Virus record (IMG/VR): IMGVR_UViG_2718218201_000002
Span: 64,001 to 117,885 of that record
Reading direction: 5' to 3' (one strand)
DNA from: a virus
Lineage: Duplodnaviria > Heunggongvirae > Uroviricota > Caudoviricetes
Length of the DNA stretch: 53,885 nucleotides
Made by a program: the position numbers and the translations under genes. The notes beneath the pieces were generated by a model that ran no database searches, was not told the origin of the DNA, and saw only the letters and a program-made list of their open reading frames with translations. Positions 1 through 53,885 of the stretch are shown here, piece after piece (position 1 is the stretch's first letter; every line of letters starts with the position of its first letter).

Positions 1-136
1 TTATTGGGCTGAGCGCTGACCATCTAATTTTCAGACCGTGAGCGTCCTCGAATTTTTTAATGACATGGTTTGCGTCCATGCCTACAAAATCGCCTTGAAC
101 ATTGGTTGCTAATACTAGCTTTCTTAACATTTTCAT
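1..136 (-). CDS. Small hypothetical protein, truncated by window edge (MKMLRKLVLATNVQGDFVGMDANHVIKKFEDAHGLKIRWSALSPI...)
   Basis: Not in ORF track. ATG at 136 preceded by SD AGGAGGG; frame stays open to position 1. Confidence 0.75.
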   Translation of the reverse strand, partial: MKMLRKLVLATNVQGDFVGMDANHVIKKFEDAHGLKIRWSALSPI

Positions 137-221
137 GTTTATTCCCTCCTAAAATTGCCTCGTTTTTTCATTAAGCTGGTTATATGCGACCGGAGACTCC
201 CAAAGTTTTGTGGTGAGAATG

Positions 222-455
222 TTAAATCTCGCCGTTCATAATATTCAATAACGTGCCGTATTCATTGAAGAAGTAATTTGTAACATTGTTTTTGTTGTCG
301 ATTACTTCAATTTTTAATTTTTCCAGCTCATTATCAAGCTGGTTTGCGATTGCGGTATTGCCGTCCGGTGTCTCGCCAATCAACATACTGTCAGCTTCTT
401 TAAGATTTTGTAGAAGCTGAACAATACTTGTTGAATCATTTATGTCGATTTTCAT
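222..455 (-). CDS. Small acidic hypothetical protein (early gene)
   Basis: 77 aa ORF; SD-like AGAGGGTGG upstream. Confidence 0.8.
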   Translation of the reverse strand: MKIDINDSTSIVQLLQNLKEADSMLIGETPDGNTAIANQLDNELEKLKIEVIDNKNNVTNYFFNEYGTLLNIMNGEI

Positions 456-550
456 TGTTCGCCACCCTCTTTCTTATCAGTATGTATATTTAGAATTTAA
501 TAATTCTATCGCATACCCGATAAATTTTGCATCGGATATACTAACAATCA

Positions 551-868
551 TTAAATTTCAACGAGCTCATCGAGCTCCTCGCAATCATCTTGATTGTGAA
601 TTGCTTTGAGAATTTCGTTGCTGTCATTAACATCGATTTCCTCAAATATTTCTGATTCATCGAGCATAGAGCCCCAAGAATCAGCTTTGCCGTTCCATTC
701 TAAATGATAACGACTTCCGAAATCACCACATGATGAGTTGCGGTAAGTTCCAATAACGCCTTTGTATTCGAATGTTACAACGGGTTGGTCGTAACCTCCT
801 CCATTGTTTTTCTTTTCTTCATTGAAGTAAGGGTTACTTTGTTCGATTTTTAAAATTTTAACAGTCAT
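551..868 (-). CDS. Small acidic hypothetical protein (early gene)
   Basis: 105 aa ORF; SD AGGAGG upstream; downstream of the sigma-A-like promoter at 918-946. Confidence 0.85.
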   Translation of the reverse strand: MTVKILKIEQSNPYFNEEKKNNGGGYDQPVVTFEYKGVIGTYRNSSCGDFGSRYHLEWNGKADSWGSMLDESEIFEEIDVNDSNEILKAIHNQDDCEELDELVEI

Positions 869-917
869 TTAAAACGACCTCCTTTGTTTATTAATTTATT
901 TTCTTATCTTTAACATT

Positions 918-946
918 ATTATACACCCGTATTGATAATATAGCAA
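918..946 (-). promoter_or_regulatory. Sigma-A-type promoter for the small early ORFs
   Basis: Minus strand TTGCTA-N17-TATAAT (946-941, 923-918). Confidence 0.7.
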
Positions 947-1439
947 CAATTATAATGATTACTTTTACACCTCTAGAGTATAAATGGCATCTAATTGTAA
1001 AAGTGATATGTAGTTGTATTATTATACTGATAGTAACCTTTGCTCCATATTCACCAACCAATTGTAACACAATCAATTGACCGAGTCACTAAAAAAATAA
1101 TGCATTATTATACGATAAGTATGTATAAATATGTATATATGAATTTGCTCATATAAGCCCGTATATGCGCCCTATTGCATGATAAAGTAATTAGGATATG
1201 TAATATCTGAACGCTTAAATATGTGTTAAACATTGAATATAAAGCTGTATGTTGATTTGACAAATAGCGTGAAATGTGGTAAAGTTTATGACCAAAATTA
1301 TTGTAATATGTAATGCCAATACAGAAGAGTGAACAAAAGCATAACCTAAAGAATGAATATAAGTTATGCCATTTAATCACATTCTGTTTTATAATGAATA
1401 GTAGCAAATATAAATATATTAATTGTTGCTGAACGAAAA

Positions 1440-3250
1440 TAATAGTATTATTAACGTATATCTGTTGGATATATATTTAAGTTTATATTAATAATATTAA
1501 TTACTTAATGTAATAGTTATATTAATATCCAATGATTAGGATTCAATGATATAAAATGAATATTGATTAAATAAATTATAGCATGTGTTGTGCTTTGTGT
1601 TAGATACGATACATATTAAATATAAATGATGTAATGTTGTATGTAAGAATGTTGATATTAGATGTGTTGGCACATTGATTGATAAGTTAATTGAGTATGC
1701 ATGTGTATTGAATGATGATTAGTAATAGATATAAGGTGATATGTAATGATGAATGATAGATAGTAAATAAATTAATTGATGGTGATGTGATGATGATTAG
1801 TAGGTAAATTGTTAAGTGAATAATATTAAATTGTAGTTTGTAATGTTTATTATTATGGAATGTATAATTTGTGATTATAATATTTTTATTATTATGTTTT
1901 AATTTGTTATTATCGATATTGTGATATGAATGTGTAGATGCTGAGTAGTGTGTGATTGTTAGTGTGATTGTTGAGTTGCTGGAGTGGGAAAGTGTGATGT
2001 GTTAGGTGTGGTGTGTGGTGGAGATGTGAAGATGTGAGAGGTGGAATGGAATGTGTGCGTGATTATGTGGTTGGGTGACTGGGTGATAATGTGTGTGTGA
2101 GGTGGAGAGATAGGTGTATTTGTTTGTTGGGTGCGAACACATTTCTCGCTGTTATCGGTACTGAAAAATTTTTAAAAAATTTGATTAAAATTTAAAACTT
2201 AATTTAATTCAGTGATTTACCTTGTGTTAAATTATTTTCGTTCGTGCTGGAGGCTATCCTTTCACTTGCCTTTCTACTTTCTTTTCGGTTCGTTAAAAGT
2301 TCCGGCAATCTCAAAATTTGGGGGATATTTTAGGGCTGGTCATATAACGTTTATTATCTGACCGCCTTTTTTGCTCGGCTTTTTATGCGGGGGGGTGGTT
2401 TAAGATTTCAGCTGACTTGATATGATTTTACATCGGCGTACTGTCCAAAAATCACCTCACCATTGACTAAATTACATATCAAATTTTTTTCATCTCACCA
2501 CTCAACTCACATTTTTCTGCCATATTTTCGTCACAATTTCCCAACACATACTCTTACTCTCTCCACCCATTCCCCACCTTATTTTCTTTCTCGAACCTAT
2601 CTCTCACAATTACATACTCTCTCTTACTATTCATCTCACTCTCCTTTCCTCTACCCACAGCATTTTTACCTTCCTGTATACAACTCACTAAATCATATGT
2701 TAATAAACGAAATTTTATCTTTATTTTCAGTTGTTTTACTTAACATCAAAACTAAATATCCTACCATTTTTAACTTTAACCAGATAAGTCATGTGAGATA
2801 TATTTTCTATATGCTTGATTCGATTAAATATCAACTCTAAACTTTTACTCGACTAACTTTTTTTATTTTTCAATCTTCAATTTTAAATTCCAATCAACCC
2901 TTTATTTTGCATTTGACCATTAAGTTGTTCTATAATCTTTTATCACGTTTTTCCTTCTTGCTTGTAACCACTATTTTTGCCATCTCAATTTCCTGCAATG
3001 TAAGCTATAATTTACTTATAATTAATTTGTTGAAAACACTGGCTTGTATTGTCTTGATTCAATTTTAAATCAAATTTTTTCTTGAAACATTTTTACAATA
3101 AACCTAATACTCTTCTACCTTCATTTACTTTTTAGTCATCAGTTAAGAGTTTGGACATTTTTAAAACTATTTCAGCTTCTCAATTTTTCCCATTTTTCAC
3201 TATTTTTCTTTAAAAACCAATTAAATCTCCATAATTAACTCTAAAAACAA
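1440..3250. other. Non-coding region with mirror-image strand skew (C-poor left arm, G-poor right arm)
   Basis: 6 C in 1681-2132; 7 G in 2461-2700 (hand counts). No credible ORF. Confidence 0.85.
2337..2364. other. 28-bp dif/res-like inverted repeat (11-6-11), candidate tyrosine recombinase site
   Basis: TGGTCATATAA-CGTTTA-TTATCTGACCG; arms match 9/11; ATAA-N6-TTAT core as in dif sites. Confidence 0.45.
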
Positions 3251-3251
3251 A

Positions 3252-3283
3252 TAAAAAAGAGACCGAAATTAATCAGTCTCTTT
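3252..3283 (-). terminator. Rho-independent terminator ending the replication block
   Basis: AAAGAGAC/GTCTCTTT stem followed by a U-tract on the minus strand, just after ORF 3292-3648. Confidence 0.8.
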
Positions 3284-3291
3284 AATCAATA

Positions 3292-3648
3292 TTACGCTTT
3301 TATATTACGTAATCTCTTATTCATTATTCTCTTTAGCAAATCAACTAAATCATCTTTCAAGAAATCTTTACGGATTGGATACCCTTTATTCATTTCTTCA
3401 AGGTAACTGTTTATGTATTGGTGACTTAATAATGTCTTAATTATTCTAAGAAATCTTACAGAATCATCTTGTTGTTCACACAAATAGTATTGAAATTCTA
3501 ATTCTAAACTTTCTTCACGATTAATTACATTCTTTAACTCAACGCTTAATATTCTTTCAGTATCATTTTTAGTTACTGTCAAACCTATCAATGAATTCAA
3601 AGTTGCCATTACATCTTTAAACTCATTAATCATCGCATGTTGCTCCAA
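3292..3648 (-). CDS. Hypothetical protein
   Basis: 118 aa ORF overlapping the upstream ORF; followed by a terminator. Confidence 0.75.
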   Translation of the reverse strand: MEQHAMINEFKDVMATLNSLIGLTVTKNDTERILSVELKNVINREESLELEFQYYLCEQQDDSVRFLRIIKTLLSHQYINSYLEEMNKGYPIRKDFLKDDLVDLLKRIMNKRLRNIKA

Positions 3649-3941
3649 GACACTTTATCTGCAATTCTTTCAACTTCTTTAAGCATTGATACTACATCGT
3701 TCAAACTAACTTTACCTTTCATTCTTCTCTTAGGACATTCTTTGATGTATCCTCTTGTAGCAGCTTGAACAGATGCATAGAACCCTCTAAACTTCCAACT
3801 CTTAGTATTCTTCTTCTTTCGTTCCTTAATATCAAAATCATACTCTAAAGATTCTAATTCTAAATTATCAGAATCACCACGTCTAATAATCCTAAAATCG
3901 TAAGGTAATTCCACCTCTAAGGTAATTTCATTATTCTTCAT
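3630..3941 (-). CDS. Hypothetical protein
   Basis: 103 aa ORF with SD GGAGGA. Confidence 0.8.
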   Translation of the reverse strand: MKNNEITLEVELPYDFRIIRRGDSDNLELESLEYDFDIKERKKKNTKSWKFRGFYASVQAATRGYIKECPKRRMKGKVSLNDVVSMLKEVERIADKVSWSNMR

Positions 3942-3957
3942 TTTTCGTCCTCCATGT

Positions 3958-4566
3958 TTAATAATTTAATTCTTCTTCGGCAATTTCTTCAAATTCTCTT
4001 TGAATCAAGTCTAAAATAAACCTTCTACCTTTGTTCGTCCATACCATATAGCTTCCAGTGTAACCATTACTCTTTCTGTAATAACTATCTTTCACTAAGC
4101 AATTATCTTGACTATCACAAAGAAAGTATCGGTCATAACACTTATATTGGATTCCTTTACAACACAAGAATTTATTCAATGCCTGAGGTTGCATATCGAT
4201 TTCTTGAGCAATCTCGCTAATTCTGTATGTTTCTTTTATTTCTTTTTGACCCGTGAGTTCTTTCCATTCATTTTCCAACATGTTTACTTGTTCAATAACC
4301 TTTGCTTTAAGCTCCAAGTTACCTCTTAGTTCTGAAAGAAAGAGTATAAATGCTCCACTTCTAAACTTATAATACGTTCTAGGTTCGTCCTTCTTGTCTA
4401 TGTATTTCGCTTTGTCCACCATTTCTTTTACATCATCTGGCACCCAATCAGACTTTAGGAATTTGCGTATACTCCCTAAAATATTTTTATGTTTTCTCCC
4501 AGTTTCGCTCGCAATTTCTAAGCTAGTAACTACACCTTTTCTGATATCAATTTCTAATTGTCTCAT
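3958..4566 (-). CDS. Rha-family regulator with C-terminal antirepressor (KilAC/ANT-like) domain
   Basis: N-terminal VTSLEIASETGRKHKNILGSIR is Rha-like; C-terminal ISEIAQEIDMQPQALNKFL...WTNKGRRFILDL is ANT-like. Confidence 0.8.
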   Translation of the reverse strand: MRQLEIDIRKGVVTSLEIASETGRKHKNILGSIRKFLKSDWVPDDVKEMVDKAKYIDKKDEPRTYYKFRSGAFILFLSELRGNLELKAKVIEQVNMLENEWKELTGQKEIKETYRISEIAQEIDMQPQALNKFLCCKGIQYKCYDRYFLCDSQDNCLVKDSYYRKSNGYTGSYMVWTNKGRRFILDLIQREFEEIAEEELNY

Positions 4567-4649
4567 TTTTCTTCCTCTATTTCATTTATTATTTTATCTT
4601 CTTTAAGCCTTTTAGCAACTCAACCGTATCTAGAACCCTTATGGTTTTT

Positions 4650-4678
4650 ATTTTACACTACATATACATATAATTCAA
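4650..4678 (-). promoter_or_regulatory. Sigma-A-type promoter for the Rha gene
   Basis: Minus strand TTGAAT-N17-TAAAAT. Confidence 0.55.
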
Positions 4679-4699
4679 TAATTTATTTCTTTTGGGACA

Positions 4700-5453
4700 A
4701 AGAATTGTTTCTCAAGCTCTATCATCAATTCTGAGTGGGCTATTTGTTCGCTCAGCAAACGTTAATTGATTTTTGGTACTAACTATCCAAAAAATGCTAT
4801 CGTTTGTCTACGTGGCTTAAAACGCAATAGTTTTAAAATTTGAGGTTTGAGATTAAAAACAATCATTTTACTCATTCAAAAAATCACCCATGCACTAATC
4901 CAAAACACTATCGTCCATTTCTGATAGTCTATTAGCCCGCTGAGAGCGTTTTAAATACTTTTAGGTAGTTTGTATCCAAAAATACTTACTTCGCATTCTA
5001 GCCCGTAAAATAACGCTCCTCGTAAGCGATGACTCTGATACCCATTAAATCGGGCTTTCTGATAATTTATTAGTCATAGTAGCTATGTACGTCATAAGTT
5101 TAAACACTAGATTCTTAGACGCTTCCTTTTGCTTTAGCAAAAATGGGAAGCAAAGGAAAGCCCTGCGGAACGTTAGTGACGTTAGGCTTTACTAAAAGGT
5201 CTTTTAATCAATCCCACATAGTTCTAAAATTTGAAAATCGGCGCCAAATTTGACGTATTTTTTGTCTAGAACAGCTCTCGTCCTTACTCCCACAAGGGAT
5301 TCAGCCATTTGAAAAATTTTTAAAAATCTCGTTTGGGGCACCACTTTTTTGACCCTTTTAAGTTATTAAGAATATATTTTTTGCTTACGCATCAGTAGTT
5401 TCAGCTTGTCCTATATTCTCTTATGAGAGGGTAAAAAATGCGCACCCATATGA
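4700..5453. other. Candidate phage replication origin
   Basis: ORF-free stretch directly downstream of the putative initiator. ATCCAAAA at 4785, 4898 and 4974; inverted TTAAAACGC/GCGTTTTAA at 4817 and 4946; several hairpins. Confidence 0.4.
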
Positions 5454-6359
5454 TTAAAATTCAGAGTCGAAAAATAAAAATACTTCGCTGACAAACTCAC
5501 CGTTTCTTTTGGTTGTAAATTGCTCGAGTCTGTAATTTTGATTAGTATAACTCTTTAGCTCTCTGTGTTGCTTTTTAAAAGTTCCTAAACTTGCTCCAAC
5601 CTTTTTAGCAAGAGAGTTCTTATTTACTTTAAATCGTGAATATCTAGTAGTAATTTTGTTAGCAAGCATATCCTTTACAACACAAGCGAGATACAAACTT
5701 TGCACCGACAAATTACCTTTTACGGTATCAAATAATGATTTGTATGTGATTGTTATGTATTTATCACCTTGAATATCAATTGGTGGTTTCACTAATTCCA
5801 TTTCTTGACCGTTCTTTCGAAAAACGCCTTTAGTGTGTCTAATTGGCTCAATAGACCTAACTGGCAAAGCTAATCGATTTGCATCTATCATTTTTTCTTT
5901 TTCGTCCTTACTTAATGATTTAAACATAGTGTAATTACCAAAATAATTCCGTTTCTCTTTATCCTCAACGTACGACACACTATATTCAACAGGAAAATCA
6001 TATTGAGTGCCGATAAATTGATTTTCAACTAAATAACTAGAATTTGAGAATAGTTTTCTTAATTTCTCACTGTACTTTATTCCTAGGAATTGACAAATAA
6101 TTTCTAAATTTATGTGGTGTCTCCTATAAGTGTAGCTCGCTTCTTTGTACACAAGTATAATACCCACATACAATAAAAGAGCTTTGGCTTTAATAGCGTT
6201 TGTAGTGTCCAAACCTTCCAAATATGTCATAAACTCTTTAGGAATCACAATCTTGAAATGGGAATTACTTTCCCTAAACACCCCCTTTCTCATTGTCTCA
6301 ATTTCCTCTTTGCTTAATAAAAATTTCCAATTATTATTTTTCTTTACTCTCTTTTCCAT
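5454..6359 (-). CDS. Putative replication initiator / DNA-binding protein
   Basis: 301 aa basic protein with HTH-like C-terminus (NKNSLAKKVGASLGTFKKQHREL); lies between a helicase and a repeat-rich non-coding stretch. Confidence 0.5.
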   Translation of the reverse strand: MEKRVKKNNNWKFLLSKEEIETMRKGVFRESNSHFKIVIPKEFMTYLEGLDTTNAIKAKALLLYVGIILVYKEASYTYRRHHINLEIICQFLGIKYSEKLRKLFSNSSYLVENQFIGTQYDFPVEYSVSYVEDKEKRNYFGNYTMFKSLSKDEKEKMIDANRLALPVRSIEPIRHTKGVFRKNGQEMELVKPPIDIQGDKYITITYKSLFDTVKGNLSVQSLYLACVVKDMLANKITTRYSRFKVNKNSLAKKVGASLGTFKKQHRELKSYTNQNYRLEQFTTKRNGEFVSEVFLFFDSEF

Positions 6360-6392
6360 AATTTTCCCTCTTTTGTAAATTAATTTATTTCC

Positions 6393-8665
6393 TTATTTCA
6401 AAAATTCACTCATAAAACATTTTCTGCTTTTACCTTTGTCCGTCTTAATTGCTTGTACAATTGCTCCTGATTCAGCAAACAATAAGCATTTGTCAATTGT
6501 TCTTGTTAAAGCTGTATATAAGAATTGTCTACTTAACAATGCAAATTCGTTAAACGTCACAATGACTAGCAATGTTTTAAAACCTGACCCTTGAGAACGA
6601 TGCACGCTAATAGCGTAACCTAAATCTAATACACCGATTTCATTCTCGTTTTCATTCTTAGCATAGAACACTGGTTCATCGATTCCTTCAAACTTAATCA
6701 ACATACCCACGCCTTCTACACATTCTAAAATCGTACCAAAAGTGCCGTTAAAGACAGCTACAGAACTATGTTCAGCTTCTTCCCTGTCAATAAACTTATT
6801 ACTATATAATACAAAATTAGCCTGACTCATAATTATTGCACTGTAGTTATTTCCTTGTTGAATGATTCTATCACCTTTTCTAAATGTATGCTTTACACCT
6901 TTGATTTCTTCTTTTCCACTCGATGCTGGGTTAAAGATTTCTTGTAAATGCTTGTTCAAATTTAGAACTGAATAGTCACCTTTCTCTTTCAAACCAACAA
7001 TTACTTGAAAGTCTTCATTTCTCATTTCTGGATTATCCGCATAACGTTGAGCTGTTTGAAGAACGTCGTTTAAAATTAATGACTTATCTCGGTAGTAATT
7101 CTCATAGAAATCACTATTTACTCCAGAAACCTTTCTACCATTTTCGTTATATTTAATAATTTGTTTTCCATCACGAACTAAATTAGCAGCACTTAAAGTG
7201 CCTGAGTCCTGCGCTTGTCTATGGACTTCTTTTAATGTTACGTGAGCGAACTCAGTAGAACCTAATAAATAATCAAACACTGCACCATGCCCAATGGCTG
7301 GTAATTGCCCACTGTCGCCAACAATAATGAATGGAGAGCCTGTGGGGATTGCGCTGATTAAATCTAAGAATAATTTGTTATTGACCATAGATGCCTCATC
7401 TAAAATATACACAGATGATGGTAATGGATTAAATTCATTGTGAAAGAAGCTACCCATTTTAGGTTCAAACTTTAACAATCTATGAATTGTACTAGCGTTT
7501 AATCCGTTCATAGAAAGTACATTAGCCGCTTTACCTGATAAACTACATGCAGCGTGGTTGTTTTCGATACTTTCAACAGCGGCTCTTAATAAACTTGTTT
7601 TTCCCGAACCCGCTTTACCGTCTAGAACAAAAATCCCATTTGTTATAGCTTTCTCAATTCCTTCACGTTGTTCTTTATTGAACTTAAAACCTTGCTCGTG
7701 CTCTAACTTTTCTACAATCGTTTCATCAATATTACTAGGGTTAAAACCATCTCGTAATCTTCTTAAGTGACTAACAATTTGCTTTTCTTCATTTCTGTAT
7801 GTATGTAAACTAATAAATCCTTCGTTATAGTAAATAGCACTGTGGTTGATAATGTCCTCAAATACTTTATCATCAACTTCATCAATATCTAAAATATCAC
7901 ATAAGTCTTTCTCAAATTTATCAATTGGAATCTTGGTATCTCCATAATTAATAATGTGTTCAATCACATACAAAGCACCTGCAACAATTCGACGTTTATC
8001 TTTAGGAGATACACCTTGTTTTAAAGCATATTTGTCGATGGTTTTAAAACCAAAACCTGAGACTCAGTTAATTTGTAAACGTCGTTTTTAACAATTTGTA
8101 CAACTTTCTCTGGACTACCGAAATGTTCAGATAGTTTGATAACACTTTTAATGCCGGCACCTAAAGGAGAAAGTGCTACAATCGCTTTGCTATACTCATT
8201 GTAGTTCAATAGTTTTGCGATTATTTTTGACGCTATCGTTTCTTGAACACCACGAACTAAAGTTAAGTCAATTTTCTTATTAATAATATCCTCAATGATA
8301 TTTTCGTTTGAAAAGGTTGACAAAATATCTTTAGCTTGTTTCTCCGTTAAAATTTGATACAAAAATTCTTCTTGAGACTTTCTATCTTTCAGCCCGTCGG
8401 ACTTTACTTCAACAAAATTATATACATCAACGTTTCTTCTTTCGTCAAAACCTTCAACAAATTTTACCTTGTATGAATTTCCTTCAATTAACGCTGGTGT
8501 GTTTCCAACAATTGTAAAATTCTTATATGTAGTATGTAATTTCACTTGCGGATTAACTTCACCAGTAAACTTAAAACCATATGCACCATACATACTCCCC
8601 TCATTGTAAAACAACTCCTTAGTTACTGTTAATTCTTCTTCAAACTCTCTAAAAATTTTTTTCAT
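6393..8665 (-). CDS. recD2: RecD2-like SF1B helicase, split by a 1-nt frameshift near 8063
   Basis: Walker A GKAGSGKT, DEASM, GDSGQL, YAISVHRSQGS. The N-terminal half continues as (V)SGFGFKTIDKYA in the other frame. ATG at 8665 has SD GAGGA. Confidence 0.88.
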
Positions 8666-8708
8666 AGTAATATTCCTCGTTTCATTTTTATTTGCTTTAC
8701 AGAAACAA

Positions 8709-8737
8709 ATTATAACACCGAAGATATATATTGACAA
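8709..8737 (-). promoter_or_regulatory. Leftward sigma-A promoter for the recD2/replication operon
   Basis: TTGTCA-N17-TATAAT with extended -10 TGtTATAAT. Confidence 0.7.
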
Positions 8738-8759
8738 GAGAAATAATTTATTTTATAAT
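8731..8759 (+). promoter_or_regulatory. Rightward consensus sigma-A promoter
   Basis: Perfect TTGACA-N17-TATAAT upstream of ORF 8805. Confidence 0.85.
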
Positions 8760-8804
8760 CTAGTTAAGAAAAAGAAAATTACATAACAAGGAGAAAAATG
8801 AAAG

Positions 8805-10283
8805 ATGATTATTAGTTTAGAAAATATTGAAACTTTAGCTGAAGAGCTAGGATATAAATGTGAGGATTTAAAAAAATTAGAAAAGAACGAATATATGATG
8901 TCTGATAAGGACATTAAGATTAAACGTTTAGGTTGGGACTGTTGGCTCAGTTTCGAAAAGACAAAACCAGAACCAGTTATTTTAATTCCATGGAAGGTTG
9001 AGCGTGATAATAAGAGAAGACAAGTATGGAGACAATTTATGAATTGTTGTAATTACGCTTTGAGATATGGTGAGGAACGCACAGAAGCTATCGCCAAAGG
9101 TATTGATGAAAGCATGATGATTGAGATTGTTAGTGACCATAAATTTATCTCTCAACAAATTAAGAAGACAACCACTCCACTATCAGAAGACAACGGATTC
9201 ACGAAAACTCTTGATAAAATTGCTGATTACATCTTATTTAGTAAGTTTGATAACAAGGAGCAAGAAGAAGAGCATATTAAATTAAAAAAGCAGATTGCAC
9301 AGTTAGAAAGTAAAAAGAAAACTGAAAAGATTAAAGATAAATTATTTGATAAAAAATCTAAGAAGAAAGATACACCATATGCGAATGTTAAGCGTTTGAA
9401 AAGTTTGCCTTCACAATATTTAGTAATAAACACAGAGGACGATGAAGCGCAAGTTATTAAACCGGATTACATTATTAATTATACTCGAGTTGATAGACAA
9501 ATGGAAAAAGGGAAATTTGACGAGAGTATGGAGGCGTTTTGGGAACGTTTTTCCCCCAGCAAGCCAAACGAAATTCCGTTTTATGACAAGGAACCTATTA
9601 ATTATAAAGAGCTCGCTTTTTCTACAATGGAGCAATACATATCTGAAATTCAACAGCTTGAGGATAAACCTTTCTCTCCAAATAGAGCAAAAGTTATTTC
9701 GAATTTAAAAGGTGAGATGCGAGAAGCATTGAAGGTTTTAAGAAAAGTAATTCATTTCCAACCTAGTGTCTCAATTGATGAAGTAATCCCAGATGATGCT
9801 TGGGACTGTTTGAGTCTCAGAGACCCAGAAGTATACCGTATTTTGCTATTAAATTACAGTGAATTGTATGAAAAATATAAGTCGAAGGTTAATACCAATA
9901 TGTGGGCTTTGTTACGAACATTTGAGAGCTTGGTTGAAAAGACTAAATGGCGCAACAAAGAAGAAGAGTGTGTTGCTGACTTAATACTAAACTTCGATAT
10001 TTCTAGTTTGAATGAAATTAAAGAAGAGTTAGACCTTGCGCAAGGAATTACGTTACCTAATTCAACCTTATCTAAAATAATTAATACACATATCCCTTCA
10101 AGAATCGCTTCTACTTATGAAAAACAACTAGAAGATTGGATTTGGATTCATAGACGAAAAGGAAAGTATAAAACATGTAGCTCTTGCGGTGAAGTCAAAT
10201 TGGCAGTTGATACTAGATATTTTAAGCCTAGAAAAGATAGTAAGGACGGCTTACAAGGAATTTGTCGTGATTGCATAGCATAA
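8805..10283 (+). CDS. Putative phage transcription factor (sigma region-4-like HTH plus C-terminal Cys4 zinc finger)
   Basis: 492 aa; SLNEIKEELD...NSTLSKIIN is HTH-like; CSSC...CRDC at the C-terminus; first gene of the rightward block. Function inferred. Confidence 0.5.
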   Translation: MIISLENIETLAEELGYKCEDLKKLEKNEYMMSDKDIKIKRLGWDCWLSFEKTKPEPVILIPWKVERDNKRRQVWRQFMNCCNYALRYGEERTEAIAKGIDESMMIEIVSDHKFISQQIKKTTTPLSEDNGFTKTLDKIADYILFSKFDNKEQEEEHIKLKKQIAQLESKKKTEKIKDKLFDKKSKKKDTPYANVKRLKSLPSQYLVINTEDDEAQVIKPDYIINYTRVDRQMEKGKFDESMEAFWERFSPSKPNEIPFYDKEPINYKELAFSTMEQYISEIQQLEDKPFSPNRAKVISNLKGEMREALKVLRKVIHFQPSVSIDEVIPDDAWDCLSLRDPEVYRILLLNYSELYEKYKSKVNTNMWALLRTFESLVEKTKWRNKEEECVADLILNFDISSLNEIKEELDLAQGITLPNSTLSKIINTHIPSRIASTYEKQLEDWIWIHRRKGKYKTCSSCGEVKLAVDTRYFKPRKDSKDGLQGICRDCIA

Positions 10284-10405
10284 CTGACTTTTCGTTACGA
10301 AATCGTGAAATTTTCCTACTTTTATAGACAATATATAGTGAAGGGGTATCACAATCGTTGAGATTCACTGATACTAACCTTAACGAAAATAAATTATTAT
10401 ACATA

Positions 10406-10470
10406 ATCAAGGAGGTTGCCCCTTGATTGGCAGAGTAACCTCCGTTTATATAGTTTTTTAAGCCAATCAA
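10406..10470 (+). promoter_or_regulatory. Predicted H-type pseudoknot / alternative-fold element in the 5' UTR of the HU-like gene
   Basis: S1 10411-10419/10435-10443; S2 10423-10431/10462-10470; competing stem 10406-10412/10421-10427. Confidence 0.45.
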
Positions 10471-10500
10471 AAATAATAAAAGTTATAGGAGAGATTCATA

Positions 10501-10836
10501 ATGGGAGTACGCTTATCAAAAAATTTAGTTATTAAGGAATTACAAGAACAATGTGCAGACTTAGGTGTAAAACTTAGTCTAGAAGAAACACGTAAAGTTA
10601 TTACGGCTTTTGAACATACAATTGAGGAAGCTATTTTAGCAGCAGACTCAAAAGAGTATGATTCTTTTGGTTTTTCATTTGGTCAATTCAAAGTTATTGA
10701 TGTACCACAACGTTCAGGACACTCTAGTTTATTTGGTAAAGACTGGGTAACTGGAGCGCACAAGCGAGTACATTTACAATTCTCAGCACCGCTTAAACGC
10801 CGCTTAAAAGAAGAAACTTTAAAACCAGTTGAATAA
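10501..10836 (+). CDS. HU/IHF-like histone-like DNA-binding protein (SPbeta YonN-like position)
   Basis: FGQFKVIDVPQRSG...AHKRVHLQFSAPLKRRLK matches the HU beta-arm pattern; SD AGGAGA. Confidence 0.75.
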   Translation: MGVRLSKNLVIKELQEQCADLGVKLSLEETRKVITAFEHTIEEAILAADSKEYDSFGFSFGQFKVIDVPQRSGHSSLFGKDWVTGAHKRVHLQFSAPLKRRLKEETLKPVE

Positions 10837-10855
10837 TTGAAAGGAGATAGAAAAC

Positions 10856-11041
10856 TTGGCTAAATTAACTAACACTGTTTCTTTTAAAAATGCAATTATT
10901 GATTTTGAAAACGACACAATTACAGAGGTCACTAAAGATACAGAATCGACTTTTAAGTTATCAGAAATTATTAATCGATTCGAAAATAAATATGTTTCAT
11001 TTTCTATCAAAGAAGATACAGAAGTCTTTGGAGATGAATAA
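10856..11041 (+). CDS. YonK-family protein
   Basis: 61 aa; ITEVTKDTESTFKLSEIINRFENKYVSFSIKED resembles SPbeta YonK; syntenic; SD AAAGGAG. Confidence 0.7.
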   Translation: MAKLTNTVSFKNAIIDFENDTITEVTKDTESTFKLSEIINRFENKYVSFSIKEDTEVFGDE

Positions 11042-11043
11042 TC

Positions 11044-12252
11044 ATGAATATGTTTCGTAAAGAAGGCGAATCATTCGCTGAATATCAGTATCGTTTATAC
11101 GAAGATAGAGAGGATTTAGGATTAAGCAACCAACAAATAGCTGACCTCTTAAATCACGAAAATAATACTGAGTATGACGAGTCTAAATATCGAAAAGAAT
11201 ATCAAATATTTAAGAATGTGTGGGAACCTATGTTTAAGGAACAACATACGGCTGCCCTACCTAATGAATATCTTGAAGAATTAACTAAAGAACAACTCAA
11301 GATGAATGAAAAGAATCGTGCTATCACAAAAATGTTGCAAGACCAACGACGAGAATATAGAAAGTTATTAGATTTCTCTGGAAGGTTTGAACACATTAAG
11401 GACGAGATTTTCAGCAATATTTCAGCTTTACCAACAATACCAACACCCCCTGCTTTTCCGACCGTTGAGGAACAAGATAAAGAGCTTATTGTTCTCATGT
11501 CAGATTGGCATATTGGCGCAGAGTATGATGGTCGTTTTGGTAAATATAATGTCAAAATTGCGAAAGAACGAGTTCGTTACTATCTTTCAGAAGTATTGAA
11601 CGAAATTAAGATACATGGACATAACAAAGTACATTTAGCGCATTTAGGAGACGGTATCGGTGGTAATATTCATATTTCAAGCCGTGTAGCCGCTTCTGAG
11701 GACGCTGTACAACAATTAATGATTTTATGTGAGTTACTTACTGAGTTTGTGTCCGAGGTTGCCAAAGTTGTACCAGATGTTTCAGTTTATTCAGTTGTTG
11801 GGAATCACGGAAGGTTAATCCCACAGAAAGACGCTGTTAGAAGTCACGAAGAGAACTTTGAAAAGTTAATAATTTGGCATCTTCAAGCTAGGTTAGCAAA
11901 CTATAAGAACATCACTTTTTACGAGGACAGAGATGGATTAGTGGAAGCTAATGTCTTAGGAGAGAGCGTAGTATTTGCTCACGGTGATTTGGATAAAATT
12001 GCTAATGGTTCAGACAAACTAGCGCAAATGTTATCATATGTTCCTCAATGGATTTTTATCGGTCATGTACACCATTCTTTTGAGAAAAATTTTGGCATCA
12101 CGACTGTTATTGTTAATCCAAGCGGAATTGGGCATGACTCTTACAGTGCTTCAGGACGATTTGGTGGTCGTGCTGGACAAAAGATAGTTACATTTGAGAA
12201 ATCGAAACTTGGTGGAATTAATCACTCAGTTAAATTGATTAACTTTAACTAG
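11044..12252 (+). CDS. Calcineurin-like metallophosphoesterase with N-terminal helical extension (YonJ-like)
   Basis: Motifs DWHIG, GDGIGG, GNHG, HGD, GHVH. Confidence 0.85.
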   Translation: MNMFRKEGESFAEYQYRLYEDREDLGLSNQQIADLLNHENNTEYDESKYRKEYQIFKNVWEPMFKEQHTAALPNEYLEELTKEQLKMNEKNRAITKMLQDQRREYRKLLDFSGRFEHIKDEIFSNISALPTIPTPPAFPTVEEQDKELIVLMSDWHIGAEYDGRFGKYNVKIAKERVRYYLSEVLNEIKIHGHNKVHLAHLGDGIGGNIHISSRVAASEDAVQQLMILCELLTEFVSEVAKVVPDVSVYSVVGNHGRLIPQKDAVRSHEENFEKLIIWHLQARLANYKNITFYEDRDGLVEANVLGESVVFAHGDLDKIANGSDKLAQMLSYVPQWIFIGHVHHSFEKNFGITTVIVNPSGIGHDSYSASGRFGGRAGQKIVTFEKSKLGGINHSVKLINFN

Positions 12253-13279
12253 CTTATACATATTTTACATCAACGACAACGCCCCATTCCTTTTTTAGGC
12301 AGATACGCTCTGATATGGAAATATTACATATAAACGCCTGTCGTACGAAAAACCCTCCCGTTTAATTGAACGTTAATATTTGTGGAGAACTATCTGGTAT
12401 CAGGTTTGAGATAGTAATTTAACATTAAGTTGGATATACGAGAGGTACCGTATGTCGCCCGACAGAGGCTTTGTATCTGATTGTTGGTCTCACTGGGGAC
12501 TCCTCCCAGTCAGTATCTGCTCACTAATTCCGTGTGAAAATACCTTTTCACATCTGTGCCTAAAATTATTTAAAGAATATAGGTGAACCATACCTACTTT
12601 CCAGACAGGGATAGCTCAAAATTAGGTAGCGCCTTGAGAGTGAAACAAGTTGGATAGCTTTATATTTAGAAGAAGTGTCATAGAATATAAAGTGATGGCT
12701 TAAGATACAGAGCCTTGAATACAAGGTATCAGACACTTGGTGTGTAACTCAAGTTTAGATGTTGTCTGAGTTATAACATACGGGGAGTTGATACTTACCG
12801 TATAGCTTGGTAAGCCCCCATAATTCAACAAAACGTCTAATTTATTCTTTACCTATGGTTTGGGATTTACAAAGGTTTTCTGTAATGAACCCTATAATCA
12901 GTGCATAAAGCAAGGGGACATAATATCCAAGTATTTAACTAATACTTATTTCGTTGAAACATTTGACAACGAGTTTATTATGTCACCATATTCATAAGGA
13001 AATAAACTATATGTTTGTAAACTTTGTGGCAAAGTCATAAAGTCTAGTTTTTATCTATTCGTTTATTGAAACAGACGTGTGGAAATAAACTTAATTTGCT
13101 TTGTGGACACACAAGCGAACTCTCTTTCTCCAGCTGTAAAAACTTTACACTTTGTCAGTGGAAGTTTCTGGTTTTAAACTGACAATTTTATATTTTAGTG
13201 CCGAGCGCAAAAAGCGTAAGAATCAAACTCCTTTAATACAATAGGTTGCCATAACATAGTGTAAAAATGTTTGAAACAC

Positions 13280-13420
13280 TCAATCAGCACGTTTTCGGTT
13301 AGGCTGATGTCTTATAATTAAACATTCAAAACTGTGCCTAAAATGACCGTATGGTTTTGGACATGGTTTTGGACATGGTTTTGAGTGTTTAATAACGCTC
13401 TCGTTTCTTTTTCTTTCCAT
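13280..13420 (-). CDS. Candidate 46-aa antisense small protein with KPCP repeats
   Basis: SD GAAAGGGG 7 nt before ATG; MERKRNESVIKHSKPCPKPCPKPYGHFRHSFECLIIRHQPNRKRAD. Confidence 0.35.
   Translation of the reverse strand: MERKRNESVIKHSKPCPKPCPKPYGHFRHSFECLIIRHQPNRKRAD
13351..13384. repeat. 12-bp tandem repeat ATGGTTTTGGAC, about 2.8 copies
   Basis: Directly visible. Confidence 0.95.
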
Positions 13421-13440
13421 GATAATTCCCCTTTCATTTT

Positions 13441-13465
13441 ACCGACTATATATGGTCGGTTTTTT
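13441..13465 (+). terminator. Rho-independent terminator
   Basis: ACCGAC/GTCGGT stem followed by a T-run. Confidence 0.7.
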
Positions 13466-13544
13466 GTTGGTTGGACGATGGTCTCCCCTTACCTCTCTCC
13501 TACCATCGCCCACCGAACAAAAAAATAATTAGGTGGTGTTTTGT

Positions 13545-14429
13545 GTGGCAATTAGAGATGCCAAAGTTGAAAAAATTAAAACATGTGTTCACTGCAACAG
13601 AAACCTAGTTAGAGATACTAATTTTATATCAATAAATGGTAAAAACGCCGCTTTCCCAGATGGATATTATCCAGTGTGTAAGCGTTGTATAGAAGAGCTA
13701 GTAAATGAGCCTGTTGAGGGATATAAAAACTTTATAAACGTACTTATGGGTGTTAATCGACCGTACAAAGAAGAAGAATTTAATAAAGTAGGACGACAAA
13801 GATATAAATACTTAGTAAGAAAAAATCCTACACGAAATAAGGAGTTGTTTATTGAATCAGATAGATTCTTTAATGCATATGAAGCAAAACTTACAGAGGA
13901 TACAATTGAAAAACTAACCCCCGAGGAGTTAAGAGATTGTCAATTGTATTGGGGAGAAGAATATGTTGAAGATGAATATTTGTTCTTAATAAGCAGATAT
14001 GAAGACTACTGTAACGCTTACGACGTTGATACACCAACGTTTCAAAATATTATCACTCAGATTTGTCAATTAGAGCTTGATATTAGGAAGAAACGTATAA
14101 AGTCAGTTAATACAAAAGATGAAACTAAAATGATTATGGACTTAATGAGGACAGCTGGTATCGCCCCTTCTCAAGAAAAAGCAAGTAAGACTAATGAGAA
14201 TGAAACATTTGGAGTCATGGTTAAACGTTGGGAAAACGAGAAACCAGTACCAGAAGTGCTACCAGAATTTAAAGATATTGATAATATTGAAAAATACATG
14301 AGAAACAATTTCTTATCGCCTATGTTGACTTCATTAGAAGCTGACAATCCTTATGAAGAAGAATACCAAGAACATGTAGAGAAATATGGTATCTCTGAGG
14401 ACGAGTTATTAGGGAGTAATAAAGAATAA
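13545..14429 (+). CDS. Putative terminase small subunit (Zn-finger, YonG-like position)
   Basis: GTG start after SD AGGTGG; CVHC...CKRC motifs; overlaps the terL start. Assigned by position. Confidence 0.65.
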   Translation: MAIRDAKVEKIKTCVHCNRNLVRDTNFISINGKNAAFPDGYYPVCKRCIEELVNEPVEGYKNFINVLMGVNRPYKEEEFNKVGRQRYKYLVRKNPTRNKELFIESDRFFNAYEAKLTEDTIEKLTPEELRDCQLYWGEEYVEDEYLFLISRYEDYCNAYDVDTPTFQNIITQICQLELDIRKKRIKSVNTKDETKMIMDLMRTAGIAPSQEKASKTNENETFGVMVKRWENEKPVPEVLPEFKDIDNIEKYMRNNFLSPMLTSLEADNPYEEEYQEHVEKYGISEDELLGSNKE

Positions 14430-16240
14430 TGGGCTTTAGTGTAAGTAACGGTACTCATAGAAGTCAATATCACTCTAAAGTAAATTTATTCAAGTTAAGA
14501 CGTAATCATAGAAAAACAGAATCAAAGTCTGTATCAGCTATGAAGAATATAGCTATATGGATAGCTTATTACAGAGAAAACCCACATAGATTTGTGTTGG
14601 AATTTTTGAATATTAATCTTAAACCATTCCAATGTGTGCTTTTGTGGGCGATGATACAACATCATTACTTTGTATTTATTGCCTCGAGAGGTATTGGTAA
14701 GTCCTTCTTGTCTGCGGTGTATTGCGTAACTAGATGCGTACTTTTTCCGGGTACAAAGATAGTTGTTACAGCCCCTACTAAGTCACAAGGTATCTTGATT
14801 CTTGAGAAGATTGAGAATGAAATTTTGCCTAATGCCCCATTGTTACAAAGAGAAATAGCTGAATTAAAGACTGGTAATCAAAAACCAATTATTGTATTTC
14901 AAAACGGTAGTTGGATTAGAGTAGCTGCTTCAAATGACAACGCTCGTGGTTATCGTGCTAATTTGCTTTTGGTTGACGAGTTTGTAAAAGTTGACCCTGA
15001 TATTATTAACTCGGTATTTAAAAAGATGTTGACGTCACAACGTGAACCGTTATTCTTGACTAAACCAGAATACAAAGATTACAAACGTGAAGAAAATATG
15101 CAAATGTATTTATCTTCAGCATGGTATAAGTCTCACTGGGGATATACTACAACATTAAACTATACAAAACATATGTTGAAGAAAAAGAGTGAAGACGCAT
15201 TAAAGTCATTTGTTTGTCATGTCCCCTACTACACCGGTGTACAAGAGAAATTATATTCGCATGAAAGTATGAAGGCTGAAGCACAAGCTGATGGTTTCAC
15301 TAAGATGAAATTTGCTATGGAAATGGAAGCTCGTTGGTGGGGAGAATCAGAGTCAGCTTTCTTTAATTTCAACAAGATTGATATTAACAGAAAAATTACT
15401 GATGCTTTTTATCCAAGAGAGGTTACTGAGCACACAAACATAGTAAACCCTAAAAAAGAGCCAAAAGAAAAAAGGATACTATCTGTCGATGTCGCTCGTA
15501 TGGGTGGTAACTCAAATGACGCTTCTGTGTTTAGCTTGATTAGGTTGGTACCTAAGAATAAGCAATATGAACGGCAACTGGTTTATATGCAAGACATGGA
15601 AGGAGAAGACTTCCTAACTCAAGCAATAAGAATTAGACAGCTTTATGATGATTTTGATTGCGACTATATCGTACTCGATTCAAGAAACGTTGGATTTGGT
15701 ATCTTGGATAACTTGAGGGTACCATTGTTAGACACTGAGCGTGGTGTCGAATATGAGCCCTTAAACGTATATAACGATGATAAATTAGCAGCTACATCAA
15801 AATTTCCTGAAGCTCCGAGAGTAATCTACACAATTAATGCAACTAACGAGAAAAATATGGAAATGGCTAACTTGTTAGCTGACAACTTTATGCGTGGCAA
15901 GTTTAGATTACTAATAAGAGAAGAGTTAGCCGAAGAATTAATGAGAAACAATAATAAAATAAAATTCTCGCAACTAAAGAACAACATTCAAGCATTACTA
16001 AAATATCCGTTTAGACAAACAGAATTGTTTATTAACGAAGCGATGAACTTGGAACAAGTCAACATGGAAGGCGGAGCTTTCAAACTTGTTACATACGGAA
16101 CGGCACGTAAGGATAGATACTCTTCTGTATCTTATGGAAACCAATTTGCTACCGTTCTAGAACGTGAGTTACAACGTACTACAAAAACAACAAACTTTAG
16201 AAACTTTGGTTCAATGAGAAAACCAAAAGCAATAGTATAG
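14429..16240 (+). CDS. terL: Terminase large subunit
   Basis: Walker A ASRGIGKS, Walker B LLLVDEF, RNase H-like nuclease ILSVDVAR...NDASV...KDRYS. Confidence 0.95.
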   Translation: MGFSVSNGTHRSQYHSKVNLFKLRRNHRKTESKSVSAMKNIAIWIAYYRENPHRFVLEFLNINLKPFQCVLLWAMIQHHYFVFIASRGIGKSFLSAVYCVTRCVLFPGTKIVVTAPTKSQGILILEKIENEILPNAPLLQREIAELKTGNQKPIIVFQNGSWIRVAASNDNARGYRANLLLVDEFVKVDPDIINSVFKKMLTSQREPLFLTKPEYKDYKREENMQMYLSSAWYKSHWGYTTTLNYTKHMLKKKSEDALKSFVCHVPYYTGVQEKLYSHESMKAEAQADGFTKMKFAMEMEARWWGESESAFFNFNKIDINRKITDAFYPREVTEHTNIVNPKKEPKEKRILSVDVARMGGNSNDASVFSLIRLVPKNKQYERQLVYMQDMEGEDFLTQAIRIRQLYDDFDCDYIVLDSRNVGFGILDNLRVPLLDTERGVEYEPLNVYNDDKLAATSKFPEAPRVIYTINATNEKNMEMANLLADNFMRGKFRLLIREELAEELMRNNNKIKFSQLKNNIQALLKYPFRQTELFINEAMNLEQVNMEGGAFKLVTYGTARKDRYSSVSYGNQFATVLERELQRTTKTTNFRNFGSMRKPKAIV

Positions 16241-16259
16241 AAAGGTGTGAGTAAGTTCG

Positions 16260-17804
16260 TTGGAAGATAAAAAAGATATTACTAAATTTCAAGAATACAT
16301 AAGAAATTATTCTACTGCAAGAAAACTACCTTTAGCAAATCACCACAGCCTTTCAGCTTTGTATAACACTTCTAGAACCTCACTTGATGAAGTTTCTATT
16401 GTAGATGTTTTAAAGTGGATTAGAAAGCCTGAAAAGTTTTATAGCAATCTAATTAAACTATCTAATGTGTTGTATAAAACTTCTGGTGAATATCGCAGTT
16501 TGCTAAACTATTACATCAATATGGCTCGCTTTTATTATGTTTTAAATCCGATTCATAATGACACTAAAGCTATGGGAGAAAATAAAGTAAAAAAAGACTT
16601 ATCTAAATTATCCATACAACTTAATAAAATGAATCTTAAACATGAGTTATCCAAGGTTTTTAAGACTTGTGTAATTGAAGATATTTATTTCGGTTATGAG
16701 ATAGAAGATAACGATAATTACTTCTTACTTAAATTAGACCCTAACTATTGTAAAATCAATGGAATTGCTGATGGTATGTATACATTTACTTTCAATTTGA
16801 CTTATTTTGAAAATCGAACAGAATTGTTGGCTACATTCCCAGAAGAATTTCAAAGAGCTTACAAAATCATGAAGATTAATAATGGTGAAAGATGGTTTGA
16901 ACCAGATTTTACAAAATCTGTATGCTTTAAATTTAATGAAGATGACGTGGAAATTTTCCCACCGTTTTCAGCAATGTTTGAACCGCTGTTGGAGTTGAAT
17001 GACTACAAAAAGTTAAAAAAAGCTGGAGCTAAAATTAATAATTATATGTTATTACACCAAAAAGTTCCAATGTTTGATAACAAGAACAACGATTATCAAG
17101 CTGATAACTTTTCAATTTCTTCTGATGCCTTAGATTATTTCAGCATGTTGGTGAATGAAAATCTACCGGAAGAAATCGGAGCTATTGTATCCCCAATGGA
17201 GATTAATCCTATTAAATTAGACAAAGATGATAAGAGCGATAAAGTTCAGGAAGCAACACGTGATGTTTATAATTCGTCTGGTGTTTCAGCCCACATTTTT
17301 AACAACGATAAGAACTCAACTGGTGGATTACAATATTCTGTGAAGAAAGATGAACAATTAGTTATTAACTTTTACAGACAAGTGGAACGTTGGTTGAACA
17401 GAAAAATTAGATTTGGAAATATTGTGGCAAAAACTCAATGGCGTGTTACTTTACTGAACGTAACTGCTATGAGTGAGGATAAATATTTAGAACAATTAAT
17501 TAAGTCTGGAACTCTAGGGTTCGCTGTTAGAGGTGAAATAGCAGCGATGCATGGGCAAGATTATCATACGTTAATGACCACCCTTGAATTAGAGAATGAG
17601 ATTCTTGATTTAGATGTCAAGATGGTTCCGTTAGCTAGTTCTCATACTGGAGGAATCAATAAAGCATTAGAGAATAAGAATGAAACTGATTCTAAAGGTG
17701 GGCGTCCTCAAAAGGAAAGCGATGAGATTAGTCAAAGTGGACAAACAAATATTGATTCATCACAAGGAAGAGATGAAGAGAGTTCTTTAAAAGGTGGTGA
17801 ATAA
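16260..17804 (+). CDS. Portal protein
   Basis: 514 aa gene directly after terL, with portal-like size and composition. Confidence 0.85.
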   Translation: MEDKKDITKFQEYIRNYSTARKLPLANHHSLSALYNTSRTSLDEVSIVDVLKWIRKPEKFYSNLIKLSNVLYKTSGEYRSLLNYYINMARFYYVLNPIHNDTKAMGENKVKKDLSKLSIQLNKMNLKHELSKVFKTCVIEDIYFGYEIEDNDNYFLLKLDPNYCKINGIADGMYTFTFNLTYFENRTELLATFPEEFQRAYKIMKINNGERWFEPDFTKSVCFKFNEDDVEIFPPFSAMFEPLLELNDYKKLKKAGAKINNYMLLHQKVPMFDNKNNDYQADNFSISSDALDYFSMLVNENLPEEIGAIVSPMEINPIKLDKDDKSDKVQEATRDVYNSSGVSAHIFNNDKNSTGGLQYSVKKDEQLVINFYRQVERWLNRKIRFGNIVAKTQWRVTLLNVTAMSEDKYLEQLIKSGTLGFAVRGEIAAMHGQDYHTLMTTLELENEILDLDVKMVPLASSHTGGINKALENKNETDSKGGRPQKESDEISQSGQTNIDSSQGRDEESSLKGGE

Positions 17805-17806
17805 AA

Positions 17807-19192
17807 GTGAATAAGTTTAGTAACAGCTTACCAATGTCAACTCAAGTTTTAAAAACTTTCGAGTCGGAAGAAAACGATTTACGGTTTACTAAAGTAAAGA
17901 TTTGGTTGATGCACTTAGGTGAAAATCTTAATGGCTCTTTCTTTAAACAAGAAGTTGTTGAGAAAGCTATCCCTACTCTAGCTAACACACCAATCATGGG
18001 AAGTATTTCATTAATCGAGAATAGAAAAGACTTTTTAGGACATGAAACAGACTTGGTAATTACTGATGAAGGAAATATTAAGGAAATTAACACTACCGTT
18101 CCTTTTGGTGTAATTCCCGAAGACAATAATGCTCAGTTTGAAACTAGAGTTGGAGACGATATGATTGAACGAGTTTATTTGACAGTCGAGGGAATTCTTT
18201 GGAACAAGTGGGACGATGCTATTGAAATTCTTTATGGTAAGAATGGTGTTACTTCACAATCTATGGAGATTTCAGAAGATTATAAAGCATATTTCGATGG
18301 TCGCATTTTAATATTTGATGAATTTAAGTTTTATGGTGCTTGCTTGTTAGGTTCAGATATTATACCGGCAATGAAGAATAGCACTGTTGAATTGAGATTC
18401 TCTGCAAACACAAAAGATTTTATTAATGAGAAAATGAGTCAATTTGAAGCTATTAAATTCTCATTAAGCGAAGGAGGAAACACATTGTCGAAAAAAGACA
18501 AGATTAAATTTGATGAGTCAGAAGACCAAGATGTGTCGTTAGGTGAAGACACCGAAGAACTTGGAGATGGTTTAGAAGAAGAAGAGGGCCAAGACGACTT
18601 ACATAAAGACACTGAAGAAGATTCAGACAAAGAGAACAGTCACGAAGATGAATCATCTGACGAAGAGGAAGATGAGGAAGACGAGGAACTAAAAGCTGAG
18701 TCAGACTCTAAGTCTGTGAAAGAACAAGTAACAGTTGACGTGCAAGATATTGAAGAAGCAGCTGAAGTACACAAAGAAATTCAGAAAGCACAAGAAGAAT
18801 TACCGAAAGTTACTGATTTGATTAAAGTCTTAGGTAAAGAATACTCAGTTGAAGACATCGCTAATCTTCTTAAAGAATTAAATGAAGTAAAAGAAAAGTA
18901 CTCAGCTTTGGAACAACAAGTTCATCAAGAAAAAGTTACTTCGTTGTTTAATAGTTATTCTAGCAAATTGACAAGTGATGAGTTAGAGGAATTAAAGGCT
19001 AAATCAGATAAGTTAAGCATCACAGAATTAGAAACAGAAATTTTTGCAACTATTGGTAAAAAGTCATTGACGAACGACCAATCAGCTTCAGCATATTCTG
19101 CTGATTCGGCTACACAATTTAACAAAGTTGGAGTTTCTTCTAAAGAAAATAAATTAAGTAAATTCGATGCTATCTTAGAAGAATTAAAATAA
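17807..19192 (+). CDS. Prohead protease/scaffold fusion (YonD-like)
   Basis: N-terminal protease-like domain (HLGENLNGS, QSME, GACLLG...PAM); very acidic, coiled-coil C-terminus; lies between portal and capsid genes. Confidence 0.8.
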   Translation: MNKFSNSLPMSTQVLKTFESEENDLRFTKVKIWLMHLGENLNGSFFKQEVVEKAIPTLANTPIMGSISLIENRKDFLGHETDLVITDEGNIKEINTTVPFGVIPEDNNAQFETRVGDDMIERVYLTVEGILWNKWDDAIEILYGKNGVTSQSMEISEDYKAYFDGRILIFDEFKFYGACLLGSDIIPAMKNSTVELRFSANTKDFINEKMSQFEAIKFSLSEGGNTLSKKDKIKFDESEDQDVSLGEDTEELGDGLEEEEGQDDLHKDTEEDSDKENSHEDESSDEEEDEEDEELKAESDSKSVKEQVTVDVQDIEEAAEVHKEIQKAQEELPKVTDLIKVLGKEYSVEDIANLLKELNEVKEKYSALEQQVHQEKVTSLFNSYSSKLTSDELEELKAKSDKLSITELETEIFATIGKKSLTNDQSASAYSADSATQFNKVGVSSKENKLSKFDAILEELK

Positions 19193-19220
19193 TAAATAAA
19201 TTATCGGAGGAATAATATAA

Positions 19221-19658
19221 ATGGCAAAAATTAACTTAGACCGTGTATTAGGTCACTATGTAGAATCAGTCCTTGCTGACAAAGATTACGAGAACGGGGC
19301 TTTAGTTGGTCTTGGAGATTTAGTTGAAGGTGAAGACCGCTTATACAATGCTGTAACTGCTACTGAAGATAACTACTTTTTAGTAACAACTCCAGAAGTA
19401 GACCCATCTAAGAAGGCATCATCTGATTCTTTAGATTTCGTAAACAAACAAGGAAAAGTAATGCGTGTGCACCGTTTAGAAGCTGGTGATACAGTGACAG
19501 TTGAGCAGAAATTGCATACTGATTCACTACAAGCGAATGAAGCATTGACTATCCAAAATGGTAAGTTTGCTCAAGGTGAAGGTTCGTTCAAATTAGAAGC
19601 AGTGACAACAATTGGTGCTGACCGTCGCCCTGCTTATCGTATTCGAAAAGTAAAATAA
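19221..19658 (+). CDS. Capsid decoration/cement protein
   Basis: 145 aa beta-rich protein between scaffold and major capsid genes. Confidence 0.65.
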   Translation: MAKINLDRVLGHYVESVLADKDYENGALVGLGDLVEGEDRLYNAVTATEDNYFLVTTPEVDPSKKASSDSLDFVNKQGKVMRVHRLEAGDTVTVEQKLHTDSLQANEALTIQNGKFAQGEGSFKLEAVTTIGADRRPAYRIRKVK

Positions 19659-19689
19659 ATTATTGAACATATCGGAGGATTAAAAATAA

Positions 19690-20694
19690 ATGACATTATT
19701 AAATACTGAATTAAAGAAAATGGCGATTGCTGCTTCTAAAGGGCAGTCAACTACAAATTTTTCTAACGCTGACTTATCAGACGCTATTCGTCAAAAGATG
19801 ATTGAGGAGTTTGGAACTGACAAACTAGATATGCGTACATTCCGCAAACATAAAGTTGAATTATTTGAGTTCATCGAAGACACGATTGCTCCAGTAGTAA
19901 ACGACCGTACTGCTGAAGTTTTTGGTCAATTCGCTGAATACAAAAACTTGAGTTTCGGTGATGAGAATAAGTTTATCGTGGAAGATATTGCATTATTCCC
20001 AATCGCAACTATTTCTACTGGTAATGGAAACGTATTACGTAAACGTTTAGATAACGACGAATTAGTAGTAGACATGCAATATATTGGTGCTGGTGTGTAT
20101 GAAGAATTAACACGTTTCTTGGCTGGTCGAGTTGACTGGGCTAAATTAACTGCACGTTTAGCTGAATCATTCGTAAACGACACAGCGCAACGTATCGCTC
20201 AAGCATTATATGGTTCTGTAAGCAAATTAGGCTCTACTTATAAAGCCAATGTTTCTGGTAGCGATGGCACTTTAAAAGAAAAAGTATTAGGTATTGCTGA
20301 CCATGTTGAAGCAGCTAATGGTGAAGCAGTAATCGTTGGTACTAAATCAGCATTACGTAAGTTAAAACCTGAAGATGTATCAGATGCTCAAAAAGGTGAA
20401 AAGAATGTTACGGGATATTTTGGTCACGTTGATGGTTATCAAGCTATTGCACTTCCACAATTCCACAAAGCTGGCACTGATGAATTTGGTATTAAAAACG
20501 ATGTGATTTTTGTATTACCTTCAGCTAACGAAAAATTAATTAAAGTTGTGTTTGATGGTTACTATCATGTGCGTGAAGAAGGCGGCTCTGAAACTTACCG
20601 TACTGACATGCAAGTATCACTTGATGTTATTTCTAGCGTCGGTGTTGCTGTCATTACTGGTGCTAAATATGGTGCAGTAGAAATCACAGGTTAA
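19690..20694 (+). CDS. Major capsid protein
   Basis: 334 aa; strong SD GGAGG; followed by a terminator; position in the head module. Confidence 0.88.
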   Translation: MTLLNTELKKMAIAASKGQSTTNFSNADLSDAIRQKMIEEFGTDKLDMRTFRKHKVELFEFIEDTIAPVVNDRTAEVFGQFAEYKNLSFGDENKFIVEDIALFPIATISTGNGNVLRKRLDNDELVVDMQYIGAGVYEELTRFLAGRVDWAKLTARLAESFVNDTAQRIAQALYGSVSKLGSTYKANVSGSDGTLKEKVLGIADHVEAANGEAVIVGTKSALRKLKPEDVSDAQKGEKNVTGYFGHVDGYQAIALPQFHKAGTDEFGIKNDVIFVLPSANEKLIKVVFDGYYHVREEGGSETYRTDMQVSLDVISSVGVAVITGAKYGAVEITG

Positions 20695-20714
20695 TAATTA
20701 CAGAAACATTAATT

Positions 20715-20746
20715 AAGCTCCCCTACTATCTTAAGGGAGCTTTTCT
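20715..20746 (+). terminator. Rho-independent terminator
   Basis: AAGCTCCC/GGGAGCTT stem plus T-run. Confidence 0.8.
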
Positions 20747-20773
20747 ATTCTTATCAAAGGAGAGCAAACTGAA

Positions 20774-21370
20774 ATGGCAATTAGAAGTAAAAAAGAAGAA
20801 GTTGAGAATGAAACTGTTGAGGAAGTAGCAAATGAAGAAAAGCCAGTAAAGAAAACTGCTGCAAAATCGGCAGCTAAAAAGACTACAACAACTACACGTA
20901 AACGTACAACTAAACCAAAGCTAGACTTGAGTCAAGAGGTATTAGTTATCAATATGTCACAAGCATCGTTTATTTATGAAGCTCGTAAAGGCAACGGTTT
21001 CTTAGAATTAGATGAATATTTGGATTCAGATTATATGACGATTGAAGACTTACAAATCATGAAAAACTCTAACCGTGGTATTTTTGAAAAAGGTTGGTTG
21101 TTTGTTGATGATGAAGAAGCTGTTGAATTTTTAGGAATTAAAAAATATATGGATAAAGTTTTGCTTCCTGAACAGTTAGATGACTTGTTTGAACTAGATA
21201 CTAATGTCTTAAAAGAAGAGTTAGCAAAGTTCTCTTCATCAATTAAAGAAAATATTTATCAAACGATGAAGTTAAAGTATGAAGCTGGAGAACTTACAAA
21301 TGTGCATGTCATTCGTGCTATTGAAGAGTCTTTAAATGTCGACCAATCATTATCAGTATTAAACGGTTAG
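20774..21370 (+). CDS. Head-associated hypothetical protein (YonA-like position)
   Basis: 198 aa with K/T/A-rich N-terminus; SD AAAGGAG. Confidence 0.65.
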   Translation: MAIRSKKEEVENETVEEVANEEKPVKKTAAKSAAKKTTTTTRKRTTKPKLDLSQEVLVINMSQASFIYEARKGNGFLELDEYLDSDYMTIEDLQIMKNSNRGIFEKGWLFVDDEEAVEFLGIKKYMDKVLLPEQLDDLFELDTNVLKEELAKFSSSIKENIYQTMKLKYEAGELTNVHVIRAIEESLNVDQSLSVLNG

Positions 21371-21382
21371 GAGGTTATACTC

Positions 21383-21802
21383 TTGACTGAATTCAATTTA
21401 ATTTATGACAAATTTTTATCCAAAATCACCGATTTCTCTTATGCTCAATTAGATAAAGAAACACTTGAAGAAGACTTAAAAAAGAAGTTGATTCAAGCTC
21501 TCGCTTACTTTACCCAACTAGAAGATAAAAAAGCTGAATATGTAGACAACGTCTTTATCTCTGATTTATCTGTTTTAGAACAAGAAATTTTAGCTAACAT
21601 AATGGTTATTAACCATCTCGACAAGTTCATTGTCTCGGAAGATAATATGAGAATCTTACTGAACTCTAAAGACTATAAACAATATTCACAAGCTACCTTA
21701 CTTAAAGAGTTAAAATCAACAAAGGCTGAATATCAGTCTGATGTTGAAGCTATGAAAAATGCTTACAGTTTTAGAAATAGATTTAGAAAGAAAGATTCAT
21801 AA
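21383..21802 (+). CDS. Head-tail adaptor
   Basis: 139 aa helical protein in the connector position. Confidence 0.65.
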   Translation: MTEFNLIYDKFLSKITDFSYAQLDKETLEEDLKKKLIQALAYFTQLEDKKAEYVDNVFISDLSVLEQEILANIMVINHLDKFIVSEDNMRILLNSKDYKQYSQATLLKELKSTKAEYQSDVEAMKNAYSFRNRFRKKDS

Positions 21803-22470
21803 TGGATTACTTTGAAAGATACAAAAAAGTAAATACATCGTATGGAATTACTTTGAGCCAACATGTTATTGAAGCAAGTAGACAAAGTGCAGCTAGAAGT
21901 TTTTATTCCTCCCCTACCCTTACAGACGTAAAGGTAAATGGTGAAAAAGCTAAATCAGTAGTAAGTATTTATCAAAAAGACTTCTTTGACAGAACTTTCT
22001 TGTTTCCGCCAGACTCTGAACATGCAAAGATTGGCAATTACATTGAGCATAGAAATTATACTTATCTAGTTATGAGGTCGAACGACAACGACATTTATCC
22101 CAACTTGTATGGCAAGTTATGTAACGAAGATTTCAAACTTCCCACTGAGAAAAAGAAAATTAAAGTTAAAGGACATAATGGTGCATTTACTTACAAATAT
22201 GAATACGAATACGAAAGTATTCCTATTGTCGTTGATGTTAAAGGTTATTCTATTTCGGACAATGCTATTTTACCTTTAACCGAAGGAAGAGTAATTATTT
22301 ACATGCGTTATGAGTCTCGATATTTAAATCATGTAACTCTCAATTATGAGTTTGAATTGTTTAATGACACGTATAAGATTACAGACATACAGTTAGATAA
22401 AGTTGTTGGTGATGAAGGATATATCGCTTTGTCGGCACAGAAAGCAGTTGAAAATGAGTATGAGCATTAA
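21802..22470 (+). CDS. Head closure / head-tail joining protein
   Basis: 222 aa beta-rich protein; position. Confidence 0.6.
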   Translation: MDYFERYKKVNTSYGITLSQHVIEASRQSAARSFYSSPTLTDVKVNGEKAKSVVSIYQKDFFDRTFLFPPDSEHAKIGNYIEHRNYTYLVMRSNDNDIYPNLYGKLCNEDFKLPTEKKKIKVKGHNGAFTYKYEYEYESIPIVVDVKGYSISDNAILPLTEGRVIIYMRYESRYLNHVTLNYEFELFNDTYKITDIQLDKVVGDEGYIALSAQKAVENEYEH

Positions 22471-22981
22471 ATACAAAGTTTCTAATAGAGGAGACATAAA
22501 ACAAAAGTTTATTGATGTTATTAAAAATGATGAACACATACTGAGGCTGTTGCATTATAATCCACTTGATTCTAACGGAGACTATGTTGACTTCACAGAT
22601 GAATCACTACCTAACATTTTAGATTTAGATGAAGAAGAATATGATGAAATAGTATATGACCACATTAGAACAACACAAAAAACAGATGATATTGAGGAAT
22701 ATAAAAAGACAGTTCTATTTGTTTATTATGGTAAATCTAAAGCTAAATTTGGCAATCATACATTAGTAGATAGAGAAATCGTTTTTCAAATCTTGTCCCA
22801 TAATGATTATTCATTCGCACATAGAATTGAGGAAATTTGTGATAGATTAGATACTTTGTTTGTAAACAAAAACATAGCAGGTATTGGTAAAACTAGACTT
22901 GCCAACTCTTTTCCTAGAGAAGCACCAAAAGAATATTTAGCTTTTGAGCAAAAATATTTAGTTACGGATAAGGCTAGGTGA
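22454..22981 (+). CDS. Tail terminator/completion protein
   Basis: Position before the tail tube gene. Start at 22454 or 22460 is more likely than 22403. Confidence 0.6.
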   Translation: MSMSIKYKVSNRGDIKQKFIDVIKNDEHILRLLHYNPLDSNGDYVDFTDESLPNILDLDEEEYDEIVYDHIRTTQKTDDIEEYKKTVLFVYYGKSKAKFGNHTLVDREIVFQILSHNDYSFAHRIEEICDRLDTLFVNKNIAGIGKTRLANSFPREAPKEYLAFEQKYLVTDKAR

Positions 22982-22985
22982 TTCA

Positions 22986-23792
22986 ATGTTAGATGCTAAT
23001 GTTATAGCAGACAAAGTAATATTAGGGTTACCTGTTAATACACCTTATGGAGAGTTTAAGCCTTTTTCAATTGAAGAATACATGAAGCGTGTGAGTTCTA
23101 TTTCTATTCTATCTTATGGCAAAAAGAAATTATTAGCTGAGTTAGGCAAAGCGTATCAACTTGCTAACAAAGAAGTAACAGATGAAAAAGTCCATGAGAT
23201 GTTAAAAGAACTGTATGAACTTCCCCTTTTCTATCTTTTGAAAGAATACTTTAGTGAGTATTTGCAGCATTATATTATCATTTTGAGATTCACCTTGTTT
23301 TATAAATTTGATGAGCAAAACGAGACAGATGAAGAAAAAAATTTAACTGAGGTTAGAGACTTTTTATTTGGTTTAACTGATGAAGAGTTCGATGAAATTC
23401 GAAAAATATTAATGACATTAAACAACCAAACTGAAAAGATAGCCTTTTTAAATCCAAAAATTCAACGTGGTCAAGACAAGAAAGAGCTTTACTTTACAGG
23501 TAACACTGATGACTCCCCTAATCTATCCACAATGATTACGACTTGCGTAACATATTCAGGAATTGACTTCAGTGTCATTTCTAAATGGAACGCATTTCAG
23601 TTACAACACGCTTTTCAAAGAATTGCTTACTTAATAAACTATGAAACTACCAGATTGTTTGCAACAGTTGCAACTGACGTTGATATTGAAAACTGGACTA
23701 AAAATATTGATTTACAATATGAAGAAAAGAACACGGATAAACAGTTCAATGAGTTTAAGAAACAGTTATCTGGCATAAGAAATAGTAAGTAA
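22986..23792 (+). CDS. Conserved tail-region hypothetical protein
   Basis: 268 aa ORF in the tail operon. Confidence 0.6.
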   Translation: MLDANVIADKVILGLPVNTPYGEFKPFSIEEYMKRVSSISILSYGKKKLLAELGKAYQLANKEVTDEKVHEMLKELYELPLFYLLKEYFSEYLQHYIIILRFTLFYKFDEQNETDEEKNLTEVRDFLFGLTDEEFDEIRKILMTLNNQTEKIAFLNPKIQRGQDKKELYFTGNTDDSPNLSTMITTCVTYSGIDFSVISKWNAFQLQHAFQRIAYLINYETTRLFATVATDVDIENWTKNIDLQYEEKNTDKQFNEFKKQLSGIRNSK

Positions 23793-23834
23793 TAGAAATA
23801 AATTATTAAACATTATTCAGGAGGAATAAATTAT

Positions 23835-24569
23835 ATGCTTTATATCCAAGACGTTGCGGACGTACTTTTAACTCGTAAGAGTGACAATTTTAAAATCGCT
23901 ACTGGTACGGCTCAATCAACAAGTATTTCACAATCAGTAGATGAAGACCAAATCAAAGGTGGTATTGGGAACCGTACCCTTTACACTATCAAATCGAACA
24001 AAGAATTAGAGATTGAAGTAAAAGACGCTGTATTTAATCCTCAATGGTTAGCTGCCACTCAAGGTGTTAAGGTTATGGACGACCAAACACTTGAAATTGA
24101 AGTAGTAGACACTGTTGAAATTGAAAATGGTGGCAAAATTACACTTAAAGATACGGAGTTTAGTGGTTCTGGAATCTTTGTTGATTCTAAAGGTGACAAC
24201 CACGAAGCGACATTCTCAAGTGGTGTTGCAACAATCAGTGAGATTGAAGACCAAAAAGGTAAAGAAGGTCAAGCGGTATACAAAGAAGAACGTCAAGGTA
24301 AATCTATTTCTATCCGTGCTGACCGATTTGCTGAAAAATACAAAGCTCAACTTAACACAATTATTTATGAAGCAGAAACAGAGTCAATTGTTGAAGACTT
24401 ATTCGTAATTTTCCATAATGTTACACCTTCTGCTGAATTCGAATTAGGACTTGAAGCAGGTGAAGCATTGGCACCAGAAATTAAGTTGGTTGCGTCAGCT
24501 GACCCGAAAACGAAAGAAATCGGTAACTGGTTCATGTCACCACACAAGGACGCTGCTGAAAAAAAGTAA
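23835..24569 (+). CDS. Major tail (tube) protein
   Basis: 244 aa; strong SD AGGAGG; beta-rich; position. Confidence 0.85.
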   Translation: MLYIQDVADVLLTRKSDNFKIATGTAQSTSISQSVDEDQIKGGIGNRTLYTIKSNKELEIEVKDAVFNPQWLAATQGVKVMDDQTLEIEVVDTVEIENGGKITLKDTEFSGSGIFVDSKGDNHEATFSSGVATISEIEDQKGKEGQAVYKEERQGKSISIRADRFAEKYKAQLNTIIYEAETESIVEDLFVIFHNVTPSAEFELGLEAGEALAPEIKLVASADPKTKEIGNWFMSPHKDAAEKK

Positions 24570-24928
24570 GCAAACCGAAGTCTGAGTTAGAAGAAGATAG
24601 CGGTGACTCTGATAGTGAAGACACTGAAGAGGAGTCGCAAGTTGAGGCTTCGGTAGATATTAAAGGTAATACTAAAACTGTTAAAGTAGGACAAAAATAT
24701 AAATTACCAGTAACTGTCACACCTGAAGGACGAGAAAACGAAGTCGAATATGTTTCAAGTCATGAACAATTTGCTACCGTCTCCCCTACTGGAGAAGTAG
24801 AAGGTCGTTCTCAAGGTGTATCTACTGTAACTGCTACTTTAGACAAGTCTACAGACAAGATTACAATTAATGTAGTTGATAATCCTCAGGAAGAAGAGGA
24901 AGAGTTCGGAGATACTGAGACAGTTTAA
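23835..24928 (+). CDS. Extended major tail protein (about 364 aa) with C-terminal Ig-like (Big_2-type) domain via -1 frameshift
   Basis: A AAA AAG at 24560-24566 precedes the stop. The -1 frame is open for 120 codons: acidic linker, then TVKVGQKYKLPVTVTP...ATVSPTGEVEGRSQGVSTVTAT. Confidence 0.75.
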
Positions 24929-24933
24929 TTTTT

Positions 24934-24960
24934 AAGGGGGCGTAATGCTCCCTTTTTATT
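24934..24960 (+). terminator. Rho-independent terminator
   Basis: AAGGGGGC/GCTCCCTT stem plus T-run, located after the -1 frame stop rather than the 0-frame stop. Confidence 0.8.
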
Positions 24961-24996
24961 TTTGAATTAAAAATGGGATAAAAGGAGAATTTTATT

Positions 24997-25563
24997 GTGT
25001 CAAATAAAAATAAGAAAAACAGTGAATTTACCCAAGAAAATGTAATTAATATTACTGACGTAGTTAATCAAGCGTCTAAATATGATGAAATTTCTGATTA
25101 TACGTTAAGTAATGGTGAAACGATGCAGTTCTATCCATATTTCTCTCGAACTAAGATTACAGAGATTATTGAAGAATTTCAAGTGTATACGCAATCAGAA
25201 AATAAGGAAGATAAAAAGATTATGGAGTCAATCACAAGTGGTGAAACTCACATTATCTTATTCTGGTACTTTTTAATGATTAAAAAGTTCACACACTTTG
25301 GCGTCCAAATGGAAAAAGCTAAAAGTTTAAGTGAGTTAGTTAATTACTACAATGCTTTATTAGAAACTGGACTATTAGAAGAAATCGTTAATGACGTCTT
25401 TCTTTTTGGTGAAGTGAAAAAAGTTAATAATATGTTTGCAAACAGTACGGCACTAATGACAAGTACTGTGGAATTCTTGAATACATATGAAGATAAATTA
25501 GAAAACGCACGTAAAAAGTTTAAAGAAAATCTTAAAGAAGGAAACTTTGATGGCAAAGAATAA
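24997..25563 (+). CDS. Tail assembly chaperone-like protein
   Basis: 188 aa after the tail tube gene; SD AAAGGAG. Confidence 0.6.
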   Translation: MSNKNKKNSEFTQENVINITDVVNQASKYDEISDYTLSNGETMQFYPYFSRTKITEIIEEFQVYTQSENKEDKKIMESITSGETHIILFWYFLMIKKFTHFGVQMEKAKSLSELVNYYNALLETGLLEEIVNDVFLFGEVKKVNNMFANSTALMTSTVEFLNTYEDKLENARKKFKENLKEGNFDGKE

Positions 25564-26026
25564 GACAGTCTCAGATTTGTCTCAATTAGAGTCAATGTTT
25601 GCAATTGCTTTAAAGGACACGATTAATAACGAGGTCTTTGATGTTATTAGAGATGAATTAATTATGGAAATGGAACGACGTGTATATGACGTGTATCAGC
25701 CTAAAAGGTATGAGCGACGTGGTAGCTCTGGAGGTTTAAAAGACCCAGATAATTTTGTTATAAGCATGCCATATATTTCAGATAAAAAAATGTCTTTTTT
25801 AATCGAAAATGTTACTAAAGGAAATGGTGAAAATTTAGACGAATTTATCAACGAATTAATCGAAGGTATAGATGGTTTTGCTGGTAACCCTAGCACTGGA
25901 ATGCCAGCTCGTCCTTACACCGAATATGCATACTCTAATTTGATTTCATCTGCAAGCAGAAATGACATGTTGGAAGCTCTTTATAAAGGATTAAGAAAAA
26001 GAGGTTTCAATGTAAGTGTTAAATAG
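25550..26026 (+). CDS. Tail-region protein (HK97 gp10-like pattern)
   Basis: VYDVYQPKRYERR...MPARPY pattern; position. Confidence 0.5.
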   Translation: MAKNKTVSDLSQLESMFAIALKDTINNEVFDVIRDELIMEMERRVYDVYQPKRYERRGSSGGLKDPDNFVISMPYISDKKMSFLIENVTKGNGENLDEFINELIEGIDGFAGNPSTGMPARPYTEYAYSNLISSASRNDMLEALYKGLRKRGFNVSVK

Positions 26027-26041
26027 AAATGAGGAAATGCC

Positions 26042-27067
26042 GTGACAATAAATAAAAACATGTTACGTCAACGTGCTCAAAAGTTACCTGAGGTCACTGA
26101 TGAAATGTGGCAAAAAGTAAATCCCCTAACCCGAGAATTAATTGATGAGTTTTTAAATTCGATTGATGCTTCAAAACAAACTAAAAAACAATATCGTTCA
26201 GCTTTAAAGCAATTCGCATATTTTGTTTATGAAAGTTTGAATGACAAGCCATTATATAAGATTAAAAAACGTGATGGACTAAGGTTTATAAATTACTTAC
26301 GTGAGAATCGTAAAATGTCCTCTTCCGGAATTAATCTTAAAAAATCTGCTATATCTTCGTTTTGCTCTTGGATTGAAATGTATTTAACTGACGATGATGA
26401 ATATGTTAACGAGCACGGAGAACCCCTATTTCAAACCTTTAGAAATTTTATGAAAGGTTTGCCTCCAGTGGTGAAAAATCAAACGTATCAAAAAATAAAA
26501 ATTACACATGAAGAATATTTAAAGATGATGGAAGCTCTTGAAAGTGATGAAAACTATTTAGGTATGGCATGGTTAGCTGTGGCTTTTAATGCTGGGGCAA
26601 GACGTGCTGAAATCATTCAACTTAAATCTGAGATTGTCAACTACCCTTTCAATGAAGAAGGTAGTTACATATTAACGCACAATATCAGAGGTAAAGGCAG
26701 AGGAGAAGATGGAAAAATGCTTCAGTACATGATAAATGATGAAGCGTTGAAGTACATCAAAATATGGCTAGATAAACGTGGTTTTGAACATGAATATATT
26801 TTCGCTTTGAAACGTGGCGATAATATTAGACAAATGAGCGTTAGTTGGGCTGATTATTTTTGCGAAAGTGTGTTGTCTCCAATATTAGGGCGACGCATTA
26901 ATCCACACATATTTAAAGCAAGCTGTATTACTTATCTCTTAGAAGTTAAAGGTGTGGATATTAAACATGTATCAAAACATGTTGCACATCACGAATCAGT
27001 AAATACAACTCAAATTTATGACCTAAGGGATTTTGACGACGAACGTAATAATATTTTTAACAAGTGA
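26042..27067 (+). CDS. Tyrosine recombinase (XerC/D-like) within the tail module (SPbeta YomM-like position)
   Basis: Catalytic motifs GARRAEI, GKG, HIFK (HxxK instead of HxxR), AHHES, TTQIY. Confidence 0.88.
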   Translation: MTINKNMLRQRAQKLPEVTDEMWQKVNPLTRELIDEFLNSIDASKQTKKQYRSALKQFAYFVYESLNDKPLYKIKKRDGLRFINYLRENRKMSSSGINLKKSAISSFCSWIEMYLTDDDEYVNEHGEPLFQTFRNFMKGLPPVVKNQTYQKIKITHEEYLKMMEALESDENYLGMAWLAVAFNAGARRAEIIQLKSEIVNYPFNEEGSYILTHNIRGKGRGEDGKMLQYMINDEALKYIKIWLDKRGFEHEYIFALKRGDNIRQMSVSWADYFCESVLSPILGRRINPHIFKASCITYLLEVKGVDIKHVSKHVAHHESVNTTQIYDLRDFDDERNNIFNK

Positions 27068-27159
27068 TTCTATTACTGAATTCTCTCGAGAATAATGAAT
27101 TGTCGAGAGACTTGAATAATAGAAAAAGTACGGTGAAGAAAACACAAGGAGTGAAAATT

Positions 27160-30100
27160 TTGGCAAATGGATTTAATATTGGAATTTTGTCAACCTTAGA
27201 CGTTGATTCAAGCTCCTCTCGTCAACAAATAAACGAAAAGATTAAAGAAATTGAAAAGAATATAAACAAGGTTTCAATTGATATTGAAGCTAAACAAACT
27301 AAAGGTGCTTCAAACGATTTAAGAAGAAGTGCTAACAGTGTTATAGATAACTTAAATAAATCAAGTCAATTAAGAAAAGTTAAAGTTGATTTAGATGTAA
27401 ATTTAACTCAAAGTAAGCAAAACATTAAAAAAGCTATTTCAACTCTATCTGATAACTTATCAAAGAATAAGATTAAAGTTAATATTGATGCAAATGTAGA
27501 TACTAATGCAGTTCAAAGAGCTGGGAAGTCAATATCAACAAATGCACAAAAAGGTCTTGGTACAGTATCCTCCACGACTTCTAAAGGACAAACTCAAGAA
27601 ATCGAAAAAATAAACAATTCGATGTTACATCTACAAAAAACATACTCAGATGTAAGTAAATTAAGTAATGAGCTTTCTAGTGTAAGAGACAATTCTTTAC
27701 GTACTGAAATTAAATCTATCAAAGATGCTAATGGTGCGTTGCAATCATATCAAGTTAATTTACAAAGAATTAACGAATTAGGAAAAACTTTAGGAAAAGA
27801 AAGTTATAACTACAAAGCTAATAGTGATGGCTCATTAAGTTTAGAAAAAGTAGCAGACCTAAATTCTCAAGAAAAGGCACGAAAATTAACTCATGATTCT
27901 ATGGTTAAATCTATGGAGCAAGAAGTAAGTGCTTTAGACAGAATGGTCGAAAAACAAAAGTTATCTACTTCTCAAGCCGAAAATATTAAAAATGTATACA
28001 ATCAGCTTAGCCGTTTGGCTAAAGATAATAAAGTGATTAACCCAGAACAATTCACTAAAGCTAAATCTGAAGCTGACAGACTGCTTAAAAATTATACATT
28101 ACAAAATGAACAATTAAAAGAACAAGAAAAGATTCAATCAGCAATTTCAAAAGAGCTTGAAAGAATTAATAAATTAGAGACCCAAGGTAAAATTAGTAAG
28201 GGTCAAGCCGCCAAGGTGACTGATAAATATAATAATTTTGATAAAAAAATTGATACTGGTGGTGTCAATAATCTATCATCAGAATTTAATAAAGTAAAAC
28301 AGAGTGCTGACGGCTTATTGCTTAATTATTCTCAGCAAAATAAATTATTAAACCAACAAGTTTCATTACTTGCACAAATTGATAGAGCAGAACGTAGATT
28401 AGCTAGTACAATCGATAAACGTGCCACCTCACAATTAAAAGGACAATTACAGAATCTTAATTCAAATGGTAGTGGTACTTTCGGAAAAGAAGCAGCTTAT
28501 CAAATGTCTCAAATTCAAGGACAAGTTAGAACTATTACTGCTGAAGCTGAACGTGCTACAAGGTCACAGCTAGGATTTGTTGAGTCATTCAGGCAAGCAA
28601 TGATTAAGTTCCCTGTTTGGATGGGTGCTACCACTCTGTTTTTTGGTGCAATTAGAAGTGGTCAAAACTTCTTATCAATCATCTCCGATATTGACTCTAA
28701 AATGGTTACTTTATCAAAAGTAATGAATGATAATGCTGATTTAGAATCTGTATTCTTACGGGCTAATGACGCTGCCTTACAATATGGTCAAACGATTAGT
28801 AATGTGTTAGACGTATATGCTGAGTTTGCGAGACAGGGCTATGGTGAAGCTGATACTACTGTATTTGGTAACGCTGCTTTAATAGCTTCCAACGTTGGTG
28901 AAATTGATGCAAAACAGGCATCAGAATACTTAACATCGATGTCAGCTCAATGGGAAACATCAGCTACTGATGCTATGAGACAAGTTGACTCACTCAACCA
29001 AATCTCTAACGAATATGCAACTACTGTTGAAAAATTAGCGCAAGGTCAAGCAAAAGCTGGCTCTACTGCTAAATCAATGGGACTAACTTTTGACGAAACT
29101 AACGCAATTGTCGGTGCTTTAACAGCAAAGACTAAACAATCTGGTGACGAAATTGGTAACTTCTTAAAAGCCGTATTACCTAAGCTATATGTGGGTACAG
29201 GTAAGAACACCATTACTGATTTAGGAATCAATATGAAAGATTCTAACGGACAGTTAAAGAGCGCAATCGCTTTATTAGAAGAAGTATCTCAAAAAATTAA
29301 AAATGTTGATAAAGACCAACAAGCTGCTGTCATACGTGGGCTTGGTGGAACATACCACTATCAACGTATGCAAGTATTACTAGATGACCTATCAAAAGCT
29401 GACTCACTATATAAACAGATTAAAAACACATCAGAAAATTCAGCTGGTTCAGCGATTGCCGAGAACCAAAAATATTTAGAATCTGTTGAAGCTAAAGTTA
29501 ATAGAGCTAAAGTATCAATTGAACAATTTGCAGTTGCTATTGGTGATGCATTTGTTAAATCTGGAATGTTAGATGGTTTAAGATTATTCACTAATTTAAT
29601 GACTGGTCTAACAAGACATGTTCAAGAGTTAGGCTCGACTTCAGTATTAATTGGCACATTAGCTGGGACAATGTCCCTCTTCTCAAAAAATGTTAGAGGT
29701 GGCTTTGAAGATGCTAGACTTAGTATAGCTAACTTTATTGCAGAAGCTAATGACTTAGAGTCAGTCACTCAAAAAATGAAAAAAGCTGATGGTACAGTTG
29801 TTGAGAGAATGGTACTTGAAGGCAGTAAAGGTAGAATAAAAGATAATCAAGTTGGTGCAGCTTCTCAATTAGTAATGGACGAATCACTTGAGAAATATGA
29901 TGTGGCAGCTTCTAAAGCAAAAGCAGCAAGTACATCTACCCTAGCCTTTGCGAATTCACAAAAAACACTGACTACACAAGCATTGCTTACTTCAAGTGCA
30001 TTAAATACTAGCAATATTAAGACGACAGCTACCGCAACAGTTAGCAAAGTAGCTACAGTTGCAGTAAATGGGTTTAAAGCAGCTATGCGTGGATTAGCTT

Positions 30101-33100
30101 CTGCTACTTTAGTTGGAGCCGCAATTGCAGGTATATCATTTGTACTAGAAAAGGTTATTTCTAAGTTCGACAGTGCTTCAAACGCTGCTGAAAATTATAA
30201 AATGCAACAAGATACTCTCAAACAGACAATTGAGAGCATGGGCGGTACTGGTGAAATTGATAAGTTGATTGATAAGTATGGTCAACTTGAAGAGAAAATG
30301 CGTTCTGGTAAATCATTCGATGATACAGAAGCAGCTCAATATAAAGAAACTGTATCTCAAATTAAGAATATTTTTCCGGACTTAGTATCATCTGAAGGTC
30401 AATATGGTGCTACCCTATCAGCTAATAGTAATACATTAAAAGAGCGTGTCGAGCTCATGAAACAGCAACTTGAGATTGAGAAAGAAAATGCTCGTATTAA
30501 GAATGAAGCCGATTTACGTAAACAATATGACGATTCGGTCAAGGAAGCTAATAAACTAAATGGCGGAAAAGGAAATTGGTTTAGTGATAGCATACACAAA
30601 GACCCAGAAACAAAACTAAGAGAACGTGCTGGTTCTGTTGGAACACCAAACGGTAATAATAACGAGATTTATCAATTACAAACTAGAATTGATAAAGTTA
30701 AATCTTTAGAAGAAGCAGAAAAAAGACAAGCAGAAGCGCAAAAACTTTTAGCAGAAGCAAGAAAAAATGGCGACCAAGAAAGTATTTCTTCTCTCGATAG
30801 AATTATCGGTGCACTAGATTCTTATAAAAGTAAAAAGGCTCAAGCTACAGCAGCCGACAACGCAGCAATTGACGCACAAGCTCGTCTCTTCACCTCTCAA
30901 ATAGAACAAATCAAAACAGCTAACTATTCTATTGGTGACTCGGGGAAAGCAATTTTAATTTCTTTAAGCACATCTGTACAAGAGTTTGCAAAGTCGGGTG
31001 AAGACGCAAAGAACACATTTACTACATTAAATGGTTTGTTAACTCAAGATGCTGGATTTGCAAATAAGATGCAAGAATACGAAGCAGCATTAAATAGCTT
31101 TAAAAATGCCAAAAACGAGACAGAACGGCAGATAGATTGCCAGTATTACAAGCTGCTTACACTAAGGTAGCTCAAGCAATTTTAGACGCTGCTAGAGCTG
31201 CCAATTTTTCAAAAGAAGAACAAAATAAGTTAAAACAAAGTTTAGAAACTAATATTGAAGCTGAGACTGGTTACTCTGCATCAATAAGTAGGTCTGGTCA
31301 AGTTTCTATTGAAACCGCAAAGAAAATTGATGCAAATACGAACTCAGTAGATAAAAACACAGTAGCAAAAGAGGACAATGCTGAAGCTAGTGAGAAACAA
31401 GCGGAAGCAAACAAACAACTTGCTGATTCGTTAAGAGAGACCGGAAATACTCACGAGCTTTTGAATAATTCACTTAATGAATTGTCTGAAGGCGATTTAT
31501 CTTGGAACAACCTAACTAGCTTAGTCGAAAAATACGGTGAAGAAGTTTTAGGCGTAGCCAATAACCATGAAGCATTAACTGAATTTATTAAAGCCAAACA
31601 AGATGAAGAAACTGAAAACTTCAATGCTAATTTACAGAAAAAATTAGACAATAGCGAGGCTTATTATAATTCAGTTGCTGGTAAAGGTACTGAACTTGCC
31701 GAGCATTTAATGCAAACCTATGGTATTGATGCCAGTAATTATAACACTTTAACTGAATTAAAAGCTGGGATTACCGATATATATAACCATGGTTCAGCTA
31801 AACAACAAGAAAAATTAGTGAACCAAATTGCTCAACATTATGGAGTAGACTTGTCCAACTATGGAACTTTAGGTAAGAAAAAAGATGCTTTAGAAAAAGC
31901 TATTTTGCAAGCCTTAGGTAAAAAATGGGCTGCTCATATTAACGAATTGCGTAGGATTGCTGATGAGGCATTCGCCGATATCCCTGAAGCTCCCAAAGAT
32001 ACCAATACCGCAGAATATGCTGACTATATCGAGAAAAGTTGGAATGCTGCAAAAGCATCTACTGATTCAACAGTTGCTAACTTAACTTATTCATGGCAAA
32101 TCGGGCAAACTATTGATGGCGCTATCGACAGCATTATCGGTGGAGATAAAGTGTTTAAACAAGCTGCTGACTCGGCTGGCAAATTAGGCTCAGTAGCAAA
32201 AGACTTAGGAAATGGACTAGATAAGACGGGTAAAGGTGGAGACAGAGCCTCCAAAGGTTTAGGCAAAGCTGGTAAGGCAATGGACAAAGCATCTAAAGAA
32301 GCTGATAAACTTGAAAAAGAAGCTGCTTCTGCTGGGGTAAGTGTTGAGAAATTATACAAAACATTTACAGTAACAACTTATGTTGCTGATGAATTACAGA
32401 TGGCTTTAGACAAAGTCAATTTCCAGCTAGAAAAACAAAAATTAAACACACAAAAATATGCTGTCTGGTCTCAAAAATATCGTGACTCATTAAAAGCAGA
32501 AAACAAATTAATAGATGAAAAAACGAAAAAACTTAATGAGCAAATTAAATCCATGCAAGAACAAATTAAAGCTGGTCAAGTTATTGAATACGGATTGGTA
32601 AATAGTGATTATAACGCTCCTTACTTGAAATTTACTGCGAATGGCTTAGACGGCGGTAAAACAGCGTCTATTGGCGCAGTTGGTTCTACAACTCAAGAGA
32701 AAGTTTGGAACTATTTACGTGGCAAAGGTTTATCCGAGCATGCGGTTGCAGGTATTATGGGTAATATTGAACGTGAATCAAGATTCTTACCTAATGCTAA
32801 AGAGCCTAATGGCACTGGTATTGGCTTAGTACAGTGGTCATTCGGTCGTGCTGATAATCTCAGAAACTTTGCAAAAAGACGTGGTAAATCTTGGGCTGAC
32901 TTGAACACACAATTAGATTTCTTGTGGCAAGAATTACAAACGACAGAACGTGGAGCGCTAAATGCGTTAAAAGCATCAGGTTCAGTCATTGGTGCCGCTG
33001 ATGCATTCCAACGTAAATTTGAACGTGCCGGTGTTGTTGCTCAAGGACAGCGTAATTCAGCGGCTAATAGGTATTACAAGCAGTTTAAAGGTTCTAACGG

Positions 33101-35717
33101 TGGTTCGGCAGTTAAAGTAACTAATGCAGGACAAAGTATTGTTGCTGGTTGGAAGAAAACTGCGCCTTTCGGTCACTACTATGGAACTAACACTCCACAC
33201 TATGGTGTTGACTATGCTTCTAGCGTTGGCTCCCCTATCAGAGCAGCGCGTGGTGGTGTCGTTTTATCTTCTGGTTGGAGTAATTATGGTGGAGGTAACC
33301 AAATTGTAATTTACAACCCTAAGTTGAATAAAACATTCACATATATGCATATGTTGAGTGACTTACGAGTTAAAAAAGGACAACAAGTAGTTGCTGGTCA
33401 ATTAATTGGACGTATGGGAAATACAGGTAATTCTTCGGGTCCTCACTTGCATTTCCAAGTTAATGAAGGTAAAGGATTCACAGCTGCTGGTACTTCATTT
33501 ACTGGTTGGAACAGAGCTATTAATCCAGAGCCATACTTAAGAATTGCTGGTGATAACGGAAAATTTGACTTCAGAAATATGGGTAACTTAGACATACCTA
33601 CTGGAGAATTATCACAAGCTATGGTTGATAGTTATAACCAAGCTCAAGAGCAAATGTTAGCTGAGATTGAAGCTGGTATTAACGAACATAACGAATCTGA
33701 AAAGATGAAGCAAAAAGTTGATGAGTTACGTAAAAAACTGATGGATACGCAACTTGAATTAGTAAGAAATGTGCAAGCTAAAAATGAGAACTTGTTTAAT
33801 ATCCATAAATCTAATATAGCCTCTTTTGACCATTCTAGAGAGTTGCAAGCAGCTAAGTCAGCCAAATATGAATACGAACTTAATAAGATTGAGTTTGAAA
33901 AAGGTCGTAATAGTAAAGATTGGCGTAAAAAGAATGAACAACTTCAAACTTCTAAGGAGCTAGAAAAAGGTTGGGAACAAGACAAGATTAAATATATCGA
34001 CAAAGTTATTAAACAGAATAAAGGCGGTATATTAGGCAAACAAACAGCCTTTAGAGATGAGCTAGAAAAGGTTAAGCGAGAAGCGCAACAAAATGTTCGG
34101 GACATTGCTTCGGGCATTATGCGTGCACGTGGTGAAATTATTGCTTCATTAATCGACCAAATTATCGAGGACTATACTAAAGACACAGAAAAGATACAAA
34201 GAAGTATTGACTCAATTGGTAAGAAGAAAGGTCATCTTGACCCAGCTAACGTAGACCAAGCCAAAACTTTAGTTGATTTAACTACTCAACAACACAAAGA
34301 AGCAACTAAACTTGCTGAGAAAACAAAATTCTACATAACTCAACTGGAAGCACAAGCTAAGAAAGTTAAGAAAAACGCCGAGTTAAAGAAGCGTCTTACA
34401 AATCAAATCAAAGAAATGAAAACTGCTTTTGATGATGCTACTTTATCAGCGCATGAATTCTTGAAAGAAGCAGCCGACTTGGCTATTGAACGTCAATTAA
34501 CTATCAATGCTCGCAGATTAAAAGAATTTCAAGCTGAATTAAGAAAAGCTGAATACAAAAACGCATTTGTTAATTCAGAGTTCCAAATTGATTTATTTAG
34601 AGACGGTCAAGAAAAGATGCTTAATGGTTATGCTAAAGAGCAACAAGCATTGGAGAAAAACAAAAAAGAGCTTGAAGAGCAATTAAAACTATACAAGAAG
34701 CTACCTGCTCAGTCTGAAAAGATTAAAGATTCAATTGAAGAAATCACTAACGCTCTACAAGAGAATAACAAGTCGTTGCATAACCTAAGATTCGAGTTAG
34801 CAAATAGTATTATCAACTCAATGAAAACTGTTTACCAAAAGCAATTAGAGGTTGCTACTAAAGCATATGACGACGAATATAAAGAATACGAGAAGTTAAT
34901 TAATAAGAAACTTAAATTAATTGACGAAGAAGCACAAGAAGAAACTTTCCAAAAAGATGTTAAAGAAAAGACAGAAAATCTCAACAAAATCAGAGATGAG
35001 ATTGCGCAACGTCTTGGCGACGACAGTTTAGCTAACCAAAAGAAACTTAAAGACTTACGTGAACAACTCAGACAAGGTGAAGAAGAATACGAAACCTATT
35101 TGAGAAACAAGAATCGAGAAGACCGTAAGCAAGCATTACAAGATGAGTTGCAAGACAAAAATGACCAATTAACACAACAAAAAGAAGACTTGAATAAAGC
35201 ATTTACTGACCTATTAGAAGATACAAGAAGATTCAATAGCATTCAGGAAGAATTAATGGCTGGCCAGATTGATAAGTACAAAGCAATGGTCGAAGACTTA
35301 ACCAAGTTTGTTTCTGACAACATGAAAGACATTGGAAATTCGGTTGGACAAAATATTATCGATGGTATTGATGAGACTTTCAAAAACTTGTTAGAGGTTG
35401 CACAATTGTTGCAAAAACAAGATAAAGGTAATAACCCAGTACCTAATTCGAGTTTGAAACCTAAGCCTTTAAGTGAAGCCACTGCAGCCGCTATTAAACA
35501 AATAAATGCAGTAGCTCCATCAGCAATTCTGAATGGTCTACAGATTAAAGATATTGTTAAACCTAAAGACATTGGTAAATCAACTAATGTTACTACGAAT
35601 AACAATACTCAAGCTAAGTCATTAGTCAATATCGAGAACTTCAACGGAAGTAAGAAAGAAGTTGACGATTTAGTTGGTACATTAGAAAACGCATTAAGAA
35701 AAAAAGGAACGATTTAA
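27160..35717 (+). CDS. Tape measure protein (about 2850 aa) with phage-tail-lysozyme-like and M23 peptidase domains; 1-nt frameshift near 31127
   Basis: TTG start after SD AAGGAG. TP901-type core; AGIMGNIERES...GIGLVQWS; HYGVDY...YMHM...GPHLHFQV. Adding one G at CGGCA joins the two ORFs. Confidence 0.9.
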
Positions 35718-35734
35718 AAGGAGATGAAAACTAA

Positions 35735-37819
35735 TTGAGGAACTTATATTCTATGGAATATACAGAGTTAAGCAATGCTCCTCACTTCATCTTTAACGGT
35801 CAACACACAAAGGACTTTAATGTTATTAATGTTCAATCAGACAGCGGTTTGGCGAAGGAGACATTCCTTCCCGACCGTAACTTGATTGTTGAAAAAACAA
35901 GATATAGTGATAAGGCATATTTGCTAGGATACAACGAAGAGCCTTTAAAATTTAAAATACGACTCCTATTTGATGAGCATAAATTAACACAACAAAACTT
36001 AATGGCTTTAAGACGATGGATTGATACTAGCACTTTTAAAGAGTTAAAATTTGATACTGAAGAAGAATCAAACATGCATATTGTTGTTTACGCAATGGTT
36101 ACTGGTACGTCTGAATTATCTCACAATGTTATCAATGATGGCTATGTGGATTTAGAATTCACCACTAATAGCTCTAGAAGATATTCAGAAATTTTAGAGG
36201 AAGAATACGATTTCTCTACTAGCGCTACTGACAAACTCATTAATGAGTATAATGGCGAATTTTCAAGAGTGCGTCGTTTAGCTGACTCATTAGGTAAATC
36301 TTTAAAACAGTACGTAGCAAGAACAAATTATGCAAATATTGAAGAATTTTTTACTGATAAGAATAAAGATAGAATACCAGATGGCTGGAAAGTTGTTTCT
36401 GGTGATAAGTCTAATATTTCTTATGATGACGAGTCAAAGAGAATTACACTTAACAACGTCCATTTAAGAAAAAGATTTAACGGTATTAATGGGCGTAACT
36501 ACTATATGCGTGTGCACGGCAACAATGGTAAGATTCGTATCCATGAAAAAGATTATGAAATTAATGATTTAGGTGTTCATGAGTTTGTGTACAGACGCAA
36601 CTTGTTAGGTCATCACGGAACATTCGATATTGACAGCTCAAGAGATGGTATCGGTGAAGGTTGGATTAAAGTTGGTTCCACTGGTAATTTCGCATTAAAT
36701 ACACAAGAAGAAGTTCAAATTATCAAGAACGGTGGAGTATTAACCTCCCCTCTCAATATTGTTGAAGGCAAAAAATATGTCGCAGTAGCTTATGACCCAA
36801 ATCAAAATTCAACAATTCAAATTGGTGATACAATTTCAACCAATGAAAGTAATGACTTTAATACTTTTAGATTTATTGGTAAAGCAGCAGATAATTCAAT
36901 CACAATTAAACAAGCTAAGAGAAACAAAAATGCAAGATTAACTTATATTCGTGTATACATGGTAAACGATGAAGAATATGAGCAATTTAATGATTTATCG
37001 GTAGAAGAGATTGACAATCTTTACCCCTACTTTGACTCTCACTCTTATTTTGAGTTGGACTTCAAAAACACAGAGGGATACATTGATTATATTGACCTTT
37101 GGGAATTAAATCCATTAAACAAGAAAAAACTTGACTCTGGCACCCCTATCGAGAAGTTAGTTTACTTTAATTATGAAAAATACTTAAAGATGTTAGACGG
37201 ACATAAAGGTGATTTAGATAACTTAACTAAAGACATTGGAGAAACATTTGCAAAAATAAGCGGTATCAGTGGTTTAGAGGTAACTGAGTATAAAGATAAA
37301 ATTACCATTTTATTAGAAAAAATCGGTTCAGAAATCGCTAAATTACGCAAAGGTGACAATATGAAACTTTACCAGTGGGACGATATGCAACCTCATTACA
37401 AACAATTTAAACAAATTATGATAGATATTGTCCCAGTAATGAAAGAATTTATCAATTATATTGAAATCAATCATACTTTAATTGACGGCTCACACGAAAT
37501 TGGGACAGATAAAGTTACTATTTTTAATTATGGTGACAAGCCTGTCTACCCTACTTTCGAATTCGAGTCTGTTGATGGTTCTGACATAATGATTAATAAT
37601 ATCGATACTGGCGAGAAAACAATTATAACTGATAACATCAAAGGTGAGAAGATTGAAATGATTGGTTCTGCTGAACAAATTTATTCTTCTCGACCAGCAC
37701 CGTATTATAAATATAATTCACATGACGACGTATTTATTAGACTCAAGCGAGGTTATAACGATATTGAGTTTAGTGGTAATTATCGCTTAAAGATTAAATA
37801 CCAGTTTGTGTTGTTGTAA
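35735..37819 (+). CDS. Distal tail protein (Dit) with a large central insertion
   Basis: Dit-like N-terminus (FIFNG...) and C-terminus (IFNYGDKPVYPTFE...LKRGYNDIEF) flank about 400 extra residues. Confidence 0.78.
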   Translation: MRNLYSMEYTELSNAPHFIFNGQHTKDFNVINVQSDSGLAKETFLPDRNLIVEKTRYSDKAYLLGYNEEPLKFKIRLLFDEHKLTQQNLMALRRWIDTSTFKELKFDTEEESNMHIVVYAMVTGTSELSHNVINDGYVDLEFTTNSSRRYSEILEEEYDFSTSATDKLINEYNGEFSRVRRLADSLGKSLKQYVARTNYANIEEFFTDKNKDRIPDGWKVVSGDKSNISYDDESKRITLNNVHLRKRFNGINGRNYYMRVHGNNGKIRIHEKDYEINDLGVHEFVYRRNLLGHHGTFDIDSSRDGIGEGWIKVGSTGNFALNTQEEVQIIKNGGVLTSPLNIVEGKKYVAVAYDPNQNSTIQIGDTISTNESNDFNTFRFIGKAADNSITIKQAKRNKNARLTYIRVYMVNDEEYEQFNDLSVEEIDNLYPYFDSHSYFELDFKNTEGYIDYIDLWELNPLNKKKLDSGTPIEKLVYFNYEKYLKMLDGHKGDLDNLTKDIGETFAKISGISGLEVTEYKDKITILLEKIGSEIAKLRKGDNMKLYQWDDMQPHYKQFKQIMIDIVPVMKEFINYIEINHTLIDGSHEIGTDKVTIFNYGDKPVYPTFEFESVDGSDIMINNIDTGEKTIITDNIKGEKIEMIGSAEQIYSSRPAPYYKYNSHDDVFIRLKRGYNDIEFSGNYRLKIKYQFVLL

Positions 37820-37879
37820 TATTAGCTTAAACAAAGAAGGCATGCGCAAGAAGCTAAAAAAAGAGATTAACTTTTAACT

Positions 37880-37912
37880 AGCCATGACATTTTTAGTCGT
37901 GGCTTTTTATTT
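37880..37912 (+). terminator. Rho-independent terminator
   Basis: AGCCATGAC/GTCGTGGCT stem plus T-run. Confidence 0.75.
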
Positions 37913-37939
37913 TGCACAAAATTAATTGGAGGGAAACAA

Positions 37940-40900
37940 ATGGCTTTAAATAAACATTTTGCTTTTGATTTTGAAGATAGACCAAAGCCAAAATTATGGT
38001 TGTTAAAACCAGACTATACACGAATAGAACGAATCACAGGCTTCACTAAATTACAAGGAACATTTAAACACACTAATATTAATCAAATTAGTTTTCAAAT
38101 CGCACCAGTGGTATTTAATGAGTTAGAACATGAAGAGAAAAAGAACCCTATTTTTGATTTAATTAAAAATAAATATCTAATTGAATATCAATATAACGGT
38201 TTCAAAGATACATTTGTAATCGACGATATTAAAAAAGTTTCTACCGAATCTGACTCAATTGAAGTAACAGCCGACTCACTTTGCAACGAATTATCTAAAA
38301 AATCGGCAAACGAAGTTGAATTATTAGGCTCTACTTTAGAAAATTCGATGAATGAAGTGTTAAAAACATATGCCCCTTTGTGGTCTGTTAAATCAATTGA
38401 CGGTAAATTAAATGATGTAAAGAGAGAATTAACAGCTCAAACTACAACTGTTATGGGATTGATTGAACAACTCAATGGATTATTTGATTCAGTAGCTGTT
38501 TTCGACAATAACAATCGTGAAATATCGTTCTATCATAAAGAAAATGTGGGTGTTAATCGTGGTCTAAGAATAAGAGAAAATAGTTATTTAAAATCATTTG
38601 AAGATTCATTTGTTTCAAAAGACATTATCACAAGGTTATACCCTTTTGGTAATAATGGTTTGACAATTCAAAGTGTTAATCCAGCCGGAACTGATTATAT
38701 CGAAGACTTCTCTTATTTCCTCCACCCTTTTAAAAGAGATGTTGAGCGGAATGTAATTAGGCACAGTGATTATATGTCAGACGAGTTAGCTCATGCCTTA
38801 TTGGACTATAAAGAGTATTATGATTCAAAGAAAGAAGAAGCAGAAAAATTCAGTAAACGATATACTGATATTCTAGTTGAACATTCAAACGAGAAATTCA
38901 AGTTGAATCAATTAGCTGCTACATTTGAGCGATTAAGAGAACGTAAAGAGTTGTTAACTCCTAAATCAGAATATATTGATTTGGGCGTTAAGTCTGGGAA
39001 CTTTGATATTATTGTTGAGAAATCATCTTATTATGTACTAATGATTCAAAACTTGGGACACCTGTCACGTATACGTTTCCAAGGTCAAATCTATGACATT
39101 CCTACTAACGATTGGTTATACCTCAAGATTGATACCGGTGATTTTCAAGACGCTTTAAAGTATAAAGATAAATTAAAATATACGATTGAAACATTAAGCA
39201 CTAGACCAGAATACAGAGTTGTACTAACACGCTCTTCTAGAAATGACTATGAGGATTTAGAAGGAGAAAAACTAGAAAGAAAGTACAACTATGAAAAGTA
39301 CAAGAAATTAGTTGATGACCAATCAAGAGTAGTTGCTACTATTGAGAGACGTATGAAGAGCTATGAAGATGAAAAGAAATCGTTAATTGAGTCAATGAAT
39401 CCTAAACGTTTTCTATCTCCAGAACTGTATAAGGAGCGAGAACAATTTGTATATGGCGCTGTTTGGACAGAAGAAAACCATACAGAAGCAAAAGAGTTAT
39501 ATGATGATGCTATTAAGCAAATGAAAAAGCAAAAAATACTAAACAGAACATTAAACATCAGTGTCGTAAATTTCATTCAGTCATTAGAAGATAAGCATAA
39601 TTGGGACAAATTAGTTGCTGGTGATGTAATCACGTTCTCCAATAAAGCATTTGACGAAAAGTTAAAGGCGTATATTACTGATATTCAAATTAATTTTGAT
39701 GAGAATAATGTGACACTTACGGTAAGTGACGTTATTGATTATAAGAATAGCGCAGAGGTTGTATCAGAATTAATTGCTTCAACTGCTTCTAGTGCAGCAC
39801 AAGTTAATTTTCATAAAGAACAGATTCGTGAACAAAGAGGAAAACTAACAAAGATGTCTCAATTAATTGAAGCTGAATGGGACGCTAATAAGAAACGTGT
39901 GCTTGCCGGAAATGAAACAGTAGATATTGGTTCTCATGGTGTGAAAGTAATCTCCAACGAAAATCCAAGTGAGTTTGTTATTATGGTTGGCGGCGTAATC
40001 GCTATGACTAAAAATAATGGTGAAACTTTTAAAACTGGTGTTACACCTGACGGCGTAAACGCAGAGATGCTTATCGGTAAAATGATTGTTGGTGAGTCAT
40101 TAACAATGGAAAATGAGTCTGGTAGTTTTAGGTTTGATAAAGATGGTCTAACAGTTGATAAATCAGCTTTTCATTTAATGACTTCTGATGGTGAAGATTA
40201 TTTCGATAAGATGAAAAAACAACTTGAAGAAGAAAATAAAGTTAAAAATGATTTAATTAGAGATGAGTTTGATAGAAAACTAAACATTGCTATCAGTGAA
40301 GCTATCGATGTTGAAAGTATTGTCAATGAAACTAGCGATATTATTAAAGAAACTTTTGCCGATGGCGTTATTACAGATGTAGAGAAACGATTAATTAAAG
40401 ATACTTTAGCAACGCTTGAGAAAGAAAATAGTGAGTTTAAGCAACAAGTTGAGCAAGCATACAACCACCCTTACATTTTAAGTGAAGACATTATCAAGCT
40501 AGATGAAGCAATGGCGGTATATAACGGTATTTATGAATCGTTGGTGGTAAATATAAATGAATCGATTAGTGACTCTAAGATTACTTCTCAAGAGTCAAAA
40601 TCAGTAAACGATTCATTAATCCATTATCGTGAAGAAATAAAAGACATTCTAGTTATTCTTCAAGAAATTATGGAACGTAATTTGAATAATCAACTCAACC
40701 AGATTATTTCTGAGTCTCATGATTACGCCGATAAGATTTCATTAGATATTAAAGATGAACTAAAAGATTTAAGCAAGTCAATCAATGACGCTGATGAATA
40801 TATTAAAGGTGCATTTTCAGATAATATTTTTGATAGCATTGAAATAGAAAATATTAAAACATTATTATTAATTGTTAACAGTGAACTTGAAGATATATCA

Positions 40901-43900
40901 AATAGACATGAAACAATTTCAAACAATGAAAAATTACCACAAGAACTTAAGTCTACATTGGACAATACATATACTGAATTAAACCAAAAGCATGAAGAGT
41001 TTATGAACTATGTTCAGTCTATGATTGAAGATGGTAAATCAGACAACCAAGAAAAAATAAATTATAAACAAAGGTATGAAGATTATAAAGTTTCTATTGC
41101 TAATTTTGAAGATGAATATTCTAAATCAATCTTGGCAATTTCAGACACCTATTCAAAAGACGTCGAAGGCAGACTACAAGGAAAATTTGATAGTTTAAGA
41201 GAAGAGCTTGAAAACGACCTGACTGATTTACAACAAAATCTAACAGAATTTGAGTCTTTGCTAGGCGATTCTTTTAAAGATGGTATAGTAACAGCACAAG
41301 AGAAAATTAGAATACAAGTACATTTAGACATGCTTGATAGAGAGTTTGCTGATGTGGAAGAGCAATATAAAATATTGTTAGCTAGTGAATATATCAATCA
41401 AAGTGTACGTGAATTAGTTTCAGCTAAACGTTCCCCTTATATTACTATTCACACTAACTTACGTAGATTGTTGACGTCAGTTATTGAAGACTCCAAAGTT
41501 ACTCAAGAAGAAAAGAATCAAGTTGATGAGTTGTTAAGAACATATTCAACTAAGCTAAGTGAGTATTCAGCAGCGATTACAGACGCATTAAATAAAATGT
41601 CAGTTGATATTGCTAGTGATATAGCAGCTACTCAGTTAGATAAATTTAATGCAGTAGTTCAACAAGTAAACGAAGAAATTGACAGTCTACAAAAACAAGT
41701 TGATGGAGCAATAGAAACATTTTATTACCCACATGCACCTACCCTAACTAATATACCTGCTAACGAATGGAATAGTGATTCATTGAAAGAAGCGCATATT
41801 GGGGATTTCTTTTTAAATACAAAGTCTGGGTTAGCCTACAGATTCATTAAAGAAGGTAGTACATATTCTTGGAAGGCTATTGAAGACCAAATTATCACTG
41901 AAGCATTAAACAGTTCTAAAAATGCGTTAGATGTTGCTGACGGTAAAAGACGCACATTTGTTAGTGAACCAATACCACCGTATGATGCTGGTGATATTTG
42001 GACACAAGGCACAGCTGGCGATATTTTAGTTGCAATTGGTAAGAAATTAAAAGGACAACTTTATAATCCAAGTGACTGGGTTAAAGCGTCCAAATATACT
42101 GATGATACTACTGCTAATAGAGCAATTAGTGAATTAAATAGCTTTAAAGAAACTGTAAATCGTGAAATAGGAGATTTAAGGACATTATCTGACCGGTTCA
42201 AACAAGAAGTTAATGAATCATTTGAAGATAAGATTATAACAGCTGAAGAAAAAGCATCGCTTAAAGCATTAATGCGTGTTATCCCAATGGAGAAAACAAG
42301 AGTTTCTAAGCAAGGAGAAACCATTAAAAATTCAAGGAACTTGCCAACTGAATATAAAACTAAAGTAACAAACTCTTTACAGACACTGTTAAATAACTTA
42401 GACCAATTATCTCAAGCGGTTTCGAACGCTATTACTGACGACAGAATTACAGAAGATGAGAACTCAAGTGTTGATAGAATATTCCAATCATACAATGCTT
42501 CTTTGAGTAATTATGAAAAAATAATCAATGAAGCATTTGAAGCACTCATTTTAAAAGCTGCTGAGACCGAAGCTAAAAAAGTGCAAGATAGATTTGATGA
42601 ATGGAAATCTAGTGAATTTTCTGTTGAGACAGAAAGGATTGCTTCTCGTGTGTCTGGGTCTGAATGGAATACTACATATCTCCCTCAAATTGAAGGAAAG
42701 ATAGACGGTATACAAATTGGTAATCGTAACTTGTTACCAAGTTATCAAACAAACGCTCAAATTTACTACAAATCTAACGGTGTGAGTGTTACTGGTAAAT
42801 ACGTTATCTCAATGGTTAATGGGCAACGTCTTGGTGTCCGTTTATATGATGATTATAATTTGTCTCTTGAACCAAATACTGATTATGTTTTTAAAATACA
42901 CGAAAGTAGCGATAATATTACTACTGGCGTTTTTTACAATAAAGGTTCAAACACAATTGTCCCTTATAGTAGCAGTAAGATAATTAAGTTTAATTCTAAA
43001 AATTATCAAAACATCTACATCGTTATTATTTCTAATTCAAATAATCAAACAGTAGGAAAAATATCTTTATATAAAGGCAACAAGGAGTTAGATTGGACAC
43101 CAGCGCCAGAAGATTTGGAAAGTGCTTTGAGTGAAGTTGAAACGAAAATTCAAAACAACACATCATTTATTGAACAGAACAGAGATAAAATCACATCTTC
43201 TGTAACTAGAACAGAACTTAATACTCATTTAGAAAAAGTAGCTTCTTATGAACAAACTTATCAAGTGTCGAATAATAGCTCTGAAACTCTTATTGAAAAT
43301 TTAGGAAGCATATTTGATGATAAATATTCATACGAAGTTACTGCTAGGACAAGAAACAATGCAATTACGACTTCAGCTACTGCAATTTTCACAAGTAAAG
43401 GTGTTGGTAGAGGTTTTGATTTGACTATCTTAGATGAAAAAGGAACTAATGGAATCCACCCTAAGTTTGAATTAAAAGGTAATAAAACACCTGCTATTAA
43501 CACTTATGGATATTTTAATGCACCAGTAACTATTGATGTAATTTACACAAAATATTTAGGCACCGAAACCAATATTCAAAAAGTTAATTCAAAGATTGAA
43601 CAAGCGGCAGACAGCATTAATATTGAAGTTAAAGAACTTAAAGAAAAATCAGAACTCAGAAACATGTTAAGTAACACTGATTTCGCTGTTCCAAACGCTT
43701 ATTGGTCTGATGCAAGTACAAATTCAAACTTTAGCTTTCCTGAATTAGACGAAATGAGCATTAATTCTAACAATAACTTATTGTTAAATAATGGCTTTAA
43801 TAACACAGTTGTTGGCTCAAATAATTATAAACGTGTAGAAATGAAACTGACAGAGCCTTTAGAAATTGGTTCTACATATACATTACAGTTTGAAACTGAA

Positions 43901-45352
43901 AATGATGCAAACATTTCAGTTATTTCTGTAATCCCCCACTTCCCTGAATCTCAAAGTTATACAGTAAATATTTCAGGACAAAACAGAATTACATTGAGCA
44001 TCGTGGCTACGGCTGCTAGTACATCAATGCTATTCTATGTGGGACAACAACATAGCACAAACAATACGGCTGGTATGTCAGTATCAAGAGCAACTCTAGT
44101 TAAAGGAAATCAGCCATTACCATATGAAGCAAACAAGTCGCACAGAGTAGCTAAATTAACATACACAAATAACAATAAATGGGACGCTCTTACAACTCCT
44201 ATGTTACCTGTTGGTGATAACTTGGAGTATTCAATTGGTGATGAATTAACACTCTCAGCTTACATGTATGTTCCTTCAAGAGCAAAAGAGTTGATGAGAA
44301 GTACCCCTTACATCGAATTAGCGACTTATGAAAATATTAATCAGGGAAGTAATCCAAGTTTCACAAGAGTTGCTATTCAACCATACGAAATAGTGCCAGA
44401 CAAATGGTTTAGAATTAAAACAACGGGAGTTATACCTGCTACTTCCACTAATGGCAAAACTAACTTTATTAGAGCTCTCTTACGTTATGAAGGTGTAAAC
44501 AACTCTCCTGATTCTAATTTGTTCTTCTATTATGGATTACCAATGTTAGAGAAAGGTGATGAAGCTACAAAATGGACTTTATCTCCGTCTGATTTATTTG
44601 ACCCGTCTGGTCTTGCTTCAAAGATTGCTTTATCACCTAGTAGTATTGATTTAATCTCAAAGAATTTAAACATCAATACTGACCTGACAGTTATTAAGAA
44701 TACTGAAGGGAATGTTAGAATTTCCGGCGATACAATTACAGTCTCAAGGAACTCAAGAGAAGATAGTATTAGCCTCTCTCCTGAAGGTATGACCGTTATA
44801 AAAGATGGTGTTGTTAAGGTTCAAAATAGTTATGATACAAACGTCACAAATGTACAGGCATATGAACCTCAGTTCTACTCTTATAATGAAATCAATAGTA
44901 TTAAAGATGAAAGATACAATTATAAGCCGCACGTAAAAAATGGAACAAATGGTTTATATTATTTAGATTGGGGTTCTTACGATTTAGGACGACGATATAA
45001 ACAACTTATAGAAAGTAATGGCACATCATGGGCACGAGTAAACCGCTATACTTATGAATATAATAAACGTTATTTAGTTGTCTACCTTTCTTGTTACACG
45101 TCAGATAATGACATAATGCTTCACTTGAGGTGGAGAACTGAAACAGGTGGAAATACGTTACATGAAGAGAAAATATCTTCTAAAAAATATGTGTTCCCTC
45201 GAATAGTTATTGATTTAGAAAAGAAACTTGGTAAAAAGCCTGATAACTCGACAGGTTATTTTGAATTACAAGCTGGTTTGTCAAAAGGAAGTTACAACGC
45301 ACAAAATGGCAACTTCCGAATCACACGTATGACGATGACTGATACTAGATAA
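37940..45352 (+). CDS. Tal / central tail spike protein (2470 aa)
   Basis: N-terminal prophage tail hub domain (ITRLYPFG...GTDYIEDFSY), coiled repeats, and C-terminal beta-rich carbohydrate-binding-like modules; follows Dit. Confidence 0.85.
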   Translation: MALNKHFAFDFEDRPKPKLWLLKPDYTRIERITGFTKLQGTFKHTNINQISFQIAPVVFNELEHEEKKNPIFDLIKNKYLIEYQYNGFKDTFVIDDIKKVSTESDSIEVTADSLCNELSKKSANEVELLGSTLENSMNEVLKTYAPLWSVKSIDGKLNDVKRELTAQTTTVMGLIEQLNGLFDSVAVFDNNNREISFYHKENVGVNRGLRIRENSYLKSFEDSFVSKDIITRLYPFGNNGLTIQSVNPAGTDYIEDFSYFLHPFKRDVERNVIRHSDYMSDELAHALLDYKEYYDSKKEEAEKFSKRYTDILVEHSNEKFKLNQLAATFERLRERKELLTPKSEYIDLGVKSGNFDIIVEKSSYYVLMIQNLGHLSRIRFQGQIYDIPTNDWLYLKIDTGDFQDALKYKDKLKYTIETLSTRPEYRVVLTRSSRNDYEDLEGEKLERKYNYEKYKKLVDDQSRVVATIERRMKSYEDEKKSLIESMNPKRFLSPELYKEREQFVYGAVWTEENHTEAKELYDDAIKQMKKQKILNRTLNISVVNFIQSLEDKHNWDKLVAGDVITFSNKAFDEKLKAYITDIQINFDENNVTLTVSDVIDYKNSAEVVSELIASTASSAAQVNFHKEQIREQRGKLTKMSQLIEAEWDANKKRVLAGNETVDIGSHGVKVISNENPSEFVIMVGGVIAMTKNNGETFKTGVTPDGVNAEMLIGKMIVGESLTMENESGSFRFDKDGLTVDKSAFHLMTSDGEDYFDKMKKQLEEENKVKNDLIRDEFDRKLNIAISEAIDVESIVNETSDIIKETFADGVITDVEKRLIKDTLATLEKENSEFKQQVEQAYNHPYILSEDIIKLDEAMAVYNGIYESLVVNINESISDSKITSQESKSVNDSLIHYREEIKDILVILQEIMERNLNNQLNQIISESHDYADKISLDIKDELKDLSKSINDADEYIKGAFSDNIFDSIEIENIKTLLLIVNSELEDISNRHETISNNEKLPQELKSTLDNTYTELNQKHEEFMNYVQSMIEDGKSDNQEKINYKQRYEDYKVSIANFEDEYSKSILAISDTYSKDVEGRLQGKFDSLREELENDLTDLQQNLTEFESLLGDSFKDGIVTAQEKIRIQVHLDMLDREFADVEEQYKILLASEYINQSVRELVSAKRSPYITIHTNLRRLLTSVIEDSKVTQEEKNQVDELLRTYSTKLSEYSAAITDALNKMSVDIASDIAATQLDKFNAVVQQVNEEIDSLQKQVDGAIETFYYPHAPTLTNIPANEWNSDSLKEAHIGDFFLNTKSGLAYRFIKEGSTYSWKAIEDQIITEALNSSKNALDVADGKRRTFVSEPIPPYDAGDIWTQGTAGDILVAIGKKLKGQLYNPSDWVKASKYTDDTTANRAISELNSFKETVNREIGDLRTLSDRFKQEVNESFEDKIITAEEKASLKALMRVIPMEKTRVSKQGETIKNSRNLPTEYKTKVTNSLQTLLNNLDQLSQAVSNAITDDRITEDENSSVDRIFQSYNASLSNYEKIINEAFEALILKAAETEAKKVQDRFDEWKSSEFSVETERIASRVSGSEWNTTYLPQIEGKIDGIQIGNRNLLPSYQTNAQIYYKSNGVSVTGKYVISMVNGQRLGVRLYDDYNLSLEPNTDYVFKIHESSDNITTGVFYNKGSNTIVPYSSSKIIKFNSKNYQNIYIVIISNSNNQTVGKISLYKGNKELDWTPAPEDLESALSEVETKIQNNTSFIEQNRDKITSSVTRTELNTHLEKVASYEQTYQVSNNSSETLIENLGSIFDDKYSYEVTARTRNNAITTSATAIFTSKGVGRGFDLTILDEKGTNGIHPKFELKGNKTPAINTYGYFNAPVTIDVIYTKYLGTETNIQKVNSKIEQAADSINIEVKELKEKSELRNMLSNTDFAVPNAYWSDASTNSNFSFPELDEMSINSNNNLLLNNGFNNTVVGSNNYKRVEMKLTEPLEIGSTYTLQFETENDANISVISVIPHFPESQSYTVNISGQNRITLSIVATAASTSMLFYVGQQHSTNNTAGMSVSRATLVKGNQPLPYEANKSHRVAKLTYTNNNKWDALTTPMLPVGDNLEYSIGDELTLSAYMYVPSRAKELMRSTPYIELATYENINQGSNPSFTRVAIQPYEIVPDKWFRIKTTGVIPATSTNGKTNFIRALLRYEGVNNSPDSNLFFYYGLPMLEKGDEATKWTLSPSDLFDPSGLASKIALSPSSIDLISKNLNINTDLTVIKNTEGNVRISGDTITVSRNSREDSISLSPEGMTVIKDGVVKVQNSYDTNVTNVQAYEPQFYSYNEINSIKDERYNYKPHVKNGTNGLYYLDWGSYDLGRRYKQLIESNGTSWARVNRYTYEYNKRYLVVYLSCYTSDNDIMLHLRWRTETGGNTLHEEKISSKKYVFPRIVIDLEKKLGKKPDNSTGYFELQAGLSKGSYNAQNGNFRITRMTMTDTR
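40361..42480 (+). repeat. 153-aa (459-nt) protein repeat inside Tal carrying paired D-G-x-I-T-x-x-E motifs
   Basis: Motifs start at 40361, 40571, 40820, 41030, 41279, 41489, 42227, 42437 (spacing 210/249 nt). Confidence 0.8.
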
Positions 45353-45371
45353 TAATATATGAGGTGGAAAT

Positions 45372-45728
45372 ATGCTAAAGCCAATAAAAACATATGAAAG
45401 TGTGCAAGATGAAAATGGCAAATACATTACTGAATTGTACATACTAGCTATTGCTTTAAATAGTATTGACGAAGAAGGAAAATTTTCAAGATGTTCTGTT
45501 GGGACAGACAATTCTTTAGACGTCCCTTCTATTACTTTTATTATAGATGAAAATATATATGAACAATTAGACGATTTAAGGGTGAAAATAATTAATAATA
45601 AATATGAGCTAGTGCCAAGAGCTGGTTATGATTTTATTGAAAAAGAATTAGAAACACCGGAACAGCGTAGAATTAGAGAATTAGAAGAGCAATTAGCGAA
45701 ATTAAAAGCAGTGCAAGGAGGATTATAA
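45372..45728 (+). CDS. Small tail-associated protein
   Basis: 118 aa with C-terminal coiled coil, after Tal. Confidence 0.7.
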   Translation: MLKPIKTYESVQDENGKYITELYILAIALNSIDEEGKFSRCSVGTDNSLDVPSITFIIDENIYEQLDDLRVKIINNKYELVPRAGYDFIEKELETPEQRRIRELEEQLAKLKAVQGGL

Positions 45729-45907
45729 TGGACAATAAAGAACTAAGTGTTGAAGATTTGAAAAGTCAATTAGGCTACCTTAAAGCTAAATACGATAAAG
45801 CAATGCATAGTATGACTAATCAATTAGACTATATTATGGAGCTCGAAGTGGAAAACGATTTATTGAAAACAAAATTAAACGAATTAATGAAAGAGTCACA
45901 GGGATAA
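45728..45907 (+). CDS. 59-aa coiled-coil protein (not in ORF track)
   Basis: SD GGAGG; MDNKELSVEDLKSQLGYLKAKYDKAMHSMTNQLDYIMELEVENDLLKTKLNELMKESQG. Confidence 0.8.
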   Translation: MDNKELSVEDLKSQLGYLKAKYDKAMHSMTNQLDYIMELEVENDLLKTKLNELMKESQG

Positions 45908-45947
45908 TTCCTTGTGACTTTTACTCTATAAATAAGGAGTGCTATTA

Positions 45948-48673
45948 GTGCCAAAATTTAATAATACATACGTTTTAAAGTTAGACGTAAAGCAACAAAA
46001 TCCTAATCCTCAAATTAAATTTGTGCAGTATGACTCAGCGTATTTATACATTGAGTTGTATGATGGTGGAAGAAAAATGGAACTTGAAGAAGGTGAACGT
46101 TTCACTGTCTCTATTGAGCATGAGGAAACAGGCACACGCAATACTGGATTAGCACATTATGACGGTGAACAATTTGTTGTTTATGAATTGCGTCATGCCG
46201 ATATGCAATATACAGGTAAATATAAAGCACGATTTGCCTCATATAAAGACAGAGAGCGTGTTACTTCACTTGTGTTCCGTTATGAAGTATATGAGGACTT
46301 GGAGCAAATCGGTGACGTCAGTGAGCTTACAATGTTACAAGAATTGTTTGTTGAGACTGAAGAAATTGGTCGTGTAACACAACGTCAAGGTGAATATGCT
46401 GAGGACAGAGGTGACTATGCAAACGCTGCTGGAGATTATGCAAATACAGCTGGAGATAGTCGTATGATGAATTGGGTTCCTTATGTGAGAACAATTCAAG
46501 AGCGAAGTGAACGATACCCTAATCCAAATAATGGAGACACATTATATGTTATCGATGAGAATAAAGTATTTAGATATGATGGCATTGATGCAATGGACTG
46601 GGAAGCAATTGCTGGTTGGGATACTTCGGTCATTCAAGATATTTACAAAACTAAAGAAGATAAAGTAGTTGTAAAGAAACTCACAGATGATTTAAGAGAT
46701 GAGCTAAGAGCGTTAACAGTTGGTGGAAGAAACTTATTAGGCGGAACAAGTTTTAAATCAGATTTTTCTCCTACTGAGTCAACAAATGCATATAATTTTA
46801 ATCGCTCTAATACAAATGAATTAACTATCTCCCTACTGGAAGTTATACATCTTCATCTTATTATGGGTTTAAATTAGAGAAAGAAGTTGAGGCTAACAGT
46901 TTTGTTTCAGTGTCATTTTACGCTAAAGCAAACGCTCAAGGAACATTTAACTTTAGAGTTGGAAATCTAGAATGGTCTCAAGATTTAGAGATTGAAGCAT
47001 CTGATGATTTCAAAAAATACAAGTTGAGCATACCAACTACCCACCATACAGAGAAAAAAGATTACGTTTATTTTAAACACTCTAACACTATCATTATTCA
47101 ATCAATGAGTTTAAAAGTAGAAGAAGGTAATCGCCCCACTACATGGACTCCATCATATATGGATATTATGAATGAATTCAAAAGAGTTGACGGCGAGATT
47201 CGTCGTATTGACGGTACTCTTGGTTCTCATAACGAAAGAATTACAGGGCTAGAGACTGAAATGAGCACTAATGTAGTTAAGAAAAACATTTATGAACGTG
47301 ATAGACAAGCTAACACTGAAAAATTTGCTCAAATTACACAGACCGCAGAAGGTTTAGAAAGCGTTGTTGGTAGAAAAGTCGGTGCCGAAGAAGTTAAATC
47401 ATTAATCAACCAATCTGCTGAGAGAATCAAAATTAAAGCAAGTAATATTGATTTTAACGGTATGACATCATTTAAGAATACAGAAAATAAACTTGACCCT
47501 AACGCATTTATCCAAATTAATGGTGGAGCTATTAAATCTCGTGGTTACTATGAACGTGTATGGCGTGATGGTATTAAACGTAACAGAATCCAAGAAATTA
47601 ACATTGAAGATGGTATGGTGCGTATCTCTGACCCAAAAGGTGACTTAATAGATAATGAAACTTATGGTTATGACTTTGTAAACGACTTACAAAAAGATGG
47701 TACAAGACAATATAATACATGGCGCTCATTGTACTACTCTTCTGATGGTATTTCTACTTTCCGTGACGGCTCAGGTAAAAACTACGACCACAAAGGTAGA
47801 ATTGTCTCTTCTGGTACGATTGAGTTTTTCTCACATGCGTATTCAAAAGCACGTGGTCTTACAATGTATTCGGCATATGGTGCGATTGGACTACAAGCAA
47901 CCGGTGGACAAATTCACCTTGATGCGGCTGCAACAGTGTACGGACGTTCTCGTCAATCTGATATTAGATTAAGACCACATGAAAATTTACGTAGTGGAAC
48001 AAATGAATTTGCTTTTGGTGTAAGTTCAGATAGCTCAGGTAGATTAGTGTTTGGTGATTTATCTAAAAAACTTGGAGCAGGCTTTAGATTCATGAAATCT
48101 AAAAACCCTACCATTTACGGTTTGGACGCATCAGGTTCAGCCTCAGCAGCAGTGACTTTAAATATCGGGCGTATTCAAGCGGATAAGATTACATCACGAA
48201 ACGGCAAGAAATCAGTGTATTTCAACGGTGAGGGTTCTGGTAACTTAGCAAGCTCAAACGTGTTGATTTCATCAGGCATTAAAACTGGCGGTAACTCCTT
48301 CTATTTAGGCGTTGACGGTGAATTACGTGTAACGAACAAACGAGGATACAATCAAGGTAAGTCAATCACTTATAAACCAATTCGTGCTAGTAAATTAAAT
48401 TCCGTATCTTCACGCAAATATAAAACTAACATTGAAGATTTAAAATTAGACACATTAGAACTGTTGAAGAAAACTAAAGTGAAACAATATAATCTTAAAT
48501 CTGATTTAGAAGAAGGATATAAGAAGACTAAGTATGGTGTAATCCTTGAAGATGTAGACGAAGCGCTTCAAGAGGGAGATGCTATCGATGTATATACAAT
48601 GACTTCATTGTTATGGGACGCCGTACAGAAACAACAAACAAAAATTGATGAGTTGGAAAGCAAATTGAAATAA
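45948..48673 (+). CDS. Baseplate/receptor-binding protein: BppU-like N-terminus, C-terminal Peptidase S74-like intramolecular chaperone; 1-nt frameshift near 46832
   Basis: Adding one C at TCCCTACT joins the ORFs (TISPTGSYTSSSYYGFKL...). C-terminus SSRKYKTNIEDL...YGVILED...LWDAVQ is typical of S74 chaperones. Confidence 0.8.
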
Positions 48674-48675
48674 AC

Positions 48676-48700
48676 AAAGGGGTACCCATTCCCCTTTTAT
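48676..48700 (+). terminator. Rho-independent terminator
   Basis: AAAGGGG/CCCCTTT stem plus T-run. Confidence 0.75.
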
Positions 48701-48725
48701 ATAAATTTTTAGGAGGAATAGTAGT

Positions 48726-49130
48726 GTGCAAAGTTTAGAGGGTAGAGTTTCGCAAGTTGAAGATAGTATTAAAACAATTAATCAAGATTTGAAAGACTTG
48801 AAACGGGAAATGTCTGAGCAAGATGAAAAAATAGAGAGAAAAATTGATGAAAAATTTAAAGAGATTGAAACTAAAATTGATAAAAACAACGATGCTCAAA
48901 CAACAAAGTCAGACAAAATAGCTGACGGTGTGGATACTATTAAGGAAACAATCTTTACAAACACTCTTACCCAACAAAAACTACAAAGTTCGATTGAATT
49001 GCTTCAAGCCGATAAAGAATCTGAAAAGCATGAAAGAAATAAACTTAAATGGGCTATTTACGGTGTCGGGTTCTCATTATTAAGCACACTGGTTTGGACA
49101 TGGATTCGATTGACTTTTGGTTTAATGTAA
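48726..49130 (+). CDS. Coiled-coil protein with C-terminal transmembrane helix (XhlA/BhlA-like lysis accessory)
   Basis: 134 aa; single hydrophobic C-terminal segment; upstream of the holin. Confidence 0.65.
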   Translation: MQSLEGRVSQVEDSIKTINQDLKDLKREMSEQDEKIERKIDEKFKEIETKIDKNNDAQTTKSDKIADGVDTIKETIFTNTLTQQKLQSSIELLQADKESEKHERNKLKWAIYGVGFSLLSTLVWTWIRLTFGLM

Positions 49131-49151
49131 ATATTTAAAGGTGGTGATTTT

Positions 49152-49208
49152 ATGTTTAAATTAGCAGCTTCATTTTGGGCTTGTTTCTGGTTTGGTATTT
49201 GCAAATAA
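49152..49208 (+). CDS. 18-aa hydrophobic micropeptide MFKLAASFWACFWFGICK
   Basis: Strong SD AAAGGTGGTG; followed directly by a terminator. Confidence 0.55.
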   Translation: MFKLAASFWACFWFGICK

Positions 49209-49218
49209 CTGATTGATT

Positions 49219-49250
49219 GAGGTAGTCTTTATGGCTACCTCTTTTATTTT
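49219..49250 (+). terminator. Rho-independent terminator
   Basis: GAGGTAG/CTACCTC stem plus T-run. Confidence 0.75.
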
Positions 49251-49282
49251 AATTATTAAATATTATGGAGTGATAGATACTT

Positions 49283-49603
49283 ATGGATACAAAAATGATT
49301 ATTAGAACAGCATTATTTTTATACGCTGCAATTAACCAAATTTTATTAACACGTGGTTACAACCCTCTCCCATTCGTTGAAGGTGATGTTGAACAAGCGA
49401 TTAACTTAATTATTGGTGCTTATGCTTCTTTTGAAATTTGGAGAAAAAACAACAACTACACACCAGAAGCTAAACGTGCACAAGCTAAATTAAATAAATA
49501 CAAAGCTGAAAAGAAATATGCTAAAGCAACTGGCGGCACATTGTCAGTGATTAAAGACCAACCTCTAGGTGCTGATATTGATATTCGTGAAGGTAATAAA
49601 TAA
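49283..49603 (+). CDS. Holin, SPP1 family
   Basis: MDTKMIIRT...INQIL...PLP...WRKNNNYT..AKRAQ signature. Confidence 0.88.
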   Translation: MDTKMIIRTALFLYAAINQILLTRGYNPLPFVEGDVEQAINLIIGAYASFEIWRKNNNYTPEAKRAQAKLNKYKAEKKYAKATGGTLSVIKDQPLGADIDIREGNK

Positions 49604-49652
49604 TTATTATGCTATCTAACACAGAATATTCAATTAAAGGAGAATTATATAA

Positions 49653-51620
49653 TTGGCTAAAAATTTGTTAAATGAATTAATTTATGTGGACTTTAAAGAA
49701 GTATCATCTATTCAATTAAAACAAGGTGATACTTCCCCTATCTTAATTAAACTTATCAACAATGCGGGAGTAAAATCTTACAAGTCATTAAAAGAGTATG
49801 CAGCCGAAAGTTCGAGTCAACGAGCCACTGTTTACTTATCAACAAGTAAGAACACAGTTGTATTTAAACAAAGTTTTGAAGTGAAGAATGGTGCTGTTGC
49901 ATTAACTATCAATCAAGTATTACCTGTCGGAACATATTTCTTAGAGATTTTATATGATGGCAAAGTTTATCCTTCTGCTAATAGTTTGAGCGTGAGAATT
50001 AATCCATCTGCTGATATTGCTCAAGAAGATATTATCAGCCTTGAAACTATTGAAGCTATTGAAAGTAACATTCTTTCTAAAGTTCTTCCACAGGTTCAAG
50101 AGCAAATTGATGCTTTACTATCAAACCAAGTACAAAAATACTTAGCTGAGAATGGGCATACTCTAAGAGGTGAACGTGGTGAAACAGGTGCACGTGGATT
50201 AACTGGTGAACGTGGAGCAGATGGCAGTATTGTAACTATTGATGAAGACACTGGGTTCTGGAAGATTGATGATGAATTAACAGAAGTTAAAGCACGAGTT
50301 GAAGCCTTGAGCGATGTTCCAATGGACAATGTGGCTGGTTTAAAAGAAAAGTTAAGTTTAATCGAACAATCGACTGAGCAACAAATAGCTCGTTTAAGAC
50401 AACAAGAATTAGCTGAAATCAATCGTAAAATTGAAGGTGTTGCTCCTCAAGTAACTCAACAAAACCAACAGTATGTTGATAGAAAGATTGAAGAGCTTAT
50501 TGATAGCGCACCAGAGAATTTAAATACGTTAAATGAGATTGCTCAAAAATTACAAGAAGATAGCGCATTAAGTGCTTCTCTTGTTAAACAAATATCATCT
50601 AAAGCAGCTACACAAGAGGTACAAGAAGGATTACAATCAAAAGCTAATAAACAGCACACACATAACATTAGCGATATTACGGGTTTGACTGAGCAATTAA
50701 ACCAAAAGGTTGAATCGGCTTCTACTGAAAGTTTAGAGAGTTATAAAACTGAAGCAGATGAGAAATTTGCCTTAAAGAATCATAATCATAACGATGTGTA
50801 TGCTCCCCTTTCTCATAACCACTCTGTTGAACAGGTTACTGGTCTTGAAGAAAGATTAGAACAAGTTGCAAGAGGTGTGAATGGTAAAGACGGTAAATCA
50901 ATTACTATCACAAGCTCAATTACTAAGCCAGATGGAGATATTGAAGTCACATTTAGTGACAATACTAAGATTACAATCCCAAAAGGTGTTAAGGGCGACA
51001 GAGGAGAGCGAGGCATTCAAGGTGTTGCAGGTAATGACGGCAAAAGTATAGGAATCAAAAATGTTGAAGAAGCCACTGTTACTACTGGTGGTTGGGGTTG
51101 GTTTGGTGGTGGAACTACTACTAAAGTAATGCGTATAACTTTCACTGACGGTAAGACTGCTGACATTCCACATGGGTTACAAGGTGAGCGTGGAGAAAAA
51201 GGAGAACCTTTTAAATTCGAAGATTTTACATCTGAACAACTTAAACAACTAAGCCCAATTGCTGATACAGGTTGGCTTCCAGTTAGTTTACAAAACGGCT
51301 TTTTCAATGAGAATGAGAGCACAAGCAAACTCTCTTATCGGATTATAAGAGACGAGAGCATTGGGATAATCAACATCTCTGGAAGAATAAAAACACCTAA
51401 TACTTTAACAAGAGGATTAAAATATATTGCCAGCATTCCTATTAAAAATGATAAAGTTACTGCTTTAACTGCCTACGCCAGTAATTACTCAGGGGTCTCC
51501 CAGACACCAACATTTTCAATGTTTTATGAAAACAAAACTTTAACAATTAACACCGTAACAGAAATTCCAGCAAATACAGTTTTTGATATTAACGGAACTA
51601 CAATTGTTAATTTAACGTAG
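49653..51620 (+). CDS. Collagen-like tail fibre / accessory receptor-binding protein
   Basis: G-X-Y runs (GERGETGARGLTGERGADG; GVKGDRGERGIQG), HxH tail-fibre repeats (QHTHNISDITGL, NHNH, SHNH), beta-rich tip. Confidence 0.75.
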   Translation: MAKNLLNELIYVDFKEVSSIQLKQGDTSPILIKLINNAGVKSYKSLKEYAAESSSQRATVYLSTSKNTVVFKQSFEVKNGAVALTINQVLPVGTYFLEILYDGKVYPSANSLSVRINPSADIAQEDIISLETIEAIESNILSKVLPQVQEQIDALLSNQVQKYLAENGHTLRGERGETGARGLTGERGADGSIVTIDEDTGFWKIDDELTEVKARVEALSDVPMDNVAGLKEKLSLIEQSTEQQIARLRQQELAEINRKIEGVAPQVTQQNQQYVDRKIEELIDSAPENLNTLNEIAQKLQEDSALSASLVKQISSKAATQEVQEGLQSKANKQHTHNISDITGLTEQLNQKVESASTESLESYKTEADEKFALKNHNHNDVYAPLSHNHSVEQVTGLEERLEQVARGVNGKDGKSITITSSITKPDGDIEVTFSDNTKITIPKGVKGDRGERGIQGVAGNDGKSIGIKNVEEATVTTGGWGWFGGGTTTKVMRITFTDGKTADIPHGLQGERGEKGEPFKFEDFTSEQLKQLSPIADTGWLPVSLQNGFFNENESTSKLSYRIIRDESIGIINISGRIKTPNTLTRGLKYIASIPIKNDKVTALTAYASNYSGVSQTPTFSMFYENKTLTINTVTEIPANTVFDINGTTIVNLT

Positions 51621-51630
51621 AGGTGACTAT

Positions 51631-51960
51631 ATGTATAAACAATTTTTCAAAAAAATAGATGGTGAGCCTTTTCTATTCAACATAAAAGAGATTGACAGTG
51701 AAACAATTAATGATGAATACACTGATATTATGCCACAAGAAGGCTTGTACCACCCTATTCATTTTAATGGAGAAACTTGGATAGGAACTTCACGTGAAGA
51801 ATGGTTAAAAAATCAAGTAAATGAAGAAAATGAATATATGCCAGATGAAAAAGATAAAGCATTAGCTGACTTAACAGTGCAATTACTTTCTACGCAAGAA
51901 GAAGTTGCAAGTTTACATGAAGAAATAGCTAATTTGACATTAGAATTATTAAGAGGGTGA
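51631..51960 (+). CDS. Tail-fibre-associated small protein (XkdW-like position)
   Basis: 109 aa with C-terminal coiled coil, before the XkdX-like gene. Confidence 0.65.
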   Translation: MYKQFFKKIDGEPFLFNIKEIDSETINDEYTDIMPQEGLYHPIHFNGETWIGTSREEWLKNQVNEENEYMPDEKDKALADLTVQLLSTQEEVASLHEEIANLTLELLRG

Positions 51961-51965
51961 AGTTA

Positions 51966-52118
51966 TTGAAAAACATTGGTATTAAATATTACAAAATGGG
52001 CTTATATACTGAGAAACAGTTTGCTTTATTTGTAAAACGTGGCTTTGTTACAGAAGAAGAGTTTAAAGAATTAACAGGGCAAAATTATCAAGAAGTAATG
52101 AACCAAGAAACAATTTAA
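51966..52118 (+). CDS. XkdX-family protein, 50 aa (not in ORF track)
   Basis: TTG start; YYKMGLYTEKQFALFVKRGFVTEEEFKELTG matches the XkdX pattern. Confidence 0.8.
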   Translation: MKNIGIKYYKMGLYTEKQFALFVKRGFVTEEEFKELTGQNYQEVMNQETI

Positions 52119-52128
52119 TATTTTCAGT

Positions 52129-52166
52129 ATAGTCGGCTATTATTTTTTAAGCCGGCTATCTTTTTT
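52129..52166 (+). terminator. Rho-independent terminator
   Basis: ATAGTCGGCT/AGCCGGCTAT stem plus T-run. Confidence 0.75.
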
Positions 52167-52185
52167 AGAAAGGTAAGGTGATTTA

Positions 52186-53643
52186 ATGGCACCATCTAAA
52201 ACAAAACAAGAAGCGATAAATTATGCACTTAGCTTAGAAGGCAAAGGTTTAGATTTTGACAATTTTGCTGGCTGGCAATGTTTCGATGTTGCTAACTACT
52301 ACTGGAATCATATCTTTGGTCACGGTCTTAAAGGCGAAGGTGCAAAAGACATTCCGAATCCAAGATGGAACGACTTGACTCAAGAAGCATACATATATCC
52401 AAACACGCCGGAGTTTTTAGCAGAAGCTGGCGACCTAGCAATATTTAGTAGTCGTTTCGGCGGTGGATACGGACATGTAGGAATTGTAATTGAAGCTACT
52501 TTGGATTACATCGTCTTGCTAGAACAAAACTGGTTAGGTGGAGGAATAACTAAAACTGAAGTAACAACGAGAAGAAAACACAACTATGAATACGACATGA
52601 TATTTGTAAGACCAAAATACAAAAAAGAAGGAAGTGGTCGCTTGCCTAAAAAGAAGATTTTGTTAGTTGCAGGTCATGGTTTAGGTTACTGGTCTAATGA
52701 TAGTGGAGCTGCTGCCAATGGATACAATGAACGTGACTTTATTCGAAAAAATATAGTCCCTAATGTGGCTAAACATTTGCGTAAAGCAGGACATGATGTA
52801 CATCTTTATGGCGGGGAAACAATGAATCAAGACTTGTTTCAAGATACTCGATACGGTGAAATGGTAGGAAACTATTCGGATTATGGTATGTATTGGGTAG
52901 CTCGACAAGGTTTTGACTCTGTAACTGAGTTTCATCTTGACGCTGCTGGGGCACAAGCTAGTGGTGGTCACGTAATTATAGGTATGGGTTTGTCTCCTGA
53001 TACAATTGATAAAGCGATTCAAAACACAATTTATCATTTTATTGGTACTATCAGAAATATTGACCCTAGAGATAATTTATTAAACGTCAATGTTGCAAAA
53101 AATAAAGGTGTTAATTATCGTTTAGCTGAGTTAGGTTTTATTACAAGTGTAAAAGATATGAATAATATCATTAATAACCTTGAATCATATACTCGTGGCA
53201 TTGCTGAGGATATTCATGGTGGTAAACTGGAGCCTGTTAAATTACCAGCAAAAGAAAAAGCAAAAGAAAAGGTAAAACAAGTTGCAGCTAAGGTGACTAA
53301 AAAGAAACCAACTCCTGCTAATAATACGTCTAAGCCTAAGACTGAATGGGCTTGGAAAGGACAATTTACTACTTTTGCAAGTAATACTCAACCAATTGTT
53401 GTTAGACGTGCTGTTGGATTAAATGCTGCTAAAGTAGATGTAAATTCATGGATTTATCCGAACCAATGGGTACCATTCGACAGATTAATTAAAAAAGATG
53501 GATACTGGTGGATTCGCTTTGAATACCCTACTAATCCATCAGCTGGCAAGTTTTATATGCCAATTGGCAAGATTGGTAAAACTGGTAAAGTTAAAGTCGA
53601 TAAGACACTATGGGGTACTTTAGATATTAAATCTTATGGATAG
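52186..53643 (+). CDS. Endolysin: CHAP + Amidase_3 + SH3b
   Basis: QCFD and YGHVGIV (CHAP); [19 protein letters not shown] (amidase_3); C-terminal staphylococcal SH3_5-type domain. Confidence 0.93.
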
Positions 53644-53651
53644 AATTATAA

Positions 53652-53688
53652 AAGGAGTTAAGCGTTTATGCCTAACTCCTTATTTTTT
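53652..53688 (+). terminator. Terminator between convergent genes
   Basis: AAGGAGTTA/TAACTCCTT stem with T-rich 3' and A-rich 5' flanks. Confidence 0.8.
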
Positions 53689-53702
53689 GTTTTTACAGCC
53701 TC

Positions 53703-53885
53703 TTATAAACTATTCTCCCCTTCATACTCAACATTAAAATTATCCTCAGTCTTCAAAATAATTGTATTACCTGATTTACTCCTCATCATAGTAATTACAT
53801 CAGCAATGTTGTCGGCTTGAAACATTAAACTTTCTTGCTCACTCATTTTGTTGTTGATTTCTAATTTTACTGCTACATTTGCCAT
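53703..53885 (-). CDS. Small hypothetical protein
   Basis: 60 aa ORF convergent on the endolysin; SD lies outside the window. Confidence 0.65.
   Translation of the reverse strand: MANVAVKLEINNKMSEQESLMFQADNIADVITMMRSKSGNTIILKTEDNFNVEYEGENSL

Follow-up and report, generated by a model that had tools for sequence, protein, structure and literature searches.

A short block of ordinary base composition, flanked on either side by an arm of extreme and opposite strand skew, very probably marks the packaging start or genome end of an SPbeta-like Staphylococcus phage. The window analyzed here, a stretch of 53,885 nucleotides, is part of the 118-kb (117,885-bp) provirus. Taken as a whole, we interpret the region as a DNA-maturation locus, in which a terminal block is accompanied by end-flanking arms that act in, or are shaped by, a single-stranded phase, and give this complete explanation about an even chance of being right. 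The skew is carried by the following segments:

1551-2133, plus strand: left arm, made up of G, T and A only or nearly so, with G density climbing to about 44% toward the core
1701-1913 (213 nt), 1980-2057 and 2080-2133, plus strand: C-free runs of the left arm, from a composition scan
2445-2750, plus strand: right arm, rich in C, T and A and nearly without G; it carries the 12-mer ATCAAATTTTTT at 2478-2489

The two arms hold the only windows in the whole 117,885-bp provirus with an absolute GC skew of 0.7 or more; in 200-nt windows, the extremes are +1.00 at 1701-1900 and -0.84 at 2501-2700. The run at 1701-1913 is the longest C-free run of the genome (about 4e-14 expected under independent bases). 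A sequence-only reading had counted 6 C at 1681-2132 and 7 G at 2461-2700, and both counts are exact (the first stretch, of 452 nt, has 138 G, and the second, of 240 nt, has 80 C), as are the positions it gave for G5 (2320-2324) and G7 (2389-2395) in the core. It drew the skewed span too widely, at 1440-3250: strong skew is present at about 1551-2133 and 2445-2750 and is lacking in the rest, and past 2750 it does not exceed that of the adjoining minus-strand genes. Its remark that the arms are not a true inverted repeat agrees with our repeat search, which found no inverted-repeat relation between them, and the short match it reported is there (ACCTATCTCTC at 2595, its reverse complement at 2105). 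The search for tandem and inverted repeats in the region returned only short, weak families. The region holds no convincing gene and is bordered on both sides by minus-strand genes in the gene map, in line with the same reading. An ORF at 2463-2840 (125 aa) was rejected as an artefact of G-free DNA; it is long because in such DNA only TAA can stop a frame.

The same layout of core and arms surrounds the mapped packaging start of SPbeta, phi3T and Goe11-14. Together with a spacing shared with phiCD211, this upholds one half of the earlier proposal of a "resolution locus or virion genome end", namely the genome end; the KOPS/FtsK mechanism attached to it was not borne out. The opening point of these Bacillus phages is given by Fink & Zahler 1982 and by the preprint of Kohm et al. 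(bioRxiv 10.1101/2021.11.22.469490), which locates it and a precise block of about 250 bp between yonR and yonP, as does a review (PMC8270828). According to the preprint, packaging begins with the first base of the ~250-bp "pac-site" block, the block has two sharp edges and the same precise size in all isolates, and the reads are 2x300 and 2x150. The core of the Bacillus phages is this published block. In SPbeta, the 251-bp fragment corresponds to 10666-10916 of the record (L005), the C-free run (10609-10665) stops 1 nt before the block and the G-free run (10916-10987) begins on the last base of the block; the composition switches are therefore the block edges to within 1 nt. A read-length artefact is an unlikely source of the 250-bp block, given that the authors, with 2x300 and 2x150 reads, obtained one precise size for every isolate and that both edges fall at composition switches.

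The second mapped case is the distant relative phiCD211, for which PhageTerm gave a short direct terminal repeat of 378 bp (PMC5557969). Its copies at the two ends of the record are identical. A G5 run precedes the end of the repeat by 47 nt, the distance also measured for the SPbeta block, and in both phages the boundary is followed by ..CATTTCCACA... The terminase gene of phiCD211 is located about 9.4 kb in from the left end. Likeness to the Staphylococcus phage extends to the related large terminase (34% identical), the spacing from G5 to the end, the G-free stretch after it and the polarity of the flanks. In contrast, the skewed flanks of phiCD211 are weak and only 30-100 nt long, and its dyad spacing is different.

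In the Staphylococcus phage, the core and its vicinity hold the following parts:

2134-2444 (311 bp), plus strand: core, the predicted terminal block, of ordinary composition, with edges predicted by architecture match
2160-2210, no strand: A/T tract, at the same relative place in staphylococcal relatives (by alignment) and in SPbeta
2174-2185, minus strand: copy of the 12-mer ATCAAATTTTTT in the A/T tract
2337-2364, no strand: dyad of 11-6-11, TGGTCATATAA-CGTTTA-TTATCTGACCG, with arms pairing at 9/11 positions and T6 after it
2380-2395, plus strand: T5-N4-G7 motif, found as T5-N4-G5-7 in all Staphylococcus and Mammaliicoccus relatives examined
2440-2455, plus strand: predicted right-end cut region ACTGTCCAAAAATCAC, in which the G-free arm starts where ACTGT stops
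3069-3080, plus strand: third copy of the 12-mer ATCAAATTTTTT, outside the core

In this phage ACTGT ends 49 nt past the G run, and 47-51 nt separate the G run from the boundary across Staphylococcus, Mammaliicoccus, Bacillus (47-48, to the end of the published block) and phiCD211 (47, to the end of the mapped repeat), the values for HH3 and phi36 being by-eye counts on the sequences. Of the T5-N4-G motif, the Bacillus phages and phiCD211 retain the G run only. The A/T tract, the dyad, the G run and the fixed distance from G run to end that distinguish an SPbeta-type block are thus all present, and the predicted size (311 bp) is similar to that of SPbeta (251 bp). By this architecture, packaging is predicted to start at about 2134 and the right-end cut to fall at about 2444.

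Wherever a Staphylococcus or Mammaliicoccus relative offers enough flank, the parts follow one another in one order (C-free arm, A/T tract, dyad, G run, a spacer of about 48 nt and G-free arm) at a syntenic position, with their orientation to the terminase gene unchanged, and a shorter form occurs in Bacillus SPbeta, phi3T and Goe14. A search of related SPbeta-like phages, which the sequence-only reading had put forward as a check, thus found the converging skew in every relative with enough sequence. The Bacillus block resembles the one described here in order of parts, orientation to the terminase gene and phage group (SPbeta, phi3T, Goe11-14), whereas blastn and nhmmer detect no sequence homology, the neighbouring genes differ, and the arms of the Staphylococcus phage are 2-6 times longer and purer. 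An nhmmer profile built from seven Staphylococcus-type cores gave no hit in the genomes of SPbeta, phi3T and Goe14, where its best match had E = 2 and lay elsewhere; since the profile misses the Bacillus block, equivalence rests on architecture and spacing. Neither the core nor the region 1400-3300 had a blastn match among 50,697 phage records, and a protein-based scan of genome contigs with a 301-aa neighbour protein gave no match. We found no end mapping in the literature for Staphylococcus or Mammaliicoccus SPbeta-like phages.

The two arms are not equally conserved. Between relatives, no segment diverges faster than the left arm, which nonetheless keeps its set of letters; it lacks positional conservation even between close relatives, and those of SPbeta and Goe14 are non-homologous. 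The right arm is better conserved, and right arms across genera share CAAATTT, ATTTTCA and TTCCATTTCCACA, conserved words that point to protein binding.

The following elements are found around the core:

3256-3283, minus strand: intrinsic terminator that closes a leftward early operon and forms the right bound of the non-coding region
13533-16240, plus strand: large terminase subunit (YonF-like) preceded by a candidate small subunit, at a distance of about 12 kb from the core in the packaging direction

TerL follows the core at 12 kb in the same strand sense (the distance is about 9 kb in the Bacillus phages SPbeta, phi3T and Goe14), so that the core precedes the terminase and late genes and packaging would run toward them, the direction being taken from SPbeta-group data; the small subunit is a candidate by position, being the gene directly before TerL, and has no family match. 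In relatives, the anti-restriction gene ardA is found about 3.4 kb left of the core, a position that would fit entry of the left side of the core into the cell first.

We propose that the ~311-bp core (2134-2444) would be the block where the terminase begins packaging, with a cut at its left edge and packaging rightward, toward the terminase genes. The block would carry the ATAA-N6-TTAT dyad, T5-N4-G7 and a cut-proximal ACTGT 47-50 nt from the G run, and it would probably be a short direct terminal repeat, present once at each virion end. The provirus holds one copy of the block, and indirect support for a repeat comes from phiCD211 and the edges of the Bacillus block; we somewhat favour an exact terminal repeat over a pac site with headful ends. 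Kohm et al. interpret the Bacillus data as pac and headful packaging with no terminal repeat (bioRxiv 10.1101/2021.11.22.469490). With a terminal repeat, and by analogy with relatives, the left arm is predicted to lie just inside the right (last-packaged) virion end and the right arm just inside the left (first-packaged) end. With headful packaging the left arm would be away from the virion end, and the mirror symmetry would need another cause.

The earlier reading had seen in the arms a signal of the KOPS/SRS type that steers FtsK or SpoIIIE toward a dif-like Xer resolution site. Several observations agree with it: the G-rich strand runs 5'-3' toward the core on both sides, as KOPS do toward dif, the phage encodes an Xer-like recombinase, and the dyad is of the 11-6-11 type with ATAA-N6-TTAT. 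The dyad is real and under selection, which confirms this part of the proposal: ATAA-N6-TTAT is invariant in 10 phages, the outer arms covary (9/15 pairs compensatory, a level reached in 0/500 shuffles), and the composite of dyad and G5 occurs once per genome in three genomes, at the skew convergence. Compared by eye with what we take to be the host dif, likeness was seen only in ATAA/TTAT. Nevertheless, chromosomal dif with KOPS or SRS operates with polar octamers at replichore scale, whereas the present structure spans kilobases and is the packaging start in relatives. No repeated octamer defining the arms was found, and the known words are not enriched over local shuffles (GGGNAGGG 0 observed vs 1.1 expected, GAGAAGGG 1 vs 0.5, GAAGAAG 1 vs 1.5), all three being at or below shuffle level overall and at or below expectation when one mismatch is allowed. 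Counts of the host Chi word on the strand that ends 3' do not depart from expectation; GAAGCGG and AGCGG contain C and are therefore barred from a strand without it. Furthermore, the dyad is off-centre in the core (204 nt to the left arm, 80 nt to the right arm), and beside the phiCD211 repeat the arms exist only as traces. We regard this model as very improbable. A polarity signal for the terminase, the other translocase suggested, is unlikely because packaging is one-way through a mirror-symmetric structure.

The dyad may nevertheless have a partner in a late gene of the phage:

26042-27067, plus strand: Xer-like tyrosine recombinase with Pfam Phage_integrase and a SAM-like N-terminal domain, in the late operon at the SPbeta yomM position

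A recombinase gene occupies the corresponding position in SPbeta, phi3T, Goe14, Staphylococcus phages and phi6255, and we infer that the product of the gene in the present phage is a candidate to act on the dyad. The arrangement resembles P1 pac with Cre/loxP cyclisation in having a tyrosine recombinase and a dyad just inside the packaging start; given this position, each end of a terminally redundant genome would carry the dyad. Unlike in the P1 Cre/loxP system, the recombinase gene here belongs to the late operon.

The composition of the arms has a structural consequence. On each side, the strand that would end 3' at the terminus is G-rich and without C and its complement is without G, and neither strand of an arm can therefore fold. 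Folding predictions agree, with both strands of both arms free of structure (for the left arm, each strand alone, MFE about -2 kcal/mol per 300 nt, against a background of -21 +/- 5). The oriented words ATGTG, GTGTG and TGTGA are 3-3.5x enriched on the G strands, above composition. We infer that the arms may matter, or take shape, while the ends are single-stranded, and we hold this part of the explanation tentatively, at rather less than even probability. Single-stranded ends could come from 5'-3' resection or incomplete lagging-strand synthesis, after which the terminal repeats would anneal or recombine into a circular or concatemeric genome. With a GT-rich tract free of hairpins on the 5' side of the repeat, each 3' tail could readily load SSB or a recombinase, which would then cover the repeat, and strand-asymmetric mutation pressure from the single-stranded state may add to the skew. 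RecA prefers TGG- or GT-rich single-stranded DNA (PMC3763553). One variant, which we consider unlikely, is that short-terminal-repeat phages of this group have telomere-like ends: strand composition would do the work, the three-letter tract being a sequence-independent loading zone for a recombinase or SSB that promotes annealing or invasion of the repeat, and the dyad a lox-like site for the late-operon recombinase that offers a second route of circularisation or resolution.

An alternative, likewise unlikely, is that the arms are functionless, a mutational scar of a strand-asymmetric process at genome ends (e.g. long-lived 3' tails) that is complete only in unconstrained DNA. This would explain why the skew flips exactly at the block edges while the block, which could be exposed on both strands, is unskewed, and also the rapid divergence of the left arm and its origin in non-homologous flanks. 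A weak flank skew of the same polarity occurs beside the terminal repeats of T7, T3, SP6 and phiCD211, and third-position skew in same-strand genes reverses sign across the core; both observations also favour our main reading. On the left side the third-position skew runs about 4 kb into these genes (424/314 vs 1300/1532, p = 2e-8) with codon positions 1 and 2 unchanged. However, third positions gain G while their C content stays constant, which is not the signature of a change from C to T. In addition, G+C in the inner arms exceeds that of typical intergenic DNA, the AT skew shows no mirror symmetry between the arms, the GT words are enriched beyond composition, and all Staphylococcus and Mammaliicoccus relatives examined have kept about 2 kb of DNA without genes. 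Simple deamination (C to T, A to G) was rejected as a sole cause because G (33-44%) rather than T rises, purines make up 66-75% of the right arm's G strand, and third-position C is unchanged. The third-position gain of G could also reflect codon choice in the early genes.

Alternatively, the arms could be double-stranded binding arrays, in which numerous weak, oriented sites bind the small terminase subunit, a phage HU-like protein or host DnaA and build a large nucleoprotein complex at the cut sites. The hexamer arrays of the P1 pac site and pacL/pacR of SPP1 are models for such arrays. The enriched oriented words and the words shared by right arms across genera would fit, as would the 12-mer ATCAAATTTTTT, all three exact copies of which in the 118-kb genome fall in this region, and the DnaA-box clusters in the left arms of phi6255, phi36, L007 and HH3. 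Against this, binding arrays do not require the total absence of one base, the left arm is without positional conservation, and no DnaA box (TTATCCACA, up to one mismatch) was found at 1000-3700 of the window; to our knowledge, pac recognition regions are far shorter than arms of 300-1000 bp. Such arrays are therefore improbable in our judgement.

The same DnaA-box clusters, the A/T tract as an unwinding element, a RecD-like helicase gene nearby and structure-free arms, which might serve helicase and primase loading or hold opposed DnaA-box arrays, could also indicate a replication origin. The polarity of the skew is of the terminus type and not of the origin type, though, and the function mapped in relatives is packaging. 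The right arms are without DnaA boxes, and in this phage even a relaxed DnaA consensus gave 1 match on the left (2.2 expected) and 0 on the right (1.3 expected). An origin thus appears quite improbable, and we assign the same low probability to an explanation by transcription. In the latter, outward RNAs that are C-rich, G-free and unstructured (good Rho substrates) or inward G-rich RNAs prone to R-loops would insulate the packaging site, or non-coding RNAs would be encoded. A 183-nt plus-strand RNA, ncr1052, does map inside the SPbeta core (PMC2965217), and here the dyad with T6 could terminate such an RNA. As an RNA hairpin, however, the dyad reaches -14.1 kcal/mol in this phage and merely -6 to -8 in relatives, and the arms are retained around genes that are divergent in Bacillus and all on the minus strand in Staphylococcus. 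A sigma-70 promoter scan was uninformative because its 23 sites are at chance level (20.9 expected). At E <= 1, Rfam gave a single chance snoRNA match over 1-6000, outside the region, and no tRNA genes were found.

Outside the SPbeta group, a parallel to a DNA-maturation locus of this kind is the concatemer junction of T7 and T3, where moving inward from a short terminal repeat one meets a tract that is C-rich and G-poor on the inward-reading strand, then early promoters and then an anti-restriction gene (0.3 in T7, ArdA in relatives of the present phage). The T7/T3 tract differs in being about 150-200 nt long, in containing a repeated heptamer (SRL array) and in being unmirrored at the other end, and the terminases are only distantly related. 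T7 was ruled out as a full analogue because its right-end array is unmirrored.

The published accounts examined describe the SPbeta start as a 250-bp block and leave its flanks unmentioned; strand skew has no mention in Kohm et al. (bioRxiv 10.1101/2021.11.22.469490), and our literature search found strand-lopsided flanks described in no paper. In phages with mapped ends, the strongest anomaly of strand composition in these 120-150-kb genomes coincides with the ends to the nucleotide, and it can therefore serve to predict the ends of Staphylococcus and Mammaliicoccus phages (2134 and 2444 in the present one). That phiCD211 has the same spacing suggests a short terminal repeat as the true nature of the SPbeta "pac block" and, if this is true, packaging of the model phage SPbeta would have to be rethought. 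Should composition by itself make the arms work, they would represent a novel type of cis element; should they be a mutational scar, they would preserve a trace of the strand that lies exposed at the ends of phage DNA. SPbeta-like staphylococcal prophages bear accessory genes, and knowing their ends aids studies of transfer.

The gene content of the window (bases 64001-117885 of a 117,885-bp IMG/VR provirus) fits that of an SPbeta-like phage, with a RecD-like helicase, an antirepressor-like protein and small genes on the minus strand, and an HU-like protein, an exonuclease, the terminase, a Xer-like recombinase and a 2470-aa tail protein on the plus strand. The large terminase shares 75% identity with its counterparts in Staphylococcus phages PhiSepi-HH3 (HH3) and SPbeta-like, 57% with those of Mammaliicoccus phages, 43% with YonF of Bacillus phage SPbeta and 34% with that of Clostridioides phage phiCD211. 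The helicase gene ("exonuclease V") is split over two minus-strand ORFs (6393-7973 and 8021-8737); KT429160 and the Mammaliicoccus phages have it as one gene of 2.3 kb, and in HH3 an extra ORF breaks it. The 301-aa protein listed below was found only in eight Staphylococcus and Mammaliicoccus SPbeta-like phage records; in those where gene order was checked, its gene consistently stands between the helicase gene and the skewed region. In HH3, the 1.9 kb of non-coding DNA from the right arm to this gene holds two similar stretches of about 100 nt, some 300 nt apart, recognized by eye (8480-8950).

Features of the window
1551-2133, left arm, C-poor on the plus strand
2134-2444, core, predicted terminal block
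2445-2750, right arm, G-poor on the plus strand
3283-3256, terminator of the early leftward operon, right limit of the non-coding region
5454-6359, minus strand, 301-aa protein (phrog_18421), function unassigned
14429-16240, plus strand, large terminase

The sequence-only reading had described a mirror-symmetric strand skew at 1440-3250, and its base counts were all exact on recount. Strong skew is confined to the two arms, the remainder of that span being ordinary AT-rich non-coding DNA. GC skew peaks at +1.00 (1701-1900) and -0.84 (2501-2700), and across the whole provirus windows with an absolute skew of at least 0.7 occur only in the arms. The longest C-free run of the provirus is 213 nt (1701-1913), for a chance expectation of about 4e-14 such runs. 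The skewed region yielded no RNA family and no tRNA, and none of its ORFs is convincing; a 125-aa ORF in the G-free arm (2463-2840, plus strand) is best explained as an artefact, because TAG and TGA are impossible without G. Small ORFs across arms and cores are annotated in relatives. The 12-mer ATCAAATTTTTT has three exact copies, at 2174-2185 (minus), 2478-2489 (plus) and 3069-3080 (plus), and none elsewhere in the 118-kb provirus; two copies form an inverted pair around most of the core, and CAAATTT words related to it are found again in the right arms of HH3 and of the Bacillus phages.

No DNA similar to the skewed region was detected by blastn. The search of related SPbeta-like phages proposed earlier revealed converging skew at the syntenic place in every relative having enough flanking sequence, namely HH3, SPbeta-like, SPbeta-like 2, three Mammaliicoccus phages and four IMG/VR contigs. 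Alignment of the cores shows a shared anatomy. It opens with a C-free arm, 600-1000 nt long and densest in G beside the core, and continues through an A/T tract and some 130 variable nt to an 11-6-11 dyad whose ATAA-N6-TTAT is invariant; then come T5-N4-G5-7, GTTnAAGATTT and ACTGT, and last a G-free arm 300-500 nt in length. The symmetry of the dyad is maintained by compensatory change, with both-sided changes in 9 of 15 pairs, 76.7% of cells pairing vs. 36-51% when the partner is slid, and a covariation score matched by none of 500 shuffles. The dif-like site first noticed in the core is borne out as this conserved, covarying dyad. It would also suit a rival FtsK/dif model, in which polarity words of the KOPS/SRS type converge on such a site, but neither these words nor Chi are enriched in the arms.

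In a whole-genome scan, the strongest G-rich window of SPbeta lay in the yonR-yonP spacer, where a weak C-poor flank is followed by an A/T tract, a dyad (TGCACGTATAA-TGTTCC-TTATACACGCA), G5 and a C-rich, G-poor flank; phi3T and Goe14 have the same anatomy with longer C-free flanks. The composite of dyad and G5 (ATAA-N6-TTAT, dyad arms matching at 8/11 or more, G5 within 60 nt) occurs exactly once per genome, at the convergence, in the window's phage, HH3 and SPbeta. For SPbeta, phi3T and Goe11-14, both the point of genome opening and the start of packaging have been mapped to this same spacer (Kohm et al., bioRxiv 10.1101/2021.11.22.469490, after Fink and Zahler 1982), with packaging starting at position 251 of a 251-bp fragment given in the supplement; neither "skew" nor "G-rich" occurs in that paper. 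In the window's orientation the fragment corresponds to 10666-10916 of SPbeta (L005), and packaging runs rightward. A C-free run occupies 10609-10665 and a G-free run 10916-10987, and therefore both composition switches fall at the block edges, within one base. The Bacillus block was not detected by a profile of the Staphylococcus cores, so the correspondence is one of architecture, not of sequence homology. The B. subtilis small RNA ncr1052/ncr44 (183 nt, plus strand; Irnov et al. 2010, PMC2965217) maps to 10697-10879, within the published pac block, its end lying just past the dyad and G5; the core is accordingly transcribed in lysogens. This location counts in favour of a less likely rival explanation, that the arms act via transcription effects.

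Kohm et al. (bioRxiv 10.1101/2021.11.22.469490) read their data as a pac site with headful packaging, yet with almost no permutation in SPbeta. PhageTerm classed the ends of phiCD211, whose terminase is related to the window's, as a short direct terminal repeat, 378 bp long (PMC5557969), and the record of that phage has identical 378-bp ends. The phiCD211 repeat ends 47 nt past a G5 run (GTAGT/CCTTTCATTTCCACAT), as does the SPbeta block (ATAGC/ACTTCCATTTCCACAC), and in the window and its Staphylococcus and Mammaliicoccus relatives the invariant ACTGT ends 49-51 nt past the G run, where the G-free arm begins. Because phiCD211, SPbeta and the window share this spacing, the block is, on balance, probably a short terminal repeat, predicted at 2134-2444 in the window's phage.

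If the block stands at both virion ends, the G-rich, C-free strand is the one ending 3' at each terminus. Beside the repeats of T7, T3, SP6 and phiCD211 there is a much weaker skew of the same polarity, C exceeding G on the strand read inward; T7 and T3 show it at one end only, the left. The opposite polarity was found in none of these four phages, a small set. In relatives, the core has the anti-restriction gene ardA about 3.4 kb to its left, a placement that resembles that of anti-restriction gene 0.3 near the first-injected end of T7 and fits the left side being the putative last-packaged, first-injected end.

Folded as single strands, both strands of each arm are nearly free of structure, at -2 to -7 kcal/mol per 300 nt, against a background of -21 +/- 5 in which all 149 windows reach -10 kcal/mol or lower. 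In either arm, the first 200 nt of the G strand are 32-34% G and 1-2% C, and ATGTG, GTGTG and TGTGA are enriched 3-3.5-fold on the G strands relative to local shuffles. The left arm is the fastest-diverging segment (nearest relative 61% identical; SPbeta and Goe14 non-homologous), keeping its three-letter alphabet with C involved in few substitutions; the right arm is better conserved, with words common across genera. Same-orientation clusters of DnaA boxes (TGTGGATAA, G strand) are present in the left arms of phi6255 (L004; seven within 440 nt at 6530-6930, three perfect), phi36 (L024; three), L007 (two) and HH3 (L002; two). Such clusters speak for an origin, or for the arms as double-stranded protein arrays; against both, no DnaA box was found within one mismatch at 1000-3700 of the window.

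Genes lying on the minus strand to the left and to the right of the core were compared at their third codon positions, with four phages pooled (the window's phage, HH3, SPbeta and phi6255). Plus-strand G/C was 424/314 within 4 kb left of the core vs. 1300/1532 at 6-20 kb (p = 2e-8), codon positions 1 and 2 being unchanged, and the left-near and right-near skews differ (p = 9e-5). Between -4600 and 4600 relative to the core, the third-position skew flips sign at the core and fades by about 4-5 kb. A strand-asymmetric bias thus reaches coding DNA, as would be expected if the arms are a mutational scar, which they may be. The change is, however, a gain of G (17.9% vs. 11.3%) on the 3'-ending strand with C unchanged, the inner arms exceed ordinary spacers in G+C, and AT skew shows no mirror symmetry; simple cytosine deamination therefore does not account for the bias. 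Codon choice in early genes could contribute to the G gain, and the arms may instead be a selected element.

Genomes with terminal repeats must expose the repeat on 3' tails in order to anneal or recombine, and it is on these very tails that the arms would sit, 5' of the repeat. The arms are unable to fold, and they are GT-rich, like the single-stranded DNA favoured by RecA (PMC3763553). In the mechanism held most likely, they may be loading zones, from which a filament would grow 5'-3' over the repeat, and the same single-stranded exposure may bias mutation. Given its Xer-like inner tetrads and its outer arms, which are symmetric but differ by clade, the dyad is a candidate site for the tyrosine recombinase conserved in the late operon, and the two would then act in the manner of Cre/loxP of P1.

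Follow-up and report, generated by a model that had tools for sequence, protein, structure and literature searches.

The non-coding hub and its features

We analysed a stretch of 53,885 nucleotides (the window), the final 53.9 kb of an IMG/VR provirus record with 117,885 bases. The large terminase of this phage shares 75% identity with its counterpart in the Staphylococcus SPbeta-like phages NC_029119 and PhiSepi-HH3 and 43% with YonF of Bacillus subtilis phage SPbeta. A crAss-like phage, suggested by the two-block layout, was dismissed because the terminase and recombinase matches are to SPbeta-like phages. The late structural operon starts on the plus strand at about 8.8 kb with minus-strand genes to its left, and the genome-wide skew switch lies near 8.7 kb, at this divergence of transcription. 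Further to the left, the window contains a gene-free stretch of 1.9 kb, in which a core of about 330 bp is enclosed by a C-poor and a G-poor arm. We refer to this region as the hub and list its features by window position:

1621-2130, plus strand: C-poor, G/T-rich left arm (8 C in 510 nt), conserved in composition but not in sequence
2148-2156, plus strand: GCTGTTATC, with a CTGTTA(T) motif that is conserved in the core of relatives
2161-2198, unstranded: A/T tract CTGAAAAATTTTTAAAAAATTTGATTAAAATTTAAAAC, kept in relatives
2258-2288, plus strand: iteron-like direct repeats CCTTTCACTTG CCTTTCTACTTT CTTTTCGG with a period of about 11
2334-2374, plus strand: extended hairpin GGC-T-GGTCA-T-ATAA ... 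TTAT-C-TGACC-GCC followed by T6 (RNA fold -14.1 kcal/mol, z -2.7), resembling an intrinsic terminator on this strand only
2337-2364, unstranded: dif-like inverted repeat of 11-6-11 layout, TGGTCATATAA / CGTTTA / TTATCTGACCG
2377-2408, plus strand: conserved block GGCTTTTTA-TGC-GGGGGGG-TGGTTTAAGATTT with its G run at 2389-2395
2440-2489, plus strand: most conserved block of the core, with ACTGTCCAAAAATCAC and ATCAAATTTTTT (96% identity to the close relative L010)
2451-2700, plus strand: G-poor, C/A/T-rich right arm (7 G in 250 nt)
3256-3283, minus strand: strong terminator closing the upstream early operon and forming the right-hand boundary of the 1.9-kb non-coding region

An inverted copy of ATCAAATTTTTT is found at 2174-2185, and the element GCTGTTATC resembles CTGTTATATAG repeats located beside the yopP-like gene. 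A search of positions 1300-3400 against Rfam at a permissive threshold matched no family, and the hub of the window holds no DnaA box with up to one mismatch.

Anatomy of the 28-base repeat

The right arm of the repeat has the reverse complement CGGTCAGATAA and agrees with the left arm at 9 of 11 positions, the mismatches falling on arm positions 1 and 7. Reading the sequence confirmed the exact position and arm match given in the original prediction, as well as the dif-like geometry that it had recognized: an 11-6-11 layout with an ATAA-N6-TTAT core, which recurs in all relatives. The placement of the site at a skew inversion held only in part. The repeat is indeed flanked by C-poor and G-poor blocks, but this skew is local and does not represent the genome-wide switch.

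The window contains ten ATAA-N6-TTAT cores and 11 inverted repeats of 11-6-11 layout with at least 9 of 11 matches, compared to 16 +/- 3.9 expected from first-order Markov simulations; such repeats are thus not enriched. Core and 9/11 repeat coincide just once (expected: 0.10 +/- 0.33 per window), and the 117,885-base record holds no other such site and no second paired copy of either half-site. With one coincidence against 0.10 expected, this statistic is by itself only suggestive, and it is the conservation in relatives which shows that the repeat is more than a product of chance.

Two further assignments were rejected. At 66 kb of the 118-kb provirus, the repeat is an internal element and therefore does not mark an integration junction, for which reason attP was dismissed. 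A replication-terminus dif with KOPS-like arms was discarded because the skew is local and the skewed arms keep their composition but not their sequence. The same genome also carries a palindrome family, ATAAAA-N6-TTTTAT, with 11 exact copies (14 matches to the degenerate form RTVAAA-N6-TTTBAY against 2.9 expected in the window's genome). The repeat was not assigned to this family, since its arms differ.

The repeat is conserved across staphylococcal and Mammaliicoccus lineages

A blastn search of positions 1500-3200 against phage records returned no match, so that relatives were located via proteins and short patterns; scans of genome contigs recovered no relatives. The relatives comprise the S. 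epidermidis group (NC_029119, PhiSepi-HH3 and three IMG/VR contigs), the close relative L010, the lineage L021/G002 and three Mammaliicoccus phages. We found the same hub architecture in five staphylococcal and Mammaliicoccus SPbeta-like lineages. Every staphylococcal and Mammaliicoccus lineage found keeps ATAAC-N4-ATTAT at the same place, with spacers that differ between lineages (CGTTTA, CAATGA, CTATTA/CCGTTA and CCGATA) and with a run of five to six T, a G6-7 run and (A/G)GATT 3' of the repeat. In all staphylococcal lineages T5 is followed by N3-4, then by G6-7 and then by (A/G)GATT. Identity between the window and L010 is 90-96% in the core blocks, in contrast to 44-68% in the skewed arms, which nevertheless retain their composition.

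The symmetry of the repeat is also maintained. Among six distinct staphylococcal sequences, 83% of arm cells are paired, compared to 73% in shuffles, and none of 500 shuffles reached 83%. Three arm pairs of this set have changed on both sides, and intermediates are found in the series G-C, G.A, T-A and C-G, C.A, A-T; in no case is arm position 7 paired with position 5. Conservation across relatives, which the original prediction had proposed as a check, is thereby borne out: the site is conserved and single-copy, its spacer varies and its symmetry is preserved by two-sided changes. Seven different spacers occur across the relatives, while ATAA and TTAT are invariant. The repeat thus has the build of a tyrosine-recombinase core site, with two inverted arms of about 11-13 bp around a spacer of 6-8 bp (here 11-6-11, 9/11), and it also behaves like one, in that inner bases are kept, the spacer is free between lineages and paired changes uphold the symmetry.

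Other parts of the core differ between lineages. Where the window has its iteron-like repeats, the Mammaliicoccus phages carry three copies of ATTACCAGTA. Tandem DnaA boxes occupy the inner end of the left arm in several lineages. The Mammaliicoccus phages have three to four perfect and three one-mismatch boxes in a span of about 110 bp, the L021/G002 lineage has one perfect box and neighbours, and the S. epidermidis lineage has two one-mismatch boxes. A reading of the left arm as a DnaA-box array is thus true of some lineages, but not of the window.

An equivalent hub in Bacillus SPbeta-like phages

The pattern ATAAC-N4-ATTAT is absent from SPbeta. A scan for dif-like repeats detected, however, a single-copy counterpart, TGCGTGTATAA-GGAACA-TTATACGTGCA (9/11), at position 64601 in the gap between yonP and yonR. 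Flipped to the direction of the late genes, this gap presents an A/T tract (64690-64740, on the same side of the repeat as in the window), the repeat, a G5 run 17 nt further on and a skewed arm (64200-64540, G 95 versus C 23). The G5 run of the Bacillus phages occupies the position equivalent to that of the staphylococcal G run, and the order of features and their polarity relative to the late operon are the same as in the window. Although no sequence beyond the core can be aligned, this shared architecture and polarity suggest that the Bacillus and staphylococcal hubs are equivalent.

The pac site of SPbeta was mapped by restriction to a region between or around yonR and yonP, and its packaged DNA shows terminal redundancy (PMC8270828). 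The GenBank records of phages BUCT083 and BUCT082 start no more than 150 nt from the repeat. Two features annotated as palindromes in SPbeta, at 77856 and 82394, are not copies of the MrpR-binding element SPBRE and are unrelated to the repeat.

Twelve Bacillus SPbeta-like phages carry the equivalent site. Within well-conserved flanks, their repeats fall into two arm types around an unchanged ATAA-N6-TTAT core: type I, T(G/A)CGTGTATAA-GGAACA-TTATACGTG(C/T)A, and type II, (T/A)CCC(T/C)ATATAA-(GATACG or TATACC)-TTATGTAGGG(T/A). One arm pair of type I runs through G-C, A.C and A-T among these phages.

Two Xer-like recombinases and the yopO-R module

The phage encodes two tyrosine recombinases that could be considered as partners of the repeat:

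26042-27067 of the window, plus strand: YomM-family tyrosine recombinase of the late operon, with the boxes GARRAE, NPHIFKAS (HxxK) and AHHES..TTQIY
55693-56790 of the record, minus strand: YopP orthologue, a second Xer-like recombinase, at a distance of 7.2 kb to the left of the window

The former was predicted to be Xer-like, and it is a tyrosine recombinase by its Pfam domains (Phage_integrase and an N-terminal SAM-like domain, E 5e-14 and 6e-9) and its 59% identity to SPbeta YomM; staphylococcal and Mammaliicoccus homologues are 62-70% identical. The next gene encodes a protein of 1368 aa. Domains, YomM identity and the position just upstream of the tape-measure gene place the enzyme in the YomM family. 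It possesses Arg I, His, His and Tyr, while the second catalytic Arg is a Lys (NPHIFKAS) in all four family members aligned.

The second recombinase is 30% identical to SPbeta YopP over 268 aa (E 1e-22). Since its match is to YopP rather than YopR, an assignment as MrpR orthologue was abandoned. It combines Phage_integrase and SAM-like domains and has Arg I, His and Tyr, and the YopP-like protein matches XerA (4a8e) and XerH (5jjv) among PDB sequences. In SPbeta-type and staphylococcal YopP, a Lys replaces the second catalytic Arg (HSFK, HxxK), a substitution which may weaken catalysis. Relatives conserve the gene, too, at a distance of 6-7 kb from their hub. In SPbeta, yopP belongs to the module yopO-yopP-yopQ-yopR, which encodes the Xre-type HTH protein YopO, the Xer-like YopP, the ParB-like YopQ and the recombinase-fold repressor MrpR (YopR). 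This lysogeny-control operon of the phage thus holds four candidate DNA binders.

Arm type follows the yopO-R module and not YomM

We compared arm types with gene alleles in the 12 Bacillus phages, which are not phylogenetically independent of each other. A scan of all genes for association is confounded by accessory genes of close relatives, and the informative families are those present in all genomes. YomM alleles are distributed independently of arm type (Fisher p 0.58), with SPbeta-type (98-100% identical) and Goe-type (65%) alleles each occurring together with both types. SPbeta (type I) and phi3T (type II), for example, share a 100% identical YomM but have unrelated arms, whereas Goe11, Goe12 and L8 have the same type I arms as SPbeta with a YomM of just 65% identity. 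An enzyme of this family could thus read at most the ATAA/TTAT core.

YopP alleles, in contrast, correspond to arm type in 12 of 12 phages (Fisher p 0.0013, uncorrected for relatedness), with 99-100% identity within and 31-36% between the types. In the seven fully analysed genomes, yopO, yopQ and yopR track arm type as well. The terminase genes yonF and yonG, and also yonO, are 97-100% identical across both types, with the exception of BUCT082, whose copies are divergent or missing; the terminase therefore does not read the arms. Genes on either side are 98-100% identical between phi3T and SPbeta, which makes the repeat and the yopO-R module two separate swapped patches. Among type II phages, whose YopP proteins are 99-100% identical, both GATACG and TATACC occur as spacer, as would fit a protein that reads only the arms. 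The co-variation test has no discriminating power in the staphylococcal lineages, where all proteins diverge in parallel.

Where it can be tested, that is in Bacillus, the partner that determines arm specificity is probably the yopO-R module and not the YomM-type enzyme. The co-variation of site and recombinase, named in the original prediction as a check, consequently fails for the enzyme at 26042-27067 (p 0.58) and points to yopO-R (12/12), and the claim that this enzyme is the partner of the site is left unsupported. As the module is inherited as a block, YopO, YopQ or MrpR could bind the repeat instead of YopP. The cognate protein most likely belongs to this module, with the YopP-family recombinase as best candidate.

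What the repeat may do

We tentatively regard the repeat as a lox-like core site and consider binding and recombination by a YopP-type protein its most likely mechanism. Two YopP-type protomers would bind the two arms, of which the outer parts would set specificity, next to the invariant inner ATAA/TTAT and a free 6-bp spacer. Two copies of the site could arise from the terminal redundancy of an injected headful genome or in a replicative multimer. Given two copies, the YopP-type protein would exchange strands across the spacer, and the genome would be circularised or resolved, like P1 by Cre at loxP near pac. While the anatomy of the repeat, its conservation and its co-variation with the module are observations, we infer the identity of the binding protein and the strand exchange.

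The reading initially proposed, in which the YomM-type enzyme uses the site for dimer or concatemer resolution or for DNA maturation, now appears very improbable. The enzyme does retain Arg I, His, His and Tyr, and all phages with the site possess a conserved copy of it, but identical YomM proteins coexist with unrelated arms in SPbeta and phi3T, and YomM proteins of 65% identity with the same arms in Goe11, Goe12 and L8. Less unlikely, though still doubtful, is a role as operator only, through which MrpR/YopR, YopO, YopQ or a catalytically idle YopP would control hub promoters, packaging or replication with no strand exchange. The co-variation with yopO-R would be the same in this case, and the HxxK in place of HxxR in SPbeta-type and staphylococcal YopP is compatible with it. 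MrpR provides a precedent, as it has a tyrosine-recombinase fold and yet acts as a repressor that binds SPBRE, and one of its ChAP-seq peaks was assigned to the yonP promoter (PMC10516654), which sits in the same gap as the SPbeta repeat. However, SPBRE, which we derived as ACAAATACAAA(A/T)AATATGTATATA from six promoters named in PMC10516654, has about 12 copies in SPbeta, the copy nearest to the repeat lies 460 nt away at 64141, and it is unlike the repeat in sequence. The repeat, being single-copy and different in sequence, is thus not SPBRE. Operators also usually recur, whereas the repeat is unique in each genome, and a spacer that varies freely while the protein stays identical rather suits a recombination site.

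A structural part of pac or of a lytic origin, either as cleavage or entry site of the terminase or as a hairpin or cruciform for an initiator or primase, is an improbable function for the repeat, even though its surroundings would accommodate one. The SPbeta pac maps to the yonP-yonR gap (PMC8270828), and the BUCT082 and BUCT083 records begin beside the repeat. The tandem DnaA boxes of the Mammaliicoccus, L021 and S. epidermidis lineages, combined with the A/T tract and iteron-like repeats of the core, mark the hub as a candidate for both an origin and a pac region. On the other hand, yonF, yonG and yonO hardly differ across arm types (BUCT082 excepted), the hub of the window is without a DnaA box at up to one mismatch, and no initiator gene that co-varies with the arms was identified. 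A function as intrinsic terminator, or as some other RNA hairpin, in a plus-strand transcript across the hub would explain why none of 200 shuffles matches the fold of the window's hairpin, which T6 directly follows, why all staphylococcal and Mammaliicoccus lineages have a T5-6 run behind the hairpin and why the U-G pair at arm position 1/11 works on the plus strand only. This explanation is nonetheless slightly less probable again. The S. epidermidis lineage has only a weak hairpin (-8.3 kcal/mol, z -0.8), and that of Mammaliicoccus does not surpass shuffled sequences. Among the three Bacillus variants examined (SPbeta, BUCT083 and BUCT082), none has a T run in the orientation equivalent to the plus strand of the window, and only the phi3T/BUCT083 type has one on the opposite strand. 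Moreover, the conserved primary sequence ATAAC-N4-ATTAT is unneeded for termination, there is no convincing plus-strand promoter upstream, and the Rfam search was empty. A terminator role is therefore possible in the window but is not conserved in relatives.

Returning to the lox-like reading, a wider and more doubtful proposal is that SPbeta-like phages of Bacillus, Staphylococcus and Mammaliicoccus possess an unrecognised lox-like system, consisting of one dif-like site in the pac/ori hub and the Xer-like YopP in exchangeable specificity types, with the ParB-like YopQ as a possible accessory. Replication, packaging and circularisation of SPbeta are largely uncharacterised (PMC8270828). If the proposal is true, a genome of 120-135 kb would be circularised or resolved at this site, and DNA topology would be tied to the lysis-lysogeny switch through an arbitrium-linked operon. 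SPbeta is a model temperate phage, and the repeat provides a concrete DNA target for YopP, YopQ and YomM in B. subtilis, although YomM is removed as the obvious candidate partner. The same non-coding hub, with its sharply C-less and G-less arms, is now also marked in staphylococcal prophages.

Comparison with known systems

YomM and the late-operon recombinases of Tsamsa-, 949- and E3-like phages form one family with the enzyme at 26042-27067, which shares their HxxK box and their place just before the tape-measure gene; the difference is that YomM-family alleles do not track the repeat. To the SPBRE/MrpR system the repeat is comparable in that a recombinase-fold protein of the same yopM-R operon binds, or in its case would bind, intergenic phage DNA, and in that alleles of operator and protein co-vary between phages, the SPbeta-type SPBRE being absent from phi3T. 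SPBRE differs, however, in its length of about 20 bp, its overlap with promoters and its roughly 12 copies, whereas the repeat is a single-copy element of 28 bp with another sequence, and thus neither a multi-copy motif at early promoters nor a match to the SPBRE consensus.

With Xer/dif systems, including the single-recombinase pairs XerH/difH and XerS/difSL, the repeat shares the 11-6-11 layout and the ATAA-N6-TTAT core, and its candidate partner shares the Xer-type SAM-like N-terminal domain. The dif site of the Firmicute B. subtilis is ACTTCCTAGAA-TATATA-TTATGTAAACT, and we take the outer arms of the repeat to be unlike Firmicute dif. Unlike dif, the repeat is phage-borne and lies away from the replication terminus, and its skewed arms have no known link to FtsK or SpoIIIE.

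Cre/loxP of phage P1 combines a single-copy inverted repeat (13-bp arms, asymmetric 8-bp spacer) with a phage-encoded homomeric tyrosine recombinase. In P1, which packages by headful with terminal redundancy, loxP lies near pac, and injected DNA can thereby be circularised. The repeat described here is likewise a single-copy inverted repeat with an asymmetric spacer near a pac region, in phages whose DNA is terminally redundant (SPbeta: PMC8270828). It differs from loxP in its imperfect 11-bp arms (9/11) and 6-bp spacer, and in that its candidate recombinase, with HxxK in this lineage, is encoded 7-14 kb away in the lysogeny operon.

Composition and motifs of the hub

The non-coding hub around the dif-like repeat maintains an extreme composition in its drifting arms, which are C-less at 1621-2130 and G-less at 2451-2700 of the window. 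Identity to the close relative L010, which has the same hub, is 44-68% in these arms versus 90-96% in the core, and strand composition itself seems to be what selection acts on there. Two perfect copies of ATCAAATTTTTT, in inverted orientation and separated by 292 nt, flank the core, and an outward G-poor stretch begins at each of them. ATCAAATTTTTT is similar to the IHF-type consensus WATCAANNNNTTR, and the phage encodes an HU-like protein.

Window 2174-2185, 2478-2489: ATCAAATTTTTT
Window 3069-3080: ATCAAATTTTTT, third copy, farther right
Window 10501-10836: HU-like protein

In the Mammaliicoccus, L021 and S. epidermidis lineages, the C-less arm carries tandem DnaA boxes TTATCCACA at its inner end, all facing the same way (L009 4828-4937; L025 2289-2390; L026 1734-1754; L002 7241-7260). 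The window's own hub lacks these boxes. The independently deposited genomes of the Bacillus SPbeta-like phages BUCT083 and BUCT082 begin about 70 nt on one side and about 150 nt on the other side of the repeat. These record starts would fit a physical end of the DNA or a step in coverage at this position (packaging site, pac).

Dispersed repeats

Eleven exact ATAAAA-N6-TTTTAT palindromes were found between 6505 and 101296 of the complete provirus record, most of them in the early region; the copies inside the window include those at 24978 and 37296. The degenerate form RTVAAA-N6-TTTBAY gave 14 matches, against 2.9 ± 1.4 expected from Markov simulations. Conservation was confined to the 6-nt arms, with none beyond them.

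A further motif, which may be a staphylococcal analogue of SPBRE, the operator of the SPbeta repressor MrpR, occurs in three forms, the last of which is kept by relatives as CTGTTA(T).

Record 56420, 56869, 56934: CTGTTATATAG, forward, 580-bp gap adjoining the yopP-like gene
Record 57105: CTGTTATATAG, inverted, same gap
Record 61475, 61981, 62493: CTGTTATA
Window 2148-2156: GCTGTTATC, inside the hub core

Helicase and recombinases

NC_029119 and the Mammaliicoccus phages encode the RecD2-like helicase in a single gene of about 2.29 kb. The window has two ORFs instead, separated by 47 nt, which may reflect a split or a frameshift of this gene. In PhiSepi-HH3, an inserted gene interrupts the helicase gene.

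Window 6393-7973 and 8021-8737, minus strand: RecD2-like helicase ORFs
Window 26042-27067: tyrosine recombinase, YomM family
L034 (record 54500-58500) 1194-2291, minus strand: tyrosine recombinase, yopP-like

In both tyrosine recombinases of the phage, the second catalytic Arg is replaced by Lys (NPHIFKAS and FHSFKKG). SPbeta YomM and YopP share this substitution. In the YopP of the phi3T type, the box is the canonical HSLR.
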